NCBI GenBank assembly: GCA_039190745.1
Contig: JBCCXZ010000032.1
Location: 1 to 42,383, forward strand
Source: Planctomycetota bacterium
Lineage (GTDB): Bacteria > Planctomycetota > Planctomycetia > Pirellulales > Lacipirellulaceae
Length of the DNA stretch: 42,383 nt
Reading direction: 5' to 3'
How positions within the stretch are numbered: the first letter of the stretch is position 1; each line of letters opens with the position of its first letter. The position numbers and the translations under genes are program-made. The notes beneath the pieces were generated by a model. It saw nothing but the letters and a program-made list of their open reading frames with translations, did no database searches and was not told the origin of the DNA. Below, one piece after another: positions 1 through 42,383 of the stretch.

Positions 1-868
1 AGACCTTGATCGACTGCATCTTGGCGGCCCGGCGGGTCTTGCCGCCGCTCTTCACCACCGCGGCGATCTGGTCGTACACCCGCATGAAGGACAGCGGCCC
101 GCTGGGGTGCCCGCCGCCGGAGAGCTTCTCGCGGTGCGAGCGGAGCGTGGAGAGGTCGGTCCCCGTGCCGCTGCCGAACTTGAACAGCATGGCCTCGCTG
201 CGGGCGAGCTCCATGATGTCTTCCATGTTGTCGTCCACGTGCTGGATGAAGCACGCCGAGCCCTGGGGGAACTCGTACGGATTCTCCGGCTGGGTGACCG
301 ACTGCGTCTGCGGGTCCCAACGCCAGTTGCAGGGGTCGCCGGTCACGCCGTACTGGTGGTAGAGGCCCACGTTGAACCACACCGGCGAGTTGAACGCACC
401 GTGCTGGTGCAGGCAGAGCCAGGCCAAGTCGCGGTAGAACCGCTCGCCGTCGTCGGCGCTGGCGAAGTAACCGTCTTCCAGGCCCCAATCGGCGATCGTG
501 CGGGCCACGCGGTGCACGAGCTGGCGGACGCTGTACTCCCGCTCCTCGGTGCCAACCTCGCCGTAGAAATACTTGCTGCAGATGACGTTCGTGGCCAGCT
601 GGCTCCAGAAGTCGGGCACTTCGCAGTTGGTCTGCTCGAACAGCACCTCGCCGTTCTCGCCCTTGATGGCCGCACTGCGGACCTCCCAGTTCACCGTGTC
701 GAAGGGATCGGCGACCTCCTCGGGGCAGAACGTGGCGTCGAACTTCAGCCGGCCGTGGAACCGCTTCTTCAGCGGCTGGCCAGAGTTCGAACCGGCGGTA
801 TCGCCCGATTGCGAGGACTTGGAATTCGGGCCTTGGAGCGCAGCGGGGGAGACATCAGCGGTGGCCAC
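1..868 (-). CDS. nrdJ: Vitamin B12-dependent (class II) ribonucleotide reductase, 5' part (runs off window start)
   Basis: Not in the ORF track because it is open-ended. Manual translation from GTG at 868 (SD GGAGG upstream) gives WSQLATNVICSKYFYG, AFNSPVWFNVG, PQGSACFI, EAMLFKFGSGTG, SGPLSFMRVYD and VKSGGKTRRAAKM, which are class II RNR motifs. Confidence 0.95.
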   Translation of the reverse strand, partial: MATADVSPAALQGPNSKSSQSGDTAGSNSGQPLKKRFHGRLKFDATFCPEEVADPFDTVNWEVRSAAIKGENGEVLFEQTNCEVPDFWSQLATNVICSKYFYGEVGTEEREYSVRQLVHRVARTIADWGLEDGYFASADDGERFYRDLAWLCLHQHGAFNSPVWFNVGLYHQYGVTGDPCNWRWDPQTQSVTQPENPYEFPQGSACFIQHVDDNMEDIMELARSEAMLFKFGSGTGTDLSTLRSHREKLSGGGHPSGPLSFMRVYDQIAAVVKSGGKTRRAAKMQSIKV

Positions 869-976
869 AGAACAACCTCCTGTTGGTAGGAAAGACGGCG
901 TCCAGCCTATACTAAAAAACTATACTTGTGTACAGTATGCTTGTAGGAGTCGATCGGCGGACCTTGCCAAAGCACT

Positions 977-1087
977 CCACAAGATTTTGGGCCTAGATGG
1001 ACATTGACTCGACAAAAACGACCGACGGCGACCACAAAAAACGCTATATGTTGTGCTTTTCTGCATTCTATGCACTACATGCTGTTG
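977..1087. promoter_or_regulatory. NrdR boxes (977-992, 1041-1056, 1072-1087)
   Basis: ccaCAAGATTTTGggc, acgCTATATGTTGtgc and gcaCTACATGCTGttg match the NrdR consensus acaCwAtATaTwGtgt. They lie upstream of nrdJ, and the last two start 31 bp apart. Confidence 0.8.
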
Positions 1088-1500
1088 CGTCGCGGGGGCC
1101 GATCTTACTCTCCTCAGGGCGATCGTCAATCGAGAAATGGTATTTTTCTAAGGTGCTGTCATACAACACTTTGTGGCCATTGTTAACTGCTAGCAAAGTG
1201 CGTATTTGCAGAATGTTAAGGTGCTTAAGTACTGGACATTTCATGACTTAGCAGTCAATGGCCGGATCCCCCAGTCGCCCAGCGGTGAATCCACGAATTC
1301 TCAACAGGTCTGCATTTCGTAAGTGGCGCAAACAACCCAGGTTGTAACTCATAGGGGGAAGGCCGCGATCTGCTGCGGCCTCGGCGTGTGAACCAGGCCG
1401 CCTCGGCGTGCTCTTATCAGGCGTTCGGCCAGTTCTTTCGAGAGGCCGGTCGCCCTCGAACTGCAGCAACAGTTCGGCCCCACAGCCGCGCCAACAAGCC

Positions 1501-2250
1501 ATGGAGAGCGCTTTGAGCGTCTACCGCTGGAACACCGACGAGGCCGCCGCCGCCTTCGACGCGGCCGCGCAGCACATCCACCCGCTTTACACGCGCGTGC
1601 AGGATCAGCTACTCGAGCTCCTGGCAGCCGTACAGCCCCGACTGGTCGTCGACCTCGGCGGCGGGCCCGGCAGGCTGCTGGAGCGGGTCCTGCGGGTCTT
1701 CCAAGACGCCACGGTCGTCTTGGTCGACCAGTCGGAAGCCTTCCTCGGCATCGCCGAGCGGCGGCTGCACGCCTTCGGCGACCGGGCCCGACTCGTGCAC
1801 GCCCGGGTTCAGGACGACTGGCCGGCCCAAATCGGCGGCCGGCCAGATGCGATCCTCAGCATGTCCGCGATCCATCACCTCGAGCCTACAGAGAAGCAGG
1901 GCCTCTACCGCCGCTGCGCCGATTGCCTGGCCCCCGGCGGCCTGCTCGCCAACGGCGACGAGTGCCGCCCGGAGTCAGACGCCGACTACCTGGCCGAGCT
2001 CCTGCAGTGGGCCGCGGACAAAGACGAGCGGACCGCAGAAGGGCTGATCCCGCGGGAGTTCGATGGCATGTTCCAGCGTTGGTACGAGCGGAACATCGAA
2101 GACTTCGGCGGCCGGCGCGTTTCAGGAGACGATTGCCACGAGACGGCCGAGGCCCAGCTCGAGTACTACCGCCAAGCGGGCCTGAGCAACGTGCGCACCG
2201 CCTGGCACGAGCGGCTGTGGGCTGTGCTAGCCGGCGAGAAGCCCAGATAA
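1501..2250 (+). CDS. Class I SAM-dependent methyltransferase
   Basis: VVDLGGGPG motif I, LVDQS, DAILSMSAIHHL and LAPGGLLANGD. Start is ATG 1501 or TTG 1513. Confidence 0.88.
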   Translation: MESALSVYRWNTDEAAAAFDAAAQHIHPLYTRVQDQLLELLAAVQPRLVVDLGGGPGRLLERVLRVFQDATVVLVDQSEAFLGIAERRLHAFGDRARLVHARVQDDWPAQIGGRPDAILSMSAIHHLEPTEKQGLYRRCADCLAPGGLLANGDECRPESDADYLAELLQWAADKDERTAEGLIPREFDGMFQRWYERNIEDFGGRRVSGDDCHETAEAQLEYYRQAGLSNVRTAWHERLWAVLAGEKPR

Positions 2251-2307
2251 TCGGACTTGGGCGGCACTGGCGTCTAGTCAGTGCTTCGCCTCACCCAAAG
2301 ATGCCAT

Positions 2308-2383
2308 GGGTGGCACTGCTGGCTCGCCCAGCAGTGAGCAGCAAACTCCGGTTCACCACTGCTGGACAAGCCAGCAGTGCCAC
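2308..2383. repeat. Inverted pair of REP-like palindromes between convergent genes
   Basis: GGGTGGCACTGCTGGCTCGCCCAGCAGTG (2308-2336) and CACTGCTGGACAAGCCAGCAGTGCCAC (2357-2383) are inverted copies, each with an internal CACTGCTGG/CCAGCAGTG stem. A degenerate relative lies at 2259-2284. Confidence 0.75.
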
Positions 2384-2407
2384 GCGGAGAAAGATTGGCT
2401 CGAGAGC

Positions 2408-2722
2408 CTAGCCGCTGATCTTGCCGATCTTCACGCGGGTGTAAATCGAGCGGTGGCCGGTCTTGCGGCGGCTGTTCTTGCGGCGGCGGATCTTCTGCAC
2501 CACCAGCTTCTCGCCCTGCCGGGTGCCCATCACCTCGGCGGTGACGGTGGCCCCGTCGATGGCCGGCGTGCCGAGCGTGACCTCGCCCTCGCCGTTGCTC
2601 ACCGCAAGGACGCGATCGAACGTCACCTCGTCGCCCGCGGCGGCGTCGCGGTAATCAAGGAGCAGCTCCTGGCCCTCTTCCACTTTGAACTGGCGTCCGC
2701 CGTCGGCAACAATCGCGTACAT
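2408..2722 (-). CDS. rplU: 50S ribosomal protein L21
   Basis: MYAIVADGGRQFKVEEG...KIRRRKNSRRKTGHRSIYTRVKI; 104 aa from ATG 2722. Confidence 0.97.
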   Translation of the reverse strand: MYAIVADGGRQFKVEEGQELLLDYRDAAAGDEVTFDRVLAVSNGEGEVTLGTPAIDGATVTAEVMGTRQGEKLVVQKIRRRKNSRRKTGHRSIYTRVKIGKISG

Positions 2723-3406
2723 AGCACTAACCGGGAGGGGTTGGAGCAAAGGTAGTAGGTTGGGGCAAAGGTCTGGTAGCCGCCGGTGCCGGCCGGCTGC
2801 CAATCCCTTAAATCCGCTAGACCGCCGCTGCGGCCATCACGCGAGCCCCACAATCTAAGCCAAATCCCCCGGCCCGTCGAGGGGGTGGACGCCCTCATTT
2901 AGCCCCGGGCGAGCCGCCCGGGGCAGGGATCCGAGGTCCGATGCCGTCGGCACAGCCCTGCGACTCCCCGAAATTCTTGTCGAAAACGGCCACTTGAATT
3001 GATATACATACGTTCATATACAGTTCCCGCTCCGCCTCCCAGAGCTGCAACCCTGTACCAAAAGAACCCAGAGCCCCGAGCGTCAGCGAGGGGGTAACCC
3101 CAACAGGCGATTCGACTTCCAGTCGACGGCAGCCCAAGAAAGCCACCCAGCCCCGCCGGACGAAACCCAAACCCCGAGAACTCTACAACCACAGCACCAA
3201 CGAATCATCGCCACAGGCTTCCGGCAACCAACACCCGCTCAGGCGGACACAACGCCCCGACAGGATCGAGCCCCGTGAGCACCCGCGTCACCCTGCCATA
3301 CAAGCGTCGTTCGCCAAAGACAATGCGGCGCCCGCCAGACTTTTGGCGTAACGCCGCGAGTTCGCTATACGAGCCAAAACTCAAACCGGCGTCGGTGTCC
3401 ACGATC

Positions 3407-4048
3407 TCAGTGGTGGTCTTCGCCGGTGCGGAACGCCGCCCCGCCGTTCAGCGTGACATGCTCCTCGCGGTTCCAGTAGCCGTCCGTCACGAGGACAAAG
3501 CCGCCGCCGTTGCCGAACACTTCCAGGTCGTCGACCGCCAGCTTCGAGAACTCCAGCCTCGCCCCGCCGCTGACCTTCAGCACCGCGTGCACCGCCCCCA
3601 ACGCGAAGCAGTCCACCCGGGCGCCCCCGCTGGCGTTGATGGTCAGGTCCTCGGCCACCAAGGCGCCGACGCTGATGCGGCCGCCGCCCCCAACGCTGAT
3701 GCGGTCCAGCGTCGGCACCGTGAGCTCGAAGTGCAGCTCCGGGTAGAGGCCGTCCTCGGCGTACTTGTTCCCCAACCGGAGGAAGCCGTCGTCGACCTTG
3801 GCCTTCACCCGGCTGAGGTAGCCAACATCGGTGCGGACCGTCAGCTTGGTCTCCGGCCCCTGCACGATGTGCAGCGAACCAAACCCGCCGATCGATACGG
3901 CGTGGAAGTCGCGGCTGACCGGCAGCGTCGCGGTGGTGATCACGTCGACCAGCTGCACGGCCGGGGGTTCCTCGCCCCAGGCGCGTGCTTCGAACGCGAT
4001 CGGATTCAGAAGGGTCAACGCGAGCAGCGAACGCGAAAGCAGCGACAT
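3407..4048 (-). CDS. Secreted GIN-domain (DUF2807-like beta-helix) protein, possibly C-terminally truncated
   Basis: Signal-peptide-like N-terminus, DFHAVSIGGFGSLHIVQG, LTVPTLDRISVGGGGRI and repeated SGGA units. SD AGGAG lies before ATG 4048. Confidence 0.75.
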   Translation of the reverse strand: MSLLSRSLLALTLLNPIAFEARAWGEEPPAVQLVDVITTATLPVSRDFHAVSIGGFGSLHIVQGPETKLTVRTDVGYLSRVKAKVDDGFLRLGNKYAEDGLYPELHFELTVPTLDRISVGGGGRISVGALVAEDLTINASGGARVDCFALGAVHAVLKVSGGARLEFSKLAVDDLEVFGNGGGFVLVTDGYWNREEHVTLNGGAAFRTGEDHH

Positions 4049-4165
4049 GGCCGAACTCCTGCGGAGGGTTTGATCCGGGGCACACTGCCTAGTTCGCACC
4101 GGGTGCGCAGCCGGATGCAACCGGGTGATCGCAAAGGGCAGGGCGGGCTGCTGCACGAAGCGGGG

Positions 4166-5815
4166 CTAGATCTCGCCCACCCTCACCTCGCGGCCCGCGC
4201 TGTCGGCGCACTCGATCCGCAGGAACTCCGGCGAGGCGTCCTCGCGTCCCAGCACCAGCACCTGCAGCTCGCACTCGTCCTCCAGCTGCGCAATCTCACG
4301 CCGCTTGCGGTTGTTGAGGTAGCTCGCCACCTCTTCCTCGACCGTGCAGGTGAGCTTCGCGACCTTCTCCCGCTGGGCGACCATGATGATCTTGCGGATC
4401 ACTTCCAGCGCCATGCTCTCGGCGCTCTTCACAAAACCCGACCCCATGCAGGCCGGGCACTCCTTGTAGACGCTCCGCTTGAGGCTGGGGCGGATGCGCT
4501 GCCGGGTCATCTCGATGAGCCCGAAGGGGCTCGTGCGGAGGATCTTCGTGCGGGCCCGGTCACGCTTGACCGCGTCGCGGAGGGTGCGCTCGACGGTGCG
4601 GCGGTACCGCTCTTTCCGCATGTCGATGAAGTCGTTCACCACCACGCCGCCGAGGTCGCGGAGACGCAGCTGCCGGGCGATCTCCTTCGCCGCGATCTGG
4701 TTGAGCGCGAACGCCGAGTCCTCCGCCGAGCCGTCGGTGCGGAAGTTGCCGCTGTTGACGTCGATGGCGACCAAGGCCTCGGTCTGGTCGATCACCAGCG
4801 AGCCGCCGCCCTTGAGCGGCACCTGACGCTGGTTGATGCGGACGATCTCCTCGTCCAGCTTGTACTTGTGGAACAGCGGCTCCTTGCCCTCGTACAGCTG
4901 CAGCCGGTTGACGTACCGCGGCATGACGATCTGCAGGAACTCCTTGGCCCGCTCGTAGGCCTCCTCCTGGTCGATCAGGATCGTGTCGACCTCGGAGGTG
5001 AAGATATCGCGGATCGTGCGGATGACGATGTCGCTCTCTTCGTAGATGTCGACCGGGCCGGTTTCTTTCTTGATCCGGCGGACGATCACCTTCCACAGCC
5101 GCACCAGGTAGGCGAGGTCGCGGGAGAGCTCCTTCTTGGTGCGGTCGGTGCCGGCGGTGCGGACGATAAAGCCCAGGCCCTTGGGCGGGTTGATCTCGCG
5201 GAGGATGTCCCGGAGGCGGCGGCGGTCGTCGTCGTCTTCGATCTTGCGCGAGACGCCGATGCGGCCCAGGGCCGGCATCAGCACCAGGTACCGCCCCGGG
5301 ATGCTGATGTAGGTGGAGAGCGTCGGCCCCTTCGTGCCGATGCCTTCTTTGATGACCTGCACGAGCACCTCGTCGCCGCGGCGGAAAAGCTCCTGGATGG
5401 GCGGCTTGATGCGGGGCCGGGCGCCCGGGCGGGGCTTCCGCTGGCCGTTGCGGCCGCGACCGTTCTGCCGCTTGTCACCCTCGCCTTCGCCCTCGTCGGC
5501 GTCGTTGTCGCGCGGCCGCCGCTCGCGTTGACGGCCGCTGGGTTCGATCGGCTTGTCGGGGTCGTACCCGCCCTGGCGGAAGTACTGCGACTCGACGTCG
5601 CTGATGTGCAAGAAGCCGTTCCTCCCGACGCCGAAGTCGACGAACGCCGCCTGGATGCTCGGCTCGAGGTTGACGATCTTGCCCTTGTAGATGTTGCCGA
5701 CGTAGTTGTCCTGGCTGCTCCGCTCGATGTAGAGCTCTTCCAGCACGCCGTCTTCCACGATCGCGATCCGGCATTCCTCCGGCTGCGCGACGTTGATCAG
5801 CATCTCCTGCTTCAT
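4166..5815 (-). CDS. Rne/Rng family ribonuclease (RNase E/G)
   Basis: GNIYKGKIVNLEPSIQAAFVDFG (S1), EALVAIDVNSG, IARQLRLRDLGGVVVNDFIDM, FGLIEMTRQR and Zn-link CPAC. Confidence 0.96.
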   Translation of the reverse strand: MKQEMLINVAQPEECRIAIVEDGVLEELYIERSSQDNYVGNIYKGKIVNLEPSIQAAFVDFGVGRNGFLHISDVESQYFRQGGYDPDKPIEPSGRQRERRPRDNDADEGEGEGDKRQNGRGRNGQRKPRPGARPRIKPPIQELFRRGDEVLVQVIKEGIGTKGPTLSTYISIPGRYLVLMPALGRIGVSRKIEDDDDRRRLRDILREINPPKGLGFIVRTAGTDRTKKELSRDLAYLVRLWKVIVRRIKKETGPVDIYEESDIVIRTIRDIFTSEVDTILIDQEEAYERAKEFLQIVMPRYVNRLQLYEGKEPLFHKYKLDEEIVRINQRQVPLKGGGSLVIDQTEALVAIDVNSGNFRTDGSAEDSAFALNQIAAKEIARQLRLRDLGGVVVNDFIDMRKERYRRTVERTLRDAVKRDRARTKILRTSPFGLIEMTRQRIRPSLKRSVYKECPACMGSGFVKSAESMALEVIRKIIMVAQREKVAKLTCTVEEEVASYLNNRKRREIAQLEDECELQVLVLGREDASPEFLRIECADSAGREVRVGEI

Positions 5816-5869
5816 AGTGTTTGAGGCTCTTTCTTTGCTTGTTGGAATCTGCCGGGGTTCCGCCGCCGC

Positions 5870-7612
5870 CTAGACGGGCAGTTCGGGGAACACCCTCGAC
5901 AGCTCTTCTTTGAGGTAGTTCTTGATATCTCGGGCGTTGTCCAGCGTTTTCACGTGGGCCGCCACCCGCTCGCATTTTTCGATGTTTACGCTCCGGCAGA
6001 CCCGCTTGATCTCGGGCACCGCCGCGGGCGTGACGCTGAGGCTCCGCAGGCCCATGCCTAGAAGGAGCATCGTGTAAATGGGATTGCCGCTCATCTGACC
6101 GCACATGCCGATCGGCACCGACCGCTTGCGGGCCGCAGAGACGGCCATGTCGATCATCCGGATCACCGCCGGGTCGGCCGACGTGTACAGGCTGGCCACG
6201 TCCTTGTTGCTCCGGTCCACCGCCAGGCAGTACTGCACGAGGTCGTTGGTGCCGATGCTGAAGAAGTCAACTTCTTCAACGAAGCGGTCCATCATCATCA
6301 CCGCGGCGGGCACCTCGACCATCATGCCGACCTTGATCTCGTGGTCGAACGGGATGCCCGCTTCTTCAAGGTCTTCCATCGCGTCGGACAGCACCATCTT
6401 CGCTTGGCGGAACTCCATCACGGTGGAGATCAACGGGAACATCACGCGGATGTTCCCCGCGACGCTCGCCCGGAGGATCGCCCGGAGCTGCACCCGGAAC
6501 AGGTCGCGGTTACGCAGGGCAAGCCGGATGCTCCGCAGGCCGAGGAACGGGTTCCGCTCGTCCTCGGGCGACGGGAACAGCCCGCCCTTGTCGGCGCCCA
6601 AATCGAGGGTCCGCATAACGACCGGCTTGTCCTCCATCGCCTCGGCGACCGCCTTGTAGGCCTCGTAGTGGACCTCCTCACTGGGCTCGTCATCGCGACC
6701 GAGGTAGATGAACTCGGTGCGGTAGAGTCCGATGCCGTCGGCCCCCCGCTCGCGGCACTGCTCGACCTCATGGGGGAACTCGATGTTGCCGGTGAGCTGG
6801 ACCAGCTCGCCGTCGGCCGTGATCGCGGGAAGCTCGCGGAGCGCTTCGAGCTTGGTCGCCAGGTGCCGCTGCTCTTCGACTTCGTGCCGATAGCGGGCGA
6901 GGGTTTCCTCGTCCGGATGGAGGATTATCTGCCCTTGGTCGCCGTCGATGATGACGGTGTCGCCGCCGGAGACGTCGGTCAGGAACGAGCCCACGCCCAC
7001 CACCGCGGGGATACCCAGGCCCTCGGCCACGATGGCTGTGTGACTGCCCGGGCCGCCGATCTCGGTGACCATGCCCAGGGCGTAGCGTGGGTTGAGGTTG
7101 GCGGTTTCGCTCGGCGTCAGGTTGTGCGCCAGCACCAGCACCGGCGAGGTGACCCGCGCGAGCTCTTCGCGGCGGCGGCCGAGCAGGTTCCGCAGCAGCC
7201 GCTTCTCGATGTCGAAGATGTCGTTGGCCCGCTCGGCCATGTAGTCGCCCTCGAGCGACTGGAACACCTTCGCGTACCGGCGAAGTGCGCGGCTGACGGC
7301 GTACTCGGGCGAGTAGTGCCGTGTGCGGATCATCTCTTCGATCTCCGACCGCAGCCGCTTGTCGCGGAGCATCTGGAGGTGGGCGGAGAAAATCGCCGCG
7401 TAGTCGTCGCCGAGTTGCTCGGCGACCCGGACCCGGTTGTTCTCGACCTCGGTGGCGGAGGCCTCCATGGCCTTGTCGAGGCGGGCGAGCTCTTCGTCGA
7501 CGGCGTCGCGCGGCAGGAATCGCCGGGGGATGCGGAATCCCTCGTTGTCGACGATCAGCGCTTCACCGATCGCCACGCCCGGCGAAACGGCGATACCCTG
7601 GAGGCGTTCCAT
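5870..7612 (-). CDS. ptsI: Phosphoenolpyruvate-protein phosphotransferase (PTS enzyme I)
   Basis: GGPGSHTAIVA (phospho-His), GIGLYRTEF, RTLDLGADK, NPFLGLRSIR, GMMVEVP and FSIGTNDL. No N-terminal GAF domain. Confidence 0.96.
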   Translation of the reverse strand: MERLQGIAVSPGVAIGEALIVDNEGFRIPRRFLPRDAVDEELARLDKAMEASATEVENNRVRVAEQLGDDYAAIFSAHLQMLRDKRLRSEIEEMIRTRHYSPEYAVSRALRRYAKVFQSLEGDYMAERANDIFDIEKRLLRNLLGRRREELARVTSPVLVLAHNLTPSETANLNPRYALGMVTEIGGPGSHTAIVAEGLGIPAVVGVGSFLTDVSGGDTVIIDGDQGQIILHPDEETLARYRHEVEEQRHLATKLEALRELPAITADGELVQLTGNIEFPHEVEQCRERGADGIGLYRTEFIYLGRDDEPSEEVHYEAYKAVAEAMEDKPVVMRTLDLGADKGGLFPSPEDERNPFLGLRSIRLALRNRDLFRVQLRAILRASVAGNIRVMFPLISTVMEFRQAKMVLSDAMEDLEEAGIPFDHEIKVGMMVEVPAAVMMMDRFVEEVDFFSIGTNDLVQYCLAVDRSNKDVASLYTSADPAVIRMIDMAVSAARKRSVPIGMCGQMSGNPIYTMLLLGMGLRSLSVTPAAVPEIKRVCRSVNIEKCERVAAHVKTLDNARDIKNYLKEELSRVFPELPV

Positions 7613-7915
7613 GCAACACTCGCTCGGGGGTGCCGTGGCGGCCCGGGCGGCGGCGAAACGTAGTTGGGAGAGCTGCTTAGCGCGTGCGTTGCGTGCTCGG
7701 CCGCGCGGGCTGAGCCCGTTCGGGGCTTCTGCCGGCGGGTCGGAATGCCTGGAGGAGTCGCGGCATCGGCTCGCTTGGGGGTGCGGGTGTGCAGTGTTTC
7801 CGTTGTGTTTCGCTCACCGACCGCGGCCCGTTAGGGCGCCCGGTTGGTTGTTCGAGCCGGGTGTCGGACTCTCGCCCCGTGCGCGTCCCTGGGGGGGAAC
7901 GCCGCTTGAGACGTA

Positions 7916-8221
7916 TCAGCCCGACCGGTCTTGGCTCAGTGATTCATCGGGTTCGAAGTCGCGCGCTACTAGGTCGGCGAGCGCCTCGATCGCGTGCTCG
8001 GCGTCCGGACCACGGGCCTCGAGCACTAGCTCGCTGTCCTGGGCCGCACCGAGCGTCAGCACGTGCAGGATGCTCTTGGCGTCGACGCGGACGCCCTCCT
8101 GCAATAACTCAATCTCTGATTCGTATCGCATCGCCGTGCGTGCAATCAGCTCCGCCGGCCGCGCGTGCAGGCCGTTCGGGCTGGTGATGGTCACGGTGCG
8201 TTGCACGACTAAGGTTGACAT
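7916..8221 (-). CDS. ptsH: HPr phosphocarrier protein
   Basis: NGLHARPA (His15) and VDAKSIL (Ser46). Confidence 0.95.
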   Translation of the reverse strand: MSTLVVQRTVTITSPNGLHARPAELIARTAMRYESEIELLQEGVRVDAKSILHVLTLGAAQDSELVLEARGPDAEHAIEALADLVARDFEPDESLSQDRSG

Positions 8222-8269
8222 TCTTTCGGCCTCGCCGCCCGCGGGGCGGCGTGTCGGACAAGCGGCACT

Positions 8270-8746
8270 CTAAGAGACGAACTGGTTGTTGTCCGCCTCT
8301 TCCAACAGCTGCCACACGTCGTCCGCGTTCTTGCTCTGCTTGAGGAAGCTGCAGAAGGTGTCGTCGCGGAGCTGGCGGGAGATGTTCTCCAGCGCCCGCA
8401 GGTGGTCGCCGGGCCGGTCGGGCGGCGAGACCAGCATGAACAACAGGTGCACCTTCTCGCCGTCGAGGCTGTCGAAGTCGACGCCGGCGTCGCTTACCGC
8501 GACGGCGCCGACCAGCTCGTTGACGCTGGGGTGCTTGGTGTGCGGCACGGCCACGCCCCGGCCGATGCCTGTGCTGCCGAGCTCTTCCCGCTTCAGGATC
8601 GCTTCGATAATGCTCTCGCACTCGTCTTCGGCGATTTTGCCGGCCTCGAGCAGGGCCGAGGCCATATGACGGATTACCTGCTCTTTCTCCTCGACCTCGA
8701 TCGAGGTCCGGATCGCGTCACGCGCGACAAAGTCTACAAACTTCAT
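8270..8746 (-). CDS. PTS EIIA (Ntr/fructose-mannitol type)
   Basis: REELGSTGIGRGVAVPH, VDFDSLDGEKVHL and HLRALENISR. Confidence 0.93.
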   Translation of the reverse strand: MKFVDFVARDAIRTSIEVEEKEQVIRHMASALLEAGKIAEDECESIIEAILKREELGSTGIGRGVAVPHTKHPSVNELVGAVAVSDAGVDFDSLDGEKVHLLFMLVSPPDRPGDHLRALENISRQLRDDTFCSFLKQSKNADDVWQLLEEADNNQFVS

Positions 8747-8832
8747 GATCTTGTATGTCCTCGGTGGGGGCGGGCGCCTGCCGGGCGGAACCGGGCGTGA
8801 GCGCGACGCTGCTTGATGGCTTGCTTGGGGGA

Positions 8833-9195
8833 TTACTCGTCCGATTCGGCCGGGCTGTCCGCCGACATCTCGGAGCCGGCCTGCCGCGAATCGGGGTTCC
8901 GGCTTTTCTGGACGACCTTCTCTTTATACTTACGCAGCTGCTGCTCAATCTTCTGCACCGCCGCATCGACGGCCGAGAGCAGGTTCTCCGACTCGGTCTG
9001 AGCCACGAAGTCATGCTTGTGTTCTGCGGAGACGTTCAAGTGGACCCCCGGTCTGTGGGCGTCCTTTAAGTCCGCCGTCAGTTCGACGGCGGTCAACCGA
9101 TCGAAGAAGCGGTGTACCTTGGCCAGCTTCTGCTCGATTTTCGATTTGGTCTCTTCGCTGATTTGCCCGTGCCGGGTGGCGATGCTCACTTGCAC
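8833..9195 (-). CDS. raiA: Ribosome hibernation factor (RaiA/HPF, short form)
   Basis: MQVSIATRHGQIS...SAVDAAVQKIEQQLRKYKEK, located upstream of EIIA. Confidence 0.92.
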   Translation of the reverse strand: MQVSIATRHGQISEETKSKIEQKLAKVHRFFDRLTAVELTADLKDAHRPGVHLNVSAEHKHDFVAQTESENLLSAVDAAVQKIEQQLRKYKEKVVQKSRNPDSRQAGSEMSADSPAESDE

Positions 9196-9383
9196 AGTCT
9201 TGGTTCTCCGTGATCGGGCCGGGGAGCCGCCGCCGAGGGCAGGCCGATGGGTCGGCCCTCCGAACCCCCCTCAGATCCTCCAGCTTAGCGATTATCGCGT
9301 GGGTCGACAAACGGACCTCCGCCGCAGAAGCCCCGCCTGGGATCGTTCCAACGGGGGTTGATCTCGGCCTCCGCGGGCGGGAA

Positions 9384-11852
9384 CTACGGGCCCGCCGGGC
9401 GGAGTTCCCCCCGGTCGAGCCGGGCCCAGAGGCGTTTCTTGGCCCGCTCGCGGTCGTCTTTCCGCTTGGTGGGGGTGTAGCCCTCCAGGTTCTTGGTTGC
9501 GGTGATCTGGCAGAGGTTGTGGTACGCCAGCACGCGGACATCCAGGGAACTGTCGTCCAGCCAGGAAATCAGCTCCGAGAGAACACCCTCGCGGCTCTGC
9601 CACTCGTCGGGCGTCGTGCCGATTTCCTCCGGCGAGAAACCGCGGATGAGCTTCATCAGCCGTTCCGCGTCGCTCGGGTTGCGTTGGCTGAGCAGGGCGT
9701 CGCGTACCTGAGCGGCCGCCTCGGGGCTCAGGGTCAGCGCCTGCCGGAGGGCCTCGATGTGCTGGTCCCACACGTTGGCGGCCTGCTCGTCCCCAAGCTC
9801 ACGGACAAACGGCTCGTACTCGCCGACGTAGAGGCTGGCCTCGGCGATCAGGGCCCGGTTCTCGGGGCGACGCCCCTCGTCGCTGCGGTCGAAGATGGCT
9901 AACAGCGTTGGGCCCACCGGCTTCTCGGGCTCGATCCGTCCCGCGAGCATCGAACGGGCTCGCCCCTGCGACCGTCGTACTTCTTGGCCTCGGACCCAGA
10001 CCGGGGGCTCGACATTAGCGCGGCTGGCGATGTCCTGGCCGTCAATGGTGCTCCATGCATCGGCGGCCATCACTTCTCTCTCCACCGGATCCTCGATACC
10101 GGCAAGGCTGCCGGTCACCGATGCCGAGCCCTGCAAGAGGTACCAATCGGCCCGCACCGGCGCCGCCGTGTTCTCGTGATCGGCTCCGCTGACGAAAATC
10201 CGTTGAACGCGGACGCCCAACTGCGACCCGGGCTGCAACTCGATCAGCTTCACGTCCCCGGCCACTGCGAGCGCCAGTGAGGCGCCCCCCGCCGAGTTGA
10301 CGATCAGGTGCCCGTAGACCAGTTCGAGCACCAACGCACGGTCCGGCACGCCCTCGGGACGCTCCGAGCCGACCGGAAACGAGAGCTGCGTCGCGCCGCC
10401 GACAGAGACATTTAGATCGTCCAGGACGATCAGCGAGTTGTAGGAGGGCAGATTCAGCAGGCGGTCGCCCGTCGAGACGGGGGTTTGCGTTTCTATGCGG
10501 AACCAGTCCCTCTGATCGGCATCCCAAGAGAGGAGGACGTCCTTGGCCTTGCCGGTTGCGTCAGTGCCGCCGAAGTAGAAGCCGATCGGCACCGGTCCGC
10601 TAGCTACGGCCGCCGGCACTTCCGCTTCTGCTTCCTCCGCGGCTGGCAAGTCTCCGTTAGCAGGCCCGATCGAGCCGGCCAACGAAGCATCTTCTAGACC
10701 GGGCTCCCCAGCAGATTCGCCCACGCCTTCTCCTGTCTCGCCCGGGAGCTCAAACGGCACTCCGGATTCTTCAGACCCCAAATCGGCCGTAGCCATCGCG
10801 AGCGAATCTTCCAATCCAGAGGCGCCTCCTCGTGGGGTTACTTCGTCATCGCCGCGCGCAACAGCTACTGCGGACGTCTCGGAGGGTTTTTCCAGCGGGT
10901 CTTCTGAAGGTTCCGTTTCTGGCTCAGTGCCTGCCGCTTCTTCAGAGCTCTGCGTGTTAAACGCGGGCGCCTCCTCAGCTTCATCGGTTTCGCGCCCCTC
11001 TGTTTCCGTCGGATCTCCGCTCAGGGTGTCGAAGGCGGGCGCTTCTGTTTCGGAAGTCGCGCCCGGCGTCGGAGTCGGGTCGGCTTCCTGCATCTCGCCG
11101 ACAACCAAGCCGCCGCTGAGCGCGTCGGCATCGATCGCCGCGACCTCTGCCGGCAGGTCAGGTTCTTCGAGCGCGCCCAGGCCGAAGTAGCCGACGATCG
11201 CCAGGACGGCCGCGGCGGCGATGAACAATCTCCTGCTCCTTATCTTCGACTGCTGCGCTTCTCGCAGGTACGCCGGCAATTCGTGCTCCGCGGTCGGAAC
11301 CGGTTCCGGCGCCGCCTGGGGGCTGCTCGTCACGGGCATTGGCGGCTGCGGCGCCGCGGCGACTTCCGGTTCCGGCGTGACCGCGGGCGGGCCGTTGGGG
11401 ACTGGATTGCTGGGGGCTGGGCCGCCAGGGACTGTGCCGCTGGGAATCTCATAAAGCCGACGCTTCATATCTGCGTCGATCTCGACCGGCTCGACCAGCA
11501 CCATCCGCAGGATCTGGTGGCAAGCTGCGGCCTCGGCCAAGTACATGTCTGCCTCGACGCCCGGCTCGAGGCACACCCGCTCGAACTCGGGAACCTGTTC
11601 AGGCGGCAGAGTGTTGTCCAGGTACTCCGCCGTGACGTTTGCATCGCCGTTAAATCCTTCATCCAGCACGTCGTCGGAATCCGGCAGGACTTCCGGCGCG
11701 CCCAACCGCAGCCGCCGGACCGAATCGCGGATACGGTGGATCAGGTCGCTGGCGAAGTCGCTCGCCTCGATCTTCTCGTTGAGGTCTCGTTGCTCCTCGG
11801 GCTCGAGAATGTCGTCCATGTAGGCCAGGAGGGTCCTGAGCGTGAGTCGCAT
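9384..11852 (-). CDS. Large single-pass membrane protein (anti-sigma-like N-terminus, acidic linker, FecR-like segment)
   Basis: 822-aa ORF with LLAYMDDIL and EYLDNTL motifs, a hydrophobic segment LFIAAAAVLAIVGYFGLG, an E/P/T-rich linker and a beta-rich then helical C-terminus. Confidence 0.85.
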   Translation of the reverse strand: MRLTLRTLLAYMDDILEPEEQRDLNEKIEASDFASDLIHRIRDSVRRLRLGAPEVLPDSDDVLDEGFNGDANVTAEYLDNTLPPEQVPEFERVCLEPGVEADMYLAEAAACHQILRMVLVEPVEIDADMKRRLYEIPSGTVPGGPAPSNPVPNGPPAVTPEPEVAAAPQPPMPVTSSPQAAPEPVPTAEHELPAYLREAQQSKIRSRRLFIAAAAVLAIVGYFGLGALEEPDLPAEVAAIDADALSGGLVVGEMQEADPTPTPGATSETEAPAFDTLSGDPTETEGRETDEAEEAPAFNTQSSEEAAGTEPETEPSEDPLEKPSETSAVAVARGDDEVTPRGGASGLEDSLAMATADLGSEESGVPFELPGETGEGVGESAGEPGLEDASLAGSIGPANGDLPAAEEAEAEVPAAVASGPVPIGFYFGGTDATGKAKDVLLSWDADQRDWFRIETQTPVSTGDRLLNLPSYNSLIVLDDLNVSVGGATQLSFPVGSERPEGVPDRALVLELVYGHLIVNSAGGASLALAVAGDVKLIELQPGSQLGVRVQRIFVSGADHENTAAPVRADWYLLQGSASVTGSLAGIEDPVEREVMAADAWSTIDGQDIASRANVEPPVWVRGQEVRRSQGRARSMLAGRIEPEKPVGPTLLAIFDRSDEGRRPENRALIAEASLYVGEYEPFVRELGDEQAANVWDQHIEALRQALTLSPEAAAQVRDALLSQRNPSDAERLMKLIRGFSPEEIGTTPDEWQSREGVLSELISWLDDSSLDVRVLAYHNLCQITATKNLEGYTPTKRKDDRERAKKRLWARLDRGELRPAGP

Positions 11853-12010
11853 AGTGAGTTGCCTGCGCGGTTCGCGGCTGATCGGAGGGCCAAAAGGAGG
11901 CGGCCAACTCGGAAGGGGCGCAAAGTGCCCATTTCTTTGTTAGTGGCCCTAGCCCCGGCAACCCGTACAAGAAAACCCAGTAACCGCGAAATCCAGCGGG
12001 CGAGGGCGCT

Positions 12011-12346
12011 TCAGACCAAGCGGTAGGCGTTCGAAGCCGCCTCGGAGGCGTCGGTCGATGGCCGTCGGTGATCGTGGACGGTCTGGCCGTAGTGCGAGAA
12101 GCCTAGGAGCGCCATCACCGAGACCCCCGCCTGCAAGGCCGCCACCAGCAGCGGGTGCAGGACGCCGGGCGAGCTGGGGGACGGGGCCGCAAGCGCCGAA
12201 CTGCGCTCCCAGCCATCGGCCGTGCGGACCCAGTCTGAGCTTGCGCCTGTCGATCCGTAGACCAAACCCAAGGTCTGTTCGTCAAACGCGGCGAAGCACC
12301 GGCAGAGTACGGCGACGATCGTCACAGTTAGTAGGAGTCGCAGCAA
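12011..12346 (-). CDS. Small hypothetical membrane protein
   Basis: Hydrophobic N-terminus, WVRTADGWE motif and a second hydrophobic segment HPLLVAALQAGVSVMALLGF. TTG start. Confidence 0.6.
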   Translation of the reverse strand: MLRLLLTVTIVAVLCRCFAAFDEQTLGLVYGSTGASSDWVRTADGWERSSALAAPSPSSPGVLHPLLVAALQAGVSVMALLGFSHYGQTVHDHRRPSTDASEAASNAYRLV

Positions 12347-12763
12347 CAGCGGGCCCCGATCAGCGGCGAGAAGAGTGGCACGCCGAACCGAGTCGCAATG
12401 GCCATACCGCGGAGCCTCGGACCACTCGTGCCTCGTTCTTGCCCGCAGAAAGCGCTGCTAGGCGTTGAAAACACCGCCCGCGCGCGCGGCCTGAGGGCAA
12501 CAGCGCTCGCCGGGCGCGTTGAGAAACCGCAACACCCAGGCGGAAACGCCGGGCCGGCGCCGCAAGGTTTGCCTGGGCGGTGGATGCCGTGCAACGGCCC
12601 AACTCTTCGTGCCGCGCGCCAGCGGAGCGCCAGTCTCCCACGATCCCGGAATCCCGCGCTCTCTGGCGTCACGCTTCCCGGCAAGCGGGTAGAGTTGAGT
12701 AGCTCATCAAGGAAGCGCCCGTTTCGGGCTCGATCACTCCCTCGTCACCGCGCCGCGTCGGTC

Positions 12764-12789
12764 GGAACCGCCGCGCACGCCGCACCGTA
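12764..12789 (+). promoter_or_regulatory. Candidate ECF-sigma promoter (GGAAC-N17-CGTA)
   Basis: GGAAC at 12764-12768, 17-nt spacer, CGTA at 12786-12789, ending 9 nt before an ATG that has no SD. Confidence 0.5.
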
Positions 12790-12798
12790 TCACTCCCC

Positions 12799-13314
12799 AT
12801 GACTGCCGCTACTAGAGAATCGCTGCGCAAAACGCGGCGCGAAGCCGAGGGGTACCTCGAACTCGGCCTGCCAGAGCACGCGCTCCGCTCGCTTCGCCGC
12901 CGCAGCGACCTGATCTACCACGACGCCAGGGGCTGCTACCTGGTGGGCGAAACGCTACGCGAGCTGCAGCTGTACAGCCAGGCGGTCCGCCCGCTGCAGC
13001 GGGCTCTAGAACTGATCCCCGACGACGTGCACGCCTGGATGGCCCTCGGCTGGTGCTACAAGCGGATCGGCCGCATCGAGATGGCGATCGATTCGCTCGA
13101 GCACGCGCTGGCCGTCGAGCCGGGGCTAGCCGTGCTGCACTACAACATGGCCTGCTACTGCAGCCTGGCCCGTCGCCGCCGCCTGGCGCTGCAGCACCTG
13201 GGCGACGCGCTGGACATCGACGGCAACTTCCGCGACTTCCTCGCCTACGAGACCGACTTCGCGCCGCTCCGCACCGACCCCGGCTTCCGCGGCTTTCTAG
13301 GCGAGGCGACCTAG
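12799..13314 (+). CDS. Tetratricopeptide repeat protein
   Basis: TPR patterns ALELIPDDVHAWMALGWCY and ALAVEPGLAVLHYNMACYCS, with a C-terminal DFAPLRTDPGF cap. Confidence 0.88.
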   Translation: MTAATRESLRKTRREAEGYLELGLPEHALRSLRRRSDLIYHDARGCYLVGETLRELQLYSQAVRPLQRALELIPDDVHAWMALGWCYKRIGRIEMAIDSLEHALAVEPGLAVLHYNMACYCSLARRRRLALQHLGDALDIDGNFRDFLAYETDFAPLRTDPGFRGFLGEAT

Positions 13315-13336
13315 CGACGCCTTGAGGGCTGCGCAG

Positions 13337-13375
13337 AAAAAACCCCGGCCGACGCATGCCGCGTCGACCGGGGGG
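13337..13375 (-). terminator. Intrinsic terminator downstream of the BBP7 gene
   Basis: Stem CCCCGGCCGACGC/GCGTCGACCGGGG with an adjacent A6, which reads U6 on the minus strand. Confidence 0.75.
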
Positions 13376-13431
13376 AGCAGGGGGATTCGATTGAACTCTG
13401 TCTAAGCAGCCGCCTCAGGCAGCGTCGCGGA

Positions 13432-15357
13432 TCAGAACATCCACTCCACGCCGGCCTGCAGGCCGTGCACGATCAGCGAACCGTTGCTGTGGATGTAAGC
13501 CAAGTTGTTGGAAGTGCTGAACTCGTGCGGCGTCTGGTCAACCGACAGGGCCACGCCGGAGATGGCCAAAGCACGCCAGCCGCCGTAGAGGCGCCAGTGG
13601 CACCACGGGCGGTAGCTGATGCCGGCCCGGATCTCGCCGAGCATGGCGAAGTCTTCGTCAGAGACGGTCGAGGCTACGGGCGTCCCCTCGTTGGAGTAGG
13701 TCACGTCGCCGCCGGTGAAGAACCGGGTCGCTTCCATGTCGTTGGCGAACACGCCGACCACGGTGTTGCAGTGCAGGGCCCACTTGCCTTGGCAGCCAAG
13801 GTGGTAGACGCCGTTGCAGCCCCACTGGGCGCCGTACAGCTCGTTGTCGACCAGCGAGTTCCACTCAACGTAACCCGTGGCGGCACTGGTGGTGTTCTCC
13901 CAGTCCGACCGCAAGAAGAAGTTGTCGTCGAACCGCAGGAAGCGGAAGCCGAATACCGACGAGATCGAGCACCGCGATCCGCAACCGCAGTTGAGCTGCG
14001 GCAGCTTGATCAGGTTGAACTCGGCGTTCTGCATCGAGAAATTGGTCCGCATGGTAAGGCTGCGGATCTCGACGTCGTTGGTGCCCACGGGGTTGCCGTA
14101 GTCGTAGTAGTCGTTCAGCGGGCGTGCGCCGGCGCCGGCGTCGTACTGGGCTCCCACCCAGGGCTTCTTGCCGTAGGTCCGCCAGGCGTCGCCGGCGGTG
14201 TCGAAGACCTGGAACTGGGTGTCGTCTTCGGCGAGGCCCCAGTAGACGCCTTCCCAAGCCCAGCGGGGACCGCAGCCGCAGCCGCCGCAACAACCGGCGT
14301 CGCAGCCGCAACCGCCTCCCATGCCGCCGCCGAGGCCCACGCCCCCGCCGTGGCTGACGAAGCCGCCGCCGAAGGTCGAGCCGAACCGCACTTCAGCTCC
14401 GCCCTGGTAGTCGTAGTCGATGTCGCGGGTGCTCATCACCACCTCAGACGGGTGCGGGTAGTAGCCGGCCCCGTTCGCGGTGGAGGTGGTGTAGGCGAGG
14501 TCGATCGACGCTTTGTTGTCGACACGCTCCATCAGTAGGCCGTAGACGCCGCCGAACCATTGGCGACGAGGCCTGCAGCCGTGCTTCAGCCCGCGACCGA
14601 GGTACCCGCTGTCGCAACCGCCGACGCCGCAGGAGCCGTCCGCACAGCCGTAAACGCTGGCCGCACCGGTCTCACAGGTGCTGCAACCGGGCTGGCCCAT
14701 CGGTGCATGTTGCGGGATGGGCTGCCCGTAGGTCTGGTCCATCGGGGCGTGCACCGTCGGCGAGCCGAGTTCCACCCCGGGCATCACCGGCTCGGTCACC
14801 ACCGGAGCGCCGACGCCGCCCGCGGGAACCTGTGCCCGACGCATCGACATCGCCGTGTACTGTGGGGCGCCCGGCTGGAACGCCCCGGAAGTGGCGGCGG
14901 CAGCGTGGGGCTGCACGTATCCGGGTTGCGAGCCGTAGCTGGTTGGCGGGGCGCTTTGCGAAGCGGCCTGCTGCGACGCAGCGGCTTGGCCTACGAAGGT
15001 TGTCCCTACGGGAGTTTGGGTCGCTACGGGCGAGAACTGCTGGGGAGCTGCCGTGCCCACGCCGGCCACGCTCGGCGTGCCGTAACGACCGCCCGTCGAG
15101 AAGTTGGTCTGCGGGGCCTGAACGGTCTGGCCGAATGCCTGGCCAGACATCGGACCCGGCACGGGGCGGTATCCGCCGCCTTGCAGGTTCTGGTACGGCG
15201 TCTGAACGGGCGTTGTCTGCACCGTCTGCACCGCGGTCTGCACGCTGTTCGGTTGATAGCCAACAAACTGCGCCGCCGCCGGGGCGACGGTCATCGCGGT
15301 GAGCGAGGCCGCCCACAACGCGCCGGCCAAGCACCGGCTGATCCTGTGAACTCGCAT
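13432..15357 (-). CDS. BBP7-type outer-membrane beta-barrel protein
   Basis: Signal peptide, Q/P-rich linker, Cys/Gly-rich patches, GFRFLRFDD, NELYGAQWG and a C-terminal SLIVHGLQAGVEWMF ending in Phe. Confidence 0.8.
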   Translation of the reverse strand: MRVHRISRCLAGALWAASLTAMTVAPAAAQFVGYQPNSVQTAVQTVQTTPVQTPYQNLQGGGYRPVPGPMSGQAFGQTVQAPQTNFSTGGRYGTPSVAGVGTAAPQQFSPVATQTPVGTTFVGQAAASQQAASQSAPPTSYGSQPGYVQPHAAAATSGAFQPGAPQYTAMSMRRAQVPAGGVGAPVVTEPVMPGVELGSPTVHAPMDQTYGQPIPQHAPMGQPGCSTCETGAASVYGCADGSCGVGGCDSGYLGRGLKHGCRPRRQWFGGVYGLLMERVDNKASIDLAYTTSTANGAGYYPHPSEVVMSTRDIDYDYQGGAEVRFGSTFGGGFVSHGGGVGLGGGMGGGCGCDAGCCGGCGCGPRWAWEGVYWGLAEDDTQFQVFDTAGDAWRTYGKKPWVGAQYDAGAGARPLNDYYDYGNPVGTNDVEIRSLTMRTNFSMQNAEFNLIKLPQLNCGCGSRCSISSVFGFRFLRFDDNFFLRSDWENTTSAATGYVEWNSLVDNELYGAQWGCNGVYHLGCQGKWALHCNTVVGVFANDMEATRFFTGGDVTYSNEGTPVASTVSDEDFAMLGEIRAGISYRPWCHWRLYGGWRALAISGVALSVDQTPHEFSTSNNLAYIHSNGSLIVHGLQAGVEWMF

Positions 15358-15713
15358 TCGTACGGTCTCCTAACGAAAGGTGTCCCGTCGGCCCGCGGGC
15401 GATAGGCGCCGTGGATCGGAGTCTGCCTGGGTCGGCAGAGGGTCCCGCTGCTCCGAAGTTGGCCGGTAGGTGGGATTGCGCGACTCGGACGCGTTAGCAC
15501 GCCCCGACAATCCCATCGACCGTCACTGGCCGCACAGTTGGCACTCGATTGCCCCGGCGCGACTGTTTTTTTGGGGGCATCCAGGACGACCGGAGCAACC
15601 GTTATCCCTTGCCAGAGCGGCGCGGAAGAATCCGCAGAGTTTGCGCCGTTTACCAAGGGCGGCCAGCGCAGCATGCACGCACAAGTGAACGGCAGCGGGC
15701 AGGACCGACGGGC

Positions 15714-16547
15714 CTAGGCAGCGCGAGAGACGCCGGCGCCGGCATCGTCGGCATTCCCGGCGTCCTGCGCGACCACTTCCGAAGCCAGTGACGCATAGTC
15801 GGCCGCGCCCGCAGAGTGCGGTGCGTAGCCGAAGATCGAACGCCCGAAGCTCGGGGCCTCCGCGAGCCGGATGTTCCGCCGCACGCGGGTCTCGAACACC
15901 CGCGCACTCGACGCCGCACCGTTTGGACCCCCTTGGGCGAAGTAGCCTTCCACGTCCTCGGTCACTTCTGCTGCGAGCCGGGTGCCCGACTCGAACAGGC
16001 ACAGTACCACACCGGAGAGCCGCAACCGATCGTTCAACCGACGCGAGACCAGCTCGATCGTCTGCAGCAGCTTGCTCAGCCCGTGCAGCGCCAGGAAGTG
16101 CGGCTGCAGCGGCAGGAACACTTCTTCCACCGCGGAGAGCGCGTTGATCGTGAGGATGCCCAGCGAGGGCGGGCAGTCCAGCAGCACATAGTCCAAAGGC
16201 AGCGACTGATTTGATTCAGTCAACTTGTCGCGGAGGATGACCTCGCGACCCACGACGCCTGCCAGTTCCACTTCCGCGGCCGCGAGGTCGAGGTGCGAAG
16301 GGGCAACCCAGAGGTTTTCCTCGGCCTGATCCCACACGTCGGCCAGCGGCGTGTCGCCCGTCAGGGCGTCGTACATCGTCGGGCGGTCGCCTTGCCCCCG
16401 TCCCAGGTGGAGCGAGGCGTGCGCCTGCGGGTCCATGTCGATCAGCCCTACGCGGAACCCCTGGGCGGCGAGGGCCGCGCTCAGGTTGACTGAGGTGGTG
16501 GTTTTGCCCACCCCGCCTTTTTGGTTCATGATCGCGATCGATCGCAT
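15714..16547 (-). CDS. ParA/Soj family ATPase
   Basis: [10 protein letters not shown] deviant Walker [18 protein letters not shown] and [13 protein letters not shown]. Confidence 0.93.
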
Positions 16548-16682
16548 GGCACTGGGCACGCTTGGGTGAACAGGTCGGGGAGAGACAGATCGGGACCCCG
16601 CGGGCTTCATTCGACGGGCCGCGGAGTATAGGAGTCCGTCCGGGGCGGTCCCAGCCCACTCCCCATTCAGCGAGAATCAGTG

Positions 16683-17171
16683 CTAGCGTGCCTCATCTGC
16701 GGGTTTTTCTGGGGCGATGAGCCCCAGCGCAGTGAAATAATCAGTGAGCGATTTCGCGATCGGCGCACACGAGACGGTGCGGTGGAAACCGCCCGTTTTG
16801 TCGACCCGGCCGATGGCGAGGCAGTCCCCGGAAACCGCAAACTCGGCGGCCCGCTCTCCTTTGTGGAGCCGGAACTGCCACCGCCAATCGGTCGCGGCCG
16901 GGTCTGGCGTCACGGTCCAGTCGAAGCTGCGATCGAGTGCCAAGAAGTGCTGCATGTGCACGAGGCCCTTGGCTTGGGCGAGCTCCTGCCAGTCCCCGTC
17001 CGGCAAATCGCGCACCGCCAGGTCGGCTTGTTCGACCAGGAGTTGGGCCCCGATAGGGTCCCAGAACTCAAGCGACTGTCGGGTCGCGTCGAACCGCACC
17101 CACCAGGCAACCCCCCCGGCGGCCAGTCCCAGAGAGCAAAGCCCGACCACAAACCAACGACTCGTGCTCAT
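16683..17171 (-). CDS. Hypothetical membrane-anchored protein
   Basis: ATG preceded by SD AAGGA, N-terminal hydrophobic helix and protein-like composition. Confidence 0.65.
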   Translation of the reverse strand: MSTSRWFVVGLCSLGLAAGGVAWWVRFDATRQSLEFWDPIGAQLLVEQADLAVRDLPDGDWQELAQAKGLVHMQHFLALDRSFDWTVTPDPAATDWRWQFRLHKGERAAEFAVSGDCLAIGRVDKTGGFHRTVSCAPIAKSLTDYFTALGLIAPEKPADEAR

Positions 17172-17187
17172 AGCGTCCTTCTTCGAT

Positions 17188-17215
17188 TGATCCGAGACAT
17201 CTGATCCGAGACATC
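17188..17215. repeat. Perfect 14-bp tandem duplication
   Basis: TGATCCGAGACATC occurs twice (17188-17201, 17202-17215). Confidence 0.9.
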
Positions 17216-17347
17216 CAGTTAGGGTGGTCGCGGTAGCTTCCGGTGGGATGGGGCCGTCAGTATACTGTGGCCCTCACGGGGCCCTCGCGGGGAACGCCGG
17301 CCTGCTGTCTCTTAAATGCCAGTACTCAACAGCACATTTGATCCAAT

Positions 17348-17572
17348 ATGGCGGACAAGTTTGATCCTTACCGCGAAGCCCTCGTGATGGAAACCACCAC
17401 CGAGTGGCCCGACGAGTATGCGGGGATGGACGCCCAAGACCGGGCCCGGTTCGAGCACCTGCTGCACGCCAGCCCCGACGAGGCGGCGCAGCTGCAGTAC
17501 GTCCGCACGCACACCGGGTTCTGCCGACACATCGTCGTGACGCCCGAAGACATCGAGCGGCTGTCGGAGTAA
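17348..17572 (+). CDS. Small hypothetical protein (74 aa)
   Basis: MADKFDPYREALVMET...YVRTHTGFCRHIVVTPEDIERL, with strong G/C third-position bias; lies upstream of aroB. Confidence 0.75.
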   Translation: MADKFDPYREALVMETTTEWPDEYAGMDAQDRARFEHLLHASPDEAAQLQYVRTHTGFCRHIVVTPEDIERLSE

Positions 17573-17647
17573 CCCCGGCACGCTACGCGGCACGATCGAT
17601 CCCACGGCGGGCAATTCTCAACCGGCCATCTAGACGCGAGGCAGCCT

Positions 17648-18736
17648 TTGAGTCAAACCGCAGCCACCGTCCGCGTCGAGCTTGCCGAACGCGGCTACGA
17701 CATCCAGCTCGGCTCGGGCAACCGCGCCGGCATTGCTGGGTTCCTCTCCGAACGGACCCCGTCGACCCACGCGGTGATCATCACCGACGCCAATGTCGAC
17801 GAGCTCTATGCAGACGCCGTTGGCGACCTCCTCGCGGCGGAGGGTTGGGAGACGCACATCTTGGTCGTCGACGCCGGCGAGCACGCCAAGAGCATCGAGT
17901 CTGCTGCCCAGTTGTGGGAGACCATGCTCGAAGAGGGGGCCGACCGGAAGTCGGTCGTCCTGGCGGTCGGCGGCGGCGTCGTGGGCGACCTCGCCGGCTA
18001 CGTCGCGGCTTCCTACGCGCGGGGCCTCGGGTTCTTCCAGATGCCGACCACGCTCCTCGCGCAGGTCGACAGTTCTGTCGGCGGCAAGGTCGGAATCAAC
18101 CTCCCGGCCGCCAAGAATATGGTCGGCGCCTTTTGGCAGCCGCTGGGGGTGCTGGTGGACGTCGAGGTTCTGGCCACACTGCCCGAACGCGAGTACCGCG
18201 CGGGGCTGGCCGAGGTCGTCAAGTACGGGGTCATCCTCGACGAAGCGTTCTTCGCCTACCTCGAGCAGAACGTCTCCGCGATCGACGACCACGCCCCCGA
18301 GCAGCTCACGCACATTGTCCAGCGGTGCTGCCGACTGAAAGCCGACGTCGTTGAGCAGGATGAACGCGAAACAACCGGCCTCCGGGCCGTGCTCAATTAC
18401 GGCCACACCTTCGCGCACGCCTTCGAGGCCGCCAGCGGATACGGCTCGCTGCTGCACGGCGAAGCGGTCGCCATCGGCATGGCGTGCGCCGCCCGGCTGG
18501 CGGAGAAGCTCGGCCGCGTCGACGCCGCGTTCGTCGACCGCCAGCAGCGGTTGCTCGACGCCCTCAAACTCCCGACAAAGACGCCGGAGCTCGACCACGG
18601 CGAGCTGGTCGACCTGATGTACCGCGACAAGAAAGTCGAGGCGGGCCGGCTCCGCTTCGTGCTGCCCGATCGGTTGGGCCATGTCGAACTGGTCGACGAC
18701 GTGAACCCCGACGACGCGATTGCCGCTCTTTCTTGA
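17648..18736 (+). CDS. aroB: 3-dehydroquinate synthase
   Basis: GGGVVGDLAG, PTTLLAQVDSSVGGKVG, LNYGHTFAHAFE, LLHGEAV and DKK. Confidence 0.97.
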   Translation: MSQTAATVRVELAERGYDIQLGSGNRAGIAGFLSERTPSTHAVIITDANVDELYADAVGDLLAAEGWETHILVVDAGEHAKSIESAAQLWETMLEEGADRKSVVLAVGGGVVGDLAGYVAASYARGLGFFQMPTTLLAQVDSSVGGKVGINLPAAKNMVGAFWQPLGVLVDVEVLATLPEREYRAGLAEVVKYGVILDEAFFAYLEQNVSAIDDHAPEQLTHIVQRCCRLKADVVEQDERETTGLRAVLNYGHTFAHAFEAASGYGSLLHGEAVAIGMACAARLAEKLGRVDAAFVDRQQRLLDALKLPTKTPELDHGELVDLMYRDKKVEAGRLRFVLPDRLGHVELVDDVNPDDAIAALS

Positions 18737-18764
18737 CCGCCGCTGTATATCGAGGGCAGCTCCG

Positions 18765-19892
18765 ATGGCGGCGCCAGAGAACGAACCCCTTACCGACGAT
18801 CGCCGCGCGAGCCTGCTGCTCACGCTGCTGCCCGGCGTTGGGCCGCTCGCCCGCCAGCGCCTGCTCCAGCGGTTCGGCGACGCCCCGGCCGTGCTGGCCG
18901 CCGACCGGGGCGACCTGCTCACCGTTCAGGGCGTCGGCCCCAAGCTTGCCGAAAAGCTCGTTGCGGCCGAAGAGCACGTCGGGCTCGACGCACAGCTCGA
19001 AGCCGCCAACGCGGCCGGCGTACGCATGCTGCTTGAGGCCGACACCGGCTACCCGGCGCTACTGCGCGAGATCCCCGACCCGCCGGGCGTGCTGTTCGTC
19101 CGCGGCAATCTGGAGTCGATCGACCAACTCGCGGTCGGCATCGTCGGCACCCGCCACGGCTCGCGCTACGGGCTCGACCAGGCCGAGCGGTTCGCCGCCG
19201 GGCTCGCGCGGGCTGGCATCACCGTGGTGAGCGGCATGGCTCGCGGGATCGACACCGCCGCCCACCGAGGCGCGCTCGAAGCCGGCGGACGCACCGTCGC
19301 GGTGCTCGCCAGCGGCGTGCTCCGGCCCTACCCGCCCGAGAACGCCGATCTGGCCGAACGCATCGCCCGTCAGGGGGCCGTCCTCAGCGAAGCCGGCCCC
19401 ACCATGCCGCCCATCAGCGGGATGTTCCCCCAGCGGAACCGCATCATCAGCGGTCTCTCGCTCGGCGTCGTCGTCATCGAAGCGGCCGAGCGCTCTGGGG
19501 CGCTCATCACCGCACGCCACGCGGGCGAACAGAACCGCCAGCTTTTCGCTCTGCCTGGGCCCGTCGACAGCCGGCTCTCGCGCGGCCCGCACCGCCTGCT
19601 CCGCGACGGCGCGATCCTCGTCCGCTCGATCGAGGACGTGATCGAAGACCTCGGCCCACTCATGACACAGGCGGAACGGAACGACGGGGCGACTATCCGC
19701 ACGCCCCGAGAACTTTCGCTCAATGAGATCGAGCAGCAGGTCCTCCGAGCGATCGAGCCCACCGGCTCGCTGGTCGACGAGATCACCGCCGCCACCGGCC
19801 TGCCGGTGCAGCGTGTGCTCAGCACGATTCATGTGCTGGAGATGCGGTCGCTCGTCCGCCGTCTCGGCGGCAACCGGGTTGCCCGCATCTAG
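18765..19892 (+). CDS. dprA: DNA-processing protein DprA
   Basis: YPALLREIPDPP, VGIVGTR, VVSGMARGIDTAAH, FPQRNRIISGLS, SGALITA and a C-terminal winged helix. Confidence 0.95.
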   Translation: MAAPENEPLTDDRRASLLLTLLPGVGPLARQRLLQRFGDAPAVLAADRGDLLTVQGVGPKLAEKLVAAEEHVGLDAQLEAANAAGVRMLLEADTGYPALLREIPDPPGVLFVRGNLESIDQLAVGIVGTRHGSRYGLDQAERFAAGLARAGITVVSGMARGIDTAAHRGALEAGGRTVAVLASGVLRPYPPENADLAERIARQGAVLSEAGPTMPPISGMFPQRNRIISGLSLGVVVIEAAERSGALITARHAGEQNRQLFALPGPVDSRLSRGPHRLLRDGAILVRSIEDVIEDLGPLMTQAERNDGATIRTPRELSLNEIEQQVLRAIEPTGSLVDEITAATGLPVQRVLSTIHVLEMRSLVRRLGGNRVARI

Positions 19893-20340
19893 TGAACCGG
19901 CAAGCGCGAATCGCGTATCAAACAGTGGGCTAGCCAGACCCGCTTATCTTCCCCTGGAAAACGCTCAGTTGTTGCAGGATTGAACACATCAGAATCCAAC
20001 ACTGAGACAGACCGACTGCCAAACGCATGGAAAAACATGCAAAATTGGCAGAACTCGAACCCGCCGCCTCGACCAAAATCTGGCGAGCAAATAGGGGTTC
20101 AACCCGGCGTAAACCAGGGGTTTCTTTGCGCAACCGCGTGATTTTGGTACCTGATAGGTAAGATCGGTACGCCGGTTGCGAACACTTCTTGAGCACGGCA
20201 AACATGCCGCGGCAGCCGCAGCCCAAGGAGTCGCATTCGTTAAATTGCGAGGGCCTGCGGCGGTTCCTGATCGGACGACAGGGAGAAAGGACTTTCTCCT
20301 GATGGCACGTCGAACTCTCTGCACGAGGAGTTCGTAACTG

Positions 20341-21000
20341 ATGTTGAAGCAAGCCACGGAAGACAAATACATCAACGAGTCCACTCGCAACGGGCAGCCG
20401 GAATGGCAGGACCGTAGCGACGAGGACCTATTCCACGAGTACCGCGAGTCTGAATCGGCTTTCGTTTTTGCCGAGTTAGTCGGGCGGTACGAACAAGAAC
20501 TCTATAATTACCTAAGGCGGTTCTTGAACGACGGCTCTCTGGCTGAGGACGTGTTTCAAGCCACGTTTCTCCAGGTGCACCTGAAGAGTCACCTCTTCGA
20601 GTCCGGCCGTAAGTTCCGCCCCTGGCTGTATACAATCGCGACTAACCAAGCGATCGATTCGCAGCGACGCAACCGCCGGCACCGCCGGCTCAGCCTCGAC
20701 CAGTCGCTCTCCTCCAGCGGAGAAGACCTGGGCGCGTTGCTCGATATGGTCGCCGGAAACTCTGCGGACCCCACCGATGCCTACGCCAATCAAGAGGAAG
20801 CCGAGTGGGTTCGCGGGGCGGTTTCCGAGCTGCCGCAGACGTTGCGGAAGACTGTCGACCTCGTTTACTTCAAGGGGATGAAGTACCGTGACGCCGCGAA
20901 CGTACTTTCTGTCCCTGTCGGCACCGTCAAGAGCCGCTTGCACGCGGCCGTGCGGCGGCTCGGCCAGGCCTGGAAGGAGATCGGCGCCGCGAACGGGTAA
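20341..21000 (+). CDS. ECF RNA polymerase sigma factor (module 1)
   Basis: Region 2 AEDVFQATFL and FRPWLYTIATN; region 4 VPVGTVKSRLH. SD GAGGAG. Confidence 0.93.
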   Translation: MLKQATEDKYINESTRNGQPEWQDRSDEDLFHEYRESESAFVFAELVGRYEQELYNYLRRFLNDGSLAEDVFQATFLQVHLKSHLFESGRKFRPWLYTIATNQAIDSQRRNRRHRRLSLDQSLSSSGEDLGALLDMVAGNSADPTDAYANQEEAEWVRGAVSELPQTLRKTVDLVYFKGMKYRDAANVLSVPVGTVKSRLHAAVRRLGQAWKEIGAANG

Positions 21001-21062
21001 CGAGCGGAGCTTCCCGCAGAACCACAGCGCACAGAACCACAACCGACCGCACCACGTATATC

Positions 21063-21106
21063 AAACCGCCGGTCGCCGCTCTCACGCGGCGGCGCGGCGG
21101 TTTTTT
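21063..21106 (+). terminator. Terminator-like hairpin between sigma and putative anti-sigma
   Basis: AAACCGCCG-GTCGCCGC / GCGGCGGC-G-CGGCGG followed by TTTTTT. Confidence 0.6.
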
Positions 21107-21158
21107 GTTTGGCGATTTGTGACCCCGCCAAGACTCCGACCCCGCCCGGGAGGGGCCC

Positions 21159-22334
21159 GTGTCTGACCAAGCCTTGCCCCCTGAAGACCCCACGACCCCC
21201 GACGGGCTCGCCGCACGCAACGACCGGCCTGTCTGCAAAGAGGGGCCCGTGCGCGAAGAAATGCTCATCGCGTACCTCATGAACGGTCTGCCCGAAGCGG
21301 AGCACGCCCGGGTCGAGGCACTGGTCGCGGCCCACCCGGAATTGAAAGAGAAGCTCGACCGCATCCGGAGCTGCCTCGGCGACGGCGCGGCACCCGACTC
21401 GCCCGCGGCCGGCTCGACCCCCCCGCGGCTGGCGGGCAAGACCTGCCGGCTCGTCGGCCGGATCCGCCGCGGCTTCGAGCCGTCGCCCGCGCTGAGCGAA
21501 TCGAACGACGGCCACCGGCGACGCCCCCGTGCCTCGCTGCTCGACTGGGTCTTCGTCGGCGGGATCGCGGCTTCGGTCGTCCTGCTGGTCGCCCCCGCGG
21601 TGCAGCACAGCCGGGACGAGGCCCGGCGCGCCCAATGCCAGGACAACCTCCGCGAGGTCACCCACCACTTGCTGACCTACCTGGACGACCACCAGAGCCT
21701 GCCCCACATCGAGCAGCACGAGAACGCCGGCAGCTTCGCGCTCGAACTGGCACGGAACAACCCGCACCTGCGGGAGTTGCTCAAGACCCGGCTGGTGTGC
21801 CCCTCTTCCGAACTCGCCGACCAAGTTGCCGCTGGCGCCGTCGTCATGCGTCTGCCGACCGACGCCCAGCTAGCCGCCGCCCCGGTCGAGGAGGTCGACT
21901 TGCTCCGCAGGTTCATGAGCGGCAGCTACGCCTACCGCATCGGATACGTCAAAGACGGGAAGTACCGACGGATCGACTTCCGCAAGTGCGGCCGGACACC
22001 GATCCTTGCAGACGCACCCACAATGACTCCGCACGGGTTCCACAGCCTCCGCCACGACGCGTGCGGCTTCAACATGGCGATGCTCGACGGAAGCGTCCAG
22101 TTCCGCGACCGCTGCGCCGCCCCGGGCAGCGACAGCCACATCTTCCTCAACACCGACGGCGACCACCGGGCCGGCCTCGCCGAAGACGACATCGTACTCG
22201 CACGCAGCGAAGTGGAGCCCCTGCCGCGGGTCACACCAGCGATCCGCGGGCCCGCCGTCCAGCGACGCGTTCCCAATCGGGGTGGCACTCTAGGAACAAA
22301 GGACCGCGGCCTGAAGGCCACGGCCCCTTGGTAA
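21159..22334 (+). CDS. Putative anti-sigma factor fused to a DUF1559-like domain
   Basis: EMLIAYLMNGL..EHARVEALV anti-sigma-like domain, a TM segment, then SRDEARRAQCQDNLREV, LVCPS and H...GFNMAMLDGSVQF. Alternative start GTG 21249. Confidence 0.75.
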   Translation: MSDQALPPEDPTTPDGLAARNDRPVCKEGPVREEMLIAYLMNGLPEAEHARVEALVAAHPELKEKLDRIRSCLGDGAAPDSPAAGSTPPRLAGKTCRLVGRIRRGFEPSPALSESNDGHRRRPRASLLDWVFVGGIAASVVLLVAPAVQHSRDEARRAQCQDNLREVTHHLLTYLDDHQSLPHIEQHENAGSFALELARNNPHLRELLKTRLVCPSSELADQVAAGAVVMRLPTDAQLAAAPVEEVDLLRRFMSGSYAYRIGYVKDGKYRRIDFRKCGRTPILADAPTMTPHGFHSLRHDACGFNMAMLDGSVQFRDRCAAPGSDSHIFLNTDGDHRAGLAEDDIVLARSEVEPLPRVTPAIRGPAVQRRVPNRGGTLGTKDRGLKATAPW

Positions 22335-22362
22335 AACGCGGAGTCCCGGAAGGTGATCGGCG

Positions 22363-23439
22363 TTACTCTTCGCCGAGCCGCTCCTGGAGTTCTTCGAGCC
22401 GCCGCTCGATGGCCTCCATCCGCTCGATCACCGCGTCTTCTTCGGCTTCTTCGATGCGTCGCGATTCTCCAGGGTTGTTGCCCCACGGGGCCCAGCCAGC
22501 GCCGTTCTGCCAAGGCATTCCGCCGAAATCAAACCGCATCACGCCCGGTCCCGCGGCACCGCCGAGCATCCGCCGCACATGCGGCTGAAGCTCTTCGGGC
22601 ATCTCCGCCAGCGCGGCCTCGTCGCCCTCCTGGACCGTCCAGGTCTCACCATCGCGGCTGACGGTCACCTCGGCCGGCTGGTTGCCTTGCTTGCGGACCG
22701 AGAACGCCACGCCGTCCAGCCCGCCGAGATCGGGGGCCGCGTTGCCCACCACGCCGGGGCCGAACACACGGCCCGCGTCGAAGCCGCGGAAATCGCCGAA
22801 CCCCTCGAGCGCTCCCATGCCGCCGAAGCGGTCCAGCGCGCCCGGTTCGCCGAACTGCTTGAGCATCTTGCGCATGACTTCGCGCTCGTCGTTGCCGAAC
22901 ACCATCCGCCCGCGCCGACGGCCGGAGAACGCCGATGCGTCGGCGGGCTTCGCCACGGGCGTGACCTCAAGCGTGATCTTCTTGCCGAGGCGGATCAGCT
23001 CCAGCTCGATCGGCTGCCCGTTGCCCTGGGAAACCAGGTCACGCAGCACACGCATGTTGTGCACCGCCTCGCCGTTGGCCCTCAGCAGAATGTCGTGCCG
23101 ACGCAAACCAGCCTCTGCGGCCGGGCTGCCTTCGACCACGGTCTCGACCACCACGCCCATGTCCTCGGCCAGCTGCAGGTGCGTCCGCAGCACCGGGTTC
23201 TCCACGCCCCGGCCCGACATGCCGATCCAGAACGTCGGCGCCTGCTCGGCCGCCCTCACGTTCTGCTCGATCACGACAACCTCTTCCTCGTCTTCGTTGA
23301 GCAGATCTTTGCCGATCCGCACGATCTTGCCGATGCGGCCTTCTTCTTCGGTTTCCTCCGCCACGGCCAGCGAAGCACCGCAGGCCATCCCAGAAACCGC
23401 CGCCACAGCCGCCAGTGCTCTCCAGTTCAACCAACGCAT
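22363..23439 (-). CDS. Secreted PDZ-domain protein with no protease domain
   Basis: Signal peptide; GVVVETVVEGSPAAEAGLRRHDILLRANG PDZ motif; C-terminal coiled coil. Confidence 0.85.
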   Translation of the reverse strand: MRWLNWRALAAVAAVSGMACGASLAVAEETEEEGRIGKIVRIGKDLLNEDEEEVVVIEQNVRAAEQAPTFWIGMSGRGVENPVLRTHLQLAEDMGVVVETVVEGSPAAEAGLRRHDILLRANGEAVHNMRVLRDLVSQGNGQPIELELIRLGKKITLEVTPVAKPADASAFSGRRRGRMVFGNDEREVMRKMLKQFGEPGALDRFGGMGALEGFGDFRGFDAGRVFGPGVVGNAAPDLGGLDGVAFSVRKQGNQPAEVTVSRDGETWTVQEGDEAALAEMPEELQPHVRRMLGGAAGPGVMRFDFGGMPWQNGAGWAPWGNNPGESRRIEEAEEDAVIERMEAIERRLEELQERLGEE

Positions 23440-23475
23440 ATGCCACCTCTCTTCTGGTGAGGCCAAAGGTAAGTC

Positions 23476-24183
23476 TCAGTAAACCGGGCGGCTTACCGGG
23501 ACGATAAACGTGTCTTCCACCGGCACGGCCATTGGCACGAGCCGGTCCTCTTCCTCGAAAAACAGCGGCGCGATCCGGCGACGCCGACGCAGCTCAAACC
23601 CCTCGTCGATCAACCGCCCCCGCAATCCGGTGAGCCCGCGGGATTCCTGCCAGGGCACGGGCTCGCTGCCCGCGTCGACCAACGGCACCCGCACGCGCTG
23701 GTCTACACCCTCAGCGTCGCGCACCAGCAGCGTGACGATGTCGCCGTCGGCGGGGTGCTCCGCTGTGTCGGGGCTGTTTTCCGCCCGAGCGTTTGCAGCC
23801 AACGCCTCGTCTGCCGCTGCGGGAGCGACTGCACCCCCCCGTGCGGCGGCCAAGCTCGGTCCGGGTTCACTGCTCGGCGCCGCGAGCCTCCCCGCCGCGA
23901 AGGCCGCCAGCAAAGACGCGGCGGCCGCCAACCACAGCCCGCTCGTCCGGCCGCTGCGATGCCGCGTCGCCGGTTCCGCCAACCGGGCGGACCGGTCGCC
24001 AGTGAGCATCGCCCGCACGCCGCCGCCGACCGCCTGATCTTCCAAGAAAGCCAACGCGCACCGCCGCCAACCTCCGGGGTGTTCCTCCAGTCTGTGGAGC
24101 AATGCATCCCGCTGCTGCTGCGGCAGTTCGTCGTCGATCAGGGCGTCGAGCGCCCGCTGGTCTTCTGGGGTCCAAGTCGTCAT
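23476..24183 (-). CDS. Putative anti-sigma factor (module 2)
   Basis: LDALIDDEL...WRRCALAFLE N-terminal domain and TM WLAAAASLLAAFAAG, directly downstream of an ECF sigma. Confidence 0.75.
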   Translation of the reverse strand: MTTWTPEDQRALDALIDDELPQQQRDALLHRLEEHPGGWRRCALAFLEDQAVGGGVRAMLTGDRSARLAEPATRHRSGRTSGLWLAAAASLLAAFAAGRLAAPSSEPGPSLAAARGGAVAPAAADEALAANARAENSPDTAEHPADGDIVTLLVRDAEGVDQRVRVPLVDAGSEPVPWQESRGLTGLRGRLIDEGFELRRRRRIAPLFFEEEDRLVPMAVPVEDTFIVPVSRPVY

Positions 24184-24226
24184 CGGCAAACACTTTCGTT
24201 TCGATCCGAGGCCAACACCTTGCAGC

Positions 24227-24778
24227 TCACACCGTTGAAGTCACGCCGTGCCGCGCGAGCTCCGCCCTCAGCCGCTCCCGCGCACGGTGCAACCGCGACT
24301 GAACCGCGCCCTCGCCAATGCCCAGGTGCTCGGCGAGTTGGCGGTAGCTCCAGCCCTCGGCGTGCTTGAGCATCAACACCTCAGCGTCCCGTCCCGGCAG
24401 CTTGGCAACCGCTTGGCGGACTAGCGACTCGCGTTCCCGACGCAGGAGCCAATCCAGCGGGTCGCTCGTCTCCTGTTCCCCTTGCCGCTCGGCGACCTCA
24501 TGCTCCCGCCTGCGTCGGCGGCCCGCTTTGCGTCGGTGCTCCAATGCCGTGGTCGCCGCGATCCGGTACAGCCACGGCGCCACCCGCTGGCGGTCGCGGA
24601 GCCGGTCGACGTTCTCTACGGCCTGCCGGGCAACTTCCTGGAACACGTCGTCCAACTCGCCGGCGTCCACGCCCCGCGCCGCTAGCACCGTCCGCAGCCA
24701 CCGGCCGTGCTCGGCGAGCGCCCCCCGCAGGAATTCCTGCGGCGACCGGCTGTTCGACGGCGCTGGCGATGGGTTCAT
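24227..24778 (-). CDS. ECF RNA polymerase sigma factor (module 2)
   Basis: LDDVFQEV, APWLYRIA and GWSYRQLAEHLGIGEGAVQSRLHRAR. Start uncertain (24778-24799). Confidence 0.9.
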   Translation of the reverse strand: MNPSPAPSNSRSPQEFLRGALAEHGRWLRTVLAARGVDAGELDDVFQEVARQAVENVDRLRDRQRVAPWLYRIAATTALEHRRKAGRRRRREHEVAERQGEQETSDPLDWLLRRERESLVRQAVAKLPGRDAEVLMLKHAEGWSYRQLAEHLGIGEGAVQSRLHRARERLRAELARHGVTSTV

Positions 24779-24886
24779 AGGACGCGGCATCCGTGGCACA
24801 AGAAGGAGGTTGCCGACCTCGGGAGAATCTTCTGCAGATTCTCGCCAGAACGGCCAGAAAGTCGAAAGCTCTTTGCCACGAATCGT

Positions 24887-26146
24887 TTACGCCGGCACCG
24901 TTGCCAGCGGGAAGTCCAGCCGCGGCTCATTGCGCGATCGCAACCAGAGCATCGCCGCCGCAGCCAGCACGAACACCGCCAGGCTAATGTTCTGAGAGAT
25001 GCTCATCTCGGTACCGAACACGGGCGACTCGTCCACGCGGATCACCTCCAGCAGGAACCGGGCGACCGGGTATAAGAGAAGCATCAACGCGGTCACCTCG
25101 CCCTCGCTGCGGCGGAAGGCGTAGAAGGTCCACAGCAGCCAGCAGAGCAGAGCGGCGTTCACTGCGCTGTAGATCTGCGTGGGGTGGATCGGCCGGCTGC
25201 GAACGCTTGCTGGCGGGTTGAGCAGCACGGCCCGATCGCCGACCTGCAGAGCGAGCGGCCGGCCTTCTCTGACGGTGGCCAAGAGAGCGTCGGCCAGTTC
25301 GGCCCGATTCCGGACGCCGTAACCGCCTGCGGCGCGGATCGTGTCGCCCTCGACGAGCCCCGCCTCAGCACCGGGCGACGCCTCAACCACCGCGAGCACA
25401 TCGACGCCCGCTGCGCCGTCGGTGAGCGTCAGCCCGAACAGCGTCCCGCGGCGTGCCTGCTCGATCGTGGGCAGGCTGTCGGCCGGGAACTGCACCGCCC
25501 ACGGCACGTCCGTCACGCCGCCGTAGCAGCAGCCGTTCAGCAAGCACCCGAGCCGCCCCAGCGCCAGGCCGGCCACGAGCGAAGGGGCGATGAGGTCGGC
25601 CATCGCCAACGGCGGCAGGCGATGCTTCAGCGTGTACCCCACAAACGCGAGCATCGCCCCCGCGAGCGCGCCGTACACGACCAGCCCGCCTTCGGTGAAC
25701 TTCAACGCTTCAACCAGCGTCTCGCGCCAGTCGCCGCAGCTGAAGCGTTCTTCCCAGTACTCGATCACGAAGAAGAGCCGCGCCCCCAGGATCCCCAAGA
25801 TGAACATCCAAAAAGCCAGCCCGTGGATCACTTCCACGGAGAGCCCCGCCTGACGCGCTCGGAACCCAGCCATCCACAGCCCAGCGACCGAGCCCAGCAG
25901 CACCATCAACCCGTAGCCGCGGATCGGCAGCCCTGAGGGCATCAGCCGCGGCAATGCGACGATGGCGATGGCGCCAAGGGCCAGTGCCGGCAGGTAGCCC
26001 CACACTTCGCTGGCGCCGCTTGGCCCTTTGCGCACATTCCACAGCACCGCTCCGCCCACGATGCACCACGCGGCCAGCAGCAACCCGAAGCCGAAGATCG
26101 GCACGCCCTGCCAGGTCATCGGGATGCGGAACAGTTCCGAGCACAT
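24887..26146 (-). CDS. lgt: Prolipoprotein diacylglyceryl transferase with PDZ-like insertion
   Basis: IRGYGLM, GARLFFV, GGLVVYGAL, GRLGCLLNGCCYG, HPTQIY and RFLLEVIR. Confidence 0.92.
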   Translation of the reverse strand: MCSELFRIPMTWQGVPIFGFGLLLAAWCIVGGAVLWNVRKGPSGASEVWGYLPALALGAIAIVALPRLMPSGLPIRGYGLMVLLGSVAGLWMAGFRARQAGLSVEVIHGLAFWMFILGILGARLFFVIEYWEERFSCGDWRETLVEALKFTEGGLVVYGALAGAMLAFVGYTLKHRLPPLAMADLIAPSLVAGLALGRLGCLLNGCCYGGVTDVPWAVQFPADSLPTIEQARRGTLFGLTLTDGAAGVDVLAVVEASPGAEAGLVEGDTIRAAGGYGVRNRAELADALLATVREGRPLALQVGDRAVLLNPPASVRSRPIHPTQIYSAVNAALLCWLLWTFYAFRRSEGEVTALMLLLYPVARFLLEVIRVDESPVFGTEMSISQNISLAVFVLAAAAMLWLRSRNEPRLDFPLATVPA

Positions 26147-26188
26147 ACGCACGCCTCCTCCGGCCGTCTGTCTGAACAGGCCGCGAGG

Positions 26189-27115
26189 CTAACCGATGGT
26201 GTGATTGTCGATCAATCGCGTTGTGCCGACCCGTGCTGCGACCGCCACGACCGTGGGGCCTTCGACCCGCTCGACCGGCTCCACCGTGCCGTCTGCCAAC
26301 AGGGCGATGTATTCGGTCTCGACGCCCCCTTCCGCGTCGATCAACGCCGCCATGGCCGCACGCAGCGTCTCCGCGTCGGCCTCGCCCTCAGTGTGCAGCG
26401 CCTCTGCTAGCTGCAGCGCCCGCCACAGTACAGCGGCCCGTTCGCGGTTCTCTCGGGACAGGTAGGCGTTCCGACTGCTCATCGCCAGACCGTCCGCCTC
26501 GCGTACGATCGGACAGACCCGCACCAAGGTCGGCACGTTGAGGTCACGCACCATGCGCTCAACGACAAGCGATTGCTGGTAGTCTTTCCGCCCAAAGTAG
26601 GCGTGCGTCGCCGGTACGATCTGTAGCAGTTTCAGTACAACCGTCGCCACGCCGTCGAAGTGCCCCGGCCGCGCGGCGCCTTCCAACACCGCCGCCTCTT
26701 GGCCCACGCGCACCGTTGTGGCGAATCCGTCGGGGTACATCGCCGCGACGCTCGGCGCAAAGACTCTCACGTCACCCACCGCTCTGACCATCGCGGCGTC
26801 GCGTTCCAGGTCGCGTGGGTACTTGTCGAGGTCTTCGGTCGGGCCGAATTGCGTCGGGTTCACGAACACGCTCACCACCGTGTGCTCGCACTCCGCGAGC
26901 GACGCCTCCACTAGGCTGAGGTGCCCGCGGTGCAGGGCGCCCATGGTCGGCACGAAACCGATGGTTGCGCCGGATGCACGCAGGATACTAACCGCCTCCC
27001 ACGTCTCGCGGGGGTCTCGCACGATTGTCACGGCTTGCGTTTGGCTGGAGAGCACTTGCGTTTGGCTGAAGAGTACGCGTGCGATGGGTTTGGATCTTTC
27101 AGCGGCCCCGCTCAA
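26189..27115 (-). CDS. panC: Pantoate-beta-alanine ligase
   Basis: FVPTMGALHRGH, SVFVNPTQF, RPGHFDGV, FGRKDYQQ, GLAMSSRN and TRLIDN. TTG 27115 overlaps the folK stop (TTGA); alternative start GTG 27031. Confidence 0.95.
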   Translation of the reverse strand: MSGAAERSKPIARVLFSQTQVLSSQTQAVTIVRDPRETWEAVSILRASGATIGFVPTMGALHRGHLSLVEASLAECEHTVVSVFVNPTQFGPTEDLDKYPRDLERDAAMVRAVGDVRVFAPSVAAMYPDGFATTVRVGQEAAVLEGAARPGHFDGVATVVLKLLQIVPATHAYFGRKDYQQSLVVERMVRDLNVPTLVRVCPIVREADGLAMSSRNAYLSRENRERAAVLWRALQLAEALHTEGEADAETLRAAMAALIDAEGGVETEYIALLADGTVEPVERVEGPTVVAVAARVGTTRLIDNHTIG

Positions 27116-28155
27116 TCGTCCGCTTCGGGCGACCCGTCCGAATCCTCGTTGCCCGTCGGCGACGAAGGCCACGCCGCCGCAACCGCCGCCGCCGCCTCGT
27201 GGAGGGCTTCTTCCGGCTCAGCCGTCTCGATAACCAGCAATGGGCCGCGGGCGTCTTGTTTCAACAGACCATGTACCGCCTCCGCGGGCAAGTTGGCCGG
27301 GTGTTCGCCGGCGCCCGTGGTACCGGGGAGCTGCACGTCCGCTGCCGGCAGCCACGCGATGACAAGCGTCGGCTCGACAACTTCACCGCCCTCGGGCCCG
27401 CCGCAAGCCGTTTCCACTGCCGGCAGCCAGAACGGGCTCACCGCCGGGGGCGGCTCGTTCGCGGGCCGGTCGGTTTCGTTCGACAGGCACTCCACCAGCC
27501 CGGGCGCTGATTCCCAGAAAGAAACTTGCAAAACGCTGTGGACGCCCCGTCGATAGGCAGCCGCGTCGCCCGGAGCGTCGTCGCTTCCCGAGGTCGGGGC
27601 AACCACCGGGCAGCCAAGCCGGGCGTGCAAACCCTCGGTCAACCAAGTCGCCAAACCGACGCGTGGCGCAACCACTGCGGCGTAGCGCGGCCCCTCGCGA
27701 AGCCGTGTGAGCAACTCATCCAGCGTGCAGCCCGATGGCGGGTGCAGCATCTGCCCCGCGATCTGCGCCGCCGGCTCGACCACAAACCGGCGGAAACTCA
27801 TCCGCGGGTGCGGCACTTCAACGTCGCCGCAGCGGAGCACCTGGTCGCCGTAGAGCAGCAGGTCGAGGTCCAGCGTACGCTGCCCCCACCGCACCCGGCG
27901 GACCCGGCCGAGCTGCCGCTCGATTTCCAATAGCCGATCGAGCAAGGCTTCCGCTGGGAGCTCGGTCTCGACAACCGCCGCCCCGTTCAGGAAATCGGGT
28001 TGCCCCTCCGGCCCGCCCACCGAGGCGGTCCGATGCCAGGGGCTGAACGCGACCAGCTCCATCTCTTCAGCGCCGTCGATCGCCGCAACTGCTCCGGCAA
28101 GCGAGTCTTCCGGCGGGCCTTCGTTCGAACCCAAAGCGATCAGGCAGCGGATCAA
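27112..28155 (-). CDS. folK: HPPK (FolK) with long C-terminal extension
   Basis: IALGSN, QPDFLNGA, IERQLGRVR..RWGQRTLDLDLL and VPHPRMSFRRFV, plus about 190 extra residues. Confidence 0.92.
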   Translation of the reverse strand: MIRCLIALGSNEGPPEDSLAGAVAAIDGAEEMELVAFSPWHRTASVGGPEGQPDFLNGAAVVETELPAEALLDRLLEIERQLGRVRRVRWGQRTLDLDLLLYGDQVLRCGDVEVPHPRMSFRRFVVEPAAQIAGQMLHPPSGCTLDELLTRLREGPRYAAVVAPRVGLATWLTEGLHARLGCPVVAPTSGSDDAPGDAAAYRRGVHSVLQVSFWESAPGLVECLSNETDRPANEPPPAVSPFWLPAVETACGGPEGGEVVEPTLVIAWLPAADVQLPGTTGAGEHPANLPAEAVHGLLKQDARGPLLVIETAEPEEALHEAAAAVAAAWPSSPTGNEDSDGSPEADD

Positions 28156-28254
28156 CTTGAAACCCTACGAGAGAGGAAAACCCTACGGGAGAGTGTGAGC
28201 TTTGGCAGGAAGGGGGGATTGAGAAAACAATCGCTGCAAGCAGCTGAATCAACC

Positions 28255-28292
28255 AAAAAAAACGGGCCCGGGTCGGTGCGACCCAGGCCCGT
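28255..28292 (-). terminator. Intrinsic terminator
   Basis: Minus strand ACGGGCCUGGGUCG-CAC-CGACCCGGGCCCGU followed by a long U run. Confidence 0.85.
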
Positions 28293-28442
28293 CGGGCTTC
28301 CGTGCCAATCGGTCCGAAAAAAGGGGGGGACCTCCATGTGCCTGGTCTACAGAACACCGTCCGCAAACCACCGACGTCGATCCGGTCGGTTGTCGCCCCC
28401 CTGATTCAAGGCCCGAGGGTCTTTCCTTGGTATCTCCTTACC

Positions 28443-28578
28443 CCAACTGCAACGCCTCCGTGCGGTGGGTGCTCTCGGCGGATTGGCTTGAGACGCATGC
28501 GGTCGGACCGGGGTTCCACGTCAGGTGGAATGCTATCCCTTCACCAAACCGGCTCCTCGAAAAAGTCTTTAGTTGCCT
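28443..28578 (-). ncRNA. ssrS: Probable 6S RNA (core), apparently embedded in a larger structured RNA
   Basis: Long irregular hairpin on the minus strand: a CAACU/AGUUG helix, a central bubble, a GGAGC/GCACC helix with an A-A mismatch within GAGAGCACCCACC (resembling the conserved 6S elements), then GGUUUGGU/GCCAAUCC and GGGAU-GCAU/AUGC-GUCUC. No credible ORF. Called by eye, not by covariance model. Confidence 0.6.
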
Positions 28579-28750
28579 TCTCTTGTTCGCGTGAAGCCTG
28601 ATGCTCAGGCACGGACGCAAACAAACACGACGCGGCATTAGCGCGCACCGGTTGCGCACTTGAGGCCGCAATTTCTACCTCGCTTGGCTTCGAGACGGAC
28701 CCGCGGCACGCACCCTTTGTGCATTGCTCAACGAGCTAAACGCCCGAGAT

Positions 28751-28781
28751 AAAAAAGACAAGCAGCCTCGCGGCTGCCTGT
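28751..28781 (-). terminator. Terminator-like hairpin shortly after a promoter
   Basis: ACAGGCAGCC-GCGA-GGCUGCUUGU-C-UUUUUU, with a GNRA loop and a G-U pair on the minus strand. Confidence 0.7.
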
Positions 28782-28819
28782 GGTGGAACACGTCAAAACA
28801 CACTCAACGAACGCGTTGC

Positions 28820-28847
28820 ATTTTGCCGAAGTGTCTTCACATGTCAA
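28820..28847 (-). promoter_or_regulatory. Candidate sigma70 promoter
   Basis: TTGACA-N16-CAAAAT on the minus strand. Confidence 0.55.
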
Positions 28848-29068
28848 GCGACTTTTCTTCGCGCTTCGTTCACATTTTGGGCGAATAAATTCTGCGTCCA
28901 ACGGCTTGACATCGTGCGACCTACGAACCGCGATTGCCGCGCCACCCCATCAGCGTTCACTTCCTGCAGAGCGCAAGCGGCAGTAGCATGAAGGGCCGTT
29001 CAGCGCATCGCGCACTGCGTTGAAGGTTCCCCGCGCAGGCACGCAGAAACCCTCGATTGAAACGACGC

Positions 29069-30991
29069 ATGGCGACCAGCAGCGACAACTTCAACGGCGC
29101 AACGATCGCCGCGTTTGAGAGCCGCCGCGCCCCGGACGCCGAGCGCATGATCCAACGCCTCGGCGGCCGCGCCTTCGTCAGCCCTTCGATGCGCGAGGTC
29201 GCGCTCGACGACGACCGTGCGGCGATCGACTTCGCCAACTTGTTGCTCACCGGTCAGGTCGACATCGCGGTTTTCCTCACCGGCGTGGGGACCCGCCGAT
29301 TGGTCGAGGTCGTCACGAAGCACGTCGACCGTCAGCGTTTCCTCGACGCCCTTGCCGACGCCACGACCGTGCTCCGCGGGCCAAAGCCGCTGGCTGTCTT
29401 CCGCGAACTAGGCCTCACGCCCAACGCCTCGGCGCCGGAGCCCAACACGTGGCGTGAGCTGCTCGCCGTGTTCGACGAGCAGTACCCGCCCGCGAACCTT
29501 ACCGTCGCGGTGCAGGAGTACGGCGTGCCCAACGTCAGCCTGATCGCCGGCCTTGAGGCGCGCGGGGCAAACGTGCTCAGCGTGCCCGTCTACCGCTGGG
29601 CGCTCCCGGAAGACACCGGCCCTTTGGAGGCCAACGTGCGTCGCATCGCCGAGGGCGAGATCGACGCGGTCGTCTTCACCTCCGCCCAGCAAGTGGTCCA
29701 CATGCTGCAGTCGGCCGCGCAGGTTGGCGTCGAGGAACCGCTGCGCCGGCAGCTGAGCCAAAACCTCATCGCCTCGGTCGGCCCGACGACCACCGAGATG
29801 CTCCGCTCGCAGGGGCTGCCCGTCGACTTCGAGCCGAGCCACCCCAAGCTCGGCCACCTGATCACCGAGCTTGCGGCGCAGTCGGGCGAGCTGCTCGCGC
29901 GAAAGCGATCGATCCGTGAGCGCATCGACGTTGCGCAGCCAAGCGGCGACAACGAGCAGGCGGCTTGGCACGACAGCCCGTTCTTACGCGCCTGCCGACG
30001 CGAGCCGGTCCCCTACACGCCACTGTGGCTGATGCGGCAAGCGGGACGGTACATGGCCGAATACCGCGCGGTCCGTTCGCAGCACTCGTTCCTCGAGCTG
30101 TGCCGCCGGCCCGACCTCTGCAGCGAGATTATGTGCACCGCCGTCGAGAAGTTGGGCGTCGACGCCGCGATCATCTTCTCCGACCTGCTGCCGATCCTCG
30201 AACCGATGGGGCTCGACCTCGAGTTCGTCGCGGGCGACGGGCCGCAGATCAACAACCCGGTGCGCGAGGCGGGCGACGTCGACCGCGTGCTGGAGCTCGA
30301 GAACATCGACGCGCTCGGCTTCGTGTACGAAACCGTCGCCGCCACCCGCCGCGACCTTCCCGAACATATCCCGCTGATCGGTTTCGCCGGCGCGCCGTTC
30401 ACGCTCGCCAGTTACACCATCGAGGGCGGCTCCAGCCGCAGCTTCCTGCACACCAAGACGCTCATGCACCGCGAGCCGGCAGCCTGGAACGAGTTGATGC
30501 AGCGCCTCTCGCGGTCGATCATCCGCTACCTCAATGCCCAAATCGCCGCCGGCGCCCAGGCCGTGCAGATCTTCGACAGCTGGGTGGGCTGCCTCTCGGT
30601 GGGCGACTACGCCGCGCACGTGCTGCCGCACGTCAAGCAGATCGCCGCCGGCTTGCACCCGGGCGTGCCGCTCATCCACTTCGGCACCGGCAACCCGGCG
30701 CTCTTGCCGCTGATGGCCGAAGTGGGCGACGTGATCGGCGTTGACTGGCGGATCGGGCTCGCCGACGCCTGGGAGGCGGTCGGGCACGACAAAGCCGTGC
30801 AGGGCAACCTCGACCCCGCCGTGCTGCTGGGCGACCTCGCCGCCATCCGGGCCCAGGCCAAGGCGGTCTTGGACCAAGCCGCGGGCCGGCCGGGGCACGT
30901 CTTCAACCTCGGCCACGGCGTCCTGCAGCAGACGCCCGTCGACCATGCATGCGCATTGGTCGACATGGTCCACGAGATGAGTGCGCGCTGA
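29069..30991 (+). CDS. hemE: Fused uroporphyrinogen-III synthase (HemD) / uroporphyrinogen decarboxylase (HemE)
   Basis: N-half: FESRRA, FLTGVG, RGPKP, VYRW, VFTSAQQV, ASVGPTT (HemD). C-half: PLWLMRQAGRYMAEY, AAIIFSDLL, GFAGAPFTLASY, QIFDSW, QGNLDP, FNLGHG (HemE). Confidence 0.93.
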   Translation: MATSSDNFNGATIAAFESRRAPDAERMIQRLGGRAFVSPSMREVALDDDRAAIDFANLLLTGQVDIAVFLTGVGTRRLVEVVTKHVDRQRFLDALADATTVLRGPKPLAVFRELGLTPNASAPEPNTWRELLAVFDEQYPPANLTVAVQEYGVPNVSLIAGLEARGANVLSVPVYRWALPEDTGPLEANVRRIAEGEIDAVVFTSAQQVVHMLQSAAQVGVEEPLRRQLSQNLIASVGPTTTEMLRSQGLPVDFEPSHPKLGHLITELAAQSGELLARKRSIRERIDVAQPSGDNEQAAWHDSPFLRACRREPVPYTPLWLMRQAGRYMAEYRAVRSQHSFLELCRRPDLCSEIMCTAVEKLGVDAAIIFSDLLPILEPMGLDLEFVAGDGPQINNPVREAGDVDRVLELENIDALGFVYETVAATRRDLPEHIPLIGFAGAPFTLASYTIEGGSSRSFLHTKTLMHREPAAWNELMQRLSRSIIRYLNAQIAAGAQAVQIFDSWVGCLSVGDYAAHVLPHVKQIAAGLHPGVPLIHFGTGNPALLPLMAEVGDVIGVDWRIGLADAWEAVGHDKAVQGNLDPAVLLGDLAAIRAQAKAVLDQAAGRPGHVFNLGHGVLQQTPVDHACALVDMVHEMSAR

Positions 30992-31000
30992 GCGCTGGGG

Positions 31001-31246
31001 CTAAGCGGAGGGCCGGCGGAAGTACTGGTAAGCCAGCAGCACTTCGTAGAGGTCGGTCGAGATCGTGATCTCGTCGTCGTCGAAGTCGCTCAGCCAGGTG
31101 CGCTGGCTCTTCACCGCGTCCGCGAGCAGAGGCAGCACCTCGGCCATCGGCATGGTGACGCAGTTCTGCCCCTCGTTGTTCTTGCCGAACATCGGGGCCG
31201 AGTCTTCGGCGGGGCCGTTATAGAGTTTCAAATGGCTTGCTGGCAT
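31001..31246 (-). CDS. Small hypothetical protein (81 aa)
   Basis: MPASHLKLY...LADAVKSQRTWLSDFDDDEITISTDLYEVLLAY, with strong G/C third-position bias. Confidence 0.75.
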   Translation of the reverse strand: MPASHLKLYNGPAEDSAPMFGKNNEGQNCVTMPMAEVLPLLADAVKSQRTWLSDFDDDEITISTDLYEVLLAYQYFRRPSA

Positions 31247-31534
31247 TCCGTGGGTTCCTTCCCGCCGAGAATGGTGGCGCCGCACCGGCAATACGCAGCC
31301 CGGCACCGTGTTCCGAGATCCCCCTCGTACCTACCTGTATCGGCGGTGACGCCCTTCTGCTTTGGTACTTCTGGAGAAGAACTGACGATTTTCCCAGCCG
31401 CAGCTAGCAAACTCCCCAGCCGCCGCCTGCCCTGGAGCCCGCCGCGGGGGTCGCCTACGATGACAGCACGCAGCCGACGGCCGCCCCCGCAGCCCGACTC
31501 CGGCTCTCCCCAACCCGTAGGCAACGATACCAGC

Positions 31535-32023
31535 GTGAGCGACTTCCGAGACCGACTGCAGCAAGCGGCCCAGCGGGGCCGTGCGGCCAGCGCCGAGAAG
31601 GCCCTCGAACAGGCCGCCGAGGCCCTCAGCGAGGAGGAGTCCAAACGCCTGCACTCACAGCTGCGCCTGCAGCTGACCGACCACATCGACCAGTGCCTGC
31701 ACCAGCTCGCCGACAGCTTCCCCGGCTTCCGCTACGAGACGGTCGTGGAGGACTCCGGCTGGGGCGGCTCGGTCACCCGCGACGACCTGTCCGTCACGCG
31801 CGGCCGGCGAGAGAACCACTTCAGCCGCTTCTCGATGACCGTCAGCCCGCACAGCAAGTACGGGGTCTTAGAGTTGATCGCCAAGGGCACGATCCGCAAC
31901 AAGGAAGTCTTCAGCCGCAACCACTACCGGTTGATGGCCGAGGCGAGCGTCGACGAGTTCCGCGACCTCGTCGAGCGGTGGGCGATCGACTACGCCGAGG
32001 AATACGCCGCCACGGGCCTCTAA
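31535..32023 (+). CDS. Hypothetical protein
   Basis: Protein-like from GTG 31535 (SDFRDRLQQA...KGTIRNKEVFSRNHY...WAIDYAEEYA), with coding-type codon bias. Confidence 0.78.
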   Translation: MSDFRDRLQQAAQRGRAASAEKALEQAAEALSEEESKRLHSQLRLQLTDHIDQCLHQLADSFPGFRYETVVEDSGWGGSVTRDDLSVTRGRRENHFSRFSMTVSPHSKYGVLELIAKGTIRNKEVFSRNHYRLMAEASVDEFRDLVERWAIDYAEEYAATGL

Positions 32024-32056
32024 CGGTTCGTAGTTCTGGCGTCAGCGGTCTATCCT

Positions 32057-32129
32057 TGTGGGAGGGCTCTCCGAGCCCGATTCCGGTTAGAGGTAGAGAC
32101 CGTAATCGGCCTCAGAGAGGCCTCCCACA
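32057..32129. repeat. Inverted REP-like doublet (GTGG type) between convergent genes
   Basis: TGTGGGAGGGCTCTCCGAGCCCGATT (32057-32082) and an inverted copy reading TGTGGGAGGCCTCTCTGAGGCCGATT (32129-32104). Confidence 0.8.
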
Positions 32130-32145
32130 GAGAAGCTGGCTGAAC

Positions 32146-32997
32146 TTAGCTGCCGTCGGCCAGCGTGAGCTGCCGCAGCGCGTCCAAACAGTCGAGCACC
32201 GATTCCGGTGTGGTCCGCTTCCAGCCCCCGCGGCGGTTGGCGATGATCGCCAGCTTGAACTGCTCGAACGCATCGGCCAGATCGTCCGGCAGGTCGTCGA
32301 CCGCCACGTTCAGCCGGGCGCTCTTGGCGACCGGATCGGGGGTTTCTGCTTCCTCAATTGAATCAGCTTCGTCGCCGCCGGCGCCGGGTTCCGCGTCCTC
32401 GGCCGTTTCGGTCGTCGCGGCAGAAGTTGTTCCGGAAGGTGAGGGCGAGCTGATCGGTGTCCCGGCGGGGTCCACCACGACAGCCGATTCCTCGGCCAAC
32501 CCTTCGGAGCCTGCCCCTTCTGGTTCCGGTTCGTCCGCCGCGGGCGGTTGCTCGCCGGGGGCGCCGACCGTCTCCCAACGCTGGCCCCGCATCTGCGAGA
32601 CCGACCAGCCGTTCTGCACGGCGCCTTCGAGCCACATCTCGGCGTCGTCCCAGTCGATGCCGGCGTGGAAGTGGCTCCAGTAGACGCCCTCGAAACGCTC
32701 GAACACGTCGCCGAAGCGCTGGTACACGCGTCGCAGCCGGCCGACGTGCTGCCCGGTGACGCCGCCCACCAGGTTCGCCCAGGCGTCGTCCGAGTACTCG
32801 GACGACTCGGCCCCGCCAGACATGAGCGCCCCGCGCCACTCGCAGATGATCCGGCCCTTCTCCCAGTTGGTGGTGCTCACCAACCGGTTCCACTTGCCGA
32901 CGAACGGGTCGCCATCGGCCGCTGGCTCGGCCCCCGACTTGGCAGCGGCGAGGCGGTTGGCGGGCAGTTGTTGGGTCTCTTCCGGGGCTCCGGCCAT
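32146..32997 (-). CDS. Hypothetical protein with YhcG/DUF1016 N-terminal-like helical domain
   Basis: SD AAGGAG; NWEKGRII, YWSHF and WLEGAVQNGWSVSQMR; acidic linker; small C-terminal helical domain. Confidence 0.8.
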   Translation of the reverse strand: MAGAPEETQQLPANRLAAAKSGAEPAADGDPFVGKWNRLVSTTNWEKGRIICEWRGALMSGGAESSEYSDDAWANLVGGVTGQHVGRLRRVYQRFGDVFERFEGVYWSHFHAGIDWDDAEMWLEGAVQNGWSVSQMRGQRWETVGAPGEQPPAADEPEPEGAGSEGLAEESAVVVDPAGTPISSPSPSGTTSAATTETAEDAEPGAGGDEADSIEEAETPDPVAKSARLNVAVDDLPDDLADAFEQFKLAIIANRRGGWKRTTPESVLDCLDALRQLTLADGS

Positions 32998-33293
32998 AGC
33001 GGGCGACTCCTTCCTCGAGCGACAAGCGTTCCACCCCCGTCAACGCTGGTCGGGGGCGTCCGCGAACGCTCCGTTGCGTTAGCGGGCCGCGGATTCTAAC
33101 GCGCCGGGCGCAGCGTCCACCACGTACCAGGCGGCCGCATCGCAAAGAAAGACGCGCTACGCCGCGCTAAAGATAGAAGAACCCGCAACGGCAACGCGAT
33201 CGCCAAGGAGTGAGCCCGGGGCCCGCGTGCGGGAAGTGAGGGTCAGCGCAGGGGAAAACCTGTCGGTCGACCGATCCCCCAAAGCGGCCGTGG

Positions 33294-33509
33294 CTACTCC
33301 GCCGGCGCCTTCTCGTCCGACTCGAACTCGATGTCGTTGTGTGCGCCGTCGCAGAACGGACGGCTCTTCGATGCACCGCACCGGCACAGCGCGTACGCCG
33401 GCTTGTCGGTCTTCAGCGGGAATTCGTTCCCGTCGGAGTCGGTCAGCGTGAACGGACCCTCCACAACGAGCGGGCCATTGGGACGCATACGGATCTTCAC
33501 ATCGGCCAT
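33294..33509 (-). CDS. CDGSH iron-sulfur domain protein
   Basis: NGPLVVEG and LCRCGASKSRPFCDGAH. Confidence 0.92.
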   Translation of the reverse strand: MADVKIRMRPNGPLVVEGPFTLTDSDGNEFPLKTDKPAYALCRCGASKSRPFCDGAHNDIEFESDEKAPAE

Positions 33510-33654
33510 CGCGGAATCCCCCGGCGGAAAGAGCAAGCAACTGCCGAGCGTCGCGTGCGACCCGCGTCGCACCAGCCCCGGCCTTTGCCGAGTCTACCGG
33601 GCGCTGCTGGGGCGGAGAACCCCGCAGGCTTTGGGAGTGTTGCGGCAACGCCGC

Positions 33655-34500
33655 TCAGTCCGCGGGCGCTTCCCACACCAGGCGGATCATCACGTGCGCC
33701 AGACCCGGGAGCGGCGTCTCGAGGATGTCCTCCGGCGACCGTCCCAGTTGGTAGCCGTTCAACGCTTCGAAGTCTTCCAGCAAAGCACGCAGCCCGGCCG
33801 GCTCGCACTCAACCCATGCGGTGCGGTGGCCGGCAGGCCGCGACGCTTCCTGTTCCTGCTCGCTCTGCCGATAGAGCGTCTTCAGATTGTGCTTCGCGAT
33901 CAGCCGGTCGAACCCCTCGCGGGCGTCGGCCTCCGCGTCGCAGTAGATTTCCAAGTTCAGGTCGACCCGCTTGGCGCCGTCGCCCAGGCGTTGCGGGTTG
34001 GCGAACACCGGCTTGGAGTTCTCCAGGTCGAGCGGCTCGGGCGAGATCGGCACGATCCGCAGCCCTTCGGGGACCGCCGGCTGGTTCCATTCAGACTCGG
34101 CCGGGTCGACCGCGGCGACGTTGTTCGGTTCCCCCTGATCGCCAGAGGGCAACAGCATCAGCAAGAGCGCCGCCGCAATCGCCGCCGCCGCCCACACGCG
34201 GCTCCGCCACCCCCGCGGGACATTTTGCGTGACCGTGTCGCTGGACGCCGGCCGTGGTTTCGTTTCTTGCAACCGGCTCAAGACCGCCGCCGTCACGTCG
34301 CCCGTCGGAGCCTTGCGGGGCATCGCCTTGATCTCGGCAGACAACTCGCGGAGCGAAGCCAGCTCCCGCCGCGCAGACGCGTCGCCCGCGAGCAACTGCT
34401 CGGCCTGCGCGAGTTCCTCGCCGGCCAACCGGCCGTCGAAGTAAGCGCTCAGCAACTCGGCGTGGGGGTGTTCTTCCGGCACAGGCTTCGTTCCGTTCAT
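33655..34500 (-). CDS. Putative anti-sigma factor (module 3)
   Basis: ELLSAYFDGRL...ARRELASL and TM WAAAAIAAALLLMLL, directly downstream of an ECF sigma. Confidence 0.8.
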   Translation of the reverse strand: MNGTKPVPEEHPHAELLSAYFDGRLAGEELAQAEQLLAGDASARRELASLRELSAEIKAMPRKAPTGDVTAAVLSRLQETKPRPASSDTVTQNVPRGWRSRVWAAAAIAAALLLMLLPSGDQGEPNNVAAVDPAESEWNQPAVPEGLRIVPISPEPLDLENSKPVFANPQRLGDGAKRVDLNLEIYCDAEADAREGFDRLIAKHNLKTLYRQSEQEQEASRPAGHRTAWVECEPAGLRALLEDFEALNGYQLGRSPEDILETPLPGLAHVMIRLVWEAPAD

Positions 34501-34523
34501 GGCATTCCGTTGGGTTCGTTGTC

Positions 34524-35105
34524 TCAGCCGGGTCGGTCCGTCGCGTCGGCTTCTTCGGGCATCAGCACCCGCAGTTGTTCTTTGAGTTGGGCCCGGGCAC
34601 GGAACAACCGGCTCCGCACTGTGCCGACCGGCACATCGAGCACCTCGGCGATCTGTTCGTAGGTAAACTCCTCAAGTTCCCGCAGCACCAAAATCTGCCG
34701 CGGCTGTTCCCCAAGCATCGACAGCGCCCGCTCGAGCACCGCGACGCGCTCTGCGCCGTCGAGCCGCTCGTCGGGGGACGCCAGAGGGTCCACGGGGTCT
34801 GGCGCTCCCCGCGAGCGGATGTCTTCAATCGACGCGGTGTTCTTCCTCTTTCTCAAGGCGCTCAGCGCCAGGTTCATCGCGATCCGATACAGCCAGGTGT
34901 AAAAGCGCGAGTCCCGGCGGAACGAATCGAGTTTCAAGTAAGCCTGCACGAACGCCTCTTGCGAGATGTCCAGCGCGTCGTCGGCCGAATGCATCACGCG
35001 GTACAGCGTGTTGTAAAGGCGGGCCTGATGACGCTCGACCAGCGCACCGTAGGCCTGCTGGTCGCCTGCGGCGGCCGCGGCTACGAGTTGCTCGTCGTCG
35101 TCCAT
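34524..35105 (-). CDS. ECF RNA polymerase sigma factor (module 3, RpoE/SigW-like)
   Basis: DALDISQEAFVQAY, FYTWLYRIAMN and TYEQIAEVLDVPVGTVRSRLFRAR. Confidence 0.94.
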   Translation of the reverse strand: MDDDEQLVAAAAAGDQQAYGALVERHQARLYNTLYRVMHSADDALDISQEAFVQAYLKLDSFRRDSRFYTWLYRIAMNLALSALRKRKNTASIEDIRSRGAPDPVDPLASPDERLDGAERVAVLERALSMLGEQPRQILVLRELEEFTYEQIAEVLDVPVGTVRSRLFRARAQLKEQLRVLMPEEADATDRPG

Positions 35106-35141
35106 CTAGGTGCTTAGCGGTCGTTTGGCTCTGGAAACTGG

Positions 35142-35167
35142 GACGCGGCCCCCGCTGGCGGAGTTCC
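35142..35167 (-). promoter_or_regulatory. Candidate autoregulatory ECF promoter (GGAAC-N17-CGTC)
   Basis: Minus strand GGAAC at 35167-35163, 17-nt spacer, CGTC at 35145-35142, about 36 nt upstream of the sigma ATG. Confidence 0.55.
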
Positions 35168-35262
35168 GCTCCAGCACCCAGAATATCCAAAACCGCCCGT
35201 TTTCCGCCGCCAGACTGTGGCTGATCGGGCCTGCTGCCACGCCCAACCGCCCGGCAACCGCC

Positions 35263-36456
35263 ATGACCGCTACCAGCCGCCCCGAAGACCCGGTGCAGCC
35301 CAACTCGCTCGCCTGGCTCGACGACGAGCTGGCGGCTCTGGAGCAAGCCGGGCTCCGCCGCCGCCTGCCGCCGCCGCTCTCCGCGCAGGGCCCGGTGATC
35401 CAGGCCGAAGGCCAGCGACTCGTGAACTTCGCCTCGAACGACTACCTCGGGCTGGCCGCCGACGCCCGCTTGGCCGAAGCCGCCGCCGCCGCGTGTCGCG
35501 ACTCGGGCGTCGGCCGCGGCGCGAGCCCGCTCGTCTGCGGCCGCGCCGATCTGCACGCCGAGCTCGAACGCCAGCTCGCCAACCTCGAACACGCCGAAGC
35601 GGCGCTGCTGTTCCCTTCCGGCTTCGCCGCGAACTCGGGCACGATCCCCGCGCTCGCCGGCAGCGGCGACGCGGTGTTCTCCGACGAGCTCAACCACGCC
35701 AGCATCGTCGACGGCTGCCGGCTGTCGCGCGCCGACACGCACATCTACCGACACGCAGATGCCGAACACCTCGATCAGTTGCTTGGCGAGTCCAAAGCCC
35801 GCCGCAAGCTGGTCGTCACCGACGCGGTGTTCAGCATCGACGGCGACGCCGCCCCCCTCGCCGAACTCGCCGAGGCCTGCCGCCGCCACGGCGCGATGCT
35901 GATGGTCGACGAGGCCCACGCAACGGGAGTATTTGGCCCCGAGGGCGCCGGCCTCGCGAGCACGCTCACCGATCCCGGCACGGTCGACATCCGCATCGGC
36001 ACGCTCAGCAAGGCGCTCGGCTCGGCCGGCGGGTTTGTGGCGGGCTCGGCGAAACTCATCGAATGGATCGCCAACCGCGCCCGCAGCTACGTCTACTCGA
36101 CCGCCCACCCCGCCGCCTCCGCCGCGGCGGCCCTCGCCGCGCTACGTATCATGTCCGATGAACCGCACCGCCGGACGCGGGTGCTCGAGCAGGCGGGCCG
36201 CCTCCGCCAAATGCTCCAGGCCGACGGATGGGACACGGCCCCATCGACCACGCAGATCATCCCCGTCGTCGTCGGCGACCCCACCGAAACCGTACGCTTG
36301 GCGGCCGGGCTGCGCGAGGCCGGGTTCTGGGTGGGGGCGATCCGCCCGCCGTCGGTCCCGGAAGGCCGCTCGCTGCTGCGGATCGGCGTCACCGCCGCCC
36401 ACTCTGACGCCATGCTGGAAGGCCTTGCCGAGGCGCTCCGCCGCCTGCGGGCCTAG
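35263..36456 (+). CDS. bioF: 8-amino-7-oxononanoate synthase
   Basis: NFASNDYLGL, SGFAAN, DELNHASIVDG, VDEAHATG, GTLSKALG (PLP Lys) and AIRPPSVP. Confidence 0.93.
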   Translation: MTATSRPEDPVQPNSLAWLDDELAALEQAGLRRRLPPPLSAQGPVIQAEGQRLVNFASNDYLGLAADARLAEAAAAACRDSGVGRGASPLVCGRADLHAELERQLANLEHAEAALLFPSGFAANSGTIPALAGSGDAVFSDELNHASIVDGCRLSRADTHIYRHADAEHLDQLLGESKARRKLVVTDAVFSIDGDAAPLAELAEACRRHGAMLMVDEAHATGVFGPEGAGLASTLTDPGTVDIRIGTLSKALGSAGGFVAGSAKLIEWIANRARSYVYSTAHPAASAAAALAALRIMSDEPHRRTRVLEQAGRLRQMLQADGWDTAPSTTQIIPVVVGDPTETVRLAAGLREAGFWVGAIRPPSVPEGRSLLRIGVTAAHSDAMLEGLAEALRRLRA

Positions 36457-36539
36457 CCCTGTAGACCGCCATACAACCCTCGCCGACCGCAGATCCGCGC
36501 CCGCACCCCTTCAGAAGGCGGCCGACGGACGGCAAAAAC

Positions 36540-36568
36540 TTGACGCTCTACTGGGGCGTACTTAGTAT
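36540..36568 (+). promoter_or_regulatory. Candidate sigma70 promoter
   Basis: TTGACG-N17-TAGTAT upstream of 36715. Confidence 0.6.
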
Positions 36569-36714
36569 CGCAGTTGACAAAAGTCCCCCAGAATTCCCGC
36601 TTTAGGTCGGCTCCGTAGCGCCTCGCGACCCCCCGCCGACCGGCCCGATGCGGCCGGCCCGGTCACCCGGCAGCCCGGCTCCCCACGAGCGTAGGAAAAG
36701 GTTAGGAACCCCTC

Positions 36715-37899
36715 TTGGCGATTGTTCTCCAGATCCTGTTCTTCCTCGCGGTGCTCGTGGGCCTCATCACGGCCGGCATGAGCGTTAAGCGTTGGCACTG
36801 GAGCCAGATGCTCCTGCTGCTCGGGGTTGTCCTCGCCGCGACCGGCTACTCGTTCCTGGCGGCCGAGACGCTCCGCATCCACAACAAGCTCCGGCGAAAC
36901 ATCCCTTCACTCGAGCAGAACATCGCCCGCGAGGAGCAACGCCGCGAACGCATCGTCAAAGGCGACGATGAGAAACAAGGCATCGGCTACCTCGAAACGG
37001 CACTGAAGATCCTCACCCGCCAACGCGGCCGCGTCTGGCGGGGGGTCGTCCCTGCCGGGCAGTTGCAGGACGGGCAGATCCCCGTCGGCATCCCTCAGCC
37101 GAGCCCCCACGGCCTGAACGCCAACGCAATCGTCTACCTGTTCGAGATCGGCGAGCCCAACGCACGCGACCCGCAAGCGGGGGCCCGCTACCTGGGCGAG
37201 TTCAGCGTGGTGAACACCAGCCCGGAAGGCGCTCTGCTGGAATCGGTGAAGCTGCTCGACAACCGCACCGGCGAACGCCTCGCCCGCAGCCAAGGCCCTT
37301 GGGCGATCTACGAATCGATGCCGGCGGACAGCCACGACTTGTTCACTGACGAAGAGGGCAACGCCCTGCCCGAGGAAGTGCTCACCGAGTGGCTCCCGCA
37401 GGAGAGCGTCGAGCAGTACCTCCGCCACGGCCAGGCCGCTACGCCGGACGACGACGAGTGGGTCCGCGCCGGATTCGACGAAGACGGCCGCGCCGTTGGC
37501 CCCGAGGAGATCGACCAAGCCGTATCCTTCCGCTACCGCCGCCCCTTGCGCGACTATGCGTTCCTCTTCTCGCAACTGGCCGAAGACCGCGTGGTCGCCC
37601 TGGCCAAGAAGGCCGCCCTTGAGGAAGACATCGCCCTGCTCGAAGAGGCTAACAAGAGCGCCAAGAGCCTCGGCACATTCCGAGAGGGGCAGATCCTCTC
37701 CTACAAGTTCGACCTGAGGAACACCCAGAAGGAGGTCGCCGCGATCCGCGACCACCTGGGCTTGGTCGAGCGGCAGGTTGCCAACGCCCAAGCGTTGATC
37801 GACCGCCTGCTGGCGCTGAACAGCCAGCTCGCCGGGCAACTGGTCGACCAACAGCTTGCCCTGGCGGCGCAGATCGACGCGGTGGCGCCCGCACCGTAG
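36715..37899 (+). CDS. Hypothetical membrane protein with coiled-coil regions
   Basis: Two N-terminal TM segments, a heptad-like C-terminus and coding-type codon bias. TTG start. Confidence 0.82.
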   Translation: MAIVLQILFFLAVLVGLITAGMSVKRWHWSQMLLLLGVVLAATGYSFLAAETLRIHNKLRRNIPSLEQNIAREEQRRERIVKGDDEKQGIGYLETALKILTRQRGRVWRGVVPAGQLQDGQIPVGIPQPSPHGLNANAIVYLFEIGEPNARDPQAGARYLGEFSVVNTSPEGALLESVKLLDNRTGERLARSQGPWAIYESMPADSHDLFTDEEGNALPEEVLTEWLPQESVEQYLRHGQAATPDDDEWVRAGFDEDGRAVGPEEIDQAVSFRYRRPLRDYAFLFSQLAEDRVVALAKKAALEEDIALLEEANKSAKSLGTFREGQILSYKFDLRNTQKEVAAIRDHLGLVERQVANAQALIDRLLALNSQLAGQLVDQQLALAAQIDAVAPAP

Positions 37900-38128
37900 C
37901 GGGTTACCGGCGGAGCGCCCCGACGCTGCTAGCTGTCCCGCCCAGGGCTTGGGCCGTCGGGGCGGTTGGTTCCACTTCCCCCGCCCGCTGGGCCCCGCTA
38001 TCGTCTCCGGCCGCCGCCTGGCTGGGTGCCTCGTTGCCTCGCAACGCTTAGAATGCCGCGCGGCCAGCCCGTGCAAACAGCAAGCAAAAACCTTCCTCGC
38101 CCCGACTAGCCCCGCAAGTAAACGGTCC

Positions 38129-38992
38129 ATGGGACTCTACGACCGCGACTACGCCCAAGACAACCAGCCCGGCGTGCAGCTGCAATTGCCGCAGTCGCTC
38201 ACGATGCAGCTCGTGCTGATCAATGTCGCGGTCTATGTGGCCCAAATGCTGTTCGACGGGCAGGGCGGCCAAGTCACCGGGCTGCTGTGCCTTACCAGCG
38301 ATTGGTTCCAGCGCCCATGGGAAGCGTACCGCCTCCTCAGTTACGGCTTCCTCCACTCGACCAAGGATCTCTTCCACATCCTCATGAACATGTTTGTTCT
38401 GTGGATGTTCGGCCGCGAGGTCGAGGCGCGGTACGGCCGACGGGAGTTCCTCTGGTTCTACCTCAGCGCGATCACCATGGCAGGCTTGTTCTGGAGCCTC
38501 AGCGAGGCGCTCAACGGGACGCAGGCGATACTGGTCGGCGCCTCTGGCGGCACCGTGGCGGTGTTCGTGCTCTTCGCGCTCACCTGGCCGCAACGCAAGA
38601 TGGTGCTCATCTTCCTGCCGTTCTACCCGATCCCGGCTTGGGTGATGGCCGCCACCTACGTTGCCTACGACGCCTACGGCGCGATGTACCGCTCCAGCAA
38701 CGTCGCTTTCACCGCCCACCTGGCCGGAGCCGTCTTCGCGCTCTACTACTACAAATTCAACTTCTCGCCGGGGCGTTGGCTGGCGGACAAATTCTCTGGT
38801 GTCTCGGCGAAACGCGGCCCCAAGCTGCGCGTGCACGCCCCGGAAGCCTCCGCCGAGGACGACGAGTCTGACCAAGTCGACGAGATCCTCCGCAAGATCC
38901 AGCGGGAAGGCCAGGACAGCCTCACCCGCCGCGAGCGGCAAACCCTCGAACGCGCCAGCCGCGACTACCAGCGCCGAAACCGCGGTGACTAG
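38129..38992 (+). CDS. Rhomboid family intramembrane serine protease
   Basis: HILMNM, GASG (catalytic Ser), AHLAG (catalytic His) and a C-terminal VDEILRKIQREGQDSLT tail. Confidence 0.93.
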   Translation: MGLYDRDYAQDNQPGVQLQLPQSLTMQLVLINVAVYVAQMLFDGQGGQVTGLLCLTSDWFQRPWEAYRLLSYGFLHSTKDLFHILMNMFVLWMFGREVEARYGRREFLWFYLSAITMAGLFWSLSEALNGTQAILVGASGGTVAVFVLFALTWPQRKMVLIFLPFYPIPAWVMAATYVAYDAYGAMYRSSNVAFTAHLAGAVFALYYYKFNFSPGRWLADKFSGVSAKRGPKLRVHAPEASAEDDESDQVDEILRKIQREGQDSLTRRERQTLERASRDYQRRNRGD

Positions 38993-39037
38993 CCGGCTGC
39001 CCAGCAGACTCAACCCGAGCGAAAAGGAATTCGCTGC

Positions 39038-40009
39038 ATGGCCACCGCCGGCAAGACGCTCGCCGTGCTGCTCTGCTTCGCGCTGCCCTGGTCGGCATGG
39101 TGGGGCGTGCGTTGGTCGCTAACCGCAGAGCCGGCGCCCACCGCCGGCGAGCTGGCCATGGGCGGCCTGCCCGCGGCCGAAATCCGTTTGGCTGACGGCA
39201 TGGTCCGACTCCCCGGCGGCGAGTTCCGCATGGGCCGCCCCCGCCCCAGCGCCGACCACCAGCGGCCCGTCCACCCTGTTCGGCTGGAATCGTTTTGGCT
39301 CGACGCGACCCCCGTCACCAATCGGCAGTTCGAGTCGTTCGTCGCCGCGACCGCCTTCCAAACCACCGCCGAACGCGAAGGAGCCGCCCTAGTCTACGAC
39401 GACGCCCGCGCGGCCTGGCAGCGCACCCCCGGGGCCCATTGGCGACGGCCCGAAGGCCCGGGCAGCTCGATCGCCGGACGCGAAGACTTTCCCGTCGTTC
39501 AGGTCTCTTGGCACGACGCGGTGGCCTACGCACGGTGGGCCGGCAAACGCCTCCCCACCGAGGCCGAGTACGAGTACGCCGCCCGCAGCGGACTCGACAG
39601 CCGCGCCTTCCCGTGGGGCGACGAGCACCGGCCCGGCGGCCGCAGCCTGGCCAACACCTCGCAGGGCTGGTTCTCGCAGGACGACCCTGCGGGCGACGGT
39701 TACCGAGGCGCTTCGCCGGTAACCGCCTTCCCGCCCTCGCGCTACGGCCTATACGACATCGCCGGCAACGTCCTCTGCTGGTGCCACGACTGGTACGCCG
39801 ACGATTACTACGGCCGCGTCGCTGGCCCCAACCCCGCCGGTCCGCAGGCCGGCCAGCGCCGCGTCCGCCGCGGCGCGAGCTGGATCCACTCCGCCCACCA
39901 GCCCGACGCCTTGCGCGTGGACGCCCGCTCGTCGGCCGACCCCCTGTCGGCGACCAACCACACCGGTTTCCGCTGCGCCCGCGACGAACGGCCCGGCTTC
40001 CGCCGATGA
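39038..40009 (+). CDS. Formylglycine-generating-enzyme family (SUMF1-like) protein
   Basis: PVTNRQF, FPVVQVSWHDAVAYARWAGKRLPTEAEYEYAAR, YGLYDIAGN and HTGFRC. Confidence 0.9.
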   Translation: MATAGKTLAVLLCFALPWSAWWGVRWSLTAEPAPTAGELAMGGLPAAEIRLADGMVRLPGGEFRMGRPRPSADHQRPVHPVRLESFWLDATPVTNRQFESFVAATAFQTTAEREGAALVYDDARAAWQRTPGAHWRRPEGPGSSIAGREDFPVVQVSWHDAVAYARWAGKRLPTEAEYEYAARSGLDSRAFPWGDEHRPGGRSLANTSQGWFSQDDPAGDGYRGASPVTAFPPSRYGLYDIAGNVLCWCHDWYADDYYGRVAGPNPAGPQAGQRRVRRGASWIHSAHQPDALRVDARSSADPLSATNHTGFRCARDERPGFRR

Positions 40010-40132
40010 CCGTCGGGCCGCCGCAGCCGGCGGTGGTTAACCTATGGCGGCAATCGCCGGTAGCGTAGACTGCCGCAGTCTCCGCTCACCGAGAATCACA
40101 CTCCCTCCGAAACAGAAACGAGCCGCGTCACG

Positions 40133-41053
40133 ATGCCCGAAGAAGGCCCCCAGAAATACATCATCACCGGCGCGTCCGGTCTCGTCGGCACGCCGCTGGT
40201 CGCTTCACTCGAAGCCGACGGCCACCAAGTGATCCGCGCCGTCCGCCGCCCCGTGAAGGACGAGGCACGCGAGCTCTACTGGGACCCCAACGGCACCGGA
40301 GAAATCGAGGGCGACAAGTTCGAGGGCGCCCACGCCGTCATCCACCTCGCTGGGGAAAACATCGCCGGCAAGCGGTGGAACGACGCCTTCAAGAAGAAGT
40401 TGCTCGACAGCCGCGTGAAAGGCACTACCCTCATTGCAGAGACCGTCGCCAAGCTCAATCAAAAGCCAAAGGTGTTCGCCTGCGCTTCGGCCATCGGCTA
40501 CTACGGCGAGCGCGGCGTGGAGCAACTCAGCGAAGAAGCCGTCGCCGCGGAAACGTTCCTCGGCGAAATTTGTGTCCAGTGGGAGGCCTGCTGCCAGCCG
40601 GCGCGGGACGCCGGCGTCCGCGTGGCGAACATGCGTATCGGCGTCGTGCTCAGCCCCAAGGGCGGTGCGCTGGCCAAGATGCTGCTGCCCTTCAAGCTTG
40701 GCGGCGGCGGCGTCCTCGGCAGCGGCGAGCAGTACATGAGCTGGATCGACCTGGCCGATCTTGTCAAAGCTATCCGCTTCGTGGTCGACACCCCGTCGCT
40801 GGAGGGCCCGGTGAACATGGTCGCCCCCGAGCCGGTCACCAACAGGGAGTTCACCAAGAAACTGGGCTGGGTGTTGTCGCGGCCCACGATCCTGCCGATG
40901 CCGGGGCTGGCCGCCCGGCTCGCGTTTGGCGAAATGGCCGAGGCGCTGCTGCTGGCGAGCACCCGAGTGGTCCCCAAGCGCCTGGAGGAGGCGGGCTTCC
41001 ACTTCGGCTACCCCGACCTGGAATCCTCGCTCCGCCACCAACTCAGCCAGTAA
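40133..41053 (+). CDS. TIGR01777 family NAD-dependent epimerase/oxidoreductase
   Basis: [39 protein letters not shown] and [15 protein letters not shown]. Confidence 0.93.
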
Positions 41054-41295
41054 CACACCTACGGGCTGGATTTCATCCTGGGCTGGGTTTCCTAGCCGCC
41101 GAGCTAAGCCTCGGCGGCAACCCGCGATGGGGGATTGCCCCCCGTACCGACGCCCCGGGTGAGCCTTCCTGCAACCGGCCCATCCCGGTAAACTGGGGGT
41201 CTTTGCTATCCCCGGCGCCTCCCGCCTGTTTGGGCGCCACCGAGCCCGTCACGCCCCGCGTCCCGCGGACGCCATCCAGAAACCCAAAGGACGTT

Positions 41296-42383
<1,088 letters not shown>

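Follow-up and report, generated by a model that had tools for sequence, protein, structure and literature searches.

A conserved structured RNA upstream of folK in Pirellulales and its possible role as a Csr/Rsm decoy

A promoter-to-terminator interval upstream of folK

The window, i.e., the whole stretch of DNA analysed (42,383 nt), comes from a member of the Lacipirellulaceae (order Pirellulales) and contains an intergenic interval, read on the minus strand, that separates a divergent hemD-hemE fusion gene (29057-30991, plus strand), a neighbour in many loci of the family, from the genes folK, panC and lgt (28155-24887, minus strand). The usual downstream neighbour, folK (27112-28155), encodes an HPPK domain with a C-terminal extension of about 200 aa that has no Pfam match; it is followed by panC (26189-27172) and then by lgt (24887-26152), which carries an inserted PDZ-like segment. 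A 101-aa ORF at 31001-31306 (minus strand), likewise without a Pfam match, is convergent on hemD-hemE. The sequence-only reading of this DNA had described the interval as a noncoding RNA gene bounded by a TTGACA promoter and a strong terminator, and both signals were found. The promoter is of the sigma70 type (28820-28857, minus strand) and consists of an A-tract, a -35 TTGACA (28847-28842), a 16-nt spacer and a -10 CAAAAT (28825-28820), from which transcription is predicted to start near 28813. It is conserved order-wide, since a TTGAC-(16 or 17)-minus-10 pattern lies upstream of the conserved domain described below in 109 of 116 homologous loci (spacer of 16 nt in 80 loci and 17 nt in 29), with 53-610 nt (median 306) between the -10 and the domain across the order. 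A promoter weight matrix built from 80 loci, the window's promoter included, detected no further site above 17 bits in the genome from which the window comes (G000). A second TTGACA on the opposite strand (28905-28911, plus), about 60 nt upstream of the element promoter and seen by eye in many family loci, is likely the -35 of a hemD-hemE promoter. At the other end, an intrinsic terminator (28255-28293, minus strand) forms the predicted RNA 3' end in this genome; its stem shows many compensatory changes in a sub-clade, and together with the hairpin before it the terminator gave a folding z of -5.2. Terminator-like hairpins were present downstream of the domain at 58 of 116 loci in comparison to 12 on the reverse strand. 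A conserved ORF is absent from the interval, as had been stated, and a leader peptide or small ORF was ruled out by the absence of any shared ATG-started ORF of at least 12 aa in 63 leaders.

Folding of the 559-nt interval gave z=-2.68 on the minus strand versus -1.25 on the plus strand, in agreement with the minus-strand folding claimed earlier, but the middle 341 nt (28410-28750) alone gave z=-0.82, and much of the signal is therefore that of the two end hairpins. The helix claimed at the 5' end was recovered as a hairpin (28781-28758, z=-4.1) that is followed by a U-rich tract (28751-28781 for the whole feature, minus strand), a combination that is possibly an attenuator. It is a feature of the sub-clade, where 16 aligned loci (of 19 tried) showed two-sided changes in four of five consensus pairs. 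The middle part is a variable spacer (28410-28750, minus strand) conserved in neither sequence nor length. In a BLAST search of 60 relatives with a 641-nt query, the same-genus genome G001 aligned to 230 nt at the start of the query and to 174 nt at its end and left the middle unaligned, and across the order the spacer measures 50-610 nt. The shortest version of the RNA (locus L031 of G034) has about 47 nt from presumed start to domain, which shows the spacer to be dispensable. The "6S-like rod" proposed at 28443-28578 lies in this spacer; it showed no rod fold (z=+0.5) and was not aligned to G001. Two further proposed helices (28632-28669 and 28596-28610) occur in the MFE structure but are not kept in G001, and the 8-bp long-range helix (28615-28608 with 28306-28299) that was to close a unit does exist in the sequence but is attributed to chance, its 5' partner being missing in G001 and long-range 8-mer helices numbering two observed against 2.9 expected. 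The spacer also contains a TGCGCGC motif (28641-28647, minus strand), which recurs in 39 of 109 leaders; the reverse strand gave 12 and shuffles 3.6. Its distance from the promoter is nearly constant, 25 of the 39 lying 124-173 nt from the presumed start, and it may be a DNA site or an RNA contact.

The conserved 3' domain

The region that had been passed over as "more 3' hairpins" is indeed structured, and it proved to hold a strongly conserved 3' domain of about 70-90 structured nt (28313-28409, minus strand; 58.7 bits with model R1). We located folK in 97 of 101 family genomes, and a shared motif of 65-100 nt was present upstream of it in 67 of the 71 regions examined out of these 97; four of the 67 copies scored poorly with nhmmer (E 0.02-1.2) and were retained after inspection. 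Model R1, built from the 67 family copies, was searched in 141 genomes of the order. At E<=0.05 it matched 128 of them and at E<1e-3 it matched 127, of which ten belong to the training set; outside the training family, 117 of 131 genomes were matched. There was nearly always one copy per genome, with two strong copies only in G213 and G053. Outside the order, the best E values were 1e-3 among 140 phylum-level genomes and 2e-3 among 92 genomes from other orders of the class. A second model, R2, built from 100 order-wide copies, added nothing convincing in 40 chosen genomes except one diverged copy before folK in G222 (18.9 bits). R2 also gave weak matches beyond the order, at up to 28.9 bits, and in G192 and G141; as these were promoterless and overlapped or abutted long open frames, they were treated as chance. 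The single 34-nt match from a plasmid search was disregarded.

Because RNAalifold returned no base pairs for the MAFFT alignment (A1), a structure was drawn up manually from mean pairing probabilities and was later extended. On the minus strand, the closing helix P1 would pair a G-run (28401-28396) with a C-run (28328-28323) and enclose the hairpin P2, which carries a GGA loop (GGA at 28383-28381), the hairpin P3 (about 28367-28346), whose loop is variable, and the short hairpin P4, a 3-bp stem with a GGA hexaloop (GGA at 28335-28333). P1 is followed by a U-tract (28322-28317), found in 90 of 100 aligned copies, and the junction bases other than GGA are conserved at 88-100%. Pairing on 99 distinct rows, in an alignment fitted to R1 (which held most of P1 and P3, part of P2 and no P4), covered 81% of cells (shuffles 74%, slid controls 46-54%), and two-sided changes occurred in 20 of 23 domain pairs. 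On this evidence P1, which was extended by covarying pairs, and P3 appear well supported, and P2 (67-83% paired) and P4 (84% paired, with three pair types at one position) more weakly so. The full four-way fold lay a median of 10 kcal/mol above the MFE, and an alternative extending P1 lay 3.7 above it. With a home-made tree-based covariation null no single pair was significant (best E about 2.8); six of the top eight pairs belonged to P1 or P3. The possibility that the conservation acts at the DNA level or arose by chance, with functional RNA absent, would fit the modest thermodynamic signal of the domain (mean z -1.46 versus -1.33 on the other strand, 60 of 96 loci), but we consider it barely credible given the 81% of cells paired, above the slid controls, the two-sided changes in 20 of 23 pairs, and the single orientation that promoter, domain and U-tract keep.

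The G-run followed by a GGAUCGAC-like loop resembles the 5' end of tmRNA. This candidate was rejected, as no model match, tRNA-like domain or tag frame was found at the element and ordinary tmRNA is encoded elsewhere in five of five relatives. ARAGORN and RF00023 did not find tmRNA in the whole G000 assembly, which is probably an assembly gap; RNase P and SRP RNA were located elsewhere in G000.

Relation to 6S RNA and to folK

The sequence-only reading interpreted the interval as an enlarged 6S RNA or a 6S joined to a second RNA domain. The comparative evidence upheld a structured noncoding RNA gene between promoter and terminator, but not its identity as 6S. In the Rfam check that this reading had proposed, RF00013 gave no match in the window, including the locus itself, in 40 homologous loci (20+20) or in five single-contig family genomes (0/5, E<=1), and Rfam 15 as a whole gave no match to the window at gathering level and, at E<=10, a single weak match that lies elsewhere in the window and has no bearing on the element. 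The interval was not matched by a profile built from 18 planctomycete 6S RNAs, and in the other direction R1 scored none of these 18 RNAs above 14 bits. As regards a closing stem, pairing between the cognate flanks of the domain did not exceed that of non-cognate flanks (mean z -0.25, n=67, and -0.20, n=38), and no closing stem or promoter-mimic central bubble was found around the domain. A lack of conservation outside the proposed core had been named as grounds for dropping the idea; the reverse was found, with conservation only outside that core. Orthology with 6S was rejected, as G202 and G037 carry a true 6S on one contig and the element on another. The 6S matches in three Pirellulales (G202:C41:6026-6234, G037:C49:163620-163843 and G417:C78:30518-30728, with 47, 42 and 28 bits; L170-L172) have flanking genes in common, and the syntenic site in G000 (C59, about 14960-15125) is a short spacer with no 6S match. 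A composite 6S would suit a genome where this site is empty and no other 6S is detectable, and it would suit the strong promoter and terminator, but with neither RF00013 nor the 18-sequence profile matching, no cognate pairing of the flanks, a rod that is neither stable nor conserved, and true 6S coexisting at another locus, this reading is largely refuted and we regard it as highly improbable. The two RNAs show opposite distributions: RF00013 detected 6S in 79 of the 92 genomes from other orders versus 3 of 28 genomes of this order, and in the same sets the domain was found in 21 of 28 genomes of this order and in none of the 92 at a strong score. According to the available text of PMC5673643, Thermogutta has no 6S, and absence in Pirellula and Rhodopirellula is cited there. 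A few members of this order, which is reported to be without 6S in its cultured models, do have a genuine 6S at a separate locus.

The linkage of the domain to folK raises a different alternative, in which the domain would be a cis-acting leader of folK-panC-lgt, either a riboswitch aptamer or a protein-controlled attenuator (possibly controlled by CsrA), with transcription terminating at P1 plus the U-tract or at the hairpin that comes next. In families other than the training family, 41 of 45 loci (28 top matches and 17 hand-picked) have folK after the domain, one of the four remaining loci ending at a contig edge, and at some loci the folK start is no more than 30 nt from the model end and has no separate terminator before it. 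The high conservation of the junction bases also fits a leader, as does the observation that, of 15 folK loci taken from genomes with no strong match, 14 had no upstream copy at E<0.01 and that folK in these 15 loci often lies directly behind another gene. Despite the 41 of 45 loci, the domain is not invariably located before a coherent gene on the same strand. An intact, high-scoring domain (52-74 bits) faces a convergent gene in G016 and G035 (cytidylate-kinase-like), G202 (PilM-like) and G048, an MMPL-family gene follows the domain in G139, other DNA intervenes in G011, and folK is reversed in G070. The convergent cases leave a cis-acting switch no target and therefore favour a stand-alone RNA. 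Also against a leader are three genomes of genus g16 that keep the domain with changed P1 sequences, the median of 306 nt between promoter and domain, the lack of any Rfam riboswitch match, and an excess of -10-like hexamers between domain and folK (30 of 109 loci versus 21 on the reverse strand and 14.8 in shuffles), which hints weakly at a separate folK promoter. Taken together, we judge the cis-acting leader unlikely. The element has a promoter, a terminator or U-tract and no conserved ORF, and it is kept before convergent genes; from these sequence features we infer a stand-alone RNA, with folK able to use its promoter as well.

GGA motifs and a candidate CsrA/Rsm decoy

The two GGA triplets are the best-kept bases of the domain, being retained in 95 (site 1) and 93 (site 2) of 100 aligned copies at a spacing of 22-60 nt. 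An ANGGA motif is present at one or both sites in 82 of the 100 copies and at both in 23, and site 2 has no nearby A in 39. The available text of PMC7652899 describes ANGGAN hexaloops as high-affinity CsrA sites and a single CsrA dimer as bridging 10-63 nt, and the spacing and ANGGA motifs found here fit these rules. Across the domains of 109 loci there were 57 hairpins with ANGGAN loops, whereas shuffles gave 4.6 and the reverse strand 11; related loci inflate the count. The G000 stretch 28461-28303 contains four such hairpins, a number reached by only two 200-nt windows in the genome, the other lying in an open frame. An additional 3-bp hairpin with an ANGGAN loop (28453-28464, minus strand) is not kept in G001, and a canonical CsrA-type hairpin (CANGGANG, 28295-28306, minus strand) stands directly before the terminator. 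The latter was found in 16 of 18 loci of the sub-clade (genera g1 and g6) and stays beside the terminator despite insertions of more than 100 nt; its closing C-G pair is present in 17 of 17 aligned loci (one with a changed GGA is included and one without the hairpin omitted), and its two N positions vary. CsrB-like GGA repeats along the spacer were rejected, as 337 GGA were counted in 63 loci versus 375 in shuffles, i.e., no enrichment.

CsrA-family proteins are encoded in all 141 genomes of the order, at 2-17 copies per genome, including all 13 genomes without an R1 match. G000 has eight CsrA-family genes (C12, C121, two on C7, C8, C103, C1 and C14). Several of these have ANGGA motifs over their own ribosome-binding regions, and cross-regulation is therefore suggested. 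The prevalence of CsrA in Planctomycetota has been noted (PMC13443453, available text), and FliW rather than an sRNA has been proposed for Planctomycetes (PMC4682653, available text); FliW was present in five of five genomes tested.

The element is a genuine structured RNA family, so far undescribed and kept in most of one order, whose mode of action most likely resembles that of Csr/Rsm decoys. The specific proposal, that the conserved promoter-spacer-domain-terminator unit is a stand-alone CsrA/Rsm-binding decoy RNA of new architecture, is one we hold as evenly balanced between right and wrong. Transcription would run from about 28813 to 28255, giving an RNA of about 560 nt here and of about 130 to more than 600 nt across the order. 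One CsrA dimer would bridge the GGA loops of P2 and P4, further dimers would bind the extra ANGGAN hairpins in lineages having them, and the RNA would titrate CsrA/Rsm proteins, drawing them off the mRNAs they target. At loci with no intervening terminator, the transcript would continue into folK-panC-lgt, which would explain the gene linkage. Several observations count against a decoy. Unlike CsrB or RsmZ, each RNA offers only two to four sites and has a long spacer that is not rich in GGA; site 2 is non-canonical in many copies, with so few copies having ANGGA at both core sites; CsrA occurs in the 13 element-negative genomes, FliW in all five genomes tested, and folK in most loci as the next gene; and the four-way fold lies well above the MFE, with RNAalifold yielding no pairs on the plain alignment and the tree-based null no single pair that was significant. 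In addition, the conservation of the non-GGA junction bases exceeds what a simple decoy needs. These same bases would be accommodated if the stand-alone RNA had a partner other than CsrA, e.g., RNA polymerase, with the RNA as a functional stand-in for 6S and the GGA triplets structural. A near-single copy, order-wide occurrence, a strong conserved promoter and the reversed distribution of domain and 6S all fit such a partner, but G202 and G037 hold both RNAs, promoter-mimic bubble and closing stem are missing, and the lineage-specific canonical CsrA hairpins in the same transcript would be left unexplained, so that we view a non-CsrA partner as rather unlikely.

The decoy reading can be carried further, to an order-wide CsrA-sequestering sRNA with a new fold, in which a core of several helices would hold the two GGA loops pre-arranged for one dimer and which would act beside FliW and double as a folK-panC-lgt leader where no terminator is present; in this full form it is tentative, and we would lean slightly against it. 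If true, an sRNA would join FliW in controlling a CsrA family of as many as 17 paralogues, in a phylum for which dependence on FliW has been proposed (PMC4682653, available text). The element is absent from Rfam 15, and no description of it was found in the literature at the level of listings and abstract openings. The main texts of PMC11109978, PMC8632094 and bioRxiv 10.64898/2026.10.21.760802, as available, contain no planctomycetes, folK or CsrA, and their supplements could list the motif. No described RNA antagonist of the Pirellulales CsrA paralogues (2-17 per genome) was found in the literature, and the question of such an antagonist becomes directly testable with one conserved RNA whose GGA sites are defined. 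Whatever the partner, a structured RNA family new to description is added and a false 6S call is corrected.

In comparison with known systems, the domain differs from tmRNA (RF00023) in having no T-arm, CCA end or tag frame. 6S RNA holds a fixed position before a folate-pathway gene in the 6S-ygfA linkage. The element is similar to 6S RNA (RF00013) in being a single-copy intergenic RNA gene with a sigma70-type promoter and a position before a folate-pathway gene, and unlike it in its variable length and its lack of a closing stem, central bubble or model match. Leaders of mRNAs that CsrA binds, e.g., that of E. coli glgC (PMC7652899, available text), likewise have ANGGAN hairpins upstream of a coding gene; in contrast, the sites of the element lie clear of the ribosome-binding region of folK in most loci, element and gene are often separated by a terminator, and the element persists without a downstream gene. 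With the gammaproteobacterial Csr/Rsm decoys (CsrB, CsrC, RsmY, RsmZ and RsmX) it shares an own promoter and terminator, the lack of an ORF, GGA in predicted short hairpin loops, ANGGAN hexaloops at some of the sites, a spacing suited to a dimer and hosts that encode CsrA (PMC7652899, available text). Judged by its sequence, it is outside every described family of this kind (CsrB, CsrC, RsmX/Y/Z): it has two to four sites and no Rfam match to those families, its 5' part is long, variable and GGA-poor, its Pirellulales hosts also encode FliW, and its two core sites are embedded in a conserved domain of several helices, which a G/C helix closes.
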